A stretch of 64,000 nt of DNA, from the IMG/VR virus record IMGVR_UViG_640753020_000006, one strand, 5' to 3'. Every line of letters starts with the position of its first letter. Positions within the stretch are counted from its first letter, which is position 1. A program made the translations under genes and the position numbers. Shown piece by piece: positions 1 to 64,000 of the stretch. The stretch comes from a virus. The notes under the pieces were generated by a model that saw only the letters and a list, made by a program, of their open reading frames with translations, was not told the DNA's origin and did no database searches.

Positions 1-154
1 TGCAGGTAATTTAAATACATCTCATATTAAGGTTCATATTATAATCATAATATCACAAAAGCTTTAGGAAATAAATATAAAATGTTTAAAATTGGGTATA
101 ATGGTTAATGTCATAAGAATACTTTAAAATCACTCATTATTGTTCTAATTGGTG

Positions 155-184
155 AAAGCCCTGGGGTTTGGTCCTGGGGCTTTT
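155..184 (+). terminator. Intrinsic terminator-like hairpin
   Basis: AAAGCCCTGGGG-tttggt-CCTGGGGCTTTT; stem uses G.U pairs on the + strand, then a T run. Confidence 0.7.
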
Positions 185-322
185 GTGGACTCTTTTTGAA
201 TTATACTTAAAGATTTTAATGTAAATCCATGCTTTATTTAGTATATTTGTACTTATATATAAAATTAATGCATTGATTTTTTTGATTATTGATAATATAC
301 TTAGAATAAGGAGGACGTTAAA

Positions 323-568
323 ATGAAAAAATATATAAGAAAAATATATATAATATTTTCATATATAATTACATTTTTAATGCTTTTATCCTTAAGTACT
401 TTTCTTATAGTTCACTTATTAAAAATTTTTTTTAATAAGTTTTATATTATGTTTTATGGATATATCAACATGTTTTTATTGGCTTCTAATATTTTGTTAG
501 CAATATATATTACTACAAAATATTACGTTCCTTCTACTTATCATGTTTTTCATGACGATATTTATTAA
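323..568 (+). CDS. Small membrane protein, about 2 TM helices
   Basis: Strong RBS AAGGAGG; two hydrophobic stretches; 3' end overlaps the convergent gene by 35 nt. Confidence 0.6.
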   Translation: MKKYIRKIYIIFSYIITFLMLLSLSTFLIVHLLKIFFNKFYIMFYGYINMFLLASNILLAIYITTKYYVPSTYHVFHDDIY

Positions 569-1718
569 AATCAATAACATTATTAACATCATCTTTATTC
601 ACTTCTAGATTAGAGGATGCTATATTTATTTCTTTACATAATTCTAGCAATTTAATCTTTTCTTGTTTAAGTTTTAAATCTTCTTCCTCAATTTGTTTTT
701 CTTTTAGTTCTTTATTTAAATATTCATTTTTCATTTTAATCCTATGTTCTTTATACTTTATAAATAAATCCATAGCATTAGGAAGTTGTATGGGCCCAAT
801 TTTACCTCCTCCTATGGCTATCCAAACACATATAATACCAAACAACACTTTTGTGGAACTTATTACGTTTATTACATTATTACAATTATTTTGTATTTGT
901 TGCACTATAAAAACAACGTCTCCCGGTGAATTTAAATTCATCTTTGTGGAAACATTTATACTATTATCCATGCTATAAAAAAACTGTGAAATATTATACA
1001 TGAATTTTGAAAAATCAATAGCTCCTATCTCTTTTTCCTTTTCGATATTAAACACTATATTAATTTTATTATTTCTATAATATATATTATATATAGAACT
1101 TAATATAAAATCTGAATAATCATTTATATCGCTTAACCCATGATATGATGCTAATGCTTTATACAAATTAATGTTGATTCTTTCGCTATCTATAGTCTTT
1201 AAAATAGTTATTTTTCTACGCTTTTTATATGGACAAATTTCTTCTATTCCATAACTTTCTTTAGAATCTATTCTATTTATTATTTCTAATTCTTTCTCAT
1301 AGGTACAATTAATATCTTCATAGTATTCTCCTACCCTGGCGAAACAAATTGAATTATTCCCATGACTTGGTATCATAACTATATCTCCATCTTTCATTTC
1401 ATAGAAAAATCGAACACATTTATTGAAATTTTTAATGGCCTGTTTAGTTTTTATAGTTATAGGATATTTTCTTTCTATATACTTTTTTATTTCTAATTTT
1501 TTCTGCTTTAATTCCTTTTTATTCTCTTCATTTACTACGTTCAAAATTTTATCTTTTGTAATAGCATTCCAACCTAATGCTATAAACTTTTCTCGAATAA
1601 ATTCATCATAAAAAAATCCCTTTTTGGTTCTTACCATCCAAAAGTTAACACTACTGTCTATAACTTTTATATTCAAGCATTTAATCAAGTCAAGTAAGTT
1701 ATTTTGCTCTATATCCAT
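534..1718 (-). CDS. Hypothetical protein: N-terminal domain like that of Mrr-type restriction proteins, plus C-terminal TM helix and coiled coil
   Basis: FWMVRT..G...EF...FIALGWN and FFYEMKDGDIVMIPS motifs; LFGIICVWIAIGGG segment; RBS GGGGAG. Confidence 0.6.
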   Translation of the reverse strand: MDIEQNNLLDLIKCLNIKVIDSSVNFWMVRTKKGFFYDEFIREKFIALGWNAITKDKILNVVNEENKKELKQKKLEIKKYIERKYPITIKTKQAIKNFNKCVRFFYEMKDGDIVMIPSHGNNSICFARVGEYYEDINCTYEKELEIINRIDSKESYGIEEICPYKKRRKITILKTIDSERININLYKALASYHGLSDINDYSDFILSSIYNIYYRNNKINIVFNIEKEKEIGAIDFSKFMYNISQFFYSMDNSINVSTKMNLNSPGDVVFIVQQIQNNCNNVINVISSTKVLFGIICVWIAIGGGKIGPIQLPNAMDLFIKYKEHRIKMKNEYLNKELKEKQIEEEDLKLKQEKIKLLELCKEINIASSNLEVNKDDVNNVIDFNKYRHEKHDK

Positions 1719-2150
1719 AAGTTATTCTCCCCATCACACTAGCATTCCAAAGAATATATGGTATAATAGAGGTATATTCAATGAAATACGTTTTGTTTTA
1801 AGAAACCATTAAGATTGGTAGTCGTCATGGTTTCTTTTTTATTGTATAGCTTTTTACCAAAAAGGACAAGTCTTGACAATAAAAATAAACCCTGCCAGAA
1901 AATCCAGCAGGTTTGGAAAATGTATTTGGAGTGTTGATTTAAAAAAATTAAACTTATTTTAGGTTGTGAAAAATTAATTAAGGGGGTTAGCCTTATAAGT
2001 ATATGATATATGATTTTACAAGGCGTGTAAATGGTTTCAAGGCATAAAGCTTTCTTTTGTTTTGAATTTATTGAATTTGGATATAATAATTAATGCTTAC
2101 AAAACTACTATGTTATCTCTTTAATATCGTTTCAATATGTTTTAATCTAT

Positions 2151-2178
2151 AAAAGCCCTGGAGTTCACCAGGGCTTTT
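2151..2178. terminator. Bidirectional intrinsic terminator
   Basis: Perfect 11-bp stem AAAAGCCCTGG-agttca-CCAGGGCTTTT. Confidence 0.8.
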
Positions 2179-2262
2179 GCTATGTAAAACAAAGATAACC
2201 TTAAAAATAATTTTGAACATATACTACCACTCATTAATTAGTTTAATATACATTTACTTTAA

Positions 2263-2847
2263 TCATTTATTTTTGTTATGTTCGATATCCGCATTATCAT
2301 CTACTTCAACATCTTTATCATATTTTTCATTTTTCATTTTTGTATTTCTAAGAAAGGTCGTTACAATAGTTGCTATTCCCATTCCTCCAAATATAGTTCC
2401 CGATATAGAGTAACCCTTTACTATGCATACCCCTCCAACAACAATCACAGTAATTGACACAATAAGTGCAGATATTATTCCTACGATACTATTCCTCGAA
2501 CTTGAATCTAAAAACTTTTCCTCTAAACTATGTCTATGGTTCATTTGTTTTTCCGCCATACATATTATTCTATCAGCTGCACCAGGACATACTTTTTCGT
2601 ATTTCTCAAAAATTTCTGGAGGCGGAAGGGGGCCTGTAAAAATTGATCCTCTAAATACTTTTCTTTTTAAAGTTCTGTTTTCTTTTTTTAAGTCTTCTTT
2701 GTTTAGTATTTCAGAAGCTTCTACTTTTTCTTGTGGAATCCCTTCCGCTTCTTTAGGTAAAATCTCTTCTCCATTTTCTTCTTTTGAAGTTTCTTCTGGC
2801 TTTATTTCACCATCTTGTAGTCCTCCTGATATCTTTTTATTGCCCAC
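2263..2847 (-). CDS. DUF2335 family membrane protein
   Basis: FTGPLPPPE..EKYE..CPGAADRII.MAE motif followed by two TM helices. Confidence 0.85.
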   Translation of the reverse strand: MGNKKISGGLQDGEIKPEETSKEENGEEILPKEAEGIPQEKVEASEILNKEDLKKENRTLKRKVFRGSIFTGPLPPPEIFEKYEKVCPGAADRIICMAEKQMNHRHSLEEKFLDSSSRNSIVGIISALIVSITVIVVGGVCIVKGYSISGTIFGGMGIATIVTTFLRNTKMKNEKYDKDVEVDDNADIEHNKNK

Positions 2848-3008
2848 TTTAAATCTCCTCCAACTTTATCCCAGTCATTTTTCATCTTATCAATATCTGA
2901 CGTGCTAATTCCTATTAATGGCTGCTTGTCCCAATATGCTTTCTTTAATTCATTTAAATTTACAATTGTCTTTTTATTTAATTTTAGCTTTTGGTAAATT
3001 AATTTCAT
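2802..3008 (-). CDS. Small protein overlapping the DUF2335 gene start
   Basis: RBS GGGAGG before ATG 3008; D..KNDWDKVGGDL..A motif. Confidence 0.65.
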   Translation of the reverse strand: MKLIYQKLKLNKKTIVNLNELKKAYWDKQPLIGISTSDIDKMKNDWDKVGGDLKWAIKRYQEDYKMVK

Positions 3009-3110
3009 ACAATCATCCCTCCCACTAATATATAATACTATGTAAATATATAATAACATTTTGCTATAAAAAAGTACACCCTAGGCCAAATTAATGACCT
3101 AGGGTTAAAA

Positions 3111-3530
3111 TTATTGAGCTGGTTGTACTGGAACTGTTGCACCATCTGTATTTTCTGCAGTCCCTTCCTTCACCTGAATAGGTGTCAATATCCCTTCCCC
3201 TATCTTGATAACCCCATTACATACCTCTTTATTTATAGCATCCAATTCATTCTGTGTAAGCCCTGGTATTATCTGCAGTAATCTCTTTTCCATTTCTGCT
3301 CTCTTGGCATCTCCGGCTTTGGCCAAAGATTTAAATTCATCTTCCAACACATAATACAGCCCCTTTGCAACACTAAGAGCACGATTGTAATTATCTGCTC
3401 CTTTTTTTGCCGCAAGAGCCTGTTTCTGCACCTCTACTGCATCTGCGACCTTCTTTAACACAAAAGTACCTATAATCCCAACCACTCCTATAATAAACTG
3501 TACTCCCATGCTTAATATTTGTTCTTTCAT
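3111..3530 (-). CDS. Phage holin, LL-H-like family
   Basis: N-terminal TM followed by A..LY..LE....AGD.KR.E pattern; strong RBS. Confidence 0.65.
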   Translation of the reverse strand: MKEQILSMGVQFIIGVVGIIGTFVLKKVADAVEVQKQALAAKKGADNYNRALSVAKGLYYVLEDEFKSLAKAGDAKRAEMEKRLLQIIPGLTQNELDAINKEVCNGVIKIGEGILTPIQVKEGTAENTDGATVPVQPAQ

Positions 3531-3550
3531 TTGTATTACCTCCTAAAATT

Positions 3551-3925
3551 TTATTTTTCATTTTTCCCAAGCACATTTCTCTCAATTCTATCCTCAACAC
3601 GTCTGTTCATCCACATAAGAGCTTCTTCGATATGCGTTAAAGCACATGCATTTTCTCTGCTTGAAAATGATCCACTCTGGAAACTCTTTAATCTATCTCT
3701 TACTATTTCAAGTAAATCCGTATCAATTACACCCGGGGTAGACCCTTCCTCTTTCCTCGGCCCCTTCTGGAACTGTATTTCTGTAGCAACTAACGGTTCT
3801 TGAGTTTTAAAATCCAATTCATTACTCATCACTAAATAATTATGGTGTGCTCCACCTGGTCCTACTTCATCCTTTGAAAACACCTGATTTAAATTTTCTC
3901 TTTTTTGTATTGTTGATAATTTCAT
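3551..3925 (-). CDS. tad1: Tad1-family anti-defence sponge (anti-Thoeris; binds cyclic nucleotide signals)
   Basis: 124 aa; [41 protein letters not shown] and [33 protein letters not shown] match Clostridium botulinum prophage Tad1 as I recall it. Confidence 0.9.
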
Positions 3926-4041
3926 TTTCTCATTCCTCCATAATTTTTATAATTTGATAATTTAAAAAATGGCTATTTTACTAGCCTTACATAAGAAAAT
4001 TCTCACTCCATCAGAGAAAAGATAGAATGAGAATTTAAATA

Positions 4042-4275
4042 CTACCCTAGATAAACTTTATTGTCCTTTTCTCTGATGTCACAGAGTCTTAAAATAATAG
4101 GCATACAATTGCCCCCAATCAGAACTTTTTTATTTGGATCTAGCGTTTTCAGGTAATCAACTAGCTTTCCAATAGTATCTAACTCTTTTAAGTTTTCCTG
4201 CAATTCTTCTACATCTTTTTTTACATCTTCTGCATTACCTTCTTTTACATCCTTTAAAAACTTTTCATAATCCAT
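4042..4275 (-). CDS. Hypothetical phage protein
   Basis: RBS GGAGG points to ATG 4275 (MDYEKF) rather than 4290. Confidence 0.7.
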   Translation of the reverse strand: MDYEKFLKDVKEGNAEDVKKDVEELQENLKELDTIGKLVDYLKTLDPNKKVLIGGNCMPIILRLCDIREKDNKVYLG

Positions 4276-4320
4276 TTTACATTCCTCCATAATCTTTATA
4301 ATTTAAAAAGGAGCCTTTTA

Positions 4321-4343
4321 GGAGCGGTCAGATAGGGATTATT
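4321..4343 (+). repeat. Left junction (attL-like), host-site half
   Basis: GGAGCGGTCAGATAGGGATTA-TT; 17/21 match to the reverse complement of 17418-17438. Confidence 0.8.
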
Positions 4344-4358
4344 AATTCCTGAAAAATT

Positions 4359-4393
4359 CGGCATAGTCGTTGATATTCGGCTATGCCGTTTTT
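4359..4393. terminator. Terminator downstream of the recombinase
   Basis: CGGCATAGTCG-ttgatatt-CGGCTATGCCG flanked by A and T runs. Confidence 0.75.
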
Positions 4394-4397
4394 TCGT

Positions 4398-6107
<1,710 letters not shown>

Positions 6108-6311
6108 CTACCTTGAAGAAGTCGAGTTGATTTCCGTGGGTTTATTTGAACTATTTGATAACTTTGAAAGGCTTTTTGCGTTGACCGTAATCAGTCGTTT
6201 CAGCTTGGAATATGCACTTTCCTTTGCTGAATCACTTACTCGTGATTCCACCACATAGACCGTACCTCCGATATCGGATTTGGTTGTGCGGCTGTTACTT
6301 TGATTCTCCAT
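6108..6311 (-). CDS. Transposon-encoded TnpW-like small protein
   Basis: IGGTVYVVES..S.SAKE.AY.KLKRLI pattern directly upstream of the recombinase; RBS AGGAGG. Confidence 0.7.
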   Translation of the reverse strand: MENQSNSRTTKSDIGGTVYVVESRVSDSAKESAYSKLKRLITVNAKSLSKLSNSSNKPTEINSTSSR

Positions 6312-6386
6312 ATCGTGACCTCCTGTCCGATGTTTTGAAGGGACTGGCACTGAGCCGAATTGATTACCCAGTGCCTAATCCATTAT

Positions 6387-7286
6387 TTAAGCTTTTATTT
6401 GTAATATTTTCAGAGCATCCGGTTGAATTAGCTTGCCATCCAATCTCTCGTAAGCAGAAAATCCAATTTGCCCCTGCAATGCATATAACTCACTTAATTT
6501 TTTTATCGTTATTGGTTGACGTTCAATCAGCCAGTAGTATGATAAATCTCCAAATACAATGCTTTTCGCTCCTGCTGATACTGTAGGCATATATGGAGAG
6601 GTAACTACAGGCTTTCCGAAGATGGTGTTGTCTGAAGAATTCCACAGATAACTGCCGCTTGTATCCTTAAGGGTTCTAAGAAGCATGGCTGTATTATCGT
6701 GCATAATAAACACAGCGTTATTGCGATATTCATCTTTTAATGAAAAATACAGAGAGATAATCTCATCAAAAGAGATGGTACTATTGTCTGCTGTAGTTAC
6801 ATCTGCGTCTGCCGTAAGTATACCTGTTGGCTGAGTTGTGCCATTTCCATTAAGCAATGCATTTTCCTCAGCCTTGCCAAAACGCTTCGCAAAATCACCC
6901 ATCAGATATTTTTCAAGATTAAAGTTCATATCGGTGACGAATGAGCGGTTTAGCTTGACAAGAGATGCCAGCTTGTATGATTTCACCAGAAACTGTGTAA
7001 ATGTATCGGCACTTTCGGGGATTGGATCTCCGTCTTCAACCCAATCTGCTGTCCCTGTTGAGGATACCGCTTGAATTTTACCTTCTGCAGAAGATAGATT
7101 GATAACAGTAGCAAATCTGCGGAGTATATTCTCCTTTGCCAAAGCAGTGTTAAAGCCTTCTCGGAACTCGTCTGGTGCGACATAGGCTCCTGCATTATCA
7201 AAACCCTCTCTTAGATTTTGATTATTTTCTTCTTTTCCTTTCATAACATTCCAAAACGCTCTATTATAAGTTGTTGATGTTGCCAT
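6387..7286 (-). CDS. HK97-family major capsid protein (short, stand-alone)
   Basis: GAYVAPDEF, WVEDG..IPES, F...E....LNGNG..QPTGIL, IFGKPV, FGDLS.Y, ERLDGKL motifs. Confidence 0.9.
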   Translation of the reverse strand: MATSTTYNRAFWNVMKGKEENNQNLREGFDNAGAYVAPDEFREGFNTALAKENILRRFATVINLSSAEGKIQAVSSTGTADWVEDGDPIPESADTFTQFLVKSYKLASLVKLNRSFVTDMNFNLEKYLMGDFAKRFGKAEENALLNGNGTTQPTGILTADADVTTADNSTISFDEIISLYFSLKDEYRNNAVFIMHDNTAMLLRTLKDTSGSYLWNSSDNTIFGKPVVTSPYMPTVSAGAKSIVFGDLSYYWLIERQPITIKKLSELYALQGQIGFSAYERLDGKLIQPDALKILQIKA

Positions 7287-7318
7287 AATCGTTTACCTCC
7301 TAAATTAAAATTGATTGT

Positions 7319-7414
7319 GGGGTATATACCCCGTTTGAAACCGCGTTTTTTTACGCGTTGCCCCACGCCCGTTGTCCAGATGAAAAAGTGTGGAGATTTG
7401 ACCTCCCCTAGGGG
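7319..7414 (-). other. Putative cos-like packaging site
   Basis: GC-rich block GGGGAGGTCAAATCTCC...GGGCGTGGGGCAACGCGTAAAAAAACGCGG...GGGGTATATACCCC, resembling the HNH-terS intergenic region of Firmicutes cos phages. Confidence 0.55.
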
Positions 7415-7465
7415 CAGGTATTAACACATGGAGTTGTATCCATTGTTTTCACTGGTTTTAAGCTT

Positions 7466-7553
7466 TGTAGCAAGATGTAGCAGGTAAAAACTAAACTCTC
7501 TATACGAGAGCGATTTTTTATATAACCTGTTTTTCTTGCTACAAGCTGCTACA
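7466..7553. repeat. Putative replication origin of the element
   Basis: TGTAGCA at 7466 and 7476; inverted TGCTACA at 7537 and 7547; AT-rich spacer; directly downstream of the primase gene. Confidence 0.7.
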
Positions 7554-7559
7554 CTGTGT

Positions 7560-9890
7560 TTAAATAAGAAAAAATTCTTCTTCTGTCAGCTTATATCCGA
7601 TAAGCATTGTGGTCATCCCACCACCAGAACGTGGTCGTTTCCGTTCTACACGGGCGATAGCTGTTAATGCTTGTTTGAAGTTTCTTGCATTCTCCGAATA
7701 ACATCCATTGGCACTGCACCAACGCTGATACCGGGCATACACTTCGGATGTCCGCACCTCACTATTAGGACTTTCCTCCAAGGCATCCTCGAAAAATAAT
7801 GCTATTTTGTCGCTGTCACGTTTATAAGCCTCCGTTGCTGTCTTAACGGAATCAGGTAAAGTCAAGCCTTCTTTCTTTAACAGCTGATAGCCTTCAATTA
7901 GCCAGTTGAGGATAGCACTTTGATTCTTTGGTTTGGCGAATTCACGTTTTAAGTTTTTATCCTGCTCGCTTTCATCAAAGTGTCGTTCAAAAGGGATGAT
8001 TACCACTCTGCCACTGGAAAACAGTGTCATATCCGTAATAACGGGCAGATAATTGGTGTTGATATACAGCTTAAACTTTGGCGAAAAATCAAAGGAATTC
8101 TCATGTAGAAACCTTGCGTTAATGGTGTCACCACCCGTCATGCTTTTTACCTGTGCAGCATTTAGGACAAGTCCTCTGCTAGGTTCGGAGATATTCACAA
8201 AGCGTACTCCTGCAAGCCGGGCAATATCTTCACTTGGACTTGAACTGTTATTGTTCTTTTTCAGACTGATAGTCTCCGGCCTTGCGGTACAGCCATAACT
8301 GCCTAATACCTTAAGAATGCTCTCACATAGCGTACCTTTACCGTTTCGAGTTGTAGCACCATAGAGAACAAACAGGCATTCATACCGAGTGTCTCCGCTG
8401 ATACTGTAACCAAAGGCCTTTTGGAGGAATTTTGCCTTTTCCTCATCTCCGCTCATAATCTCATAAATAAATCTATCCCATCGCTCACTTTTTGCTTCTG
8501 GATCATATTTAACGCCAGATATCTTTGTAAGTCTGTCCTCGCTGTTGTGGGGATGAAAATCCATGGATGTTAAAAACAATGTTCCATTGGCACAGTTGAG
8601 TACCTGCGGGTCTTGGTCGAATTCAGCCATTGATATGGGATATACACTCTGTGCATCTTTAAGTACCGTTTCTCGGTATCTTCTTGACTGCCACTTTCGG
8701 CAATAGTCAATGTATGCCTTTCTTTGATGTTCATCTTGAATAGTCAAAGCATAGGTTAGCAGTTGATTAGCCAATGATTTACACATTTCCATCACTTTGA
8801 GATTACCAATATCGGGAGTCCATATGCCGTTTTCATAGCAAAACCACATCTTCCTTTCGGGAACATAGCGGGCAAAAGATTTATAATAATCAGCAAACAG
8901 CCTGCTTGCCCCAATATCTGTCCAAGGGTAACGCTCATTGTTTTCAGTCTTTAAATTAGCAAGGGAATATTCCCCCTGTAAAAAATCTTCTGTGGCTGAG
9001 GAACGCTTGCCGCCCGGTTTGTATACCTCAGTGACACTTGCGATAGCTTTTTGTATGGTTATCATTCCATAAGTACTGCCGGACTGCGGTCTATTCCATT
9101 TATCCCGCATTAGTCCACTTTTCCGAAAAAGTCTGTCCATCTGTCCAATATCCCTGCCACACCAAAATGCCAGCATACCACAAAGTGCCAAATCAGCTTC
9201 ACTGGCAGAAGCATAGCCTGATGTATCACCCTGCCACAATGCTTTGAACCTTTCTCCGTTTACTGATTTAAAAGCCTTCTCAATAACAGACTTGTCAGAC
9301 AGATAGGATTGGCTTTCTATATCTACTAGTTGCTTCACAGGGGTAGGACGCAGCATATACTTGTCTAGTATCATCTGTAGTTCATTCGATTTCTCCGGTA
9401 TATCACCATTTGCATACACATTGCCTGTTACGGTAACAAAGCGGTTTGTTGCTCCAGCCACATAGACCTCAACTCCCAGCTTTCTGTTGTTGATATAATA
9501 TTTTGTTTTGTCAAAGTCATAGCCAGTGGCCTTAAAGAAAATATGCAACCCTTTCCCAGATGGACTGTGTTCCATATAGCAACCACTAAAAGCCTCTACA
9601 ACACTTTGGGCAATAGGTTTAAGCTTACCGCTGCTATCAAAGCAATCATCTAAGTCGATAACACATATGTCATTACCCACCAAAAATCCGATACCATCAT
9701 AATCACTTATAGCAGCTACCGCCGAACTAAAATCTTTAAATGTACCACGTTGATTTGGTTTTGCCCTTTTTCTCGTTACTGGGTTATAGGGAACTTTGGT
9801 TTTTCTACCACTTCGCTCTTCATATTTCCAACAGCAAAACTGTGGCTTAATTTTGAGTATCTGTGGCAAGTTATCATATTGTGGTTTCAG
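7560..9890 (-). CDS. P4-family primase-polymerase / D5-type SF3 helicase
   Basis: Prim-pol DLDDC, EHSPSGKGLHI; SASEAD domain; GATTRNGKGT Walker A; RBS points to CTG 9890 (track start 9869). Confidence 0.92.
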   Translation of the reverse strand: MKPQYDNLPQILKIKPQFCCWKYEERSGRKTKVPYNPVTRKRAKPNQRGTFKDFSSAVAAISDYDGIGFLVGNDICVIDLDDCFDSSGKLKPIAQSVVEAFSGCYMEHSPSGKGLHIFFKATGYDFDKTKYYINNRKLGVEVYVAGATNRFVTVTGNVYANGDIPEKSNELQMILDKYMLRPTPVKQLVDIESQSYLSDKSVIEKAFKSVNGERFKALWQGDTSGYASASEADLALCGMLAFWCGRDIGQMDRLFRKSGLMRDKWNRPQSGSTYGMITIQKAIASVTEVYKPGGKRSSATEDFLQGEYSLANLKTENNERYPWTDIGASRLFADYYKSFARYVPERKMWFCYENGIWTPDIGNLKVMEMCKSLANQLLTYALTIQDEHQRKAYIDYCRKWQSRRYRETVLKDAQSVYPISMAEFDQDPQVLNCANGTLFLTSMDFHPHNSEDRLTKISGVKYDPEAKSERWDRFIYEIMSGDEEKAKFLQKAFGYSISGDTRYECLFVLYGATTRNGKGTLCESILKVLGSYGCTARPETISLKKNNNSSSPSEDIARLAGVRFVNISEPSRGLVLNAAQVKSMTGGDTINARFLHENSFDFSPKFKLYINTNYLPVITDMTLFSSGRVVIIPFERHFDESEQDKNLKREFAKPKNQSAILNWLIEGYQLLKKEGLTLPDSVKTATEAYKRDSDKIALFFEDALEESPNSEVRTSEVYARYQRWCSANGCYSENARNFKQALTAIARVERKRPRSGGGMTTMLIGYKLTEEEFFLI

Positions 9891-10509
9891 TTATTTCACC
9901 TCCTTGCCTGTTAAAAATGACCCGAAACGCTACTGTTCCAGAGGGTTTGCCTTGTTTGACACAACCTCGTTATCTTTCAAGGAATACGCTCGGAATTATC
10001 GTCATGGCATATTCACCTTGAAGTATCTCTTGCATTTCGGGGTATTCAGTTGTCAAGGAGCAGTGAGAGAAAAACTATGCTTTCATTGGGGGATTATTTT
10101 TCCTCTCACCTTATAGCCACGGTAGGGCACATTAGTTGAGGATTTTCTAAAAATAATTTTCTTCCTCATCTATAAGCGAAGAATTCTATTGATTCGAACC
10201 CCTTAAAATAAAAAAACAGCCTGTCTTTTTTCTAAGGTAAAGACGACTGTAATGATTGTGTTTTTGCTCAAATTTGAGCGAAAGTGGTATTGAATTTAAG
10301 AAGTCTGAATGTTTTAACTTTGCCTTTGGTTTTACAAATAGACTTACAGACATTTTTGTCTAAAAGCTTTAATTCGAACATCTTAAGATAAATGCGTAAA
10401 TAGAAAATTGTGATTGAAATAGACGAAAAATAATGTGAGATTAAAAATTTATACTGTTTATAGCGTGTTTTTGTGATATAATTATTAATATTTGTAGGAG
10501 GTGCAAAAA

Positions 10510-10749
10510 ATGGCAATACATTATAACAAGCTATGGAAGCTGCTAATTGATAAGAATATGAAAAAGAAAGATTTGCAACGCCTTTCCGGTGTTAGCTCGG
10601 CAACTATCACAAAGCTTGGCAGAAACGAAAATGTAAATACAGAAATACTTCAAAAAATATGCACAGCTTTAGAATGTGATATTTGTGATATTTTAGAGTT
10701 TGTACCTGATAAAATTGAGAAAGGCAAGGTGAATGATAACAATGATTAA
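10510..10749 (+). CDS. Cro/C1-type HTH regulator upstream of mod
   Basis: YNKLWKLLID..MKKKDL...SGVS.ATITKLG.NE.V..EIL.KIC.AL.C...DI; RBS AGGAGG. Confidence 0.9.
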   Translation: MAIHYNKLWKLLIDKNMKKKDLQRLSGVSSATITKLGRNENVNTEILQKICTALECDICDILEFVPDKIEKGKVNDNND

Positions 10750-12712
10750 GGATATTATGAATGCCAATGATAGTGCAACACCGAACAGTCGAGAAATGGC
10801 TGTATTAAAAGAAAATTTCCCCTCATGTTTTAGGGCAGATGGATCCTTTGATATTGAGCGGTTTAAGGAATTTTTAAGTGATAAGATTGCTGTAACGGGA
10901 GAGGGTTATGAACTTAAGTTTTTGGGTAAAAACTATGCCCGATTGCTGGCTTCAATTGATACTACAACAGTTGTTGTGCCAGACGAGGAACATAACTCAA
11001 AACCTGAAAATATGAACAGTGAAAATATCTACATAAGTGGCGACAACCTTGATGGATTAAAGCATCTCTTGAAGTCCTATTCAGGTCAAGTTAAATGTAT
11101 TTATATTGATCCTCCTTATAACACTGGAACAGATGGATTTGTGTATAATGACCAGTTCAATTTTACTGTGGAAGAGCTTTCGGAAAAACTAAGTATTAGC
11201 GAAGAACAGGCACAACGCATTTTAGACTTAACAAAGAGAGGTTCGGCATCGCATTCAGCATGGTTGATGTTTATGTACTCACGCCTCTTACTTGCTAGGG
11301 ATTTACTTACAGATGATGGCGTAATCTTCATTAGTATTGATGATAATGAATGCCATAATTTAAAATTATTATGTGATGATGTTTTTGGCGAAGAAAATTT
11401 TATTGCTGAGTTTCCTAGAATAACTAAGCGTGGTGGAAAATCATCAGAAATAATTGCTAAAAATCATGATTATGTTCTTATGTATTCAAAAACGAATGCA
11501 CCACTTCTGTTTCCAATAGCCCATAATGACAGTGCCTTTAAACACAAAGATGAGTTTTTTGAGGAACGAGGTTACTACAAATTAAATCAAACTCTTGACT
11601 ATGATAGTTTACAATATAGTAAGAGTTTAGATTATCCAATTGAGATAGATGGAGAAGTATTTTATCCTGGTTCATCATTAGAATTATATAATGAACGACA
11701 ATCTGGAATTCATGACACAGCTGACTGGGCGTGGCGCTGGAGTAAAGCAAAGTTTGAATTTGGATACAAAAATGGATTTATTGTTGTAAAGCGCAGTAAA
11801 AATGGTAGTAGGCTTTATACCAAAACTTATCAAAAAGCTACTATTGAAGAAAATGATGACGGATACTACATCGAATATGGTGATCGTACTAAGTGTTTAT
11901 CGACCTTAGAGACGACAGATAATATGTATTCCAATGATAATGCAACAAAAGATGTTGCTTTAACTATTGGGAAAAAAATATTTAATCATACAAAGCCATT
12001 AGCACTAATGACTTTACTAGCAAAGCTTAGTACTCAGGATTCCGATATTATTTTGGATTTCTTTTCAGGTTCAGCCGCAACTGCAGAAGCTATTATGAAA
12101 TTGAATTGCGATGAAAACACTCGAAGAAAATATATCATGGTGCAACTTCCTGAAAAATGTAAAGAAACAAGTTCAGCCTATAAAAATGGTTATAGGACTA
12201 TATGCGATATTGGTATTGATCGCATAAAAAAAGCCGCTACTTTACTAAAGGAAGAATATCCAGATACAACAGTTGACCTAGGCTTTAAGCACTATACATT
12301 GGTTGAGCCTGAGCAAAACACTCTAGACAAACTTGAAAAGTTTGACCCTAACGAGAATAAATTATTTGCTAATAAAGACATTCTTAGTGATTTTGGAAAA
12401 CCTACCGTCCTTGCAACGTGGCTTGTTAGAGATGGATATGGACTTACAGCAGATGCTGAGGAGTTAAATTTTGCTGGATACAATGGCTATTATATAGGAA
12501 AACATCTTTACCTAATTGACCCGGAATTGTCTAATAAGGCGATTGAAGCCATTGTAGTAAAATATGAAACTGACGGTAGCTTTAATCCTGAGAACGTGGT
12601 GTTATTTGGTTATAGTTTTACATGGACGGAAATGGAAGCTTTAAAAATTAATTTGAAACGGTTGAAGGATACAGAGAAAAACTTGCGTATCAACTTCGAT
12701 ATCCGTTATTGA
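10733..12712 (+). CDS. mod: Type III R-M methyltransferase Mod
   Basis: IYIDPPYNTG and ILDFFSGSA motifs; variable central target-recognition region. Confidence 0.95.
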   Translation: MITMIKDIMNANDSATPNSREMAVLKENFPSCFRADGSFDIERFKEFLSDKIAVTGEGYELKFLGKNYARLLASIDTTTVVVPDEEHNSKPENMNSENIYISGDNLDGLKHLLKSYSGQVKCIYIDPPYNTGTDGFVYNDQFNFTVEELSEKLSISEEQAQRILDLTKRGSASHSAWLMFMYSRLLLARDLLTDDGVIFISIDDNECHNLKLLCDDVFGEENFIAEFPRITKRGGKSSEIIAKNHDYVLMYSKTNAPLLFPIAHNDSAFKHKDEFFEERGYYKLNQTLDYDSLQYSKSLDYPIEIDGEVFYPGSSLELYNERQSGIHDTADWAWRWSKAKFEFGYKNGFIVVKRSKNGSRLYTKTYQKATIEENDDGYYIEYGDRTKCLSTLETTDNMYSNDNATKDVALTIGKKIFNHTKPLALMTLLAKLSTQDSDIILDFFSGSAATAEAIMKLNCDENTRRKYIMVQLPEKCKETSSAYKNGYRTICDIGIDRIKKAATLLKEEYPDTTVDLGFKHYTLVEPEQNTLDKLEKFDPNENKLFANKDILSDFGKPTVLATWLVRDGYGLTADAEELNFAGYNGYYIGKHLYLIDPELSNKAIEAIVVKYETDGSFNPENVVLFGYSFTWTEMEALKINLKRLKDTEKNLRINFDIRY

Positions 12713-12726
12713 TTGGAGGGTATGTT

Positions 12727-15687
12727 ATGGAACTTATCCTACAACGAGGATTACCACACCAACAAAAAGCTGTAGATGCAGTAAGTGCTGCTTTGAATGG
12801 GGTACAGATAGCTTCTCCTGTACAATTTTATGAAAATCCAAGTATTTCTCTTTCTGACCCTAAACTAGCTGCAAATATTAGAGAAATTCAAAAAAATATA
12901 CCTGCAGAATATCGAAGCAGTATGCCTATTAGTGACTGCTTGAATATTGATATTAAAATGGAAACTGGTACAGGAAAGACTTACGTTTATACTCATACTA
13001 TATATGAGCTTCATAAACGTTACGGACTTAATAAGTTTATTATCGCTGTACCTTCACTTGCGATTAAAGCAGGAACCGCACAGTTTTTGCGTGATGAATA
13101 TGTAAAGCGACATTTTTCCGATGTTTGTGGTTATGGTACAGAAATTGAGGTTGGAGTACTAGAAACACCAAAAAACAAGAAAAAGGGGCGCTCCTATTTC
13201 CCGAGTGTTGTGAGCGACTTTGTAAAAGGTTCTTGCCAGAACACGAAGAAGATTTATGTATTATTAGTTAATATGCAACTACTTGTTGTCCGATCAAATG
13301 GTATGCTTAGCCGTGACGACTATGATTATGGAGTAGAAGGTTTTTATAGACCACTTGATGCTATTCGTGCAACAAACCCTGTTGTTATTATTGATGAGCC
13401 ACACAGATTTTCTCGTGACCAGAAGGCATTTAAGGTTATCGTTGATGAAATAAAACCACAGTGTATTATACGCTTTGGTGCTACCTTCCCTGAAACTACA
13501 AGTGGACGTGGAAAAAACAAAATAACCGTAAAAGACTACCAAAACCTGCTCTATGATTTAAATGCCTGTGAATCTTTTAATCAAAATTTGATAAAGGGAG
13601 TAACGAAGGAGCATTTTGAACCGGTATCCAAGCGTGAAGAAAAGGTGAAAATCACTTCCATCACAAGCAAGGATTCTGTTACCTTTCAGTATAAAAAGCG
13701 TGATGAATCGACTAAAACATTTACTCTTAAAACTGGAGATTCACTATCTATCATTAATGAAGCTTTTGAGGGAATTACGGTTCATGCTATTGGTAAATCA
13801 ACAGTTGAGTTTTCTAATGGTATTCAAAAGTCAACTGGTGAGGAATTGGATGTGGATATCTATATGACCTCTTATCAAGAGCAGATGATGCGTCTTGCCC
13901 TTGAGCGTCATTTTGAAACAGAAAAAACAAACTTCTGTGGTCGCAATTTCAAGATCAAGACATTGGCATTATTTTTTATCGATGATATATCATCATATCG
14001 ACCAAACGAGGAAGGTAAAACCCCTTATCTATTGCAAGCTTTTGAGAGATTGCTTAAGGAACGGATAGAATCGGTGCTATCTACCCTCAGTGAGCATGAT
14101 ACAGAATATCGGGCATATCTGGAAGCAAGTCTTGCAGATATTTCTGCTTGCCATGCAGGCTATTTTTCACAGGACAATAGCGATTCGGATGAAGATATAG
14201 CAAAAGAAGTAGAAACCATCCTTCATGGAAAAAAACATCTTCTCTCTTTCAAGAATAAAGACGGTAGCTATAACACTTTACGTTTTCTATTTTCAAAATG
14301 GACACTTAAAGAGGGCTGGGATAACCCTAATGTATTTACGATAGCTAAACTTCGTTCTAGCGGAAGTGAAAATAGTAAACTGCAAGAGGTTGGACGAGGT
14401 TTACGTCTACCTGTAGATGAGAATGGTAATAGAATCTCCAATGAAGAATTCCAGCTTAATTATATTGTTGACTTCACAGAGGCAGACTTTGCTAAACGAT
14501 TAATAGACCAAATAAACGGAGAAATTCCACAAGCTTCTTCTATTAGCGAAGAAAGATTGGAACAAGTGGCCAAGAAGCTTGGCATGACTTCAGATGAACT
14601 TTTTGATGCACTATATGATAAACATTACATAGACAGGCGATTAAATATAAAACCCGATACAAGGGACGCTTTCTTTGCAGAATACCCGGACTTTGCTACA
14701 GGATTGTCTTCAGGTAAGGTAAAAGACCGAAATGTAGCAAAACCAAGACCTGTAAAAATCCGCAAAGCTGTTTACAGTGAAATACGCGAATTATGGGAAG
14801 CAATCAATCAACGATACCTACTTTTCTATGATGATGATCTGGATGCTGATATGGCTAAAGTTGTTTTATCTTTGCTGGAAAAACCCGGTGTTTTTACAGA
14901 CATTGTCATGACTAGCTCCAGAGATATCGTTAAGAGCGATGGCTCACAGATGATGATTGTTTCAGATACAGGCGCTCAATATATAGTATCCAAACCTATT
15001 CCCTACAATGAATTTCTTAAGAGGATCACAAATGCTACAAACATTCCAATTAAAATATTGCATGAAGCATTGTGTGAGTATGTTAAGAGGAATGGAACTA
15101 TTAATCCAGAACATATTAATGAAAATTCTGTCAGCATGTTTATCCAACAATTTCATGACTGGAGAAGCAATAATTTGCAAGGTCGATTCCATTATGCAAA
15201 AAGCAATACACCTGTTGGTGCAACAGCACTCACCTATTCAGACGGTTCTCCACGTGAAGATATCGCACAGGGACGTATCGGCACAAAGATAGCTCCGGGA
15301 ACACCAAGCGAGAAGTATTTATATGATGCTTTCGCTTATGACTCACCGTTGGAACAAAAAAATATTATGTCGGACATCGAAGAAGTCATTGTATATGGAA
15401 AAATTCCACGTAGCAGCATTGCCATACCAACTATTACCGGTGGAATGTACAGTCCAGACTTCATGTATGTTGTAAGAAAGGCTTCCGGTGAGAAAGAGCT
15501 TAACATTGTAGTCGAAACAAAAGACGTAGAAAATAAATCCGACTTACGTGGTACAGAAAAAGCAAAAATTGATTGTGCTCGTGTTTTCTTTGATATGCTC
15601 TCGAAAGATGGGTACACTGTTTATTTCCGTGATCAGTTAAACAACAAACAGATGGCTCAGATTATTAAAGAAGTATTGGCAGAGTAA
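12727..15687 (+). CDS. res: Type III R-M restriction subunit Res
   Basis: METGTGKT, DEPH, LKEGWDNP, QEVGRGLR helicase motifs; YSPDF...VETK nuclease motif; RBS GGAGG before ATG 12727. Confidence 0.95.
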   Translation: MELILQRGLPHQQKAVDAVSAALNGVQIASPVQFYENPSISLSDPKLAANIREIQKNIPAEYRSSMPISDCLNIDIKMETGTGKTYVYTHTIYELHKRYGLNKFIIAVPSLAIKAGTAQFLRDEYVKRHFSDVCGYGTEIEVGVLETPKNKKKGRSYFPSVVSDFVKGSCQNTKKIYVLLVNMQLLVVRSNGMLSRDDYDYGVEGFYRPLDAIRATNPVVIIDEPHRFSRDQKAFKVIVDEIKPQCIIRFGATFPETTSGRGKNKITVKDYQNLLYDLNACESFNQNLIKGVTKEHFEPVSKREEKVKITSITSKDSVTFQYKKRDESTKTFTLKTGDSLSIINEAFEGITVHAIGKSTVEFSNGIQKSTGEELDVDIYMTSYQEQMMRLALERHFETEKTNFCGRNFKIKTLALFFIDDISSYRPNEEGKTPYLLQAFERLLKERIESVLSTLSEHDTEYRAYLEASLADISACHAGYFSQDNSDSDEDIAKEVETILHGKKHLLSFKNKDGSYNTLRFLFSKWTLKEGWDNPNVFTIAKLRSSGSENSKLQEVGRGLRLPVDENGNRISNEEFQLNYIVDFTEADFAKRLIDQINGEIPQASSISEERLEQVAKKLGMTSDELFDALYDKHYIDRRLNIKPDTRDAFFAEYPDFATGLSSGKVKDRNVAKPRPVKIRKAVYSEIRELWEAINQRYLLFYDDDLDADMAKVVLSLLEKPGVFTDIVMTSSRDIVKSDGSQMMIVSDTGAQYIVSKPIPYNEFLKRITNATNIPIKILHEALCEYVKRNGTINPEHINENSVSMFIQQFHDWRSNNLQGRFHYAKSNTPVGATALTYSDGSPREDIAQGRIGTKIAPGTPSEKYLYDAFAYDSPLEQKNIMSDIEEVIVYGKIPRSSIAIPTITGGMYSPDFMYVVRKASGEKELNIVVETKDVENKSDLRGTEKAKIDCARVFFDMLSKDGYTVYFRDQLNNKQMAQIIKEVLAE

Positions 15688-15709
15688 TTTAATTTAGGGG
15701 GATGAAAGG

Positions 15710-17329
15710 TTGAGGTTAGAAGCAATTGTAATTAAACATTATCGATCGATAGAAAGAGTGGCTCTTAAACTTCCTCCAAATAAGCCACTTGTCCTATTCG
15801 GACCGAATAACGCAGGAAAATCTAATATATTATCAGCTATAAATAGAATACTTGGTGAAAGATATCCAACTTATATTGAGATGTTGGAAAGTGATTACTT
15901 TAAACGTAATCAAAATGAATATCCTACCGCACATATTACCGCTAAATTTACTAAGCCTTTATATTATGATAATAAAGGAAATGGATATGACGTTATAGCT
16001 GTAAGTTATGGTTATAATGGACAGGCTAATAATAATCTTTTGCACGATGGCAGTGGAAATAAAATATATCCCACAAACGAACAGCGTTCTGCCTGTCAGT
16101 CCTATTTGATTGATGCTGAAAGAAATATCCAGAGTGCTTTTAATTATAGTAGTAGCTACTCTCTGTTAAGTAAGTTTTCAAAGAAGATACATGAAGCCTT
16201 AAGTACAGAGCATAAAGATGAATTATCACAAGCCTTTAATCAAATTACAGCATCCTTTGAACAGACTGATGAATTCTCTGGTTTTTTTAATCGATTTTCT
16301 GAAGCTCTAAAGGGGGCGGTAAAAGGATTTGTTCATTCATTGGCTGTGGATTTTTCAGCCTATGATCCAAACAATTATGCAAAGTCACTTCGGATCTATG
16401 CAAAAGAGGGAGATAATATTCGTGGATTTGAAGAATTCGGCACTGGTGAACAGCAAGTCTTATTAATGGCTTTTGTTAAAGCATATATGGAAGTATTCAC
16501 TGGTGAAAACTTTGTGTTGATTATTGAAGAACCAGAAGCCCATCTCCATCCCTTAGCTCAAAGATGGTTAAAGGAATATGTTGTAGATATGTGTTCATGT
16601 GGCATTCAAGTAATCATTTCAACACATTCCGCAGAATTCATAGATGCAGAATACTTAGATGGACTTGTACGAGTACATAAAGAAGGTGGAGTTACTAAAG
16701 CAATACAACTATCCGCTCAACAACTTTGCGATTTTTGTATAGGGTCAGGTGTTCCAGAGAATTGTGTGTCACCAGAAAACATAATTGATTTTTACTCAAC
16801 AAAACTATTTTCAGACCAGTTAAAAGGAATGTTTGCAGAAACAATCATATTAGTGGAGGGAGCTACTGAATATTTTGCTCTGCCAGTATATTTAAAACGT
16901 AGTGGGTATTCTTTAGCTGAACATGGAACCGAAATTGTTAATTGTCGTGGTAAGGAGGCAATCCCTTTGTACTGGAGGTTATTTAAAGCATACGGTTACA
17001 ATTGTTATGCCATATTTGATTGTGACAGGAATGCATCAAAGACTAGGGATGTGTTTAATGGCATCTTTTGCGAAGAAGAATGGGATACAGAAACTGAAAA
17101 TTGTATTGTTAGAGCCGATTATGCATACTTCGGTAAAGACTTTGAATCCTATTTGCGTACAGCAATAGATGACTATACTTCAATGGAACAAACCATTTCT
17201 GAAAAATATCATATTTCTTCAAAACCAGGAAAAGCTAAAGCTATAGCACAACATATAGAGGAAATTCCTCATTTTATTAAGGATATTGCAGATAAACTAT
17301 TAATTATAGAACTTTTGGGACAAAATTAG
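15710..17329 (+). CDS. OLD-family ABC-ATPase/TOPRIM nuclease (stand-alone)
   Basis: GPNNAGKS, IEEPEAHLHP, STHS, ILVEGATE, D.D TOPRIM motif; no partner helicase follows. Confidence 0.9.
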   Translation: MRLEAIVIKHYRSIERVALKLPPNKPLVLFGPNNAGKSNILSAINRILGERYPTYIEMLESDYFKRNQNEYPTAHITAKFTKPLYYDNKGNGYDVIAVSYGYNGQANNNLLHDGSGNKIYPTNEQRSACQSYLIDAERNIQSAFNYSSSYSLLSKFSKKIHEALSTEHKDELSQAFNQITASFEQTDEFSGFFNRFSEALKGAVKGFVHSLAVDFSAYDPNNYAKSLRIYAKEGDNIRGFEEFGTGEQQVLLMAFVKAYMEVFTGENFVLIIEEPEAHLHPLAQRWLKEYVVDMCSCGIQVIISTHSAEFIDAEYLDGLVRVHKEGGVTKAIQLSAQQLCDFCIGSGVPENCVSPENIIDFYSTKLFSDQLKGMFAETIILVEGATEYFALPVYLKRSGYSLAEHGTEIVNCRGKEAIPLYWRLFKAYGYNCYAIFDCDRNASKTRDVFNGIFCEEEWDTETENCIVRADYAYFGKDFESYLRTAIDDYTSMEQTISEKYHISSKPGKAKAIAQHIEEIPHFIKDIADKLLIIELLGQN

Positions 17330-17337
17330 CTGAATGT

Positions 17338-17383
17338 AAAAAAAGACCACACAGGAGTAAAAAACTCTTATGTGGTCTTTTTT
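17338..17383 (+). terminator. Terminator after the OLD gene
   Basis: AAAAAAAGACCAC...GTGGTCTTTTTT. Confidence 0.8.
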
Positions 17384-17415
17384 GCCCCGCTTGAAGCTGT
17401 TCATTTAAGTTTTTC

Positions 17416-17438
17416 TTCAATCCCTAAGTGAACGCTCC
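17416..17438 (+). repeat. Right junction (attR-like), host-site half
   Basis: TT-CAATCCCTAAGTGAACGCTCC, inverted partner of 4321-4341. Confidence 0.8.
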
Positions 17439-17453
17439 ATTAAGCTCCCTTTT

Positions 17454-17705
17454 TTATTCATCTACTTTCTCATAGGTCTTTTCAAATATATTAGGCTTAC
17501 ATGGATAGAATTCTCCATTTATGCCCTTTATAATATAATCGCCTATACTAGCTTTCATTCTTCCTTCTAGCGTATTAATATATAAAACACCTTTTTTATA
17601 TTGATATCCCCTGCCATTTCCTATAAACTCATCAATAGAATTTATATTATGCCCATTATATTTTTTAGCTTCAATTACAACAGGTTTCTTTCTATACTTA
17701 GCCAT
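17454..17705 (-). CDS. Conserved small phage protein of unknown function
   Basis: KYRKKPVVIEA...TLEG.M.AS.GDYIIKG..GEFYPCKP.IF.KTYE, a motif set common in phages. Confidence 0.8.
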   Translation of the reverse strand: MAKYRKKPVVIEAKKYNGHNINSIDEFIGNGRGYQYKKGVLYINTLEGRMKASIGDYIIKGINGEFYPCKPNIFEKTYEKVDE

Positions 17706-17790
17706 TGTTTATCATTCCTTTATCACTTTCTTATCTAATAAATATGCAGATTTTTATTTATAGGCAATAAAATATAAAAATTATTTTAAA

Positions 17791-18711
17791 TTAGTTATTC
17801 AAAAATATATTCCAGGTTTCTATTTTCAAAACTCCATCCGTAGGTCTTTCCCAGTTCTTCTGGAGTTCGGTTACAGCTTGGAAAGTTGGTTCGTCATACA
17901 ACATTTGGGTGTAGGAATTTTCCTTTAAATATTCATATTGTTCTAGTTTCTGTTGAATCCATAGGACTACATGAGACTTGTGGCCTTTTACAATGATATC
18001 CTGAATTCCTTTTAATGCTGCCATAGTAGCCGGACCTGCTATTCCATCTATAACTAACCCTGCATTATAATCAATGTTCAAGTTATATTGGAGTGCTTTA
18101 ATTTGCTCTACAAGTGGGTTTGGTTTTACTGGTTCACCTGTAGAAATGCTATTATAAAATGCTTCAGACATATAGTTTAAATCCAGGTACCCACTTATTC
18201 CTGGTATCTGCCCTTTTTCTGTATACTGCCACATTGCATAATCAGGCCATAATACAGTACTTGGACTGCTTACTCCATAATGAGCTACCCATAGAGGATA
18301 CTTTGTTATACTGCTGTTTAAATATGCCTTTATATAACTTGGATTACAATAAATAAGTGCAGGTGCTATAGAAGATACTATTTCTAGGAAAGCCAAACAC
18401 GCTTCTGTCATGTCCCCGGAACACTGCTGCTCAAAGTCCAATATTACAAAGTCTGGCTTGACTCCTGCTGCAATCTGTTTAAAAAAGTTTGCCTCCTGAA
18501 TAGCCTTTGCTATGGTTGTAAATCTGGCAAAATGATAAGCCCCGGTTATAAATCCCAGGGCTTTAGCTTTAGCAATATTGGCATTATAAAATTTATCTAT
18601 AAAGGTACTTCCCTCTGTGGCCTTGGCTATTAAAAAGTTGTGGCCAGCATTTTTAATTTTGTTTATATCTATAGAACCATTTAAATTACTTATATCTACT
18701 CCTTTAATCAT
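17791..18711 (-). CDS. Endolysin, GH25 muramidase with C-terminal PG-binding-like repeats
   Basis: KGVDIS..NG, AKATEG, GAYHFA, LDFE, WQYT..G, DLN; DGI.GP.T repeats. Confidence 0.92.
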   Translation of the reverse strand: MIKGVDISNLNGSIDINKIKNAGHNFLIAKATEGSTFIDKFYNANIAKAKALGFITGAYHFARFTTIAKAIQEANFFKQIAAGVKPDFVILDFEQQCSGDMTEACLAFLEIVSSIAPALIYCNPSYIKAYLNSSITKYPLWVAHYGVSSPSTVLWPDYAMWQYTEKGQIPGISGYLDLNYMSEAFYNSISTGEPVKPNPLVEQIKALQYNLNIDYNAGLVIDGIAGPATMAALKGIQDIIVKGHKSHVVLWIQQKLEQYEYLKENSYTQMLYDEPTFQAVTELQKNWERPTDGVLKIETWNIFLNN

Positions 18712-18723
18712 ACGATTTTCCTC

Positions 18724-19116
18724 CTATTTATTTTTTAATTGTTCTAAAGCTTCTACTATTTTTTTCGGGAGTGGAAGTCCACTCTTCCCGCAATTTTCAA
18801 AGATAGAGATTCCTTCGTTTGCAATGTAATAGTAGCAAACCACTGTTCTAAATATCCATGTACCCTCATTTAAGAGCCTGTCAAGTAAAGTACCTACAGC
18901 TAGAACCACAAAAATTTCAGATTTTCTTAATATACCTTTAAAGCCTGTTTGAGAATTTACCTTGCCTGTTATATAGGCACTAAATACTCCGGTACCATAA
19001 TCTAAAACCATAAAAGCAGCTAACACATATAGGCAAATGTCCCAACCTCCAAAAATAAACGTCATAATTCCCCCAAAGGTACTTATAGATAGGTTAAAAA
19101 CTCTTTGATGATCCAC
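18724..19116 (-). CDS. Phage holin (toxin secretion/phage lysis family)
   Basis: LDY.TG, S..GF.GI.RK, NEGISI.EN..K.G.P.P. Confidence 0.9.
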   Translation of the reverse strand: MDHQRVFNLSISTFGGIMTFIFGGWDICLYVLAAFMVLDYGTGVFSAYITGKVNSQTGFKGILRKSEIFVVLAVGTLLDRLLNEGTWIFRTVVCYYYIANEGISIFENCGKSGLPLPKKIVEALEQLKNK

Positions 19117-19178
19117 TTTAAACCTCCTATCTAGTTATTTTTAAGCATTAAAAAAAGCCTTAGACCTTCTAAAACTCC

Positions 19179-19298
19179 TTATATTCTCTTTATTGGTTCA
19201 GCATCATCATTCATTTGGGTTGCTTCTCCAGTTCCCCAGTTCGCTGTAACTTTAACCTCAACTGCTCCTGTTTCAATTATGTTTGCCTTTTTTCCCAT
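19179..19298 (-). CDS. 39-aa ORF (not in track)
   Basis: RBS AGGAG; MGKKANIIETGAVEVKVTANWGTGEATQMNDDAEPIKRI. Confidence 0.45.
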   Translation of the reverse strand: MGKKANIIETGAVEVKVTANWGTGEATQMNDDAEPIKRI

Positions 19299-19372
19299 GT
19301 TCTCACTCCTTTCTATAAGTATTTCAAGGTAAAATAAAAAAGCTATCTCTAGCTCCTATTTTGCCTTGTGGT

Positions 19373-19513
19373 TTATTCTGTATAATCCTGGCCGGTTATG
19401 GTTTTAAATTCATCTGTAGTTATAATACTTTTACTTGTTGCCTGTTTTACCATATCTAAATTTACCCAACTATTCTTATAAACCATGCTCCAAAAATTAA
19501 AATATTTACTCAT
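19373..19513 (-). CDS. XkdX-family small tail protein (not in track)
   Basis: 46 aa, ends ITTDEFKTITGQDYTE. Confidence 0.8.
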   Translation of the reverse strand: MSKYFNFWSMVYKNSWVNLDMVKQATSKSIITTDEFKTITGQDYTE

Positions 19514-19528
19514 TTATATCATCCTTTC

Positions 19529-19873
19529 TTATCCTAATTGCATTTGTGCAATTGTTTGACTTAGTGTTTCGACCTGGCTTGCCAGATCTGCATTTTGGAG
19601 AGTTAAATTTGCTACGGTTTGGGCTAAAACTTCATTTTGACTAGGCTGTTGATTTATATTCTGTATATTTTGAGTCTCTATTTTATATTGTTCTTCTGTA
19701 ATTTCTTCTACATCTATTAGTAATGATGTTAATTCCTCATTTGTTGCACATACAGAGTATGTTATAAATAAATTGCACCTTTGACTTCCGGCTATAAATT
19801 TATCTATATCTAACCCTTTATAATCTGGTTGATTAAATTGATTCCAAAAATTATTTATTTTTATATATTTCAT
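19529..19873 (-). CDS. XkdW-like tail protein
   Basis: Position before xkdX; C-terminal coiled coil. Confidence 0.55.
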   Translation of the reverse strand: MKYIKINNFWNQFNQPDYKGLDIDKFIAGSQRCNLFITYSVCATNEELTSLLIDVEEITEEQYKIETQNIQNINQQPSQNEVLAQTVANLTLQNADLASQVETLSQTIAQMQLG

Positions 19874-19888
19874 TTACTTCTCACCTTC

Positions 19889-21574
19889 CTAAATTAATGC
19901 ATTTAATAGCACGCCATATACTTTATTTTCTTTACTATCGGTTTTAGTGAGGGTTCGTGTAGTAACAGTACCTACAGTGGAAATCGTAGATATAGAAGTA
20001 TTTTCACCATTATCAAATAGTAATATTGCTCCACCTTTACAAGGTATTAATAAATTAGCACTATAACCAGTGCTAATATTAGGAACTGTAACGCTATAAA
20101 GTAATGTTCCACTTAAATTATAAATATCGCAAGTAGCAGGGTGGATAAAGAAAATTAAACTATGATATTCATTTATACATCCCAAAAGTCCTGTTCCATA
20201 ATAAGTAGTCGATATTGTTGTTATAACCGTTCCTGATTTATTGGTTATTTCTATAGTTTTAGCAGGATATGTTTGTCTCATAATATAGTTTTTAGATGCA
20301 TGAAAGAACATGCCATTGCCACCTATAGTAAGTGTTTTTGTAACAGTTCCACTTGAATTAAGCAGTATAGCTGTTCCATCATTGCCTGTTCCTTGCATAA
20401 ACCACATACCTTCTCCTTCTACAAAACCAATAGGAGTTAATTTATTATAAGAAGATCCTGAAGGTATATTTAACAAATAATTGAATATATCTTGTTTTTC
20501 TTTTAATGCTCCTATTATACCAAATTCACTAATTCCTTCTTTAATATTCTCAGGTTTCAAATTTGGCTCACCTTTAACTTTACCACTACCATTATGATAT
20601 CCTGCCGAAATAATTTGATCGGCTGTTCCTGGTGTAAGTGTCACTGCCCCTCTATTCGGCATGGTCCCGGTCTGTCCTGCAATAGTTGTTCCAGATAAAA
20701 CATTGGCTACAGGAACCGTAACTGCACTTACTTTTCCACTACCATTATGATATCCTGCAGGTATAGTTTGTGCTGAACCGGAAGGTGTTATAGTTACAGC
20801 TCCTTTATTTGGCATAGTTCCTGTTCTAAGTTGTCCATCTGAATTGCTGAACTTTATTCCACTAAGTACCTGACTTTCCACAGCATTTCCTTGTCCTCTG
20901 GCTATCGCATTTATAGCAGCTATAATATCATCCCATGTGGCATCACTGCCTAAACTGCCTCCTTTACTGTTAACGGCACTAATCGCATCAGCTTTTACGT
21001 TAGTGCCAGACTGAAAAACCTCGTTTATCATCTTAATAATATCAGTTTTCTCTGTAGTTGCAGGTGTACCATTTGCTGTATGATTATTTACCGTTGTTGA
21101 ATTTCCTCCGTTTGCAGGTAATGAACTTGGGAAATCGGTTATCTGTGATTTTGTATGAGTATGAGCCTTTGGTGCCTGTGCATTTACCCCACTTGCATCT
21201 AAAGTTGCTACTCCACTGGCAGTCCCCATCTCTGTTCTTTTTACCTGTGCATCATTTGTTACATTTCCCAATCCTACATCACTCTTTGTCGTTCCATGAG
21301 GATTGGTACCACTTCCAGGGTGAGTGTAAACTGTTTTTTCTGTTCCATTTATTTTTATGTTTCCATTAGTACTAGACTGCTCTACTTTATTTGCTCCTGC
21401 ACTTATGCCATCAAGTTTTACTTTATCCTCTTTTGCCATTCTTCCGTCTTGTGTAGAAGATGCTTTTTTTACTATTTCAGTATCTGCTATATCCGCATTA
21501 TAGTTTAAATCGTCTATATTTACTACGTCCGTACCTTCAGGCTTTTTAAATCCTAAATTCGCTGTTGTCTTCAT
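19889..21574 (-). CDS. Tail fibre / receptor-binding protein
   Basis: KT.NLG.KKP N-terminus; two GTMPN.GA.T.TP...AGYHNGSGKV repeats; variable C-terminus. Confidence 0.8.
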   Translation of the reverse strand: MKTTANLGFKKPEGTDVVNIDDLNYNADIADTEIVKKASSTQDGRMAKEDKVKLDGISAGANKVEQSSTNGNIKINGTEKTVYTHPGSGTNPHGTTKSDVGLGNVTNDAQVKRTEMGTASGVATLDASGVNAQAPKAHTHTKSQITDFPSSLPANGGNSTTVNNHTANGTPATTEKTDIIKMINEVFQSGTNVKADAISAVNSKGGSLGSDATWDDIIAAINAIARGQGNAVESQVLSGIKFSNSDGQLRTGTMPNKGAVTITPSGSAQTIPAGYHNGSGKVSAVTVPVANVLSGTTIAGQTGTMPNRGAVTLTPGTADQIISAGYHNGSGKVKGEPNLKPENIKEGISEFGIIGALKEKQDIFNYLLNIPSGSSYNKLTPIGFVEGEGMWFMQGTGNDGTAILLNSSGTVTKTLTIGGNGMFFHASKNYIMRQTYPAKTIEITNKSGTVITTISTTYYGTGLLGCINEYHSLIFFIHPATCDIYNLSGTLLYSVTVPNISTGYSANLLIPCKGGAILLFDNGENTSISTISTVGTVTTRTLTKTDSKENKVYGVLLNALI

Positions 21575-21585
21575 TTAGTTCCCTC

Positions 21586-22206
21586 CTATCCATCATAAAC
21601 TTTTAGATCATTCCATGTCTTAGGTTTGGCCTGATTCCACGTAAGGTTTTTGTCCTTTAAGAAATTCCAAACTGTATAAGTATATTTGAGATAATAGCCT
21701 AAATGAGCAGGCTTGATATCTTCAAGCATCTGTTTAAAATCTTCAAGATTCTTAGGTATCCCTTTAATCCCTATAAATTGAACTGTAAAGCTGTAGTCCT
21801 CTGGATGCATTATTACATCACACTCGCCGCCACTGAAAGCTTCTGCGGTGTTTTTTATCATCTGTCTTGTAGTAGTGCCTGAACCTCTTAGTTTTGCTTT
21901 TATGACTGCTCTTCTGTCTTCATAAGATTTATTCAGGTCAGTGGGAATGCTAAATATACTCTCCCAAAATACAAGTCCCCAGGTTGCAGTATCTATAAAA
22001 CACTGGTTTAGAATATCTTCTTCCTGCCAGGCAGAAAGTCCAAGTTCATAACTTGATACATCACCCCAGGACTTAAATTCTGGAATCTCCTTTAGATGAG
22101 GAGGCAGCCTGTATAATAAATCAGGCTTGTAAGATTTAATTTCTTCATCAGATATCTGTTGTTCTTGTGAATATCCGGTTGTCCCATATTTTTCAGTACC
22201 ATACAT
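21586..22206 (-). CDS. Baseplate protein, DUF2313/XkdU-like
   Basis: TATWGL..WE, RR..I.AKLRG.GT.T, IKPAHL. Confidence 0.88.
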   Translation of the reverse strand: MYGTEKYGTTGYSQEQQISDEEIKSYKPDLLYRLPPHLKEIPEFKSWGDVSSYELGLSAWQEEDILNQCFIDTATWGLVFWESIFSIPTDLNKSYEDRRAVIKAKLRGSGTTTRQMIKNTAEAFSGGECDVIMHPEDYSFTVQFIGIKGIPKNLEDFKQMLEDIKPAHLGYYLKYTYTVWNFLKDKNLTWNQAKPKTWNDLKVYDG

Positions 22207-22209
22207 TCA

Positions 22210-23850
22210 CTACACCCCCTTGAGGTCGTTCCATGTACAACCTTTAGGAACTACATCTTTTTGTAATGCAATTTTATCGTTGTTATATAATAAGTTAGGC
22301 AGTTTGTTTATTGTGGTATCAAAATTCAATGAGTTATCTACTTCTTCATTAAGGGGTACATTATTTTGGGTATCATAATAATCTAGTCCAAATATGTTAA
22401 AAGTTGAAGAACCATTAAATTCTACCTGGTTAGATTCAGCGTTTGAAAACTTAAATTCTATTCCGCCATATACATTTCCGTTATAGGTAAAAGTGCAGGG
22501 ACGTATTAAATCAGGACTTCTCCCTAGTCCTAAACCAAAATAATGCATAGTAGAAGAATTATATAGTTTCTCGGCTCCTACATATAAAGAGGTTAATTCT
22601 GTAATACCATTACCTCTTTTAAAGCTGATAATACCTGTACTGTATGAATTTAATCTAGGATTTGTATTAGTAAGTTCGCATAGAGCGATAACAGATCGTC
22701 TATAACTGGTTTTTTGCAATTGCCCCGTTAAAATAACTCTTTTTGTAAAATCATTTACACTTTTACCCCCAACTGTATTACTGTCCTCTGCCTTATCCAC
22801 AATGCCATTGCCATTAGTATCATATACACTTTTTAACATATCTCCGTATCCTGCATTAGATATTTCATCTTTGGTAGCAAATTTATTGTTACTTTCAGTT
22901 TCAGTATAATATCTATCATCATGGGTATGCCCTACATCTGACTTATCACTTACAGTATTCCAGGCATTTATTAAAGCTTGAGTTATAGTCTGTAATAATT
23001 CCAAATTATTATGAACATGTTTTTTGCTGTTTGCATCATTCCAGTTAGTTTTTTCAGTATCTGTACTCCATCTATGGGTACCATCTTCTGTTATCATGCT
23101 TCCCGGGTGAGTAGTGGGATGAACATATTTATTTGCATTGTCCTCAATACCTGCAAGCTTATCCTTTTCTTCGCTTGTGTAGTCCTCTGCAGAAAGCTGT
23201 TTTCCATCTACCTTGTCTACTTTTTTAGAAAGTGCAGTTGTAATTGTGGCAGCAAAATCAGGATCGTTATTCAGAGAATCTGCAATTTCCTTCAAGGTAT
23301 CCAGCGCTTCGGGGGCTGCATCCACCACCATTTGGATCCTCTGGTCTGTCTCAGTCTTGGTATAAGTTTCAGATTTCAGGTATCTCTTGTTAAGTTCGGT
23401 ATCAACATAAGTCTTTTCAGCTTTGTTATTCTCAACAGTTGAAATCCTATTTTCGGCATCAGTAACCCTATTGTCATTGGAAGATTTATACCTGTCAACT
23501 TCCTTTTGAGTATTTACAATGCTGTCCTGAACCTTGTTTATATCCTCTGCCTCAACCGTATCACCCTGTGTCTGATAGGATATATAAACAGGTGATACAC
23601 TTGAGAATATCTTAATTGTCTTTTTCCAAGGTGTAAGGCTTGGAGTTGACACTATAACATTTTCTATCTTGGTTCCTGTTAATTTACTTCCGGTATACAC
23701 ATTAATAGAAGGCAAACTTACATTGTCATGCTGGAGTTCACCTTCATATACACCATCTGTAACTTGTATTTCTTCCTCAATTACATAGGTGTTATTATCA
23801 AGTTTATTTAATTTCTCTGTAAATTTATCTATACTTTCTGGATATGCCAT
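22210..23850 (-). CDS. Tail fibre protein
   Basis: APEALDTLKEIADSL.NDPDFA, YVHP.TH and HTHDDRYYTE repeats. Confidence 0.8.
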   Translation of the reverse strand: MAYPESIDKFTEKLNKLDNNTYVIEEEIQVTDGVYEGELQHDNVSLPSINVYTGSKLTGTKIENVIVSTPSLTPWKKTIKIFSSVSPVYISYQTQGDTVEAEDINKVQDSIVNTQKEVDRYKSSNDNRVTDAENRISTVENNKAEKTYVDTELNKRYLKSETYTKTETDQRIQMVVDAAPEALDTLKEIADSLNNDPDFAATITTALSKKVDKVDGKQLSAEDYTSEEKDKLAGIEDNANKYVHPTTHPGSMITEDGTHRWSTDTEKTNWNDANSKKHVHNNLELLQTITQALINAWNTVSDKSDVGHTHDDRYYTETESNNKFATKDEISNAGYGDMLKSVYDTNGNGIVDKAEDSNTVGGKSVNDFTKRVILTGQLQKTSYRRSVIALCELTNTNPRLNSYSTGIISFKRGNGITELTSLYVGAEKLYNSSTMHYFGLGLGRSPDLIRPCTFTYNGNVYGGIEFKFSNAESNQVEFNGSSTFNIFGLDYYDTQNNVPLNEEVDNSLNFDTTINKLPNLLYNNDKIALQKDVVPKGCTWNDLKGV

Positions 23851-23853
23851 TTA

Positions 23854-24981
23854 TCACACCCCTAAACTTATAGTCCCTACCACTGGTATCTCTTCATCTG
23901 CTAAAGCTATATTAGAAGTTCCATTGTTTAAAGTTAAACTGTCACTATCATAATCAACTATTCCATCTGTGCTTAATAGAATACCTCCGACTTTTGCATA
24001 ACTTATATAGGTAGAATTAAAGGCCAGGTCACTAAGATATTTCTGTATGGCTTCATTAAAATTATCCTGCACCTGCTGCAAAGTATATCCATTTGCAAGA
24101 ACTACTGTGGCTGTTATATTCATTGCTTTTTCTACTGCAGATACCACCGTACAAACTGCACCTATAGGAGCCTGGCCTTCTCCCTTTCCTTCTGGTTCCG
24201 GATCTATATAGTCTTTTACTTTCTGTACTAACTCACTATCTGCTGCCTTTTTATTACTATTTATAATTGTAACTTTTACTGTACCATTTCCATTCCAAAG
24301 TGGAGTTACTTTTGCATCTCCTACCCCTGTTACTTCTTTTGCCCAATTCTTATACTGTGCTTTATTTCCACTTGTCTCCGGTTTCTGCAATTTTTCCAAG
24401 ATCCTCCTTTTATAATCATCATTACTTTCAACATCAGTACCACTTGTGAAATCATGGTCATTAACTATACTTTGTACTCCATTTATAGGAGTTGTAAGTA
24501 TAGTTATGGTGTTTGCCTTTACATTTCCTACAATTCCTGCTTGAGTACATTGAACTTGAACTTCTGCTATTCCGGTATCATCTATGGTTTTAGTTTCAAT
24601 AAATTCAAACTCAATACTCCGGTTATCTTCTGTTGAAACTGTACTGGCTATTTTACCACTTTGAATGACTGTACCAGATACTCCCTTGATTTTTATTGTA
24701 TCCTTCGTTTTGGTAGCATCTTTTCTTATGACTCCTATAGCAGCACCTACAAGGTCTAAATATCCATCATAGCTAGTTCCCAAATACACTAACTTTATAA
24801 AAGCCATCATAAGCTGCCTGTGTTTGTATTCTTCCTCTGCCACCGGCCTTGTAATGCTCCAGAAAAAATCTCCTTCCATTGTACTTACATCAGAAGGAGC
24901 TTTAGAGAGCATTCTTGCATGTATAGTATCTGTATCTTCCTTTAAAAAATCAGGTACTGCAGGCATTGTAACATCTGCCAT
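23854..24981 (-). CDS. Baseplate J / XkdT-like protein
   Basis: SGN..QY..WA..V.GVG.A.V.PLWNG.GTVKV. Confidence 0.92.
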   Translation of the reverse strand: MADVTMPAVPDFLKEDTDTIHARMLSKAPSDVSTMEGDFFWSITRPVAEEEYKHRQLMMAFIKLVYLGTSYDGYLDLVGAAIGVIRKDATKTKDTIKIKGVSGTVIQSGKIASTVSTEDNRSIEFEFIETKTIDDTGIAEVQVQCTQAGIVGNVKANTITILTTPINGVQSIVNDHDFTSGTDVESNDDYKRRILEKLQKPETSGNKAQYKNWAKEVTGVGDAKVTPLWNGNGTVKVTIINSNKKAADSELVQKVKDYIDPEPEGKGEGQAPIGAVCTVVSAVEKAMNITATVVLANGYTLQQVQDNFNEAIQKYLSDLAFNSTYISYAKVGGILLSTDGIVDYDSDSLTLNNGTSNIALADEEIPVVGTISLGV

Positions 24982-24985
24982 ATTA

Positions 24986-25444
24986 TCACCCCACATTCAC
25001 AGAATTGTTTAATCCAACTTCATTACCATCCACTGTAACTACTGTGTATTCATAATACAATTCCCCGTTATTCTGCCACGTAAAAGTAAAGTTTATAACA
25101 TCTTTAGTTCTTGGATGCACCATTAAAGCCTCCACTGTCATTCTTTTTACTTCAAGCTCTATGGCATCCCTTGAGTACTGTCTATCTTGTAAATCAGAGA
25201 ATTCCTGGCCAAATAAGTTGCTATATATATACTTATACCTATCTGTTAAAAGTGCCATCTGGCACCACTGCGAATAAGCTTCCAGATCATCACACTTTTT
25301 TACAGTACCATCAGGATTTTTCACAAACTCACCCTTGTTAAAGTCAAATTTATAAGAGCCTTTATACTCAATACCATTATTAGTGTTAGTTGTACTACTT
25401 CCAGTATCATCCGTATAATAACTATCAGGGAATAGATTAGGCAT
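24986..25444 (-). CDS. Baseplate wedge protein, DUF2634/XkdS-like
   Basis: YKFDF..GEF, L.T.RY.YIYS..FG.E, EAL...PR. Confidence 0.85.
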   Translation of the reverse strand: MPNLFPDSYYTDDTGSSTTNTNNGIEYKGSYKFDFNKGEFVKNPDGTVKKCDDLEAYSQWCQMALLTDRYKYIYSNLFGQEFSDLQDRQYSRDAIELEVKRMTVEALMVHPRTKDVINFTFTWQNNGELYYEYTVVTVDGNEVGLNNSVNVG

Positions 25445-25774
25445 TTATCTCACCCTCCCTATAACTATAAATTCATTTCCTACCTGGGCAACCAATACCC
25501 TGTCACCACTTTTCAGAGGTTTCAATCCATCTGGTGTTACTACTTTATGTGAATGACTATCTTCCCCTGCACTATTAGTATTAGTGAAATAATCCTTATC
25601 CATGGTCAAATAGTCCAGCATCTTATAATCAGTTATTTCATGCTTAAAATTATCTAATTGCAACCCTGTTTCTGTTATGCTTCCAAACTCAACACCAATT
25701 CCAGATACAGCACTATTTATAGAACCATTAGTTTTATCTTCCATCACTCTAACTAGTTCCTGTATCTCCCGCAT
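25445..25774 (-). CDS. Baseplate spike-like protein, DUF2577/XkdR-like
   Basis: LK.GDRVLV...G..F.VIGRV. Confidence 0.75.
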   Translation of the reverse strand: MREIQELVRVMEDKTNGSINSAVSGIGVEFGSITETGLQLDNFKHEITDYKMLDYLTMDKDYFTNTNSAGEDSHSHKVVTPDGLKPLKSGDRVLVAQVGNEFIVIGRVR

Positions 25775-26735
25775 AAAATTTCCTCCTTATATAATCCATT
25801 GTTCCAACAGTCAGTTCCATTTTTCCACTGCTTCCAAGGGTATGTGTAACACTTGCCACATATAGTTCAACACCATCAAGGCTTACCTTATCCCCTGCCC
25901 TTATAGTATTTATATCAACACCACAGCTTATATTTATATAGTCTTCACCAGTACTAAATATAGAATCTGCTTTTTTCTTTGCTGCATCTGCATTTGTCAC
26001 TTTATCATCCTGGACTATCTTTCTCAAAGTTCCATATCCCCTGGTTTCTTTTTCATAGATACCAATAACAGGACTTAAACTTTCATCTGATTGAGTCCCA
26101 AGAACTTTTACCTGGGTTACAGCACCCTCAAGAGAACTGTATTCCTCTATTTCCTCTGCTATAGATTCTAATTTCCATACGGTAGTATTTGTACCTATCT
26201 CCACTAGGTCCAATTTATCTTCCTGCATTCTGACCTTGTAGAGTTTACCGCCTTTTTGGGCTGTCTCCTTCAGGTCTTTGAATATCATATCTAATATGGT
26301 GTCGCCGCCTCTATATATGTTTTTGGCAAGACCTATACCTGTATCTGCAAAGTTCCCTATAGGTATATTCCAGTCATTGGCATACTTTGTTATCCTCTGG
26401 GTAGCAGTCTGTCCTTCTGGATGTAAATATTCATCTTCTGAATTTTCAAGATAGACTGTTCTCTCCTTACACTCAAGATTGAGGTAATGCTCTTTCCTGT
26501 TTCGCTCCCTTTCCCATACAACACCTTTAAACACCTTTACATCACTGGTTCCATTAAAGGGAGTGTCCCATATTTCAATGCCATTACCTTTAACAAACTG
26601 GATACTTTGAAGTTGTTCAGTTTCAAGGAGCTTGACTGTGGCCACATATGCTATAGAATCTATGCTTTCCTGCAGAGTAATGCCTTCATTTAAATTGCCA
26701 ATTTTATAATTATCCTTTGCAATTATACTTATCAA
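25749..26735 (-). CDS. Baseplate hub, XkdQ-like
   Basis: Size, gene order and ..YG.L..I pattern. Confidence 0.75.
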   Translation of the reverse strand: MISIIAKDNYKIGNLNEGITLQESIDSIAYVATVKLLETEQLQSIQFVKGNGIEIWDTPFNGTSDVKVFKGVVWERERNRKEHYLNLECKERTVYLENSEDEYLHPEGQTATQRITKYANDWNIPIGNFADTGIGLAKNIYRGGDTILDMIFKDLKETAQKGGKLYKVRMQEDKLDLVEIGTNTTVWKLESIAEEIEEYSSLEGAVTQVKVLGTQSDESLSPVIGIYEKETRGYGTLRKIVQDDKVTNADAAKKKADSIFSTGEDYINISCGVDINTIRAGDKVSLDGVELYVASVTHTLGSSGKMELTVGTMDYIRRKFYAGDTGTS

Positions 26736-26745
26736 TCATAAACAC

Positions 26746-27522
26746 CTACCTAACATAATCAGTATTAATCCAACCGCCATGGTTTGACCAGTATATATCT
26801 GCCCAATTACCCTGTATGCTTCCAATCTTATAGCACTCATCTTTTTTTACTGTTCCCCTTATTCCATAGCTTTCACCAGGTCCATCACGTACATTTAAAA
26901 CATCTGCGGTAACTATTATCCATTCTCCTTCTCTGTGTGAATACTTTGCACCACTACTTTCTGTAGTTTGTCTATTATCTTGAAGAGTGGAATCAACCTG
27001 ACTTATTTTAAGATCCCTATGTGTCCTGAATGTAAATGTGAAATACCTGTTATTATTAAGTCCTTCTGGTCTTATCTCCTCATTCATGACAGCTAGATTC
27101 ACAAGACTGTTAAAGCCTATTACAGTTATGATAAGCCTCAAAGGTTCTTCTTGATCCTTCCACTTTTCAAGTTTTTCAACGGTTTCTTTGGAATCCGGTA
27201 TATCTGTATACCTGCAATAAGGTTCATAGACATCTGGAATTAAGGTTTCCATACTTATTTCCTTTATTTTAGTACCCTTGTCACTTATATCTATTTCTCC
27301 TATGTCTACAATATCCGCAGTATTGTATTTCTTCTCCCTGTTTATCGTAAGACTTAGAGGATTCACTGGAAAGTGGAAAGTTTCACTATCCTTTGTATTT
27401 GTCAGGTATACATCAAAGTTGCTGTTGGCAACCCTGTCAAGTGCATTTAGTACAGATTTAGATGCATCCTGTATAACATCAACTATATTGCTAAAGTCCA
27501 AAAAATCACTCCCTTGTCCCAT
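26746..27522 (-). CDS. Tube initiator, XkdP-like, with C-terminal SH3b domain
   Basis: FPVNP..L, G.IDI, W....PLRLII; LNVR.GPG..Y...G...GW SH3b motif instead of LysM. Confidence 0.75.
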   Translation of the reverse strand: MGQGSDFLDFSNIVDVIQDASKSVLNALDRVANSNFDVYLTNTKDSETFHFPVNPLSLTINREKKYNTADIVDIGEIDISDKGTKIKEISMETLIPDVYEPYCRYTDIPDSKETVEKLEKWKDQEEPLRLIITVIGFNSLVNLAVMNEEIRPEGLNNNRYFTFTFRTHRDLKISQVDSTLQDNRQTTESSGAKYSHREGEWIIVTADVLNVRDGPGESYGIRGTVKKDECYKIGSIQGNWADIYWSNHGGWINTDYVR

Positions 27523-27573
27523 TATTTTCCAAAGGTTTTGATATTATTTTGTAGAATTATCACCTAAAAGGAG

Positions 27574-27807
27574 GTGATGAACATGCAAATAACATTAACC
27601 TATAATTTTAGTTCTGAGTGTCCTTATTTAAATGAACCCCATTGTATATCCATTGACTATATAAAATTTGATATGACTGGCACTGGAATGCCCGGATATA
27701 AAAAAGGTTCTTATTTCTGCAATAAAGTAAAAAACTGTCCATATCCTTCAAAAGATAGATGGGGACGCTGTCCTGTTTACTTAGATGCTCCTTGTCCACC
27801 TGAGTAA
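27574..27807 (+). CDS. Small Cys-rich protein antisense to the tail operon
   Basis: Strong RBS AAAAGGAGGTG; 6 Cys in 77 aa. Confidence 0.6.
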   Translation: MMNMQITLTYNFSSECPYLNEPHCISIDYIKFDMTGTGMPGYKKGSYFCNKVKNCPYPSKDRWGRCPVYLDAPCPPE

Positions 27808-28295
27808 GATGTATCAATTAAATTAGACAGTTTATAAAATGCCGGCCATGGATTGAGGGTTTGCTTGTTTTCGCTGCAATAGTGGCCGCATCCAACACAT
27901 GCATCAGGTACATTCTTTTTCTTATCCCAGCAAGTAAAAATAAACATTTTTAAGTGACGATAAATACATTCAAGCTCGCCTTTATTGAGTTGTTCCTGTT
28001 GCTCCAGTTTTGTATTCATAACTCGTGCCCAAATAAGATAATCCAGACCTGTTATATGAACTAATTTATACATTACATCTGAATAAATAAAATCACTTTT
28101 AAAGCAATCTCTAACAAACTTGCATGTATTACATGGATTATAATCTTCAAGTTTATTTTCCACTCGATCTATATACATTTGTAAATGACTTGCTAAACAG
28201 AATATTTCATGTTCAGTAAATTGGAACTGCTTCTGAGCTGGTACTTCAGAAGCAGTCGTTTCTTTATTCACATCTTGTAATTTTTCATTACTCAT
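27777..28295 (-). CDS. Hypothetical protein with duplicated Cys/His motif
   Basis: Two copies of E..C...HL.M.I...C..C...C...YKL. Confidence 0.7.
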   Translation of the reverse strand: MSNEKLQDVNKETTASEVPAQKQFQFTEHEIFCLASHLQMYIDRVENKLEDYNPCNTCKFVRDCFKSDFIYSDVMYKLVHITGLDYLIWARVMNTKLEQQEQLNKGELECIYRHLKMFIFTCWDKKKNVPDACVGCGHYCSENKQTLNPWPAFYKLSNLIDTSYSGGQGASK

Positions 28296-28301
28296 CTATC
28301 C

Positions 28302-31300
28302 TCACCTCTTCAAATTTTGTAACGTCTTTCTAAATTCTGTAGCAAATTTCTTTGTGGCTTGTATTACTATGGTGTCAATGTCCTGGTCATTACCTACATT
28401 TACATTAATATCACCGAAACTTAGTCCTCCAACTGCAGCAACTTGAACTTTCTGTTGAGGTTTAATAAGTTGATATTGTACCTTACTCGGTTGGCTGGCC
28501 ATTTTTTGATTAACTTGCCTTGAAACTTCTTTTTTCATATCCTGCACCGACTGCATATGATTGAGTATTTTAGTTCCTCTTGACATATAGGCTAGTGGAT
28601 CACCGTTATAATTTCCTAGAACCGGTACAGATTTATTTTGTGAAAGTTCCCATCCCCTTTCATCTACAGTTGAAAAACCTCCCGAAAAATAACTAGTACC
28701 ATTAGCTTTTTGATCTGGATTCTCACCAGAACCAATAATCTTTTGAAAAATACTTACTGTTGCTGTCCACACTTTACTTCCCAATGATCTTAAACTACCC
28801 AGCAAACCGTCAACAGGGGCTTTTGCTTCAGTGGCATTTGTACTTACAGTTACATTTTTAGAAGGTGGAATATTTTGAACTGCATTTCCTACTTCTGTTA
28901 TACTTGTAATCTGCCCTTCTGCATTTGAAGTAATCTGAACAGGGGTTCCATTTAAATTTAATATTCCTGTTCTAGTTCCATCAGCTGCAACGCTTACATT
29001 TTGTAGTTGACCTATTGCTTGACCTGAAAAACTAACGACCTTATTGCTTACTAAATCATACGAAGCCTGCATATCAGTTAAATATTTTATAGCACCTCCT
29101 ACCGTACTCTGATGAACGTTCCCTAATTCTTTAACTTTCGATTTAATATCAGTAGTATAAGCACCAATTTCTTGTGTAGTAACATTCCATGCCCCCACAA
29201 TATCTCCACTACTTTTCTCTACCGAAACATACATAGCATTCATTTCACCTGTGGCTGAATTTCTGATACCGTAAAATCCACTTTTAGTGATATTCTTCAA
29301 CTCTGAATATTTGTTTTTCATTTTGTCAAGGCTATTCTGTGCTGTTATATCACCGCCCGACAACATATCACCATCATATTCGTTGATTTGACCTTTTGCT
29401 TTTGGATAATATTTGTATACAGTTTCTATATCTGATTTCCAGCCTTCATCTATCTTTTGTAAAGTATTGTCTCTTGCAGTAGTAGTTTCCTTTAATCCAG
29501 ACTCTAATTTGGTTTTAGTTTCTGATGATATTTTTGGGCTACTTAATAAATATTTGGTTGTCGCTATAGTTTTATCGTAATTAGCCTCTACTTCTTCTCT
29601 CTGCGACTGGTATTCTTTTGCCCTATCCTGAAGCAGTTGACTTGCATCTTTAATTCCTGCTACTGTACCAGCAGTACTTTCAGCCTTATCTTTGACCTTG
29701 CTTGTAAATTTACTACTAGCATAAGCTCGTTCTCCAGCACTTTCAGCATTAGCATATTCCAATTGAAGTGCTTTTAATTCTGCTAATTTATCTTTTATTT
29801 GTTTTATATCAGAATCTAATATTGCACCATGATCCTTTATTGCCTTATCACCAATACTGTAAATTTCATCTCTGATGGCAAGTTCTTTATTAACACCTTC
29901 TTGAAAATAACTACTTAAATAATCCATAACGTTTTGTTCTGCATCACTTGTTACGCCATCAAGACTAAAAGTTTTCTGGAACTCACTCTGAATTTCAGAC
30001 TGCTTTTGTCTTATAGCTTCAATGGCCTCATTGGTAAACTTATCTACCCATCCTTTGAGCTGTGTGTTATCTGCATCATCTATTGAACCATCACGAACTA
30101 ATCTTTGTATATTCATTTCTATTTCCAATAAACTCTTGGATGCATCTCGTGCAGCAGCTTTAAAGCTATCGGATACACCACTTCCAAAATCATCATAAAC
30201 AAGTCCCAATTGGGTCATTTCCTTTTTGGATTTATAAATAGAACCATTTAATTTATTCATTATTTTTTCAGTTGTACTTAATTCCTCTGTGGTAGTAGAA
30301 AGACTTTTCTTCATCAAATTAGCATTAGCTGTTATTGCAGTTCCAGCTACCACAGCAGTTCCGGCTATAGCAAGTCCCACAGGATTCAATATTAAAGGTA
30401 ATAATCTGCCTACAACGCCTATACTCCTAAGCCCCCCGGCTACTTTAACAGTTTCCTCTGCTACTTTGCCGCCTTTTAGCACACTTGCCAATCCTTTAAT
30501 TCCTGTAATAGTATTTCCTATTTTTCCTACTGCTGAAAATCCTGCAAAAGCTGCACTTAATCCCACTACAGTTGCAGCTAAAGTTTTTATAGTAGTGGTA
30601 TTCTTGCTTATATAATCAACAAATTTTACTACACTATCAGTTATCTCTGGCATCTTACCTGTAAGCCAGGTTACGAACTCTTTAGCATAGGGTGCCAGTC
30701 TTTCACCCAATTCAATCTGTGCGGTTTCCACTGCCCCTGTAAGTTGTTCCCATTGTCCTGCTAAATTATCAAGCTTTGTTTCTGCCATTTTATCAGCAGA
30801 ACCTTTGGCATCTTTAAGCTTCTGACTTAAACTACTTAAACTTTCTCCGCCTTGATTCATTAATGCAAGTATACCTGACATGCTTTCCGTACCAAATATT
30901 GTACTTATAGCATCTGCCCTTTGCTGACTTGTTAATTTACCAAGAGAGGTATTTAAATTGTCTACAACCCCACTTAAAGGTTTCATATTCCCCTGGGCAT
31001 CAAATGCATTAATACCATACTCTTTCATTACGTCTGCTGCTTGCTCTGTGGGACTTGCAAGCCTTGCCATTGCCTGTCTGAGTATGGTACCCGCCTGACT
31101 GCCTTTTATATTTTGATTACTTAATAGTCCAGCAGCTGCAGCAGTATCTTCTAAACTTATTCCCAAAGATGCACTTACCGGTGCAACATATTTCATTGTC
31201 TCGCCAAGATCTGTTACATCACTATTTGTGGCACTTGCACTCAATGCCAGTACATCTGCCACATGTGCTGAATCACTTGCATTTAAACTAAACGATCTTA

Positions 31301-32129
31301 AAGTACCACTTGCTATATCTGTTGCAGATGCTAAATCTAAGCTCCCGGCACTTGCCAAACTTAACAACCCTGGTAATGCAGTTATGGTTTCTTGAACACT
31401 AAAGCCTGCCTGACCCAAAAGCTCCTCTGCTTCAGTTACTTGTACGGCCGACCAAGCAGTTGAAGCCCCTAAACTTTTGGCAGTATCACCTAACTGTTTC
31501 ATCTGTTTATCTGTGGCCTCTGTAACTGCCTTTACATTAGATAAACCCTGCTCATACTGTGAAAAAGTTTTTATGCTAGTCCCAAGACCAATTCCACCTG
31601 TGGCTAATACTCCGGCTATTCCTACAGATATTATCTTTTTGGCACCGGTTTTAATCCATCCATTTATTTTACTTTCCACATTATTAATGGTTTTGGTAGC
31701 TTCATCTTGTGCTTTTATTTTGACAGTTGCCTTTTTATTATCTAACTTTTCAGCCTTAGTTTCAGTTTCCTCAATTATTTTACTTGCCTTATTATCTGCA
31801 TCTATTTTAGGCTTAACACTTTTACTATTTAATTTTTCTGCTTTGTTTTCTATCTTATCTATAACTTTGCTAGCCCCATCCTCTGCCTTTACTTTGGCTT
31901 GAGCAGTGGTAGCATTTAATTTATCTGTCCTAGATTTTATTTTATCAATAGTTGTTGATGCATCATCCTTCAATTTAGCACTGGGGCTGGCTTTTATCTT
32001 ATCCAGAGCCTTCAACTTATTTTTTGTTTGTTCTGCCATTTTTTCCATAGCAGAAAGCTTCCCCTGGGTTTCAGAATCTCCACTAACCCCTATTGCGATA
32101 TCAATTCTATAAATCTCTTTATTGGCCAT
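28302..32129 (-). CDS. Tail tape measure protein (TP901-like core)
   Basis: 1275 aa; A.Q.G..T..SA.QV.EA...L.QAG, G..A....RL..P motifs. Confidence 0.95.
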   Translation of the reverse strand: MANKEIYRIDIAIGVSGDSETQGKLSAMEKMAEQTKNKLKALDKIKASPSAKLKDDASTTIDKIKSRTDKLNATTAQAKVKAEDGASKVIDKIENKAEKLNSKSVKPKIDADNKASKIIEETETKAEKLDNKKATVKIKAQDEATKTINNVESKINGWIKTGAKKIISVGIAGVLATGGIGLGTSIKTFSQYEQGLSNVKAVTEATDKQMKQLGDTAKSLGASTAWSAVQVTEAEELLGQAGFSVQETITALPGLLSLASAGSLDLASATDIASGTLRSFSLNASDSAHVADVLALSASATNSDVTDLGETMKYVAPVSASLGISLEDTAAAAGLLSNQNIKGSQAGTILRQAMARLASPTEQAADVMKEYGINAFDAQGNMKPLSGVVDNLNTSLGKLTSQQRADAISTIFGTESMSGILALMNQGGESLSSLSQKLKDAKGSADKMAETKLDNLAGQWEQLTGAVETAQIELGERLAPYAKEFVTWLTGKMPEITDSVVKFVDYISKNTTTIKTLAATVVGLSAAFAGFSAVGKIGNTITGIKGLASVLKGGKVAEETVKVAGGLRSIGVVGRLLPLILNPVGLAIAGTAVVAGTAITANANLMKKSLSTTTEELSTTEKIMNKLNGSIYKSKKEMTQLGLVYDDFGSGVSDSFKAAARDASKSLLEIEMNIQRLVRDGSIDDADNTQLKGWVDKFTNEAIEAIRQKQSEIQSEFQKTFSLDGVTSDAEQNVMDYLSSYFQEGVNKELAIRDEIYSIGDKAIKDHGAILDSDIKQIKDKLAELKALQLEYANAESAGERAYASSKFTSKVKDKAESTAGTVAGIKDASQLLQDRAKEYQSQREEVEANYDKTIATTKYLLSSPKISSETKTKLESGLKETTTARDNTLQKIDEGWKSDIETVYKYYPKAKGQINEYDGDMLSGGDITAQNSLDKMKNKYSELKNITKSGFYGIRNSATGEMNAMYVSVEKSSGDIVGAWNVTTQEIGAYTTDIKSKVKELGNVHQSTVGGAIKYLTDMQASYDLVSNKVVSFSGQAIGQLQNVSVAADGTRTGILNLNGTPVQITSNAEGQITSITEVGNAVQNIPPSKNVTVSTNATEAKAPVDGLLGSLRSLGSKVWTATVSIFQKIIGSGENPDQKANGTSYFSGGFSTVDERGWELSQNKSVPVLGNYNGDPLAYMSRGTKILNHMQSVQDMKKEVSRQVNQKMASQPSKVQYQLIKPQQKVQVAAVGGLSFGDINVNVGNDQDIDTIVIQATKKFATEFRKTLQNLKR

Positions 32130-32135
32130 TAATAT

Positions 32136-32743
32136 TCACTTCCTGACCTCTTCAATAGCTTTATTATGCTGTTCCACTTCATAATTAGAAAAGGCAAGAA
32201 TCAATTTCCTTGCCATATCATTTCTTTCTACTCCATAAAAAGAGTCGGGAGGTATATTATGCATTGCAAATAGATTATATAATGCAGTAATTTTCCCTCC
32301 CAACTCTATGAGTTTTTTATATCTTCCATCTCTTCTAATTCATTATTAAATCCACTTAATTCTAATATTTTATCTGTCAATGCGGATATTTCTCCAGCCA
32401 GAAGCTTTTTTCTAATGAACTGTTTTCCATCACTTGCCTTAGCTGAATCAAGTAATTTAGAATCATTCCAATTAAAATTAGTAGTGGCAGCAACAATTAA
32501 ACCTGCATCAAATTCATTTCCATCAAGTTTATCCTCTGATTTACCACCTCTGGATTTTCTGTTATAAGTACATTCCTTTCTAATTTTACTTATTTCTTTT
32601 TCGCTTAATCCTTTTAGCGTTAAAGGAATCCCCATTCTTTCTATAAAAACTGTAGCAGTTGGAACTTCATAAGTCCCCATAAGTTTAGCTAAAATATCCT
32701 CTTCTTTCATAGATAATATCTGTTCATCTGTCATTTTTTTCAT
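32136..32743 (-). CDS. Tail assembly chaperone (XkdN-like, stop 32306) with -1 frameshift extension to 32136
   Basis: A AAA AAC heptamer at 32312-32318 just before the stop; -1 frame open for 58 codons. Confidence 0.85.
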
Positions 32744-32901
32744 TTTAAATTCCTCCTAAATAATTTATTTTTATCTCTGATATTTCAAAACACTATAATT
32801 TGGCACTCACCCCCTTTCAGGCACAATAAAAGCACCTGCCATTACAGCAAGTGCTTGTCTAATATTCTAAATTGGTTCTATATTTTCTTTTAAAGCTTTA
32901 T

Positions 32902-33081
32902 TTATATTCCAAACAAATCAGATATAAAAGTATACATTTCTGATACAAAAAGCTCTTTGTTACAATCTGTAATGTGTTCTAAGTCTATTTTCTCTGCTAG
33001 GTTTTTTGATTTTAATGTTATTCTATCCAGATAATCTCCTGTAAATCCCACAAACTGCTCCCTAACTTCTACTGCTGTCAT
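32902..33081 (-). CDS. 59-aa ORF coupled to the antirepressor gene (not in track)
   Basis: TAATG overlap with the upstream stop. Confidence 0.5.
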   Translation of the reverse strand: MTAVEVREQFVGFTGDYLDRITLKSKNLAEKIDLEHITDCNKELFVSEMYTFISDLFGI

Positions 33082-33887
33082 TATATCACTTCCTTTAAGG
33101 GAGCCAATATGTTTACCAATTCTATAAAAGTATCTTCGTAATATAATGGCTGACTTTGACTAGCACTGCCCTTTGTACTTACTTCATTCTTGCCATACTT
33201 TAAACCTTTGTCCATTATATGATTATAGCTTTTAAATTTCCTCTTACCTGTAGACGGTCTGGTTCTTTTCTCTAAGAATCCATGTTCTATCATAAGAGTA
33301 TTGAATTGCCTTACATTCATAGGAACATTAAATTTTTGCAATAATGCTGTAGCAGAAAATCCAACCTTATCATCCACATAATCGGGAAGATATGCGGTGC
33401 TTAAACCTTGTGAATTGTTAAAATCCTTCAACATTCTTACTGTAGATGCTTTGCTAGGTTTTAATAAATCTACTGCAAGTTTTAAGCCTTGTTGTTCTAA
33501 CTGTAGGTTTTCTAACTTGTTATCAAAGTTTTGAATTTGTATTTTACTTTCCTTAACCCTAAAATAAGTTTCTTCTAAATGGTCAAATTGCTCCCATGCT
33601 TTGTCATTATCAAGTATTTTGCAATGTCTATCAGCCCCACGTTCTGTCCATAAATATAACTTATTTACATTGGATTTCACAATCCTTCTAATTGAAGGTT
33701 CGCTTTTGAAAGCTTTTAATTTCTCTCCTTCTAACTTAAAATAATGTTTACCTTCTATAAATCTATTACTATTCCTAGAAAAGTTTTGATTTATTATATC
33801 TGTAGAAGTTTCATAAACTTGTGCAAGCTGTTTAGTCGTTAAAATTCTTTCATTATTATAAGTTACTGGAACTAATTCATTGCTCAT
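33081..33887 (-). CDS. Phage antirepressor (ORF6N domain + KilAC-like C-terminus)
   Basis: RILTTKQLA..Y....I..NF.RN..RF.EGKHYF.L.G, LYLWTERGA.RH.K.L. Confidence 0.88.
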   Translation of the reverse strand: MSNELVPVTYNNERILTTKQLAQVYETSTDIINQNFSRNSNRFIEGKHYFKLEGEKLKAFKSEPSIRRIVKSNVNKLYLWTERGADRHCKILDNDKAWEQFDHLEETYFRVKESKIQIQNFDNKLENLQLEQQGLKLAVDLLKPSKASTVRMLKDFNNSQGLSTAYLPDYVDDKVGFSATALLQKFNVPMNVRQFNTLMIEHGFLEKRTRPSTGKRKFKSYNHIMDKGLKYGKNEVSTKGSASQSQPLYYEDTFIELVNILAPLKEVI

Positions 33888-33917
33888 ATCATATACACCC
33901 TTTCAAATTTTGATTTC

Positions 33918-33946
33918 TTGAAAGAGACTATTCCCTATGATATAAT
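33918..33946 (+). promoter_or_regulatory. SigA promoter, antisense to the arc-ant leader
   Basis: TTGAAA-17 bp-TATAAT with TG extension. Confidence 0.75.
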
Positions 33947-33951
33947 ATTTC

Positions 33952-34014
33952 ACAGAGAGCAGTCTCTGCGTAAAACGCTCGTGTATTCTTTGGTCGGAAG
34001 AACGGGCGTTTTTT
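33952..34014 (+). ncRNA. Putative ~62-nt antisense RNA (sar-like)
   Basis: Consensus promoter; terminator AAAACGCTCGT/ACGGGCGTTTTTT with a + strand G.U pair. Confidence 0.6.
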
Positions 34015-34156
34015 ACTTTGAGTTTTTTTCATTAAATCGCAAGTCATTCTTTACTAATTTAATAATATAGTCTTGTATCGTAATTTGTTCTTTTACTGTT
34101 TTTAATTTCATGGCTGTATGCAATTCATCTGAAAATCTTATAGTAACACCTTTCGT
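34013..34156 (-). CDS. Arc-like ribbon-helix-helix repressor (47 aa; start codon uncertain, ACG or GTG)
   Basis: KGVTIRFSDELH.AMK......TIQDYII.LV..DL; RBS AGGAGG; TTGACA-17-TATGCT promoter at about 34179-34207. Confidence 0.65.
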   Translation of the reverse strand, partial: TKGVTIRFSDELHTAMKLKTVKEQITIQDYIIKLVKNDLRFNEKNSK

Positions 34157-34255
34157 AGATACCACCTCCTAACATTTATAGCATACAATCAAACTATCAA
34201 AATGTCAAGGAGGGGTATTAGAAAATTATTCTAAGTTATTAAGGAGGATTAGCTT

Positions 34256-34444
34256 TTAAATTTCCCAATCCTCTTTTAATTTATTAATTAACTGCATCAT
34301 TTCATTATTACCTTCGTCCATATCAGGGTGAAATTTTAACGCAAGAACTTTATATATAGTTTTAAGCTTTATTTTTTCCTCTTCTGTGTAGTTACTATGT
34401 TTATTTTCAAAGTAACTACTGCTATTGTCCCTATTGCTATTATT
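34256..34444 (-). pseudogene. Remnant of a J-domain-like C-terminus
   Basis: KLKTIYKVLALKFHPDMDEGNNEMMQLINKLK with HPD motif; no in-frame start before the motif. Confidence 0.55.
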
Positions 34445-34463
34445 ATTTTATTTTTCAGAAAAG

Positions 34464-35300
34464 TTAATCAACTAGAACTATAGTAGGGTTATCTGAAAGT
34501 GTAATGCTTGTTCCTCTATCTTCTTTTATTTCTTTAATATACCCTTTAACAGTAACTTTAGCCCCTTTTATCCACGTTTTGTAATTAATTTTATCTTTAG
34601 GATATATCATTGTTACAATTACATCCGTATTGTTAATTTTTATTGCAATCGCCTCAATATTACTTTCTCTATATAGCTTAAGTAATTCTTCATCATTAGA
34701 TTGATCTATTCCCATGTCAGTTGCAATAGTTCCAGTAAACTCTAGTAGCTTTCCTATATATTTATCGGGTGTAGCATACATCAATTCTAATTCTTTATCA
34801 GAATAATTACAGTCGATTTTGTTCGATTTACTAATTGACCGATTGTCCTTTGTGGATGATTTTTCTTTACTAAAACCTAATCGTTCTAATTCATTATTTA
34901 ATTGTGCTACATTTTCATTTGACTTCTTAGAAAATTCAGAAAATGTATATATATCTCCATCTTTAAAAGCATTTAATGATTTCTTATGATTTTCAACTGC
35001 ACTAATAGAATTATCCATTATAGATTTCAAGCTTTCATCAGATATATTCCCTGAAGAATTTTCTTCATGTAATTCTTCAAGTATTTTATCACATTCCTTA
35101 ATTTCTTCGTCAATTACATTTTCATTATTAATATCATATAGTTGTCGCAAATCATCCATTCTTTTTACAATATTAGCTATTTGATGTGCTTCATTTTCTC
35201 TTTTAACATATTTATATGCTTTATAAAACATTGTTGCAAACACTACGACAATTATTAAAACAACTCCAATTCCTATTTTTAAAATCTTCTTTTTCTGCAC
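34464..35300 (-). CDS. Membrane-anchored moron protein with C-terminal OB-fold-like domain
   Basis: N-terminal TM, coiled coil, Y...PDKYIGK...FTG.I...G..VTVKG. Confidence 0.7.
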   Translation of the reverse strand: MQKKKILKIGIGVVLIIVVVFATMFYKAYKYVKRENEAHQIANIVKRMDDLRQLYDINNENVIDEEIKECDKILEELHEENSSGNISDESLKSIMDNSISAVENHKKSLNAFKDGDIYTFSEFSKKSNENVAQLNNELERLGFSKEKSSTKDNRSISKSNKIDCNYSDKELELMYATPDKYIGKLLEFTGTIATDMGIDQSNDEELLKLYRESNIEAIAIKINNTDVIVTMIYPKDKINYKTWIKGAKVTVKGYIKEIKEDRGTSITLSDNPTIVLVD

Positions 35301-35374
35301 TTCCCATCTCCCCTTATTAACAAAATATTAATAAAATTATAGCATATTTTGCTAATAAGGGGAATTTATATACA

Positions 35375-35785
35375 TTAATCTGCCTCAATAGCATCCGTTA
35401 ATTCATAACCTTCAAATGTAAAAGGACTTTCTTCCATTACTAAATCCCCAACCTTTAAATCAATAAGGTTAACTTCATCAGCCATACAGTTCAACAATCT
35501 TATGCTCTCATATCCATACGATTCTGGATCTTCAAGTCCTACGATAAGTTCAAATCGCTTAAAATCTCTCTTTATCATATCTGACGTTACATGATATCCA
35601 GTAAAGCTACCAGTACCTTTTTTAGTACCTCTCTTATACCTAGTCCACTCATCTCCAACTACATTTATTTCTTTTTTATCAAGTGCGACTTTTGCAGTAC
35701 ACTCACTTACATTTGTCTGTTCAACCCCATCCATAAGTATTTTTCCATATCTACTGTGAATAGTTCTGCTTGAATCTAAAGGCAT
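35375..35785 (-). CDS. Tail tube protein, XkdM-like
   Basis: RTI..RYG, G..W..YK.G...G.G, DPE.YG.E, E..PFTF. Confidence 0.92.
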   Translation of the reverse strand: MPLDSSRTIHSRYGKILMDGVEQTNVSECTAKVALDKKEINVVGDEWTRYKRGTKKGTGSFTGYHVTSDMIKRDFKRFELIVGLEDPESYGYESIRLLNCMADEVNLIDLKVGDLVMEESPFTFEGYELTDAIEAD

Positions 35786-35795
35786 ATTATCCCTC

Positions 35796-37223
35796 CTATC
35801 TTATATATCCTGTACCATAAATTCTTTTCATCACATTTATATATTTAGCATCCCACATCCAGAAGAACTCATCATTTTTAGCATTCGCTTGAAGTTCTTC
35901 ATCTATTTCCACAGTAAAATTACTATCTATTAGACCAGAATCATTCAAAGTTTCAAAGTACTGTTTCAAAGATGCCAATACAGCAACCTGTCCTGTTCTA
36001 TCATTGCCTATCTTTCCTATATATTTCTGATTACCTGTAGAGCTAGTATCTTCATCTACTGCATCTATAAATTTAATAGCTCGTAAATATCCTAAAGTTT
36101 CACTTTGGTCTGTTCCATAAGACTTTAAGGTATTTACATCATCTTCTACTACAACTTCGCCATTATCGTATCTTAGAATCATAGTACCTGCCTGTAATGA
36201 ACTTTTAATTTCCTCATCAGTTAAGTTTTTAGTCACATTATTAAATATGGTTTTAGCATTACACAAGCTTTCTTTAAGACTTTGACCTTCTCCAAGTGCT
36301 GCTATATAACATGCTGTTTCTGCCGGAGTATATGTTATTCCATCCAATACTCCTCCAACTGCACCAATATAACAGAATCCCTCATAATTGAAACTTCGTG
36401 ATTTAGCATTAGCCTCATTTATTGTCTCATCTAACCCACCACCGGCATATGCTCTTATTTTCTTTCCATTCTTCCTGTTTTTCTCAACCCATGATTTAAC
36501 ACTTGTTTGAAGGGCTGAATCTATTATTCCATCCAATACAAATCCATTAAATTTTACACCTTCAAATGCTGCCATAGCGTCAATATATTTATCATTTGTT
36601 ATTGCTGCTGCACCATCATTGCCACCTGTTAATGGCTGATTTAATATACTTGCCAAAGTACCGTTGCCATCTGCAATTTTTTCAGCATTAATCCACAGAT
36701 TCTCTTCATTGCTATTTATTGATTCAACCATTTCCTGTATTGTTCCAGAAAGTGCTGTAAAAGAATATATTTGAGTCGCCTCATCATAGAGGATTATATC
36801 TTTCTTAGATGAATCTACAATATTATCTCTCACAGTAACGTTGAATTTTCTTGTAGTAGGATATTTCGTATTGATTTTTAATACATCTCCAGAAGGTTCA
36901 GCTGTATCTTTTAATGTTATTGTAGATACCTTTTCATTTCCATCCGCAAGTCTATACAAAAGAAGTTCTTTAGGCTGCCCTAATAATACCAACCTTCCAA
37001 GTCTGTATGCAGTATAGCTGACATCATCCCCGAAACTTGTAATTAATTCTTTTTCAGATGTTATTGATATTACCGTTCCAACTGGTCCCCAATTGGCTTT
37101 TACAGGCATTGCAATAATACCCCTTTTGCCTTGCTGTATACGTGATAAAGCTATAGCTTTAAACCTATTATAAAATCCCGGTCTTATTGGTTTATCTGTC
37201 TCGCTCCAATATCCAGATGCCAT
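35796..37223 (-). CDS. Tail sheath protein, XkdK-like
   Basis: RPG.Y..F, RG..A.P....WGP; C-terminal sheath motifs. Confidence 0.92.
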   Translation of the reverse strand: MASGYWSETDKPIRPGFYNRFKAIALSRIQQGKRGIIAMPVKANWGPVGTVISITSEKELITSFGDDVSYTAYRLGRLVLLGQPKELLLYRLADGNEKVSTITLKDTAEPSGDVLKINTKYPTTRKFNVTVRDNIVDSSKKDIILYDEATQIYSFTALSGTIQEMVESINSNEENLWINAEKIADGNGTLASILNQPLTGGNDGAAAITNDKYIDAMAAFEGVKFNGFVLDGIIDSALQTSVKSWVEKNRKNGKKIRAYAGGGLDETINEANAKSRSFNYEGFCYIGAVGGVLDGITYTPAETACYIAALGEGQSLKESLCNAKTIFNNVTKNLTDEEIKSSLQAGTMILRYDNGEVVVEDDVNTLKSYGTDQSETLGYLRAIKFIDAVDEDTSSTGNQKYIGKIGNDRTGQVAVLASLKQYFETLNDSGLIDSNFTVEIDEELQANAKNDEFFWMWDAKYINVMKRIYGTGYIR

Positions 37224-37224
37224 A

Positions 37225-37536
37225 CTATTCTACCTTCTTTCCTAAGAATTTTTTAATTCTTTCTTTAAGCTCTGTTTTAGTCATCTTTGTTTTTTCACAA
37301 TTAAATAAAGCACCTGAGATTACTTCTTTCCTGTAACCAAGTGCCTTACAATTATTTATAAAATCTTGTATGTCATATGCTTCTTCTTTTAACGCCAATT
37401 TTTCCTCTTGATTAGCCTTAACTTCTTCTACTTCTATAACTGTAGTTTCCTCCAAACCTTCCCTAGTAGATAAATTCTCTGGTTCCATCTTTTCATCAGT
37501 CGGAATGTATTCTTTTTGTATTGTATTATCTTCCAA
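37225..37536 (-). CDS. Small conserved tail-region protein
   Basis: Position before sheath; ends I.KFL.KKVE. Confidence 0.65.
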   Translation of the reverse strand: MEDNTIQKEYIPTDEKMEPENLSTREGLEETTVIEVEEVKANQEEKLALKEEAYDIQDFINNCKALGYRKEVISGALFNCEKTKMTKTELKERIKKFLGKKVE

Positions 37537-37562
37537 ATCTATCCCTCCTTAATTAACCTACT

Positions 37563-38378
37563 TTATTTTCTCCTTCCATAAATTTTATTTATAGTTGGTG
37601 TATTTTTCTCTATCATCTTCCTCCTAAAAAAAGTAACAGTTAGCTGGCCTACACCTAACATATCTGCTTCCCTATCTTCACTAATACTTTCTACAGTAAG
37701 GTATCGCCTATCTAACAAATCCAAAGGTATTTTAAAATCATCAATAAGATTATGTTCTATATCATCTAATAATTTATTAACTTGATTTTTATTATTACTG
37801 ACAATGTGGCATACAAGAGTTTTAGTCTCTTTTACAAGAGCGTAATTTTCTCTTTCCTTCTTTTGATTCTTTACCCTCCATAAAATAGAAGGCACTTGAA
37901 AATTCTTTTTCCAATTATTAAGATATACTGTATAGTCTGTAATAGTTTTTGTATAGTCATATAATGCATCAAGCCATGTATCGGTATTGACTTCATCCTC
38001 CTCATGTAGAGCTATGACATTAAACCGAAGTCCTCTTGCTATGGCCTGCCATTCCACATCTGCAACATCCTGTCCTATGGTACCATTAAAAATACAGGTA
38101 AAAGTTTCATTTGCTTTTGTATCTTCTATTACCTGCATATTAAGAGCCTTGATTACTTTGTCCCCCAGTGAATCCAGATTTTTAAAGGTAGTTCTTTTCT
38201 CATATATCCATATTTCTATAGTTCTTTTAAATCCAACTACCTCTCCACTGTCGGTATCATTACCCTGGAGAACTACTGCATAAGGTTTCGGGGTATCTCT
38301 TGTGGGAATATTAGGTTCACAACATTTTTTAAGCTCTGGAATACTGTCAGTAAGTTTTTTTCTTATTCCGTCACGCAT
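37563..38378 (-). CDS. Tail terminator-like protein
   Basis: Gene order between neck and sheath genes. Confidence 0.65.
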   Translation of the reverse strand: MRDGIRKKLTDSIPELKKCCEPNIPTRDTPKPYAVVLQGNDTDSGEVVGFKRTIEIWIYEKRTTFKNLDSLGDKVIKALNMQVIEDTKANETFTCIFNGTIGQDVADVEWQAIARGLRFNVIALHEEDEVNTDTWLDALYDYTKTITDYTVYLNNWKKNFQVPSILWRVKNQKKERENYALVKETKTLVCHIVSNNKNQVNKLLDDIEHNLIDDFKIPLDLLDRRYLTVESISEDREADMLGVGQLTVTFFRRKMIEKNTPTINKIYGRRK

Positions 38379-38605
38379 TGTTTTTCTACCTTTGCATTAG
38401 CTTTTATTTTTAAATGTTCTGCGTAGAATTCAACTTTCACCACAGGTATATTTCGTGCGTCCATTGAAAAATCAACGCTTTTTACTTTTTTTGAATGATC
38501 AATTCCATCTATAATTATTTTCCCTAATAATTTATCAATGTCATATTCTATTTCTATATCAGCTAATTTTAATTCTTCTTCATTTTTAATCTGATTTTCA
38601 CTCAT
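38363..38605 (-). CDS. Hypothetical protein
   Basis: RBS GGGAGG; ORF track. Confidence 0.6.
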   Translation of the reverse strand: MSENQIKNEEELKLADIEIEYDIDKLLGKIIIDGIDHSKKVKSVDFSMDARNIPVVKVEFYAEHLKIKANAKVEKQCVTE

Positions 38606-38625
38606 ATTATCAATCCTCCCATAAT

Positions 38626-39051
38626 TTATTCACTCCAATATTCAATTATTTTATTTGCTATATTGTCCTTATTATTTTTAAGTGTATCTTTTATAATAGG
38701 CATAGGTTTTATTCCTTTTACCAACTTGGCAAAATGTCTGTTTCCATCTTCATCAACCCAACTTAATATTTTCTTATTTACAGGTACTATAGGCTTTCCT
38801 GCGGGTCCGTATATTCCAGTACCTTCTTCCAGCCATTCTCCATATTCTTCACTTGGAATCAAAGACAAAGTATATTTTCGTCCTGAACCTTCTACACTGC
38901 CTTTTATACCCCTTCTTGCATCTCCACTTCTGTCTTTCCAGTAGGCGTTGGACTTGACCTCATTAACCAGCATGGGTTTTATTTTATTGTCAAGCAGCCC
39001 ATACATTCCATTTAGTTTATTTTCTATGAAATCATTAACTTTAAATCCCAT
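38626..39051 (-). CDS. HK97 gp10-like neck protein
   Basis: W.DR.G.AR..I.G, EYG..LE.GTG. Confidence 0.8.
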   Translation of the reverse strand: MGFKVNDFIENKLNGMYGLLDNKIKPMLVNEVKSNAYWKDRSGDARRGIKGSVEGSGRKYTLSLIPSEEYGEWLEEGTGIYGPAGKPIVPVNKKILSWVDEDGNRHFAKLVKGIKPMPIIKDTLKNNKDNIANKIIEYWSE

Positions 39052-39064
39052 ATAACCACACCTT

Positions 39065-39457
39065 TTAATCTATACGTTCCAAATCACACTCATAGCCACA
39101 GATTATATCACTGATTATTATAGGATATGCAGCCTTTACATTGAATTTATCGCCATTACTTGTAAATTCAATAGATTGTTTAGGCGTAACATCCAATTCT
39201 GCATCCTTGTCAGCAATCATTTTGTATCTGCTTATATAAGAAGTTCCCTGAGTTCCTGAATTTATATTGATGTTTACCGAATTACTATTTGTCCCAATAT
39301 AAATTAATACCGTTATAGTTTTCTTAACTGGTTCATTGTCTACAAATGCACCATCAACCTCTTCGTTAATAGTCTTAGTATAAGTTATAATAGTTGGGTT
39401 CACTGATATGGCCTTATTGATTGCATTTATAATCTTATTTGGATTTATTTTCGGCAT
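39065..39457 (-). CDS. Head closure-like protein
   Basis: Gene order and size. Confidence 0.6.
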   Translation of the reverse strand: MPKINPNKIINAINKAISVNPTIITYTKTINEEVDGAFVDNEPVKKTITVLIYIGTNSNSVNININSGTQGTSYISRYKMIADKDAELDVTPKQSIEFTSNGDKFNVKAAYPIIISDIICGYECDLERID

Positions 39458-39777
39458 TATGCACCATCACTTCTTCTCATGGAAGTTTTATAGCCTCTTA
39501 CTACGGTTGGATTTAATGCAGCCTGTTCTGATAAATAATCAGCCTGATATATGGAAGCTAGGTTATTCCAATAGTCGGGATCCGCATTTTCTATTGTTAC
39601 AGGTCCCACCACTATTTTACTCTCCATATTTGCTTTCATTAAACAACCTCTCCAGCTGGCTTTAAGGACATTATTGTCATTTACTTCAAGTAAATTTTGC
39701 AGTTCTTCATCTGTAAATACTGGATACTGACTCTCATTAAGATTTACCTTCAATATCTCTAAAGGTGTAAATGTCAT
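39457..39777 (-). CDS. Head-tail adaptor-like protein
   Basis: P.FTDEEL..LL, AS...CL.KA pattern. Confidence 0.7.
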   Translation of the reverse strand: MTFTPLEILKVNLNESQYPVFTDEELQNLLEVNDNNVLKASWRGCLMKANMESKIVVGPVTIENADPDYWNNLASIYQADYLSEQAALNPTVVRGYKTSMRRSDGA

Positions 39778-39779
39778 AA

Positions 39780-40013
39780 CTATACACCTGCCTGACTTCC
39801 TGCCTTTTCCCCTTCTCCATTAGGTGGAGTAGCCGGAGGAGTTTCAGCTTCTTTTGGGATTTCTATATCTGCATATTTACTTAATTCTTCTACATCTGAT
39901 TCCTTTACTTCAAATTCCTGATCTTCCTTCAAATGTTCCCCACCATATTTAATGAACTGTCTTGCTTTTGCCTTAAATGTTCTTTCTGTTGTATTTGCAT
40001 CTTTCTTAGCCAT
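39780..40013 (-). CDS. Small head-associated protein
   Basis: Follows the capsid gene. Confidence 0.6.
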   Translation of the reverse strand: MAKKDANTTERTFKAKARQFIKYGGEHLKEDQEFEVKESDVEELSKYADIEIPKEAETPPATPPNGEGEKAGSQAGV

Positions 40014-40072
40014 TTTTAAACCATCCTTTCTTAAATAAAAATTAAAGAGCAGCTCTTTTTGAACTACTCCAA

Positions 40073-41122
40073 TTAATATACTGTTGCAAAGAATACTTCA
40101 TCTGCCCTGTCAAAGCTAACTATAGGCATTACAGATACCTTGGTGTCCACAGTTACCGGGTCTTCTTTAACCATTGTAGTAACTGCAATTCCTGTATCAA
40201 CTATATAAGTATCAAGTTTGCTTGATCCACTTTGCTTGTCAAATTCCTCTGGTGTTGTACCGTAGACAGTATTTCCAAGAGTTGTACCACTCATGAGGGT
40301 AATTTTACCGTCTGTATAGTATGGGATTGCCTCCGCCCCTTCTTCTGGAATGTAGGTAGTGTCTTCCAAGAAAATCACTGTCAATCCCAGTCTCTCTTTA
40401 GCAAAATTAATATAATCTTGCTGAGATAAAATCAAAGAAGTATTTAAGTTGCTATTCTTAATATGATTAGTAATTACATTATTAACCAAAAATGTACTAT
40501 CAAATGTCTTTTCGGTTAACAAAAGTACTGTTGGTTTTGCATAATGATCATCCGTTATGGCCTTTTGAAATCTTCTCACATCTCCTACTATATCAGCATC
40601 AGGATTTGTCCATTTATCATCAGCAGTTAATACTTCTCTATGATTTTCAGGAACTCCATAGTCAACTACAATATCACCATTTTTAGAGATAAAATTCAAT
40701 ACCCCATTTTGAATCACGCTGGCTCTCATTTTCTTGGCATTTATGTTTGCTCCATCTACTAAGTTAGCATAGTTTTCAAATACCTGGTCTAACAAAGCAT
40801 TTACAAAGTTTTCGTTATTGGCACCAATTGCATTTTGTAAGTCTCTTCTTGTTGTCTCGTCAATTCCCATACCCTCTTTAAAGAAAGGTATTTCTCTTGA
40901 CTTTACTGTCAAGTCTGCACTTAATGCCCTCATTTTTGTAGCAGCATCAAAAGTACTCATCCTTAAAGCAACTGCTTTTTTCTTAGCACCTTTGGCCATC
41001 TCAAGTTTAGTTCCAGTAACTTTCTTTGCCGGAAACAATACTTTATCAACTGTAGCTTCTGCAGGCAGTTCTTTAACATAAAGGGCAATGTTTTTTGAGT
41101 TTATATAATCACTTAAGTTCAT
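40073..41122 (-). CDS. Major capsid protein (phage capsid E-like family)
   Basis: LFPAKK, S.D, PFFKE, W...DAD.V.D, G.T.YG.TPEE. Confidence 0.9.
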   Translation of the reverse strand: MNLSDYINSKNIALYVKELPAEATVDKVLFPAKKVTGTKLEMAKGAKKKAVALRMSTFDAATKMRALSADLTVKSREIPFFKEGMGIDETTRRDLQNAIGANNENFVNALLDQVFENYANLVDGANINAKKMRASVIQNGVLNFISKNGDIVVDYGVPENHREVLTADDKWTNPDADIVGDVRRFQKAITDDHYAKPTVLLLTEKTFDSTFLVNNVITNHIKNSNLNTSLILSQQDYINFAKERLGLTVIFLEDTTYIPEEGAEAIPYYTDGKITLMSGTTLGNTVYGTTPEEFDKQSGSSKLDTYIVDTGIAVTTMVKEDPVTVDTKVSVMPIVSFDRADEVFFATVY

Positions 41123-41139
41123 GTCCTAAATTCCTCCTT

Positions 41140-41532
41140 CTATTCTCCAAAGATAATTAGTTTTAATGCAGCTTTTTCTACAGCCTTAATGGCATCATCT
41201 GCATTAAATTTAACTGCTGATTCATATAGAGCTCCATGCACAAATATCGGTACTACTTCTGTAGCATCATCTGCGTTTGCTGTAGGTGACATAGAGCCTT
41301 TAAAGCTGACATCCTGATACACCACTCCCCATGCATCTGTAGTTGTGGTAGTTGAAGTTACCGGCTTTCCATCTTCAGTTATTAGAGTTCCAGCTAATAG
41401 TACCTCATTGGAATCTAATAATGTTTTCACATCACCTTTTCTTATTTTTAATGGAAGCGATATAAAATGATCCCCTGCAATTAATCTTAACTTGTTTTGT
41501 TTTGCACCTAATGTATAACTTGATTGCCTCAT
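41140..41532 (-). CDS. Head decoration-like protein
   Basis: AGTL, G.VY.DV, V.HG pattern before the capsid gene. Confidence 0.7.
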   Translation of the reverse strand: MRQSSYTLGAKQNKLRLIAGDHFISLPLKIRKGDVKTLLDSNEVLLAGTLITEDGKPVTSTTTTTDAWGVVYQDVSFKGSMSPTANADDATEVVPIFVHGALYESAVKFNADDAIKAVEKAALKLIIFGE

Positions 41533-41554
41533 TATATTTCACATCTCCTTTTTA

Positions 41555-42160
41555 TTATTTAGCAAAATCTTGTAATCCCTTTGCCTTTAAAATCTCTGCT
41601 TTTCTTTTGCCCAACTCTGTTGCAAAATTGGTTACATCACCTGGTTTCGAATCTCCACCTCCAGTGTCAAAAGAACTGGTACCATTAATTTGTTTCTCAA
41701 ATAAATACTCATGGGACTTCTGAAGTGGTTCTATCTGTTCCTTAATGCCTATGATGTTATCTCCATCAACCTTAAGCTTGTCTTTATCAATAAGTGCCAT
41801 AACTAACTTCTTATCTTTAACGCTATAGGTATCCAAGCTTTTCTCCAAAGCATTATTAAAAATTGTATCTGCCAGTTGTTTCTCAAGGGTTTCCTTCTGA
41901 GTTTTATTAATAGCTTCCAATTCAGTAACCTTGGCTTCTAACCCATCAACATTTTTGTACTGTTCCTTTAGGTCTGAAATTTGCTTATCTCTCTCTCCTA
42001 CCTGTTTCTTATATTCTTTAGCCTGACTATCCACTTGGTCAAACTTAGATTTTGGCACATAGTCAGTACTATCTACCAAATCTATGTCTTTGTATTTTTT
42101 CTGGAGATCTTCTGGTATTTGTGTAAATGAATCTCCTAATATTTCACTTAATTTTGGCAT
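41555..42160 (-). CDS. Capsid scaffolding protein (GP20-like)
   Basis: YVPKSKF, AL.D.D.L...DG...G..EQI..L...HEYLF. Confidence 0.85.
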   Translation of the reverse strand: MPKLSEILGDSFTQIPEDLQKKYKDIDLVDSTDYVPKSKFDQVDSQAKEYKKQVGERDKQISDLKEQYKNVDGLEAKVTELEAINKTQKETLEKQLADTIFNNALEKSLDTYSVKDKKLVMALIDKDKLKVDGDNIIGIKEQIEPLQKSHEYLFEKQINGTSSFDTGGGDSKPGDVTNFATELGKRKAEILKAKGLQDFAK

Positions 42161-42209
42161 TATTTTAATCCTCCTTGTTTTTCTCTATTAAATGAGTAAC
42201 TTTACCCAT

Positions 42210-42398
42210 TTAAACTTTCCACTTAATTTTTAGTAAATCAAATTTTAATTTATATAGTCCAGCAACTATATTTAAATATTCAATTGGCTTTATGTCCTCA
42301 TTATCCAGATATTCATCTGCCAACGATTTTAAATATGCCAGGTTTTCTATTTGTTGATCTAACTCGGTATTTATTTTATCTTTGTCCATTAGTTCCAC
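42210..42398 (-). CDS. Hypothetical protein
   Basis: ORF track; RBS GGGAG. Confidence 0.5.
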   Translation of the reverse strand: MELMDKDKINTELDQQIENLAYLKSLADEYLDNEDIKPIEYLNIVAGLYKLKFDLLKIKWKV

Positions 42399-42447
42399 TC
42401 CTTACTGTTTGCAAAATAAAAAAGCCTTGATTAAGACTCATGTTTTC

Positions 42448-42714
42448 TCAATTTTGGTTTTCAAATAATTCTACAAGATCTCTTCCATCCATTATCAATG
42501 AAGTATACAAATAAAAAGCACCTATGAATATATGAAGTATAGGTACTGCTCCCATAAGTATGAATCTAATGATATTATATTTCCACTCTTTATTAGATTC
42601 ATTATTTTTAGTATTGTTCTTTACAATTTTATCTTCAATAATTAAACACCTTACAACTGTTAATATCATGCTCAAGTAACAAATTAACGCTATAATTACA
42701 TATATCTTAAACAC
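42448..42714 (-). CDS. Small membrane protein
   Basis: Two hydrophobic helices; RBS AGGTG. Confidence 0.6.
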   Translation of the reverse strand: MFKIYVIIALICYLSMILTVVRCLIIEDKIVKNNTKNNESNKEWKYNIIRFILMGAVPILHIFIGAFYLYTSLIMDGRDLVELFENQN

Positions 42715-42723
42715 TTATCTCAC

Positions 42724-43146
42724 CTACTTTTTAATATCTTGTAGTGTCTTTCTAAACTCTGTAACAAATTTATTAGTAGCTTTATCGACTAAATCATCTA
42801 CTGCTATATCATCATCTATTTTTATACCAATACCTATAGTATTCTGAATTGACTTTTCATTGAATACATTTGGGTTATCTTTAATGAAGGCATAAATTCC
42901 TGCTTCTAAATCATAAATCTGCTTATGTTCTAAATTAATCATGTATACATCATTTAATTGTTCTATTATCTCATGTATAAAAGTAGATTCTTTTACAGGC
43001 CGAGGTAAAGATTTTTCCAATGTAATTGTTAAATCATTATTGCAACTTTCTCCTTGATTTCTCCTGTCACGACATAAATTTTCTATTTCTAAAACCTCGT
43101 ATATAAATCCTCCAATTTTAACTTTACCAGGTATATTCAAAAACAA
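42724..43146 (-). CDS. Zincin-like phage protein (HEIIE) with a tape-measure-like C-terminal peptide
   Basis: IP.KVKIGG..YEV, T.IHEI motif; last 18 aa 13/18 identical to the TMP end. Confidence 0.75.
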   Translation of the reverse strand: MFLNIPGKVKIGGFIYEVLEIENLCRDRRNQGESCNNDLTITLEKSLPRPVKESTFIHEIIEQLNDVYMINLEHKQIYDLEAGIYAFIKDNPNVFNEKSIQNTIGIGIKIDDDIAVDDLVDKATNKFVTEFRKTLQDIKK

Positions 43147-43216
43147 TCCCTCCTTATTTTAAACATAATAAAAAGCCTTATTTCTAAGACTTAAATCCTA
43201 CTTGTTTATTTTCACC

Positions 43217-43432
43217 TCACTTACTAATGAATATAGCTTCAATTCTATTCAGATTTAAAAACACAGCTCCTTCATTATCTCTAAATGAATGGATTCTATC
43301 TCTATTGAATATCCTTATTTTATTCCTAGTATATAAAAAATCACATTCCAGTGTTCTCAAAGTACTCTCATTAGCAATTCCTCGTATGGTTTCACCACTT
43401 TTTAACCAAATTATATAATTTTTCATTTTCAT
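43217..43432 (-). CDS. Hypothetical protein
   Basis: RBS GGGAGG; ORF track. Confidence 0.6.
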   Translation of the reverse strand: MKMKNYIIWLKSGETIRGIANESTLRTLECDFLYTRNKIRIFNRDRIHSFRDNEGAVFLNLNRIEAIFISK

Positions 43433-43490
43433 CCTCCCTTAATTTTAAGCACAATAAAAGCACCTACTATTTTCACTTAGTAAGTGCTTT

Positions 43491-43802
43491 TTAAATCGTA
43501 ACAATTACTTCTGTATTAAATTCTTTTTCCAATTGTTTTAACCTACTTAGAAATTCGTCTTTATAAAAATATATGTTATAGTAATAATAGCCAATATAAT
43601 CATCTGTATCTTCTTCATTAAGAAGTCCAGTATACTCGAAAACAATGGATTGCTTATCTCTTTTTAACCAGTCATTGACTTCATTAACTATTAACACATC
43701 TTTAGTCTCAACTTTTAATATTTTTACTGCTGCTCTTATCAATTCATCATCTGCTAATTTTCTTTTACTAAAAAGTTCTCTACTATCCATCATTCCCTTC
43801 AC
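43491..43802 (-). CDS. Putative immunity protein
   Basis: Small acidic/aromatic ORF overlapping the MuF stop. Confidence 0.5.
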   Translation of the reverse strand: MKGMMDSRELFSKRKLADDELIRAAVKILKVETKDVLIVNEVNDWLKRDKQSIVFEYTGLLNEEDTDDYIGYYYYNIYFYKDEFLSRLKQLEKEFNTEVIVTI

Positions 43803-45198
43803 CTGCCTTCAAAATGTTTGATATTTTTTGGATTATTTCTTCTGTGGTCCCCATTCTCATTAAAAATTCTCTAAGTCTCGGGTTTTTACTTTCAGTTTTC
43901 ATCTTAATTAATATTTTATATTCATTCCTGTCTAATGTTATGAAACCATCACCACTTATAGGATAAAATCTATCACCATGATAGCCATATACTCTTCCGT
44001 TAACTTCAAAGGTATCATTTACTTTATTATACAGTCCTTTCTTTATATCTTCAATATCTTTATTGTAATCAACATATGGAAGTATTATTGTGGTCTTATC
44101 CTTTGGATTAGAATTTCTACCTATTGATTGAAGTCTGTGTCTCTTAGCCAGTGGAGGTTTATAATTTTGTATTTTCTCCAGTTCGTCAGAATCAACAGTG
44201 GACTTTCCTTCCCTAACTTCTATATCAATTGTTCCGGTATCAGTATTATAATTACTCTTGGTTTGAATACCAGGATACTTTTTACTATCAACCCATTCAT
44301 CTATATTAGATTTAATTTCAGGACTAACTTTATCTTTACTCCAGTCTTTCATAGTTTCAATACATTTGTCTATTTCCTCAATAACTTCCGTCATATAACA
44401 TAAACAATTTGGGTGCTGTAGTGGTAGATTCTCAGGTTTAAATACTTTGCCATCATAAAAGTCACATATATCGGTTTTTCCATGCATACGTAAAAAATGA
44501 CTGGCACTCAAATTCCACTTAAGCCCCTTGCAGAATGGATTCTTTATTGCATTTTGTATTAATGTCTCTGTTTGTGCATGTGTAATTGAGGTTCTGGCCA
44601 ACCTTTGAGCCTGGTAAGATATTTTATTTGTTATTCCAGCTTTAAAACTTTTAGCTGTAATCCTATTTTTAGGATTAACATATTTATCTAACTCTGCAGC
44701 AAGCTCCTTAACATTTGCACCTTTGGCTATATTGGCCTTTATAATCATGTCAACCTTACTGCCATTGTCACCAGTTATATTCCATAATCTTCTACTTAAT
44801 GTCTTACCATCTTTATAATAATTTCCTGCTATAAGCTGCCTTACAGTATCACTTGACACCTTGGTTATAGTCCTCTTTAAAGCTTTATTTGTGGCTTCAT
44901 CAGGTGAAATCATATCTACAAAGCTAAGCTGTACGCCTTTTTGTATGTCAGAACTTTTTCGGATATTATTTTCAATTGTTTTACTGAGCTTATAATAAAG
45001 CTCTGCCCTGTACTCATTAATTATTTTATATTGTTCTGTTTTATGATTTCTAGTCCTGGAATCTGGCATGCTTAAGATTTCATCTATAAGTTTATCCCCT
45101 GCATTTTTATAAATATTAAAAAGTTCTTTTTCCTGCTGAAAATTCAGGGCAATAAATTCTTTTCTTGCATGGAGAACTCTTTTTTCATATTCATTCAT
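43783..45198 (-). CDS. MuF/SPP1 gp7 minor head protein with C-terminal extension
   Basis: RLARTSITHA, W.LS.SH, CD..DG..F....PL.HPNC.C; then about 170 extra aa. Confidence 0.85.
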   Translation of the reverse strand: MNEYEKRVLHARKEFIALNFQQEKELFNIYKNAGDKLIDEILSMPDSRTRNHKTEQYKIINEYRAELYYKLSKTIENNIRKSSDIQKGVQLSFVDMISPDEATNKALKRTITKVSSDTVRQLIAGNYYKDGKTLSRRLWNITGDNGSKVDMIIKANIAKGANVKELAAELDKYVNPKNRITAKSFKAGITNKISYQAQRLARTSITHAQTETLIQNAIKNPFCKGLKWNLSASHFLRMHGKTDICDFYDGKVFKPENLPLQHPNCLCYMTEVIEEIDKCIETMKDWSKDKVSPEIKSNIDEWVDSKKYPGIQTKSNYNTDTGTIDIEVREGKSTVDSDELEKIQNYKPPLAKRHRLQSIGRNSNPKDKTTIILPYVDYNKDIEDIKKGLYNKVNDTFEVNGRVYGYHGDRFYPISGDGFITLDRNEYKILIKMKTESKNPRLREFLMRMGTTEEIIQKISNILKAGEGNDG

Positions 45199-45200
45199 AA

Positions 45201-46724
45201 CTATTCACCAGTGTTTAAATTATTATCAACATTATTATTCAATTCATTATTCAATCCTTCAGTAAATGAATCCTCTGCATTACTCAACTGTGTTTTCTCC
45301 TCAAGTATCTCACTAAAAGCTTTTTCATCATCTTCCTCGTCACTGAATTCCTTAATATATGATTTCCTCGACCTTACGTCAGCTTCAACCTCTGAAATGG
45401 CAGTCTTTTTCTTTTCATCATCATCAGAAGGGAGAGGGTAATTATGCTTGAAGATGGTTGTATACTTTATACTCAACCATTCAAAGTTAAATATGCCCTT
45501 ATAACATACTGGAGCTACTTCAATAATAAAATTGATTAATGCTAATAAGGGCCTTTCCCAGTCATTCCATTTTTCCTCACACCTAGCTATCAAATCATTG
45601 TAAAGATAAATCATAGCCTTAGCAGAGGGAATATTGTTTAAATCCGATAATTTAGGCATATCCAGTGCAAAATTCATATCCCTTTCTGTCCTGTCCAGGT
45701 AAGCTTCTATTGCATCAGAATTTCCTATATTGTATTCCATTCTTTGAACTGCAGCTTGTTTTCCACTTTCTAAGAGTTCATCTCTGGTTTTTACTGCATG
45801 GAGTGCATTAGGAGCTATAGTAAATTTATTTACATCATCTTCATCACCATCAATCACAACCTCCGAACCAAATAGTTGAAACCTCAATGCATCTGCAAAA
45901 TCAGATATTCTCCTATTATATTGGTTCTGGGCATCTTCTAGTTCAGTAACATCACTTTCACCAAAGGAATCATTGAGTTCTCCACCATTTTTAATAAGCC
46001 AACAGGGTATAGCAGTAAATCCAGTGTCAATATCTATTGTAAGTCCTTCCTGCAGGTCTGTATTTTTATAGGTTTCTTTCTTATACCACGCCTGCCTTTC
46101 TTTTGAATTTTCATTGACTTTATAGTAATAAGTATGAAGGTAGTAAATCTTATCTGCATCAGCTTCCCTGTATACATTAAGTTCATCCTCTTCAAAGAAC
46201 ACAACCTTTAATAAAACTCCATTCTTTTCTTTATAATAAAAATTTTCTATAGTTTCATACTTAAGTACTAAAGGTTGTCCAGGGTTGGCTTCTGCTCTAA
46301 GCAGTACCCTCTTTTTTACGGTAGATTCTAAAAAAGCCTTTCTTGTATTATTCCAAAAATTATTACTTTCAAAAATATCCTCTACAAATTTTCTTAAATC
46401 CTCACACTTATCCTTGTCTTTAAAGTCATCTGGTTTAAATATTAGGGTAGGCTCCTTCCCAAACATCCACCTTGCCTGTTTTTTAAGAAGAGGCTTAACC
46501 TTATTTCTTATATCTTGAGTAGGTTTATAATCGCAATTATCATCTGTCGGCCAGTTCTGACCATATAATATAGGATCATTCTTAGCTCTCTCAAAATCTA
46601 TAGATTTTCCTTTATAAAAGATATAATCTCTTCTTACTTTCCTTCTCTCTTCTATTTCATTGTCGGGCAGATTTAGCAAAGTATCTCTTATTGTCCTTGC
46701 TTGTCTTTCTTCGCTGCTTTCCAC
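45201..46724 (-). CDS. Portal protein, SPP1 gp6-like
   Basis: 507 aa after terL; GESD...L.D.Q..YN, SAKAM...Y..L. Confidence 0.88.
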   Translation of the reverse strand: MESSEERQARTIRDTLLNLPDNEIEERRKVRRDYIFYKGKSIDFERAKNDPILYGQNWPTDDNCDYKPTQDIRNKVKPLLKKQARWMFGKEPTLIFKPDDFKDKDKCEDLRKFVEDIFESNNFWNNTRKAFLESTVKKRVLLRAEANPGQPLVLKYETIENFYYKEKNGVLLKVVFFEEDELNVYREADADKIYYLHTYYYKVNENSKERQAWYKKETYKNTDLQEGLTIDIDTGFTAIPCWLIKNGGELNDSFGESDVTELEDAQNQYNRRISDFADALRFQLFGSEVVIDGDEDDVNKFTIAPNALHAVKTRDELLESGKQAAVQRMEYNIGNSDAIEAYLDRTERDMNFALDMPKLSDLNNIPSAKAMIYLYNDLIARCEEKWNDWERPLLALINFIIEVAPVCYKGIFNFEWLSIKYTTIFKHNYPLPSDDDEKKKTAISEVEADVRSRKSYIKEFSDEEDDEKAFSEILEEKTQLSNAEDSFTEGLNNELNNNVDNNLNTGE

Positions 46725-48076
46725 TAAAATACCGAACCTCCTTTCCTATTGTAAGGGTCTGTGGATGTATTTTTAATAACACCTTTTCCTTTTTCATAAA
46801 CACTATTTGCATATTTTTGTTCTTTAATATCAGCAACCTCATATCCATCAAGGCCATACCAAATAGCACTAAAAGTATGAGGATCTATGTTAAATTCATC
46901 TTCTATAATTTCACCATTTTTATCTACTGCATAAGTCAAATCCTTTAATTCATCTACGGTATTAATACAATCCTCTGAACATATAATTTTCTTGAATCTT
47001 TTAACCTTCTTGGTATTCTGCAGCCTTGACCCTGGAAACTTTTTAGCTCTTCTAATGTTGAACCCTTGTTGATTGAAATACTTGATTGTTTTAGGTTCTG
47101 CACCATCAGCACGAATAAGTTCTTGAGTACTTTTAAATTCAGCTATTTCAATGGCAGTTCTATCGTCTGTCATTTGATTTTTGTAATATTCCCAATAGAT
47201 ATAAAGTATCTTTTCTTTATCATCTACAGCTAGCCTTAATAGAGCATTATAAGAATCTTCAAAACCAAAGTCGAACCCAACTCTTTTAATCGGATTCTTT
47301 ATATTCCCTATAGCTTGAAGCACCTCATAGTGTGGCCTAGCTTCAAACTGAGGGAGTACCCTCCTACCATTTATACCGAATCTGCCTTTTCTGGCTATCC
47401 TATATAAATCAATATCATAAGTTTTTAATTCTTCTAACTGCTCTATATAACTTTTGGGCAAAAATAAATTATCATCTGCCAGTGAGTGATGATAATAAGT
47501 GTTATTTCTTACAACTATTCTTTTTTTGTAAAGCTCCTCATCATCAAGTATGAATGTTTTTTTCTTTTCATTTTTAAAGAAGTGCTTGTATGTCCAGTTA
47601 TCCTTACTTACAGGATTAGTTGAAAGTATCATATGCAATGATAAGCTTGGATGTCTTAAACGTCCTAAAAGTTCTTTGAATCCTTCATATTTCACCTCTG
47701 AACATTCCTCAATCCATACTATAGAAACATTGTTTATAGACTTTAGCTTTGAAGGTTTATCCATACCTTTAAATATTATTTTGGAGCCATTAGGAAACCT
47801 AACCTGCATTGGTGAAGCTGTAAATTTAATTCTAGTGTCAAGTCCCATGTCTATTACTATTTCCTCTAAAAGTGAATAGCAGCTATCCCTTATAGTATCA
47901 AATACTTCTCTAACTACTAAGGCAGTTCTTTTTTCCTGTAATAATTTAAGGATTAGCTTTAAGGCCACATGATAACTCTTGGAACTTCCATACCCTCCAA
48001 CTAAAAAGTAGAATTTATGGTCCCAATCAAAAATAAAATCTTCAAAACTGGGATTTACCTCTTTTTCTATAAGCAT
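46724..48076 (-). CDS. Terminase large subunit, PBSX family
   Basis: [28 protein letters not shown]. Confidence 0.95.
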
Positions 48077-48930
48077 TATTCATCACTTTTTCTTTTTATC
48101 ATTATTTCTATAGGTTTGTTATCGTCAGGACTTTTAACCTTCTCAATCTCAGCTCTAAGTTTTTCCATCCTCAACCTCTGTTCTTCAGTAGCCATATCCA
48201 TATGCTTTGACAGCCAGTCAAGGGCTTTCATGGCATCATGGAGTTTTATACTTACGCCATCCTTGCCCTGCTTAACTTCACTTATTAAGGAGCCATCTAC
48301 CTCACTGGATTCTTTGAAATCAACATAACTGTATTGATATTCTATTTTATTGCCTTCATTATCCAATAGAGGCTCTCCTGTTTTTTTATCTCTTATAGTC
48401 ATAGTTTTTTGTCCAAATGAAACATAGTCGGTCATATTACTAAAAGCTATATCCATATACTTCTGGAATATATCATCTGGACTTAGCATTGCTCTGTTAA
48501 GTTTGCCTTGTTTTAACTTTTGTATTTCTTCTTTTATACAAGCATTTACAAGCAATCGAGGTCCATTGGTATTAGCTGTTATATAATCACATCCATATGC
48601 TTTCTGATAGGCTTTAGTGGCATTAAATCGCTTGGAATAATAAATACAAAAAAGCCTTTGTTTATCAGTAAGTTCAGGATTATTTAATACCTCCTCAACT
48701 TCCTCAAACATAGGCTCAACTTTCTTCTCTGCAACTTCTTTTTTGGTTGCAACCTTTTTATTTTGGTTTTTTGTTTTGGTTGCAACCTTTTTCCATGGTT
48801 GCCCATTATCTTTATCTCTTTTAGCCCAACTTTTTATGGTTCCCTGGCTTATATTAAATTTATCTGCCAGCTGCTTAAAAGTATGCTTTCCAGTTTCATA
48901 CTCTTTTCTTACGACTTCCTTATCTGCCAT
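48076..48930 (-). CDS. Terminase small subunit with N-terminal HTH
   Basis: [10 protein letters not shown]...[28 protein letters not shown]. Confidence 0.92.
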
Positions 48931-48972
48931 CTCTACATTGTCACCACCTGCCTATTCGTTTTGTTTTGGGGA

Positions 48973-49164
48973 TTATTTAATGTGTTGGCCTAACCACATA
49001 CCAAATTTAGCAATACATGATACCGTTATAATTATTATACCTATAAAAAACTTCCCATCCGGAAATGGAAAATAACTACCTTCTAGTTTACTGTTCATTA
49101 TCAATATACCTCCTATAATTAATAACCCTAAAAATATTATAGTTGACAAAGCAATATGCATCAC
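48973..49164 (-). CDS. Small membrane protein
   Basis: Two hydrophobic stretches. Confidence 0.5.
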   Translation of the reverse strand: MMHIALSTIIFLGLLIIGGILIMNSKLEGSYFPFPDGKFFIGIIIITVSCIAKFGMWLGQHIK

Positions 49165-49304
49165 AAATACTCCTCTCCATCTTTCAATTCTTCCAAAATT
49201 TCTCTAAGCAAATCATTGTTTTCATTTTTTATCTTTAAACATTAATTTTTGTACAATTAGCGTTGTTACAATGCTAATAAAAATAACTTGCAATATCTCC
49301 ATTC

Positions 49305-49517
49305 TCACCTCACCCTCCTAACAGCACCCTTAACTCTCCTGTAACACTCATGCCGCATCAATTTTTCAATATCAGAAAAGGAGAGGTATTCACCTCTCTC
49401 TGGTTTATCTTTATTTAGTTTTTTATCCTGATTAAGCTTTTCTTTTAAGATTTCTCTTATCTTCATACCTCTCACTTCCTTTGACCTGTAAACTAAATTT
49501 TTATTCCATTTTTTCAA
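49305..49517 (-). CDS. Small conserved phage protein
   Basis: E.LSFSDIE.LMRH..Y.RV.GAVR.V. Confidence 0.6.
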   Translation of the reverse strand: MKKWNKNLVYRSKEVRGMKIREILKEKLNQDKKLNKDKPERGEYLSFSDIEKLMRHECYRRVKGAVRRVR

Positions 49518-49535
49518 TTATTTATATCTTTTCCC

Positions 49536-49564
49536 TTGACACGTCTAATAAGACGTGTTATACT
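49536..49564 (+). promoter_or_regulatory. hicAB promoter with palindromic operator
   Basis: TTGACA-17-TATACT; ACACGTCT-aata-AGACGTGT (49539-49558) overlaps the spacer. Confidence 0.85.
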
Positions 49565-49586
49565 ATAATTGTAGGGAGGGAAATAA

Positions 49587-49778
49587 ATGAAATCTTACTC
49601 ATCAAGGGAAGTAATCAAGATACTTGAATCACATGGATGGTATTTAAAAAGAGTTGTTGGCGACCATCACCAATATACAGACGGTCACAAACTAGCAACA
49701 GTAAGGCATCCAGTTAAAGACTTAGGAATTAAAAACATAAAGAGTATTGAAAAGCAAACAGGGATTAAATTTTCTTAA
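49587..49778 (+). CDS. hicA: HicA family toxin (RNase)
   Basis: SSREVIK.LE..GW...R..GDH.QY, HP.KDL. Confidence 0.92.
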   Translation: MKSYSSREVIKILESHGWYLKRVVGDHHQYTDGHKLATVRHPVKDLGIKNIKSIEKQTGIKFS

Positions 49779-49832
49779 TCCCTCCCTTTTCCCTTGAAAG
49801 TTTAATATATAAAATTTCCATAGGAGGTTGCC

Positions 49833-50237
49833 ATGAAAAAAGATATTTATATTTATCCATCTATAATAACTCAATACAAAGATAATGTAGGTATTACATT
49901 TCCTGATTTACCAGGTTGTGTATCTAATGCACGTACTATAGATGAAGCTATCAAAAATGCTAAAGAAGTTTTAGCTCTGCACTTATTCGGTATGGAGGAA
50001 GATGATATAGAAATCCCTTCTCCTTCACCAATCAATAAAATTAAGCTTGATAAGAATGAAATACTTTTATTGGTTGATGTTTATATGCCACTATATCGTG
50101 AAGCCATACAAAATACTTCTGTTAAAACAACTGTTACTATGCCACAATGGTTAAAATCTTTAGCTGAAAAGAATAATATTAACTTCTCTCAAGTCATACA
50201 GACTGCAATTAAAGAGAAACTTAATATTAATAGTTGA
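49833..50237 (+). CDS. hicB: HicB family antitoxin
   Basis: YP.I, .TFPDLPGC.S, EA...AKE.L.L.L, C-terminal RHH (T.T.P.WL...A....INFSQ). Confidence 0.93.
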   Translation: MKKDIYIYPSIITQYKDNVGITFPDLPGCVSNARTIDEAIKNAKEVLALHLFGMEEDDIEIPSPSPINKIKLDKNEILLLVDVYMPLYREAIQNTSVKTTVTMPQWLKSLAEKNNINFSQVIQTAIKEKLNINS

Positions 50238-50282
50238 ATTTAAGAGATGTGTAAAAACCTACGCATCTCTTTTCAATAAATC

Positions 50283-50462
50283 AAAAGTAAGCACCCAGGT
50301 GACGAGTACTTACTTCTGATAATATTGTTAATCATTATCCAAAAGGAGATTAATTTAACATATAAACTTCTGTCAGTTGCATTTGAGTTTAACGTGCCCC
50401 GCAACTATAAGGCACTGGCTTAAACGCGCATAAGTGGGAACTTAATTCATAAGCCATTCACA
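50283..50462 (-). ncRNA. Putative small RNA copy 1 with H-type pseudoknot (50375-50416)
   Basis: TATAAT 50469-50474, pseudoknot, terminator 50283-50314; paralogous to copy 2. Confidence 0.65.
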
Positions 50463-50527
50463 ATACTTATTATACATAGTATTTGTTACAATCCAATGTC
50501 CTATGTAATAACTATTTGTAAATAATA

Positions 50528-50719
50528 CAAAAATAAGCACCCTAAATAACGAGTGCCTACTTTTATAATATTATTTTTTAAGGATGCGATTTTGATATAT
50601 CAACTCGTGGCAGTTGCATTTTGGTTTTAAGTGCCCTGCAACCACAGACACTATTTTAAATTTACATTTGGGGCATTGCTCACAATCTATTTAATACTAA
50701 AGTTTATTTACTAAAGACA
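50528..50719 (-). ncRNA. Putative small RNA copy 2 with H-type pseudoknot (50612-50652)
   Basis: TATAAT 50726-50731, pseudoknot, terminator 50528-50561. Confidence 0.65.
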
Positions 50720-50798
50720 CTTATAATTATAGGTAGTATTTGTTACAACTTAATGGCATAATGATTAACTATTTGTGAACAGGTTTTATTATTCTATG

Positions 50799-50828
50799 AA
50801 AATAAGCACCAGTTTCCTAGTGCCTACC
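50799..50828 (-). terminator. Intrinsic terminator of the same family
   Basis: GGTAGGCACT-aggaaact-GGTGCTTATTTT. Confidence 0.7.
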
Positions 50829-50914
50829 TCTGACATACACATATATAGTTTTATTTTATTTGCGGTTTCCCGCATTGGTAGCTATACTTTAGGCTATAGC
50901 CAAACCTGTATAAT

Positions 50915-51211
50915 TTAAGAAAGAACAATTCTATACTTCGTGCCATCGTTAAAATTAAGAATTAGTTCTTTATTGCCGGAACTAACCTTTAAAACATCCT
51001 CCTCTGATATCGCAACCATGGGAGCAATAGATTCCACCCCAACATCACGCCCACACTCGAAAAGTGTAATCGTTGATTCTGCTACACCTTTACTTTTGGG
51101 TTTTCCCCAATCTTCTTCCTTGAAATCTTCTATGCAGAATACTCTCTCTATTTTATTATTATCTATGATATTACATGCTTTCTCAAAAGAAATGTCCATA
51201 TTTTCCCCCAT
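50915..51211 (-). CDS. Hypothetical protein
   Basis: RBS GAGG; ORF track. Confidence 0.6.
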   Translation of the reverse strand: MGENMDISFEKACNIIDNNKIERVFCIEDFKEEDWGKPKSKGVAESTITLFECGRDVGVESIAPMVAISEEDVLKVSSGNKELILNFNDGTKYRIVLS

Positions 51212-51317
51212 ACATCCTCTTTAATATTATCCTAATATATAGTACTATTTCCTTTGAGTAAAAGCAAGGCCCCATTTAACCCTGGAGCCAGAGGTTTATT
51301 TTAAGAGGGTATTAAAA

Positions 51318-51674
51318 TTAAAATTTAACTTTATTTTCATTTGCCAATCTTCTCGGAGTGTCCCATGTAACTACAGGAGCAACCTCTTTATTTATTACTA
51401 TATCCCCGTCAGGATTCGTTTTATATATAGACCTATTCTTTTTTACAAACGCACTATCACCTATATATTTATTTGCTTCATAGTTAACTGCCTTTACCAC
51501 CTCTCGTCTACATGTTAAGGCAACCCTATGTTCACATTTTAAATTACTAAAATTTCTTTGGATGCATTTTTCTACAGTATCTTTTTTAATATTTAATTTT
51601 CTAGCAATCTCAGGGGCTGTTAACCCATCTAAATACAAAATCTTAACTTCTTCTTTATTTAACACAGCTCTCAA
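51318..51674 (-). CDS. HTH DNA-binding protein
   Basis: K.LYLDG.T..EIA..L.I....V.KCIQRN; RBS GGAG points to TTG 51674. Confidence 0.7.
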   Translation of the reverse strand: MRAVLNKEEVKILYLDGLTAPEIARKLNIKKDTVEKCIQRNFSNLKCEHRVALTCRREVVKAVNYEANKYIGDSAFVKKNRSIYKTNPDGDIVINKEVAPVVTWDTPRRLANENKVKF

Positions 51675-51792
51675 ATCATCAGCTCCTAAAAAAGAATATA
51701 GTTCACCCAAACCATAAAAGTGGACATGTTTTATTTTTACCAAATTGAATTCTTTGAATTTCATTTATATTATATACTATTTCTTAATGTAT

Positions 51793-51853
51793 TTTGTCCC
51801 AACTTTGTCCTATTTTTGTCTCAAATTTGTCTCATTTTTGTCCTATTTTTGTC
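51793..51853 (-). repeat. Six TTTGTC repeats at 11-bp period upstream of a -10 box (late promoter candidate)
   Basis: Starts at 51793, 51804, 51815, 51826, 51837, 51848; minus-strand TATAAT at 51769-51774. Confidence 0.8.
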
Positions 51854-51894
51854 TCAAGATTTTTTAAGATTAAAAAAGGCAACAGCATTATTTT

Positions 51895-52350
51895 TCAGCT
51901 ATTACCATACACCCCTTCCCACTTAACAATATCCTCCAGTATATCTTCTCGCCACCTGTAGGCAGTACTTCTTACGCCACCATACATTTCATTTGCTATC
52001 CATCCAACACCCTTATTTAGCTTATATTTGTAAGTAATAAATTGCATAATTTCTTCTGATAGTGGAGGGACTGTCAGGACTTTCTTCAACAGAGCTGTAT
52101 TTCTTTTTAACTGCCTTATCCTGGACATATTCTTACGGAATTTTCTATTTACATATTTTAGTTCACTCTTAAGCTCCTTAATTTCTTTTGCATCTTCCTT
52201 TTCACTCGAGTGCTTTATATCCCACTGGATACTTTCCTCCTGATCCTGCAGGTCTTTACATTCCAATTCCAAAGCTTCCATCTCTTTCAAATCCCTAAAA
52301 TAGCCATACAGCTTACCTTCTGTTCTTTTAAATGTTTCTTTGTCCAACAT
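51895..52350 (-). CDS. ArpU/RinA-like late transcriptional activator
   Basis: F...E..LY.Y, I..KY......IA.......STAYRWR. Confidence 0.8.
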   Translation of the reverse strand: MLDKETFKRTEGKLYGYFRDLKEMEALELECKDLQDQEESIQWDIKHSSEKEDAKEIKELKSELKYVNRKFRKNMSRIRQLKRNTALLKKVLTVPPLSEEIMQFITYKYKLNKGVGWIANEMYGGVRSTAYRWREDILEDIVKWEGVYGNS

Positions 52351-52398
52351 ACAGTTCCCTCCCATGTACTTATTTAATTATGTCTAATTTCTAACCCC

Positions 52399-52446
52399 TC
52401 ACTTACCCACAACCATTGATTTTTTAGCATTATATTTACTTCTCAT
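52399..52446 (-). pseudogene. 15-codon remnant resembling the DUF1064 N-terminus
   Basis: MRSKYNAKKSMVVGK then stop. Confidence 0.4.
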
Positions 52447-52450
52447 GCCA

Positions 52451-52633
52451 TCACCTTCTATTCACCAGATTTTCCGCATATCTAAGCTGCTGCTTAATGT
52501 ATGGATCATCAATGCTACTTCCTTCTCCACTCATCCAATCGGTAATTCTTTTATTTATATCCTCTATAGCTTGAATTGGCAACTTGTTTAAATTTCTATT
52601 CAAATCTTCCATGGATTTAATTTCTATCCTCAC
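52451..52633 (-). CDS. Small conserved phage protein
   Basis: LP...EDI..RI.DW...G.S.DDPYI.QQLRYA. Confidence 0.65.
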   Translation of the reverse strand: MRIEIKSMEDLNRNLNKLPIQAIEDINKRITDWMSGEGSSIDDPYIKQQLRYAENLVNRR

Positions 52634-53109
52634 ATAACCACTTCCTTAAGCTCCATAAATTCCTGAATTTCTGCAATTATATCTTTTAAATCTTCTATTT
52701 TTACATCTATACTTTTGGACTGTGGCGTATACAAAGTAACATATTTGCCTTCTATAGAAAAACTTAACTTTTCGCCTTCCAATCTAACTATTTTCAATCT
52801 TTTCTTAGAATCTTTCGCCGGTCCTTCGCAGTCCTTCGCCGATTTATCAGCTGGCTTCGCTGGCTTATTATTCACAGCAGCAGTCTCTTTTTCAAACTTA
52901 GTATTTTCACACAACTCATTTGTTTCATCCTTGCCAAAAATATTTTCCACTGCTTCTTCCACATCTTTTTCCTCTTCCCACTTGGAATAATAATTCTCTG
53001 CTGTCAACCTAGTTATTCCAAATTTACTAACTGCACCTTTTAATAAATCTTCTTTCCCTTGTTCCTTGTTACTGCTAAAATATTCAAAGCACTTTTCTTT
53101 ATAGCTCAT
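52630..53109 (-). CDS. Hypothetical protein
   Basis: ORF track; coupled to neighbours. Confidence 0.65.
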   Translation of the reverse strand: MSYKEKCFEYFSSNKEQGKEDLLKGAVSKFGITRLTAENYYSKWEEEKDVEEAVENIFGKDETNELCENTKFEKETAAVNNKPAKPADKSAKDCEGPAKDSKKRLKIVRLEGEKLSFSIEGKYVTLYTPQSKSIDVKIEDLKDIIAEIQEFMELKEVVM

Positions 53110-53377
53110 TAATATTCACTCCTTTTTATTTAACAATGCAATATTCACCGCATATCAAACATCTTTTAATAATTCCACCCGACCTAGTTTTGCCAACACT
53201 TTTCCAGTAATGATTGCACATCTTAGGACTTTTCTTTTTCATCTTTCTCACCTACTACACTAATATTCTAAAACTCTAATACAGTCCTTTTAAACCTATC
53301 CTAATTTCAAGACGATTAATTATACTACTTGTCCCCTTCTCTTTGGAATTTTCTATGCCTATGGCTTGAATTGGCTG

Positions 53378-53596
53378 TTATTTATACAATCCTTTAGGAC
53401 TAAACTTATTTACATTGCATTCATCACAACTTTGAGCAGTACTTTTAATGATTTTCTTACTACTCCTCCAGCAGTGCAGACATTTATTTTTAATTAACTT
53501 CTTTCCACATTTTGCACAAAAGTTGCATGGCATTTTATTTTTATGGCCACAATGAGGGCATTCAAACATTGTGGAATATTTGGATTTATAAATCAT
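53378..53596 (-). CDS. Zinc-ribbon protein
   Basis: CPHC, C..C..C, C..C motifs. Confidence 0.6.
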   Translation of the reverse strand: MIYKSKYSTMFECPHCGHKNKMPCNFCAKCGKKLIKNKCLHCWRSSKKIIKSTAQSCDECNVNKFSPKGLYK

Positions 53597-54468
53597 GTTT
53601 CACCACACCTTTCTATATCTGCAATAGCTTTCAGTATGGGATATACCTGCTGTGGTACTACTGCGTTACCTAAGGCTATACTTCTGTCCACCCTATCGGA
53701 AATCCCATCATCCACTCCAAGAACTGGGGATTCGGATATCTCCCAATAAGTTCTGGATGTTTCTCTCCTATGCTTCCTGGAAGTACCTTGCCATGAGTTC
53801 CGTTCCTCTCTGACGGTGTCAACGCCCGAATAGGCTTGAAGTTTTGGGATGCTGTAGGAGTCGCATAAAAGTGTCTTACAAAATCCCTCAAATTGTTTCT
53901 TGCTGTTCTTCCTGCTTTCCTTGATGCTTCTGGAGTTCTTCCCCCTTTGTTGTCTGCTGCTGTCGGAGTAGGCAACAATGAATATCCTTTCCCTTTTGTG
54001 CGGAGCTCCAACTCTGTTTGCTCCATAGCAGCACCATCCGACACTGTACCCCATCTTGGCCAGGTCCCTGAGAATTCCTCCAAAGAACCGTCCATTTTCA
54101 CTTGATAATATCCCTGGTACATTTTCACCCAAAAACCATCTTGGCTTAAGAATGCGAATTCTCTCTGCTGTTTCCGGCCACAAGTCACGTTCATCATTAG
54201 ACGCCTTACGTTCTCCTGCAACGCTGTGAGGCTGGCATGGAAATCCTGCCGATAAAACTGTGACTTCTTGAATTCCTCTTTCTCTAACAGATTCAACTGT
54301 AATACTTCTAACATCTTTCCACCTCTCTACATCCGGCCAATGTTTTTCAAGTACCCTTGTGGGGTAATCTGCAAACTCACACTGTCCTACTGTTTTGAAT
54401 CCTGCCCATTCAGCAGCAAGATCAATTCCTCCTATTCCGGTAAACAAACTGAAATGTGTTAAATCCAT
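53593..54468 (-). CDS. C5-cytosine DNA methyltransferase, alpha subunit (lacks motif IX)
   Basis: SLF.GIGG.DLA (I), GFPCQ (IV), ENV.G (VI), PH.R.R.F (VIII), ALGNAVVP (X). Confidence 0.9.
   Translation of the reverse strand: MDLTHFSLFTGIGGIDLAAEWAGFKTVGQCEFADYPTRVLEKHWPDVERWKDVRSITVESVRERGIQEVTVLSAGFPCQPHSVAGERKASNDERDLWPETAERIRILKPRWFLGENVPGILSSENGRFFGGILRDLAKMGYSVGWCCYGANRVGAPHKRERIFIVAYSDSSRQQRGKNSRSIKESRKNSKKQFEGFCKTLLCDSYSIPKLQAYSGVDTVREERNSWQGTSRKHRRETSRTYWEISESPVLGVDDGISDRVDRSIALGNAVVPQQVYPILKAIADIERCGET
53676..54314 (-). CDS. Nested out-of-frame beta subunit of the C5 methyltransferase
   Basis: 212-aa ORF inside alpha with RBS GAGGTG; LPTPTA repeats; NP.FLEWMMGFP.GWT (motif IX-like). 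Confidence 0.75.
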   Translation of the reverse strand: MLEVLQLNLLEKEEFKKSQFYRQDFHASLTALQENVRRLMMNVTCGRKQQREFAFLSQDGFWVKMYQGYYQVKMDGSLEEFSGTWPRWGTVSDGAAMEQTELELRTKGKGYSLLPTPTAADNKGGRTPEASRKAGRTARNNLRDFVRHFYATPTASQNFKPIRALTPSERNGTHGKVLPGSIGEKHPELIGRYPNPQFLEWMMGFPIGWTEV

Positions 54469-54546
54469 ATCTACACCCCCACAACCTGCAAAACTCATCA
54501 TACCTAAAACTTTCCCTTAGTTCGTTTTCATGCTTCTTCCATTTAA

Positions 54547-54876
54547 CTAGCACAAGGTAATCTGTCCCGTCGGCCACAACCCCTTTATGACTTTATATTT
54601 TCCACGACTGCGTTGCACCTTTAGAGTTATTTTCTCCCCTAGACTAAAATCCTTCTTCATCCTGCGAATACTTTCCGTACGGTAAAATGAATCTTTGGGA
54701 AGCGTAGGTAATTTACGCTGGATGGGCAAGCCCAGTTCGCCCCCTATCACACTCACAAGAGAAGTACTGCACCCTAATTTCTTCGCCATATACTTTTTAG
54801 GCATGATTTCCCAGTTGTCTCTTACAAAGTTCAGGTTTTCTTTTGTTCTTTTGAACGCAACTGCCATTTTTATCAC
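54547..54876 (-). CDS. HTH-like protein, possibly frameshifted at the C-terminus
   Basis: MAKKLGCS.S.VS helix; AAAGGGG at 54580-54586. Confidence 0.55.
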   Translation of the reverse strand: MIKMAVAFKRTKENLNFVRDNWEIMPKKYMAKKLGCSTSLVSVIGGELGLPIQRKLPTLPKDSFYRTESIRRMKKDFSLGEKITLKVQRSRGKYKVIKGLWPTGQITLC

Positions 54877-55706
54877 CCCTCACACATTTTTAACTGCTCA
54901 TTCACCCTCGGTCTATAATTCATCAAAATCAATTCTGTTCTCACAGGGCATTTATCTCCGTCAGCCCTATTTTTTATTTGGCTGGCCGTATGATATTCGT
55001 TTCGGTACCACCCCGAATACAAATTATCTATAAGTGGATCCGGATAATAACAAACCATAGCTTTGCCTTTTATCCCTTCAAGCACTTTCCTGAGCCTTAT
55101 ATGGTCCTTCTCTTGAAATCCTCCAAAGTACATGTCCTCATGCCCAAAATACGGTGGGTCTAAAAAAAATAGTGTATCTCTGGAATCATAAAACTTTATT
55201 ACTTCTTCAAAGTCCCGACAAAGTATATTCCAGTTCTTTATTAATTCAGCCATCTTTGGGATTAACTCTGTAGCTGACATCAACTGTTTAGCTTTATTTG
55301 TTGTCTTTGAAAGACTCATTCCACTCTTGTATTTGCGTCCTCCTCCGCCGAAGCAAACCCTCATGAGGTAATAAAACCTGACTGCCGATTGGAGCTTATC
55401 CTCCGGCCATGGTTCCCATTTCCATTTCTCATACAGACTTTCCGAAAACGGAAGGGAGCTGCACTCTTTATAAAGGCTTTCTGGATTACCTTTTAGCATC
55501 ATCATGTAATTTATCAATCTGTCGTTTATGTCATTCACTACTGTCATATTCGCAGGATTTACCGTTTCTTTGTAAAAAGTAACTGCTCCGGATCCAAAGA
55601 AAACATCCGCAAATATTTTATGTCTAGGCATAAGCTCCAGGTACCGTTCTTCCTTTCCATGCTTGCCACCAATCCACTTTATGTTGGTTAAATTCTTAAG
55701 TTTCAC
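54873..55706 (-). CDS. Orphan N6-adenine DNA methyltransferase (Dam/D12-like)
   Basis: WIGGK, DVF.GSG, VND.N, FLDPPY. Confidence 0.92.
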   Translation of the reverse strand: MKLKNLTNIKWIGGKHGKEERYLELMPRHKIFADVFFGSGAVTFYKETVNPANMTVVNDINDRLINYMMMLKGNPESLYKECSSLPFSESLYEKWKWEPWPEDKLQSAVRFYYLMRVCFGGGGRKYKSGMSLSKTTNKAKQLMSATELIPKMAELIKNWNILCRDFEEVIKFYDSRDTLFFLDPPYFGHEDMYFGGFQEKDHIRLRKVLEGIKGKAMVCYYPDPLIDNLYSGWYRNEYHTASQIKNRADGDKCPVRTELILMNYRPRVNEQLKMCEG

Positions 55707-55771
55707 TATCCACCATCCTCACTTTCTAACAAATTCTCGCATCCTGTAATTATGCTCGGCGCCTTTAAAAA

Positions 55772-55939
55772 CTATCTCATTGTTCTCTCTTTTTCCTCAC
55801 GCATTATTAAACGCTTGTATAATATAAACTCTATTAAGCCTTCCCTAAGTTCTTCTACTGGAGCCCTTTCTATGTCTTTCACGCTTATTTCATTGCTTCC
55901 ACCCTTCAGGTAATTATAAATCTGCCACCTATTTACCAT
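55772..55939 (-). CDS. 55-aa ORF (not in track)
   Basis: Open frame directly after the helicase stop. Confidence 0.45.
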   Translation of the reverse strand: MVNRWQIYNYLKGGSNEISVKDIERAPVEELREGLIEFILYKRLIMREEKERTMR

Positions 55940-55942
55940 TTA

Positions 55943-57286
55943 CTATTCCCCTCTTCCAAATATTTCAGGGTTATAACTCCCCTCATGAACATAGTCCAGT
56001 TCTCTAATCCTCTGGGTATTGCCATCCCAATACAATTTAACAGTTCCTGTCTTTCCATCCCTGCTCTTAGTTACAATAGCTTCCATGATATTTTTTTCCT
56101 CTGTTTCTGCGTTATAGTATTCATCCCTGTACAGCATAATAACTATATCTGCATCCTGTTCTATTGACCCTGATTCTCTTAGATCCGAAAGCATAGGTCT
56201 ATGGTCCGATCTGGCCTCCGGTGCACGAGATAACTGGCATAAAACTACAATTGGTATTTTTAGTTCTTTAGCCAGATTCTTTAGTGCATCTGATATCCTG
56301 CTTAATTCCTGATTCCTGTTTTCACCCTGTCCCTGTATTTTCCCAATGTAGTCTATTACGATTAAATCCAGGTCATATTGCAGCTTGGCTTTTCGGGATT
56401 TGGAACGTATTTCATTTACCGTCTGGCCACCTTTATCGTCAAAGTATAATTTCTGCTGGCATATGAAATTGGCAGCACTAGCAAGTTTATTCCACTCAGG
56501 TGAAGTCAATTCTCCGGTCTTTATTCTCTCAAGTGGTATTTTTGTTAAACTTGAAAACAACCTGTTCATCAGCTTTTCTTTGGTCATTTCAAGACTAAAT
56601 ACCAACACTGACTTACCCTGTTTTGCCACGTTTTCAGATATTTCAAGCATCATGGCACTTTTACCCATGCTGGGTCTTGCCGCAAGTATCACGTAGTCCC
56701 CTGGTTCCAGTCCTCCAGTCATGTTATCTATGGACTTTATGCCAGTTGCCAGGCCTGCCAATCCTCCGCCCTTATTGTAATTTTCTTCTATTTTTTCATA
56801 GGCATTCATAGCAACTGTCTTGGCCGTGACTATCTCTGAATCCTTATAGCTGTTTATATCCAGAATCTTACTTTCTGCTTTATTTAAAATATCATCCACA
56901 CTAGAGTTATTGCAGGCATCCAGCATCATTTCATTGGCTATTTTTATTATTTTTCTTTTATTGCTTTTGTCTTTTACTATCAAGGCGTACTCTTTTACGT
57001 TTGAAGTCGGAGTGTAGGCTCCCATAAGCTGTGACAGGTAAGTAATTCCCCCGATTTCTTTCAGCCCGTCTTTCAGCTGCTCACTCACTGTTAACAGGTC
57101 CATAGCTGCATTTTTTTCATGCAAATTCACTAGAGCTTTAAATATCACCTTGTGATTTTCTCTGTAAAAATCTTCAGGCGTAATTAATTCCAGAGCTATG
57201 TCCATGGCCTGATTATTGTTTAGTATAGTGCCTATAACTCCCCTTTCGGCCTCAATACTACTTGGCAAAGCTGTCACGTTATTCAA
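55943..57286 (-). CDS. dnaB: Replicative DNA helicase, DnaB family
   Basis: P.S.EAE..VIG, AARPSMGKS, FSLEM, DYI, QLSR..E.R.D.RP.LSDLRESGSIEQDAD. Confidence 0.95.
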   Translation of the reverse strand: MNNVTALPSSIEAERGVIGTILNNNQAMDIALELITPEDFYRENHKVIFKALVNLHEKNAAMDLLTVSEQLKDGLKEIGGITYLSQLMGAYTPTSNVKEYALIVKDKSNKRKIIKIANEMMLDACNNSSVDDILNKAESKILDINSYKDSEIVTAKTVAMNAYEKIEENYNKGGGLAGLATGIKSIDNMTGGLEPGDYVILAARPSMGKSAMMLEISENVAKQGKSVLVFSLEMTKEKLMNRLFSSLTKIPLERIKTGELTSPEWNKLASAANFICQQKLYFDDKGGQTVNEIRSKSRKAKLQYDLDLIVIDYIGKIQGQGENRNQELSRISDALKNLAKELKIPIVVLCQLSRAPEARSDHRPMLSDLRESGSIEQDADIVIMLYRDEYYNAETEEKNIMEAIVTKSRDGKTGTVKLYWDGNTQRIRELDYVHEGSYNPEIFGRGE

Positions 57287-57289
57287 TTT

Positions 57290-58228
57290 CTAACCTCCCC
57301 TGCACTTAGGACATTCCACCCATTCATTGTTTTGTCTCACCACTCCTTTACCTCCACAAACAGGGCAACACCCTTGATTTACAACCTTGTAAGATGGCGG
57401 TTTAGGAGCATTCTTTTCTTTCTTGGAAGTTCCACATTCCTCACTTTTTCCTTCCACAAGCCAATTTTTTAAAATTTTCTCCATGTAGCTTAAAATAAAT
57501 TTATTTTTGTTCTTGACCATAATCTGCATTGCTTCTTTGCACCAGTCATAGCCATAAGTGTTTATAAATATCTTTAAAGCTGCCAAGTGTGCAGTTATAT
57601 TTTCACCTGGTTTCAGAACTTCCCAATATTTACAAAGTTCTAAAGCGTTATTATCGAGAGAGAGATCTTTTTTCTCTCTTCTCTCTCTCTTATTATCTAG
57701 ATCTAGATCTTCTTCTCTCTCTCTCTCTCTTATAGCGTGACTGTCACGTGACATTTCGTGACTATCTTGTGACATCACAATTTCCTCTCCTTCTGTCACG
57801 TTTTCTTCACTGTTTTTTGGCTCTTCCAGTAACTCCTGCTGTTTTTCTTTTTCCCTTTGCCTTCGTTTTCTAAGTCTATTTCCTTCTCTGATTTTATCCA
57901 TACTTTCCACATTTTGATGTTTGTCCCAATTAGTTATTTTTAAATCGTTGTTTTCGGACCTTTGAATCATTCCGAATTTTTTCAAAGTATCCAAGGCAAG
58001 TCTTACAGTATTAAGAGGTCTATTAAAGATTGCCGATAACATCTCATCAGTGTAGGGTATATCCTCTGTAAGGAATATATACCCTCCTGCATTTGTCTTG
58101 CCTGCCTGTACTAAAAGACGCATCCAAATGTAAAATATAGTGTCACGTTCAGGCATTGCATCTATTAATTTAATTTTTTCATCATCAAACATTGTTGTTG
58201 TTATCTTGATCCACTTAATTTCTGCCAT
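57290..58228 (-). CDS. Phage replisome organizer / replication initiator
   Basis: IKWIKI.T.MFDDEKIKLI, IW..LL..AGK.N.GG, PYT.EML...F.R. Confidence 0.9.
   Translation of the reverse strand: MAEIKWIKITTTMFDDEKIKLIDAMPERDTIFYIWMRLLVQAGKTNAGGYIFLTEDIPYTDEMLSAIFNRPLNTVRLALDTLKKFGMIQRSENNDLKITNWDKHQNVESMDKIREGNRLRKRRQREKEKQQELLEEPKNSEENVTEGEEIVMSQDSHEMSRDSHAIREREREEDLDLDNKRERREKKDLSLDNNALELCKYWEVLKPGENITAHLAALKIFINTYGYDWCKEAMQIMVKNKNKFILSYMEKILKNWLVEGKSEECGTSKKEKNAPKPPSYKVVNQGCCPVCGGKGVVRQNNEWVECPKCRGG
57659..57800. repeat. Putative prophage origin inside the initiator gene
   Basis: GTGAC at 57737, 57748, 57758, 57769 (10-11 bp phase); palindrome TGTCACGTGACA; adjacent (TC)n tracts. Confidence 0.65.
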
Positions 58229-58343
58229 AATCTCACCTTTTCTACTAAAATAAATTTATCTCTAACCCTATTGGACATATTGGAATTTTAAGCAGTCTGC
58301 CAGATCGGTACCGGCAGTCCTGCTTTGCAATCCCTAAAGTATT

Positions 58344-59216
58344 CTAAACTTCCATATCTTCAGCAAATGGTGTGCCTTCATATATATCCTTATTATCTGA
58401 TTCAACAAAATCATCATTCTTGTTGTCTTCATCCTTTGTGTTCAAAAGCATTGAGCATGCTTTTCTCATAGCAGGATCTTTTCCATTTTGAGCTAACCAT
58501 TTTATATAATCTGGTGCAATCTTCATTATCTGGCCTAAAGTCTTACCTTTGTGTTTTCCGAATCTAACCTGAATATTAACTACTTCATCGGCTTTCATAT
58601 TTTCAATATTTTCTCTTTCCTGGAACTGAGCCATATCTTCAATATCTTGAGTGAATATTTCCGAAAGACTTGCAACGGTCAAAGTTGCATCTACCTGAGC
58701 TCTTTTCTTTGCCATCTTTAAAATGGTATTTGCCTGACTGCATATATCGTCATTTTCAACTTTATATTTCGTATGTCCGTAGTTATCCACTTTACTTTTA
58801 ACCGCATCTTTATCTATTCCCATAGGTAAATCATCTTCCTTTACCCATCTCCACCTATATTTATCTTCCTTGGAATTACAGCTCCCGACTCCCTCAGTTA
58901 TTTTCTGACCATTTTTTCTTAAGATGCACTTTATGGTATATGCAAATATTCCTTTATCATAATCCTCTATTTTTTCAATTATGTTATATTCACTCGTCAA
59001 TCCCATAAGCATAAGTATTTTTTCTGCACCTGGTTTGAGGAGGGTGGGTTTTGTAACCCCTCCTATCTCCCCATAGTCATGTCCGTTCTTTAATGTTTTT
59101 TGTATTATTGATTGGAACTGTGCTATCTTTCCTAGCGTATTCCTTACTTCCCCAATTTCCATGCTGTCCAGTAGATTTAAAGCATGGTCCTGTCTTACCA
59201 TCATTGTACTTTCCAT
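58344..59216 (-). CDS. Putative single-strand annealing/recombination protein
   Basis: KPTLLKPGAEKI, GEGVGSCNS.E, NT.LKMA.KRA.VDA; C-terminal FGKHKG..L domain; next to Gp157. Confidence 0.6.
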   Translation of the reverse strand: MESTMMVRQDHALNLLDSMEIGEVRNTLGKIAQFQSIIQKTLKNGHDYGEIGGVTKPTLLKPGAEKILMLMGLTSEYNIIEKIEDYDKGIFAYTIKCILRKNGQKITEGVGSCNSKEDKYRWRWVKEDDLPMGIDKDAVKSKVDNYGHTKYKVENDDICSQANTILKMAKKRAQVDATLTVASLSEIFTQDIEDMAQFQERENIENMKADEVVNIQVRFGKHKGKTLGQIMKIAPDYIKWLAQNGKDPAMRKACSMLLNTKDEDNKNDDFVESDNKDIYEGTPFAEDMEV

Positions 59217-59231
59217 AATAAAATCTCCCTT

Positions 59232-59720
59232 CTATCTAATTCTTAAACTTGTACCCTGCTTTATCTCTACACCATCTATCTTTATATCCTGCTTAAGAGC
59301 TTCTAATATAGCCTTTTTATCGAGCTTATAAGGTTGAGGTACTTTATATTGTTCTGGAACAACATCTTCATTTATTACATTCACACTAGGAGCATTTTTT
59401 TGAATCGCCAATGTAAACAATATGCCTTTTATCTTCTTCTTGCCTGTTGACTGCATTTGCTCATAAATATAGGTTTTTAAACCTTTCACTCTGTTTTCTA
59501 CAACTCTTTTCCTCTCCTGAAGCCTTTCAATCTCCTTTTTAATTCCGTCCGCATCTGAATTCATGGAACTTATAACCTTGGCCACATTTTCTGCTTTGGT
59601 ATCAAATTCCTCCCCTATATTATCAAGAGCTTTTTTTATTTCCTCATTGGGCAGCTCTGGATTATCCAAGAGCACCTGAATATTTTTATATCTTTCACTT
59701 ATCTCATATAGCTTTGACAT
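59232..59720 (-). CDS. Siphovirus Gp157 family protein
   Basis: KLYE, K.EN....I, FTLAIQKN.PSV....E..VP..Y, LDKK.I..ALK. Confidence 0.9.
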   Translation of the reverse strand: MSKLYEISERYKNIQVLLDNPELPNEEIKKALDNIGEEFDTKAENVAKVISSMNSDADGIKKEIERLQERKRVVENRVKGLKTYIYEQMQSTGKKKIKGILFTLAIQKNAPSVNVINEDVVPEQYKVPQPYKLDKKAILEALKQDIKIDGVEIKQGTSLRIR

Positions 59721-59723
59721 TAT

Positions 59724-59966
59724 CTATTTAACCTCCATTTCCTTTAAAAAATTATCTATAAGTCTGTTTTGAATTTCTGCTACATCTCTAAAACCTTTGT
59801 AATATCCTCTTTTATAGTCATCATCATTCTTACTGACATCTTCTGCATAGGATTTAATATGAATACTATTGTCGTTCCTGATACTCTTTAAAAATCCTAT
59901 AAGCATATATTTGTCGGTGGCATCTTTATCATAAATTTCTAATTCTTCAGGATACAATTTCTCCAA
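59724..59966 (-). CDS. Hypothetical protein
   Basis: RBS GGAGG; ORF track. Confidence 0.55.
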   Translation of the reverse strand: MEKLYPEELEIYDKDATDKYMLIGFLKSIRNDNSIHIKSYAEDVSKNDDDYKRGYYKGFRDVAEIQNRLIDNFLKEMEVK

Positions 59967-60156
59967 TTTCTACCCCTCCACAACTATTTACTTTTTCTAT
60001 AGAAGCAATAAATCCTACTCACATAAATTACACTGCTACATAATATATAAAGAAATCGCTTATCATGCTCTCCTCTAATATTTGATTTTTCCCCCATTCT
60101 GCGATAGAATGGGGATAAGTTTAATTACTTTTGGACCCTCTGCAAAGGGTTCGTTT

Positions 60157-60456
60157 TTATTTTTGTGGCATTTCAAGTACTGGTTTATAGGTGATTTGTC
60201 TATTGCCTTGAAAACTTGCTGATATAAATGGTTTAGTATCTTTTCCTTCTGTACAATGTAAAATTTGATTCTGTATATCATCTAATATTTCGATAGCCCT
60301 TTCTTTAGATTCATATTCCCCTAGAATGTCATAGTCATCTGATACATCACCCATGTATAAGACCTGATTAATAATTCTAAACTTGCCTTGGTTTTTACAT
60401 ATATTAAGTCTTTTAGGTTCTACCAAACTCATTCTATCCTGTGCTCTTATCCACAT
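60157..60456 (-). CDS. Hypothetical phage protein
   Basis: MWIR.QD..SL, LG.Y.S.ERA.E.LD.I, ...MP.K. Confidence 0.65.
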   Translation of the reverse strand: MWIRAQDRMSLVEPKRLNICKNQGKFRIINQVLYMGDVSDDYDILGEYESKERAIEILDDIQNQILHCTEGKDTKPFISASFQGNRQITYKPVLEMPQK

Positions 60457-60601
60457 CTCCTATCCCTCCACAAATATTTTTACTTCCTCAACTGTCAGTG
60501 CATCAATATCTTTAAAAGTCTCCCCAGATGCCGGATCATAAAGTTCTCCGTTATTATCCAGTTTACACTCTCTAAGTTTCTTTACTGTAAGTGCATCCAT
60601 G

Positions 60602-61021
60602 TTATTCACCTTCTTTCAAAAGCTCTGGATTAGAATAAATGTTGCCTATAACTTCAAATGTTGTATTTGTGAAACCATTAAGTTTTATAAAATCCCTATG
60701 ATATCCCCAAATAACTCCAAAACAACATTCTTGATATTCTACCACTTCATTTCCACTTGCAATAATATCTCCTTTTATATGCCAGTTTTCAATTTCAATA
60801 TGAAGAATATCTCCTTCATAAATCTCTACACCATTCTTATCCTTTAATCCTGTATATTGCATTAATTTATAATCTGCTCCACCATTCCATTCACAATCAT
60901 CTATCTTTTCATAAAAGCATATTGAATCGTCGCCATTATCCTTATCAAATTTCAATTCTTCCCAATTAATAATTCTTCTTGCCTGTTCATCCCATGCACG
61001 AAACTTAATTTCTCTTCGCAT
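60602..61021 (-). CDS. YopX family protein
   Basis: REIKFRAWD, LMQYTGLKDKNG.EIYEGDI, EVIGNIY.NPELL. Confidence 0.92.
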   Translation of the reverse strand: MRREIKFRAWDEQARRIINWEELKFDKDNGDDSICFYEKIDDCEWNGGADYKLMQYTGLKDKNGVEIYEGDILHIEIENWHIKGDIIASGNEVVEYQECCFGVIWGYHRDFIKLNGFTNTTFEVIGNIYSNPELLKEGE

Positions 61022-61198
61022 CTGCTATGCCTCCTAACTCTTCTTAATCTCTAACTGCTTGTACACATCCTCCTGACACTTAACCTTTTCCACGCAAATT
61101 TCCGCAAGTTGAATACCTTCTCTTAAAAGCTCCCTAAGCCTCTTGTTTCCCCTCTGCAGCTTTACAAACTCCTTATCTCGCATTTAATCCCCTTCTTT

Positions 61199-61519
61199 CT
61201 AATCCATCATGTCAAAATGCAATACATGATATCCTTTTTCACTTAAAGCTTTTGAAAATTCATCCCTTATTCTAGTTCTGTTATTTGCTTGTCCACCGCC
61301 AGTATTGATCATGTATCCTTCACCAATCCATTTAGTTTTACTTCTACAATAAAGGCCTGCTTTCTCTATAGCTTCGAGTACTTTTCTTTCCTGCCATCTC
61401 TTTAATATCAAAAATGTACTATCAAAATTGCAGGTACCGCCATCATCATTTGTTCTAACTTCTAACGCCTTTGAATAAGCTTCTTTCAAATCCTCTGTTA
61501 ACTGTTCGTATCTGTTCAT
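61199..61519 (-). CDS. Hypothetical phage protein
   Basis: DDGGTCNFDS, GQAN.RT motif. Confidence 0.65.
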   Translation of the reverse strand: MNRYEQLTEDLKEAYSKALEVRTNDDGGTCNFDSTFLILKRWQERKVLEAIEKAGLYCRSKTKWIGEGYMINTGGGQANNRTRIRDEFSKALSEKGYHVLHFDMMD

Positions 61520-61658
61520 TCTTCTCTCCTTTCAAATAACATTTGCCAAGAATATAATTACAGGTATTAGAACAACTATAGTTAATTGATTCTCTGTGTC
61601 ATCTTCTCTTTTAAATCTGATTGTGTGATATATAGCTAGTGCAATAACTGCCATAAGG

Positions 61659-61844
61659 CTATAAACTCCTAATACTTGAACTCCTAGCTGTGTCATACTT
61701 TCCCTTCTCCCCCTCCATCATTTTTCTCATTTCTGCATTTACAAGCTCGTCCATTTCTTGACTAGCCTCTAAAGTTCTAATATCTGATAAGTCATATAAA
61801 TCCATACATTCATGTAACTTATCTCTAGCAGCTTCTATGGTCAT
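61659..61844 (-). CDS. Spo0E-like aspartyl-phosphate phosphatase family protein
   Basis: IE.AR.KL.......L.D..TL.ASQEMDELVN; ATGA coupling places the start at 61844. Confidence 0.7.
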   Translation of the reverse strand: MTIEAARDKLHECMDLYDLSDIRTLEASQEMDELVNAEMRKMMEGEKGKYDTARSSSIRSL

Positions 61845-62038
61845 GACTGCACCTGCTTTCCAAACGCTATACCCCATCTAGGAGCTTTATGTCTTTTAAT
61901 CTCAACTCCATTTTCAATCAGGATATTTTTTAAAGTTGTTGGAGCACAGTCTACACTTAAAGCTGCCCTATTTAAAGATCCATATTTGTTGTATAGTTCA
62001 ATGGCTCTATTTACATCTATTGCCTTTGCTCTACGCAT
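61841..62038 (-). CDS. Small HTH protein
   Basis: IELY..YGSL..AA.......T.K..L...GV. Confidence 0.65.
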   Translation of the reverse strand: MRRAKAIDVNRAIELYNKYGSLNRAALSVDCAPTTLKNILIENGVEIKRHKAPRWGIAFGKQVQS

Positions 62039-62068
62039 CTACTCTGTTCCTCCTCTCTTTTTCCCTAT

Positions 62069-62281
62069 CTAATACCACTCACAATCCTTAGTAATGTGCA
62101 ACCATACACCATCATTCAATGTAACTTTCAGATGCTTTTCATTCATCCTAGATATCTTTACCGGTTTATGCTTATCTGGGAATTCCCATGCATTATAAAA
62201 CTTTTCACAGAACTTTTTGAAAAGCTCCTTGTCAGCATTACTTAATTTGTTAAATCCTTTTACTTCGGTAGCATTAAACAT
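62069..62281 (-). CDS. Small conserved phage protein
   Basis: V.GF..LS...KELF..F, W.H......WY. Confidence 0.65.
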   Translation of the reverse strand: MFNATEVKGFNKLSNADKELFKKFCEKFYNAWEFPDKHKPVKISRMNEKHLKVTLNDGVWLHITKDCEWY

Positions 62282-62492
62282 TTACTTTCCTCCTTTTCCT
62301 CCTGTATGGTCGTTCCATACTCTCCAATTCCTCGGAATATTCATCTAAAGGTAAACTTTCTAAAGAATTGGTGTAGTAATCAATGTTTTCATGAGGGTAA
62401 TATAGTTCTTGAATAATAGTTTGAGCCAACTCTCTACGTGTTACCTGTGCTCCTGAAAATACACCTATTTTAATTTTTACTGAGTTGGTCAT
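62274..62492 (-). CDS. Hypothetical protein
   Basis: Coupled to neighbours. Confidence 0.5.
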   Translation of the reverse strand: MTNSVKIKIGVFSGAQVTRRELAQTIIQELYYPHENIDYYTNSLESLPLDEYSEELESMERPYRRKRRKVNV

Positions 62493-63260
62493 TTATATTG
62501 CCTTCTCACCCAGAGTTGCTCGATTAGCTTCCTGAACTTCCCTGAGCAAAGCTCCTTGTAATGTAATGGCATTTATATATTTCAATGCTGAGCTATAATC
62601 TTTCCTTAAAATATTGTGATATACTGTAACATTTAAATAATCTTTTAAGGTTCTCCAGATATAGCTGTAAACTTTTTTCCTTATAGATGTATTCATATAA
62701 GCACTGCTTTCATCTCCATAGCATAAAGCTTTAACTCTCTTGTTAACTAATTTTTGAATTGTTTTAGCCTGTCCATCACTTATATTCATTGTCAAAGCCA
62801 AACTCTCAACTTTAATATCAAGTTCATTAATTTTTTCTTCATGTTGTTCTATAACCTGATACTGGAGCCTTAATTGTTCCATTGGTGAAAGCTGCTTTTG
62901 TTCCTTACCTCTAAAATAACTATTTACTAATTCCCTTTGAACCTTCCATGCTAAATCATCTGTAAAAGACTTTACTAACATAAGATATCCACTTTCTGTT
63001 ATTAGAGTTAATCCTCTGTTTGGAATTTCTAAAGTACGAATTTCGTCCTTTTCAGATGTGGTTACTATAAAGTAATCTACCCCATTTATAAATCTCTCTG
63101 TTTTCCTATCATCCTCATATTTATTTTCATTGAAGTTTCTTTTAGCAGTACCTTCAATTCTTTCATGCAGCATATCAATATCTTTAAAAGTTACTACTCT
63201 TTGTCCTTTAAATTCTTTAACTGATAAATCCTTATTTTGGATTTTTACTAAATTACTCAA
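62493..63260 (-). CDS. ORF6N/ORF6C-domain antirepressor-like protein
   Basis: KE..GQRVVTF.DID.LH.R, LITESGYLMLVKSFTDDLAW.VQR.LV. Confidence 0.9.
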   Translation of the reverse strand: MSNLVKIQNKDLSVKEFKGQRVVTFKDIDMLHERIEGTAKRNFNENKYEDDRKTERFINGVDYFIVTTSEKDEIRTLEIPNRGLTLITESGYLMLVKSFTDDLAWKVQRELVNSYFRGKEQKQLSPMEQLRLQYQVIEQHEEKINELDIKVESLALTMNISDGQAKTIQKLVNKRVKALCYGDESSAYMNTSIRKKVYSYIWRTLKDYLNVTVYHNILRKDYSSALKYINAITLQGALLREVQEANRATLGEKAI

Positions 63261-63281
63261 TATTTGTTCTCTCCTTTCTAC

Positions 63282-63764
63282 TTATTTCAGATTCTTCTTT
63301 GCCCAAAGTTCTAAGGACTGTACCTTTTCAGAAAACTCTATCAAACCTTTAACTATATTTATAAAATCCTGTTTTTCATTTTTATCAACAGCTCCATCCT
63401 GCAAAATTTCCATTAGCCTCTCTACAAAAGTTTCTGGATTTTTTGATAAAACCGATAGTTGAATTGCAAGACAAGATATTTCTTTAAGTTCTACATTAGG
63501 AGCGATACACTTTCCTATAGGACACTCATTATTGCAGTAATGGTACATAAGTTCTGGAGCATTATAGGTATCTGCCATTCTTACAACCATGTCTACTGGT
63601 ATCTGTTTACACAAATCATTTTCATAATTTGCCATTGAACGATCGCTTACTCCAAACATTTTTCCTGCACCCTCTCTACTTTTAAGCCTGTCATTATATT
63701 CTGCTGCTCTTAATCGTGCTCTCATATAGACATTGTTAGTGTTTTCCATTTTCATATATCTCAC
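63282..63764 (-). CDS. XRE-HTH / CII-like regulatory protein
   Basis: SRE.A....GVS.RS...YE.D, P.D.V..MAD.Y.APEL...YC...CPIG. Confidence 0.8.
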   Translation of the reverse strand: MRYMKMENTNNVYMRARLRAAEYNDRLKSREGAGKMFGVSDRSMANYENDLCKQIPVDMVVRMADTYNAPELMYHYCNNECPIGKCIAPNVELKEISCLAIQLSVLSKNPETFVERLMEILQDGAVDKNEKQDFINIVKGLIEFSEKVQSLELWAKKNLK

Positions 63765-64000
63765 CTCTTTTCTCTAATGAAAATTCATATTGTTGTGAAG
63801 AAGATACCGTCAAGTTACACACTATAGATGCTTCTCTTATGGTAAAATTTTAGTAGCAAAAACTTTGAAAATTTCATAGCATATATTGAGGATGTGTTTG
63901 CTTTTGATTGAAAGTGAAATTTTAAAATAGGCATTTCGGCCTATAATCTTTTGCTTTCAATTCTTTGCATTAACACATCTAGTCCTCTGGCTCCTGAACC

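Follow-up and report, generated by a model that had tools for sequence, protein, structure and literature searches.

Introduction

The C4 antisense RNA of phages P1 and P7 and the CI RNA of satellite phage P4 are small phage regulatory RNAs that act by base pairing, and RNase P makes their mature 5′ ends on an acceptor-like helix with CCA. In Firmicutes, multicopy sibling small RNAs with C-rich motifs are known, including LhrC1-5 of Listeria and RsaE/RoxS; their multicopy, sometimes tandem genes each have a promoter and a terminator, and their C- or CU-rich motifs are able to pair with Shine-Dalgarno regions. Type III antitoxin RNAs (ToxI, CptI), which are linked to conflict between phages and their hosts, are small non-coding RNAs that fold into a pseudoknot. 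They are encoded as arrays of 34-40-nt repeats that adjoin a toxin gene, and they are processed by the toxin. Phage escape from ToxIN through ToxI-like repeats is reportedly established.

The tRNA-like acceptor arm of the plant virus TYMV and the engineered pseudoknot-GCCAC substrates of Kosek et al. (2025; PMC12710915) follow a single strand order: the 5′ strand of stem 1 (S1), loop 1, the 5′ strand of stem 2 (S2), the 3′ strand of S1 with no loop 2 before it, loop 3, the 3′ strand of S2, and purine-CCA. Escherichia coli type A RNase P RNA, whether alone or together with its protein, cuts an H-type pseudoknot only if a GCCAC trailer is supplied; the cut falls in loop 1, directly 5′ of helix 2, and is lost when C74 is changed to G (PMC12710915). 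A type B RNase P RNA cuts a U(-1) variant at the canonical site and shows very little or no activity on the A and G variants (PMC12710915).

Here we analyze two tandem units in a prophage of Clostridium kluyveri DSM 555, contained in a window of 64,000 nt (the whole stretch of DNA examined; IMG/VR record IMGVR_UViG_640753020_000006). The units, and the RNA family to which they belong, have the strand order of the TYMV arm and the engineered substrates, with a loop 1 that ends in U and a G or A at +1. They differ from both in that the family is bacterial, chromosomal and multicopy, the stems are longer (7 + 6-7 pairs), the CCA is internal and followed by ~75 nt and a terminator, and cleavage is predicted. 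They also lack any mimic of a T-arm or anticodon arm, and nothing in the family points to aminoacylation. As with C4 and CI, small phage- or prophage-borne RNAs are involved, but their simple helix lacks a pseudoknot, while the present family has no Rfam match, is mainly chromosomal and reaches 33 copies per genome. The family resembles LhrC, RsaE and RoxS in being encoded by multicopy genes with their own promoter and terminator and with CU- or C-rich motifs; however, it has no sequence or Rfam similarity to these RNAs, which lack a pseudoknot-RCCA module, and about a third of its copies have no CU-rich motif.

Results

The two units lie on the minus strand between late regulator-like genes and the small and large terminase genes, with a hicAB module alongside. 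This module is on the opposite strand and separates the units from the terminase genes, such that the gene downstream of the units is a convergent hicB. Promoter-to-terminator modules set between phage operons, the units are prophage morons. They are 78% identical along their full length and lie at a spacing of 236-257 nt, and each has a promoter motif and a terminator of its own (Table 1). The initial annotation, made from the sequence before our analysis, had described promoter boxes, TATAAT, a leader, an H-type pseudoknot, a CU-rich stretch and a terminator in both units. All of these parts could be read in the sequence, as could the zero-nucleotide loop 2 and A-rich loop 3 of the compact pseudoknot. 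The spacing of 34 bp given for the boxes was mistaken, as box starts are 28 nt apart in both units and 34 is the spacing of two ACAAATA repeats. The stems of 6-7 bp do pair, although the seventh S1 pair is present in only about two-thirds of family members.

Table 1. Features of the two units and their surroundings, in window coordinates.
Unit	Feature	Position	Strand	Basis or remark
unit_up	Whole unit	50776-50526	-	
unit_up	Upstream box ACAAATAGT	50768..50776	-	Read in sequence
unit_up	Promoter-like core TTGTAACAAATACTA (50748-50734), then TATAAT (50731-50726)	50726..50748	-	Contains TAACAA-N8-TAYAAT
unit_up	Leader, ~67 nt, C-rich GCCCC motif	50653..50719	-	Start inferred ~7 nt past -10 hexamer; leader type common to genomic copies at 2566110, 557956, 3495307 and 3580646
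unit_up	H-type pseudoknot	50612..50652	-	Sequence and covariation in both stems
unit_up	S1 AGUGUCU : GGGCACU	50652-50646 : 50636-50630	-	Pairing read from sequence
unit_up	S2 GGUUGCA : UGCAACU	50643-50637 : 50618-50612	-	Pairing read from sequence
unit_up	Loop 1 GU; loop 3, 11 nt	50645-50644; 50629-50619	-	Sequence
unit_up	Predicted RNase P cut	Between 50644 and 50643	-	Proposed mechanism
unit_up	GCCA (discriminator-like purine + CCA), directly 3′ of S2	50608..50611	-	Sequence; RCCA conserved in family
unit_up	Spacer: small hairpin and CU-rich UCCUU (50584-50580)	50568..50607	-	Sequence and fold
unit_up	Intrinsic terminator	50526..50567	-	17-pair stem and T run
unit_down	Whole unit	50519-50283	-	
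unit_down	Upstream box ACAAATAGT	50511..50519	-	Read in sequence
unit_down	Promoter-like core TTGTAACAAATACTA (50491-50477), then TATAAT (50474-50469)	50469..50491	-	Sequence and family motif
unit_down	Leader, ~46 nt, hairpin and UUCCC motif	50416..50462	-	Start inferred from -10 hexamer
unit_down	H-type pseudoknot	50375..50415	-	Sequence and covariation
unit_down	S1 GUGCCU : GGGCAC	50415-50410 : 50399-50394	-	Pairing read from sequence
unit_down	S2 AGUUGCG : UGCAACU	50406-50400 : 50381-50375	-	Pairing read from sequence
unit_down	Loop 1 UAU; loop 3, 12 nt	50409-50407; 50393-50382	-	Sequence
unit_down	Predicted RNase P cut	After 50407	-	Proposed mechanism
unit_down	GACA after S2 (degenerate RCCA)	50371..50374	-	Common to sister copies at genome positions 57593 and 2961282
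unit_down	Spacer; CUCCUU (50348-50343) in hairpin loop	50318..50370	-	Fold of 3′ product
unit_down	Intrinsic terminator	~50317..50283	-	17-pair stem, then UUUUGAUUU
	Late regulator-like genes	51318-52365		
	Small and large terminase genes	46724-48930		

Pseudoknot pairing is maintained in 97% of cells in 111 distinct sequences (97.6% and 97.2%, compared with 34-40% when the 3′ partners were slid), and none of 500 shuffles reached the observed covariation. As the initial annotation had anticipated for homologues, compensatory changes occur in both stems. In other species, GGCUGCA is found with UGCAGCC and S1 GUCUGU with GCAGAC; in another genus, S2 GGUUGUA is found with UAUGACU. The G·U swaps between copies work on one strand only, as previously noted: these pairs would read A·C on the opposite strand, which fixes the strand. 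The stem-junction U·G is present in 102 of 108 sequences, and the +1:+72 pair (G-C in 61, A-U in 26, G-U in 21) is unpaired in none, counts that, like the other conservation counts given here, are not independent since the copies are paralogues. An extension of stem 2 by pairing of loop 1 with +73/+74 was rejected; it shows no compensatory change and would abolish loop 1.

A 44-nt core recurs 32 times in the C. kluyveri DSM 555 genome, and the prophage units are two of the 32. All 19 genomes searched in the genus carry the family (2-33 copies each, about 250 in all), while ~40 genomes outside the genus have almost no copies. The element is also found in some prophages and viral contigs. When viral and genome contigs were scanned with loose patterns, chance matches swamped the output; filtering with nhmmer left at least 18 true family matches. 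A blastn search against a phage collection gave no match. Two large viral contigs carry the element without a promoter motif of its own, next to a tRNA gene in the same orientation; viral copies lack both the promoter motif and the CU-rich tail. The family is genus-wide and occasionally borne by prophages as morons. Thus, an apparent phage specialty is a host-wide RNA family.

The initial annotation recognized no named RNA family, and an Rfam scan of the whole window likewise found no match reaching the gathering score. With E relaxed to 10, nothing relevant was found on the right strand of 49800-51300, including C4, RsaE and the riboswitch families considered (preQ1-I/II/III, SAM-II/V, fluoride, guanidine-III); weak matches to STnc560 and a snoRNA were noise. 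In the literature covered, from which the list of a 2011 Clostridium small-RNA prediction paper was absent, the core sequence was in no paper and a description of the family was not found. This small-RNA family appears to be undescribed and is unannotated.

Upstream of 118 of the 140 family copies lies TAACAA-N8-TAYAAT, which occurs in 3.3% of random 150-nt windows. A terminator lies 3′ of 115 of the 140 copies, a median of 76 nt past stem 2, and most of the 32 genomic copies have both a promoter-like motif and a terminator. In approximately half of these 32, the ACAAATAGT box is found 28 nt upstream of the second box. A canonical -35 hexamer is absent from both units, and a sigma-70 scan calls no promoter. 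With this hexamer missing and the upstream boxes conserved, the earlier guess that the promoters depend on an activator is reasonable, and the conserved boxes imply a shared regulator. Rex-box and sporulation-sigma readings of the boxes did not fit on inspection. We infer the promoter of the units solely from motif conservation, and the transcription start and end points given here are predictions, as are the RNase P cleavage and regulatory targets considered below. The units are represented in contigs of three RNA-seq studies; as assembled contigs, they are uninformative on strand, 5′ ends and processing, and their ends fall on repeat borders and are no guide to RNA ends.

Since a convergent gene lies downstream of about half of the copies, the copies are not leaders of the downstream gene. 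The neighbors of chromosomal copies are unrelated (a chemotaxis receptor, crcB, PadR, IS110 and others); apart from prophage paralogues, no conserved neighbor gene was found, and no tRNA gene was found close to any copy in the C. kluyveri DSM 555 genome. These gene contexts, the promoter-like motifs and the terminators support the initial description of the units as non-coding, independently transcribed paralogous small-RNA genes. The units belong to a multicopy family whose members look like small RNAs transcribed independently of one another, with a predicted length of ~140-200 nt.

Coding readings were rejected, as the short ORFs of the units lack conservation between paralogues, only 3 of 21 loci have antisense ORFs, and a 14-15-codon ORF over the pseudoknot in three viral contigs is not kept in bacterial copies. 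The leaders, which contain C-rich motifs (UUCCC, GCCCC, UCCUC), are not hypervariable. Because they form four conserved subfamilies, we also rejected the idea of guide RNAs consisting of a variable leader and a scaffold.

The initial annotation overlooked a conserved R-C-C-A directly 3′ of stem 2, which points to tRNA-end mimicry. Stem 2 has seven pairs and is preceded by loop 1 (G-U). Among 140 unique copies from 18 genomes, a purine stands at +73 in 96%, C at 74 in 78% (either pyrimidine in 94%), C at 75 in 90% and A at 76 in 98%, while positions 3′ of RCCA are unconserved. Position -1 is U in 125 of the 140 copies (89%), C in 14 (10%) and A in one. R-CCA is present in all ten copies on viral contigs, and N-CCA is kept in distant matches (L047 and both in L048); a perfect NCCA is missing in 29% of copies. 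The seven-pair stem 2, the G-U of loop 1 before it and the RCCA directly after it are acceptor-end determinants read by bacterial RNase P. C. kluyveri RNase P RNA is type A (RF00010, 316 bits); the match to the type B model in this genome fell below threshold.

Stem 2 matched none of the acceptor stems of the tRNAs of this genome, and we rejected mimicry of one particular tRNA. Given this result, the internal CCA and a terminator a median of 76 nt further on, the element is not a full tRNA-like structure. CCA is encoded in every tRNA gene that ARAGORN finds in the genome.

Discussion

Because it ends in R-CCA like a tRNA acceptor end, the pseudoknot is more plausibly an RNase P processing site than a phage decoy for a toxin. 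Our leading, still tentative explanation is that the units are small-RNA precursors matured by RNase P. In this model, the H-type pseudoknot would imitate the tRNA acceptor end, with the seven-pair stem 2, stacked on stem 1, serving as the acceptor stem. The mimic would present, in order, a 2-nt loop 1 ending in U (-1), a G or A paired with C or U (+1:+72), and purine-C-C-A (+73 to +76). Type A RNase P would dock on RCCA and cut loop 1 between the U and the first base of stem 2. The 5′ product would be the leader-bearing piece. The 3′ product, predicted to be ~105-125 nt, would begin with the stem-2 hairpin, followed by RCCA, often a CU-rich stretch that resembles an anti-Shine-Dalgarno sequence, and the terminator. 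Regulation by base pairing would then fall to this 3′ product and perhaps to the 5′ product as well.

Several observations weigh against this model. The CCA is internal, not 3′-terminal; stems 1 and 2 stack to 13-14 pairs, compared with 12 in the tRNA acceptor/T arm; and a T-loop is absent. A perfect NCCA is missing in 29% of copies, the GACA of unit_down should weaken docking, and conservation of RCCA could instead reflect contact with another protein or RNA. The absence of tRNA genes near the copies in this genome also counts against it. Finally, a CU-rich motif (counted strictly, between RCCA and the terminator, among 115 family copies) is present in only 73 copies and predicted to be unpaired in only 29 of those, which makes the anti-Shine-Dalgarno idea weak.

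If the RNAs are indeed processed by RNase P, this would add a new maturation route for bacterial small RNAs. The family could even be the first natural set of bacterial pseudoknotted tRNA-acceptor mimics cleaved by RNase P in vivo, governing maturation and possibly competition with pre-tRNAs, a proposal that we consider conceivable rather than probable. The genus would then possess a set of up to 33 precursors per genome that prophages have borrowed, as have large phages, next to their tRNA genes.

A somewhat unlikely alternative, yet one to be taken seriously, is that these are ordinary trans-acting base-pairing small RNAs whose single-stranded C- or CU-rich motifs target Shine-Dalgarno regions, perhaps with Hfq, and whose pseudoknot is a stability or chaperone-binding module that RNase P does not cut. 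The promoter-like motif and terminator of each copy, the unrelated gene contexts, the C-rich leader motifs, the CU-rich motif after the pseudoknot (which both window units carry) and the presence of hfq in the genome all fit this explanation. It leaves the most conserved features, namely purine-CCA, U at -1 and the exact seven-pair stem 2, unexplained, and the supposed seed motifs are variable, with a third of the copies having none. Copies on viral contigs that have neither promoter motif nor CU-rich tail also speak against it.

The same acceptor-end features would be expected of a decoy or sponge in which pseudoknot-RCCA titrates RNase P, the CCA-adding enzyme or an acceptor-end toxin such as the MenT/AbiEii-type nucleotidyltransferases. 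We regard this as improbable. The high copy number, the presence of the element on prophages and viral contigs, and HicAB modules that adjoin a family copy in three species are consistent with such a role, but no conserved partner gene adjoins the copies and only one of the four hicA genes in the genome does so. Reading of acceptor ends is not a known activity of HicA. As most copies are chromosomal, housekeeping or regulation fits better than counter-defense. Of the surviving explanations, the sponge is the nearest to the decoy idea of the initial annotation.

It is very unlikely that the pseudoknot, embedded in a small RNA, senses a small molecule in the style of preQ1 or SAM-II, or that the RNA, placed ahead of the terminase genes, is an antitermination RNA or the leader of a late operon (compare lambda 6S and HK022 put). 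The A-rich loop 3, the conserved stem-junction U·G, five loci at which a small-terminase gene or a fragment of one lies downstream of a copy, and an order of promoter, short RNA and terminator that resembles late leaders would suit these roles. Against them stand the lack of a riboswitch family match even at the relaxed threshold, the absence of loop 2, conserved unpaired bases limited to the AAA of loop 3, a spacer to the terminator that is variable and has no evident alternative pairing, the convergent genes downstream of about half of the copies, and, in the window, the opposite-strand hicAB between the units and the terminase genes.

The initial annotation proposed that the units are phage-encoded decoys that imitate ToxI or CptI and neutralize a host endoribonuclease toxin; although the pseudoknot is compact and of similar size and both units are inside a prophage, this least probable reading is largely refuted, as the family extends well beyond phages (32 chromosomal copies, presence in all 19 genomes searched in the genus), each unit has its own promoter motif and terminator in place of a tandem array of 34-40-nt units, no toxin gene follows, Tandem Repeats Finder reported no tandem repeats in 49800-51300 (the only repeat being the 236-257-nt unit itself), and ToxN (PF13958) had no match in the genome, a weak result since control genomes were equally silent.

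The family, abundant at up to 33 genes per genome, lacks annotation; it occurs in industrially relevant clostridia, and among its apparent carriers are C. kluyveri, C. tyrobutyricum, C. luticellarii and C. ljungdahlii.

Two pseudoknot RNAs between regulator-like and terminase genes

As proposed in the initial annotation, the prophage carries two pseudoknot units, an observation that we confirmed and extended. These units, unit_up and unit_down, are 78% identical and lie on the minus strand, flanked by regulator-like genes on one side and terminase genes on the other. In each, the box ACAAATAGT is followed 28 nt further (not 34 nt, as first claimed) by TTGTAACAAATACTA, then TATAAT, a leader, an H-type pseudoknot whose strands agree exactly with those annotated, a spacer containing a CU-rich stretch, and an intrinsic terminator. 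Both promoters lack a canonical -35 hexamer, and a simple sigma-70 scan makes no call. Assembled RNA-seq contigs from three studies cover the units, but carry no strand, end, or processing-site information. Given the likeness of a further terminator, downstream of a 98-aa gene, to those of the units, the repeated module may begin with a terminator.

Positions of features in the window, in the C. kluyveri chromosome sequence (G000:C1), and in viral contigs (L093, L124, L170)
Feature	Position	Strand	Remarks
Prophage	~17.8 to 63.8 kb	-	
Large terminase gene	46724-48076		
Small terminase gene	48076-48930		
hicA/hicB module	49587-50237	+	HicA toxin, 63 aa; HicB antitoxin, 134 aa; within prophage, convergent with unit_down
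unit_down	50519-50283	-	Leader ~46 nt
unit_up	50776-50526	-	Leader ~67 nt
Terminator	50800-50840	-	Closely like terminators of both units
98-aa gene	50915-51211		
Regulator-like gene	51318-51764		GerE/sigma-70 region 4-like HTH
Regulator-like gene	51895-52365		phrog_36
Methyltransferase genes	53593-54501, 54873-55706	-	One C5-cytosine type, one D12-class N6-adenine type
Copy at locus L059	G000:C1 303995		Between nickel-insertion (LarC-like) gene and crcB, same strand
IS110-family transposase gene, locus L068	G000:C1 3023817-3024995		Convergent to divergent copy
Divergent copy, locus L068	G000:C1 3025258		Bears compensated S1 AUG...CAU
DnaA-box-like clusters	G000:C1 2565926-2565946, 2597843-2597874, 2945198-2945218, 3494888-3494930		Near units, outside window
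Viral-contig pseudoknot	L124 659-702	-	No promoter boxes
Viral-contig pseudoknot	L170 1586-1629	+	No promoter boxes
Viral-contig pseudoknot	L093 813-854	+	No promoter boxes

The units belong to a genus-wide family

A DNA search of the C. kluyveri DSM 555 genome (3,964,618 + 59,182 bases, 32% G+C) with unit_down, followed by iterated nhmmer with the 44-nt core, recovered 32 copies. Many form tandem pairs or triplets spaced ~220-350 nt apart, and 31 of the 32 are co-oriented with replication (origin near coordinate 0, terminus near 1.65 Mb by GC skew). A promoter-like motif and a terminator accompany nearly all of the copies, predicting RNAs of ~140-210 nt. The promoters fall into at least three types, with TAACAA-N8-TAYAAT common to all, and the leaders into four, each with different C-rich motifs. 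Gene neighbors differ by locus (chemotaxis receptors, crcB, PadR, AraC-type and MarR-type regulators, IS110, a NACHT NTPase, enoyl-CoA hydratase). Since the downstream gene is convergent at about half of the loci, the element is not a leader of that gene. At five loci (one in the window, two in duplicate prophages, and two in remnants), the element precedes a small-terminase gene or a fragment of one. At locus L062 (G000:C1 ~1.97 and 2.04 Mb), two prophage segments that appear identical, separated by 68,333 bases, each contain one unit, the 98-, 148-, and 156-aa genes of the window's prophage and, downstream, a 660-aa NACHT/SNaCT5 STAND NTPase.

Covariance model R1 detected the core in all 19 genomes searched from the same genus (2-33 copies each); other relatives gave a single copy in another genus of the bacterial family, two weak matches elsewhere, and otherwise none. 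At least nine IMG/VR viral contigs carry the element, and true matches among those listed include C. tyrobutyricum, C. luticellarii, C. moutaii, 'Ca. C. eludens', and Clostridium sp. cel8. In a set of 140 unique copies taken from 18 genomes, 118 are preceded by the promoter motif (versus 3.3% of random windows), and 115 have a terminator beyond stem 2, at a median distance of 76 nt. The Rfam scan suggested by the initial annotation gave no family match, and a literature search found no published description of the element.

Covariation supports the pseudoknot

Pairing and covariation upheld the pseudoknot in C. kluyveri and seventeen other genomes. In 31 C. kluyveri copies, 97.6% of cells are in standard pairs, compared to 35-39% with slid partners, and none of 500 shuffles reached the observed covariation. 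In the other genomes (116 copies, 111 distinct), 97.2% of cells are paired, with both-sided changes at five pairs, and 0/500 shuffles were as good. The outer pair of stem 2 is G-C in 61 sequences, A-U in 26, and G-U in 21, and is unpaired in none. Compensations in other species include GGCUGCA with UGCAGCC and, in stem 1 (S1), GUCUGU with GCAGAC and AUG...CAU; in another genus, stem 2 GGUUGUA is compensated with UAUGACU. Conserved G.U pairs fix the strand of the element. The geometry is classical: loop 1 (2 nt) spans stem 2, loop 2 is missing, and stem 1 is crossed by loop 3, which is A-rich, 11-13 nt long, and contains an invariant AAA. The seventh pair of stem 1 is present in only 72 of 108 sequences.

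The core mimics a tRNA acceptor end

The initial annotation missed a purine-CCA (RCCA) directly after stem 2. The four bases are R in 96%, C in 78% (pyrimidine in 94%), C in 90%, and A in 98% of 140 copies, percentages that overstate independent evidence as the copies are paralogues; positions beyond lack conservation. Few-copy genomes have almost exclusively GCCA or ACCA, R-CCA occurs in 10/10 viral-contig copies among the matches listed, and N-CCA is kept in distant matches (L047 and both in L048). Stem 2 has seven pairs, begins with G or A, and is preceded by U in 89% of copies and by C in 10%. U(-1), G(+1):C(+72), R73, and C74-C75-A76 are determinants of bacterial RNase P substrates. The strand topology is that of the pseudoknotted acceptor arm of TYMV RNA, but the likeness to a tRNA end is incomplete: the CCA is internal, a T-loop mimic is absent, and the stack has 13-14 pairs. 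We conclude that these elements form an abundant family of structured small RNAs, built around a pseudoknot that mimics the acceptor end of tRNA.

RNase P as a candidate processing enzyme

An H-type pseudoknot needs an added GCCAC trailer to be cleaved by Escherichia coli RNase P RNA, in the presence or absence of protein, and likewise by type B and archaeal RNase P RNAs (Kosek et al., 2025; PMC12710915). The cleavage site is in loop 1 and immediately precedes helix 2; a U(-1) variant is cut at the canonical site. Changing C74 to G abolishes cleavage, which a compensating change in RNase P RNA restores; the authors left in vivo targeting of pseudoknots open. C. kluyveri RNase P RNA is type A, and every tRNA gene that ARAGORN finds in its genome encodes CCA.

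Judged from sequence, processing by RNase P is the best-supported mechanism, and we advance it tentatively. Each unit would have a promoter of its own, probably dependent on a factor; once transcribed, the pseudoknot would fold, and RNase P would dock on RCCA and cut after the loop-1 U. The predicted 3′ product (median 113 nt) would start with the stem-2 hairpin and bear RCCA, often a CU-rich anti-Shine-Dalgarno-like stretch, and the terminator. This product might act by base pairing, as possibly might the leader-containing 5′ fragment, which bears a C-rich motif. The genome contains hfq. The CU-rich motif occurs in 73 of 115 copies, but is predicted to be unpaired in only 29 of those 73. Unit_up has the canonical GCCA. 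The subfamily of unit_down is marked by GACA, a loop 1 of 3 nt, and a G.U pair where stem 2 meets the junction, so unit_down should be a poorer substrate.

RCCA conservation could instead serve another partner. It is also possible that the RNAs are looser decoys, tRNA-end mimics that titrate an acceptor-end-binding factor. HicB genes adjoin copies in three species, including loci L415 and L418 of two other species; since only one of the four hicA genes in C. kluyveri is adjacent to a copy, shared moron insertion spots fit better than functional pairing. The initial annotation favored phage decoys resembling type III antitoxins. The chromosomal, genus-wide spread of the family speaks against a decoy specific to phages. 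For a type III antitoxin, the repeat array is absent (a tandem repeat search found no short-period repeat in the region of the units), no toxin gene adjoins the units, and ToxN had no match in the genome, in a search equally silent for control genomes.

In the viral contigs L124, L170, and L093, all large, a 14-15-codon ORF ending ...V-A-G-H-V-K-stop overlaps the pseudoknot. Two of these have a same-strand tRNA gene nearby, the element lying ~300 nt upstream of tRNA-Tyr (L124) or 140 nt downstream of tRNA-Asn (L093). In C. kluyveri, DnaA-box-like TTATCCACA motifs form clusters of 3-5. Eight such clusters occur away from the dnaA/origin region, four of them at distances of 180-390 nt from a pseudoknot unit; the repeated DNA apparently continues beyond the terminator and takes in these four.
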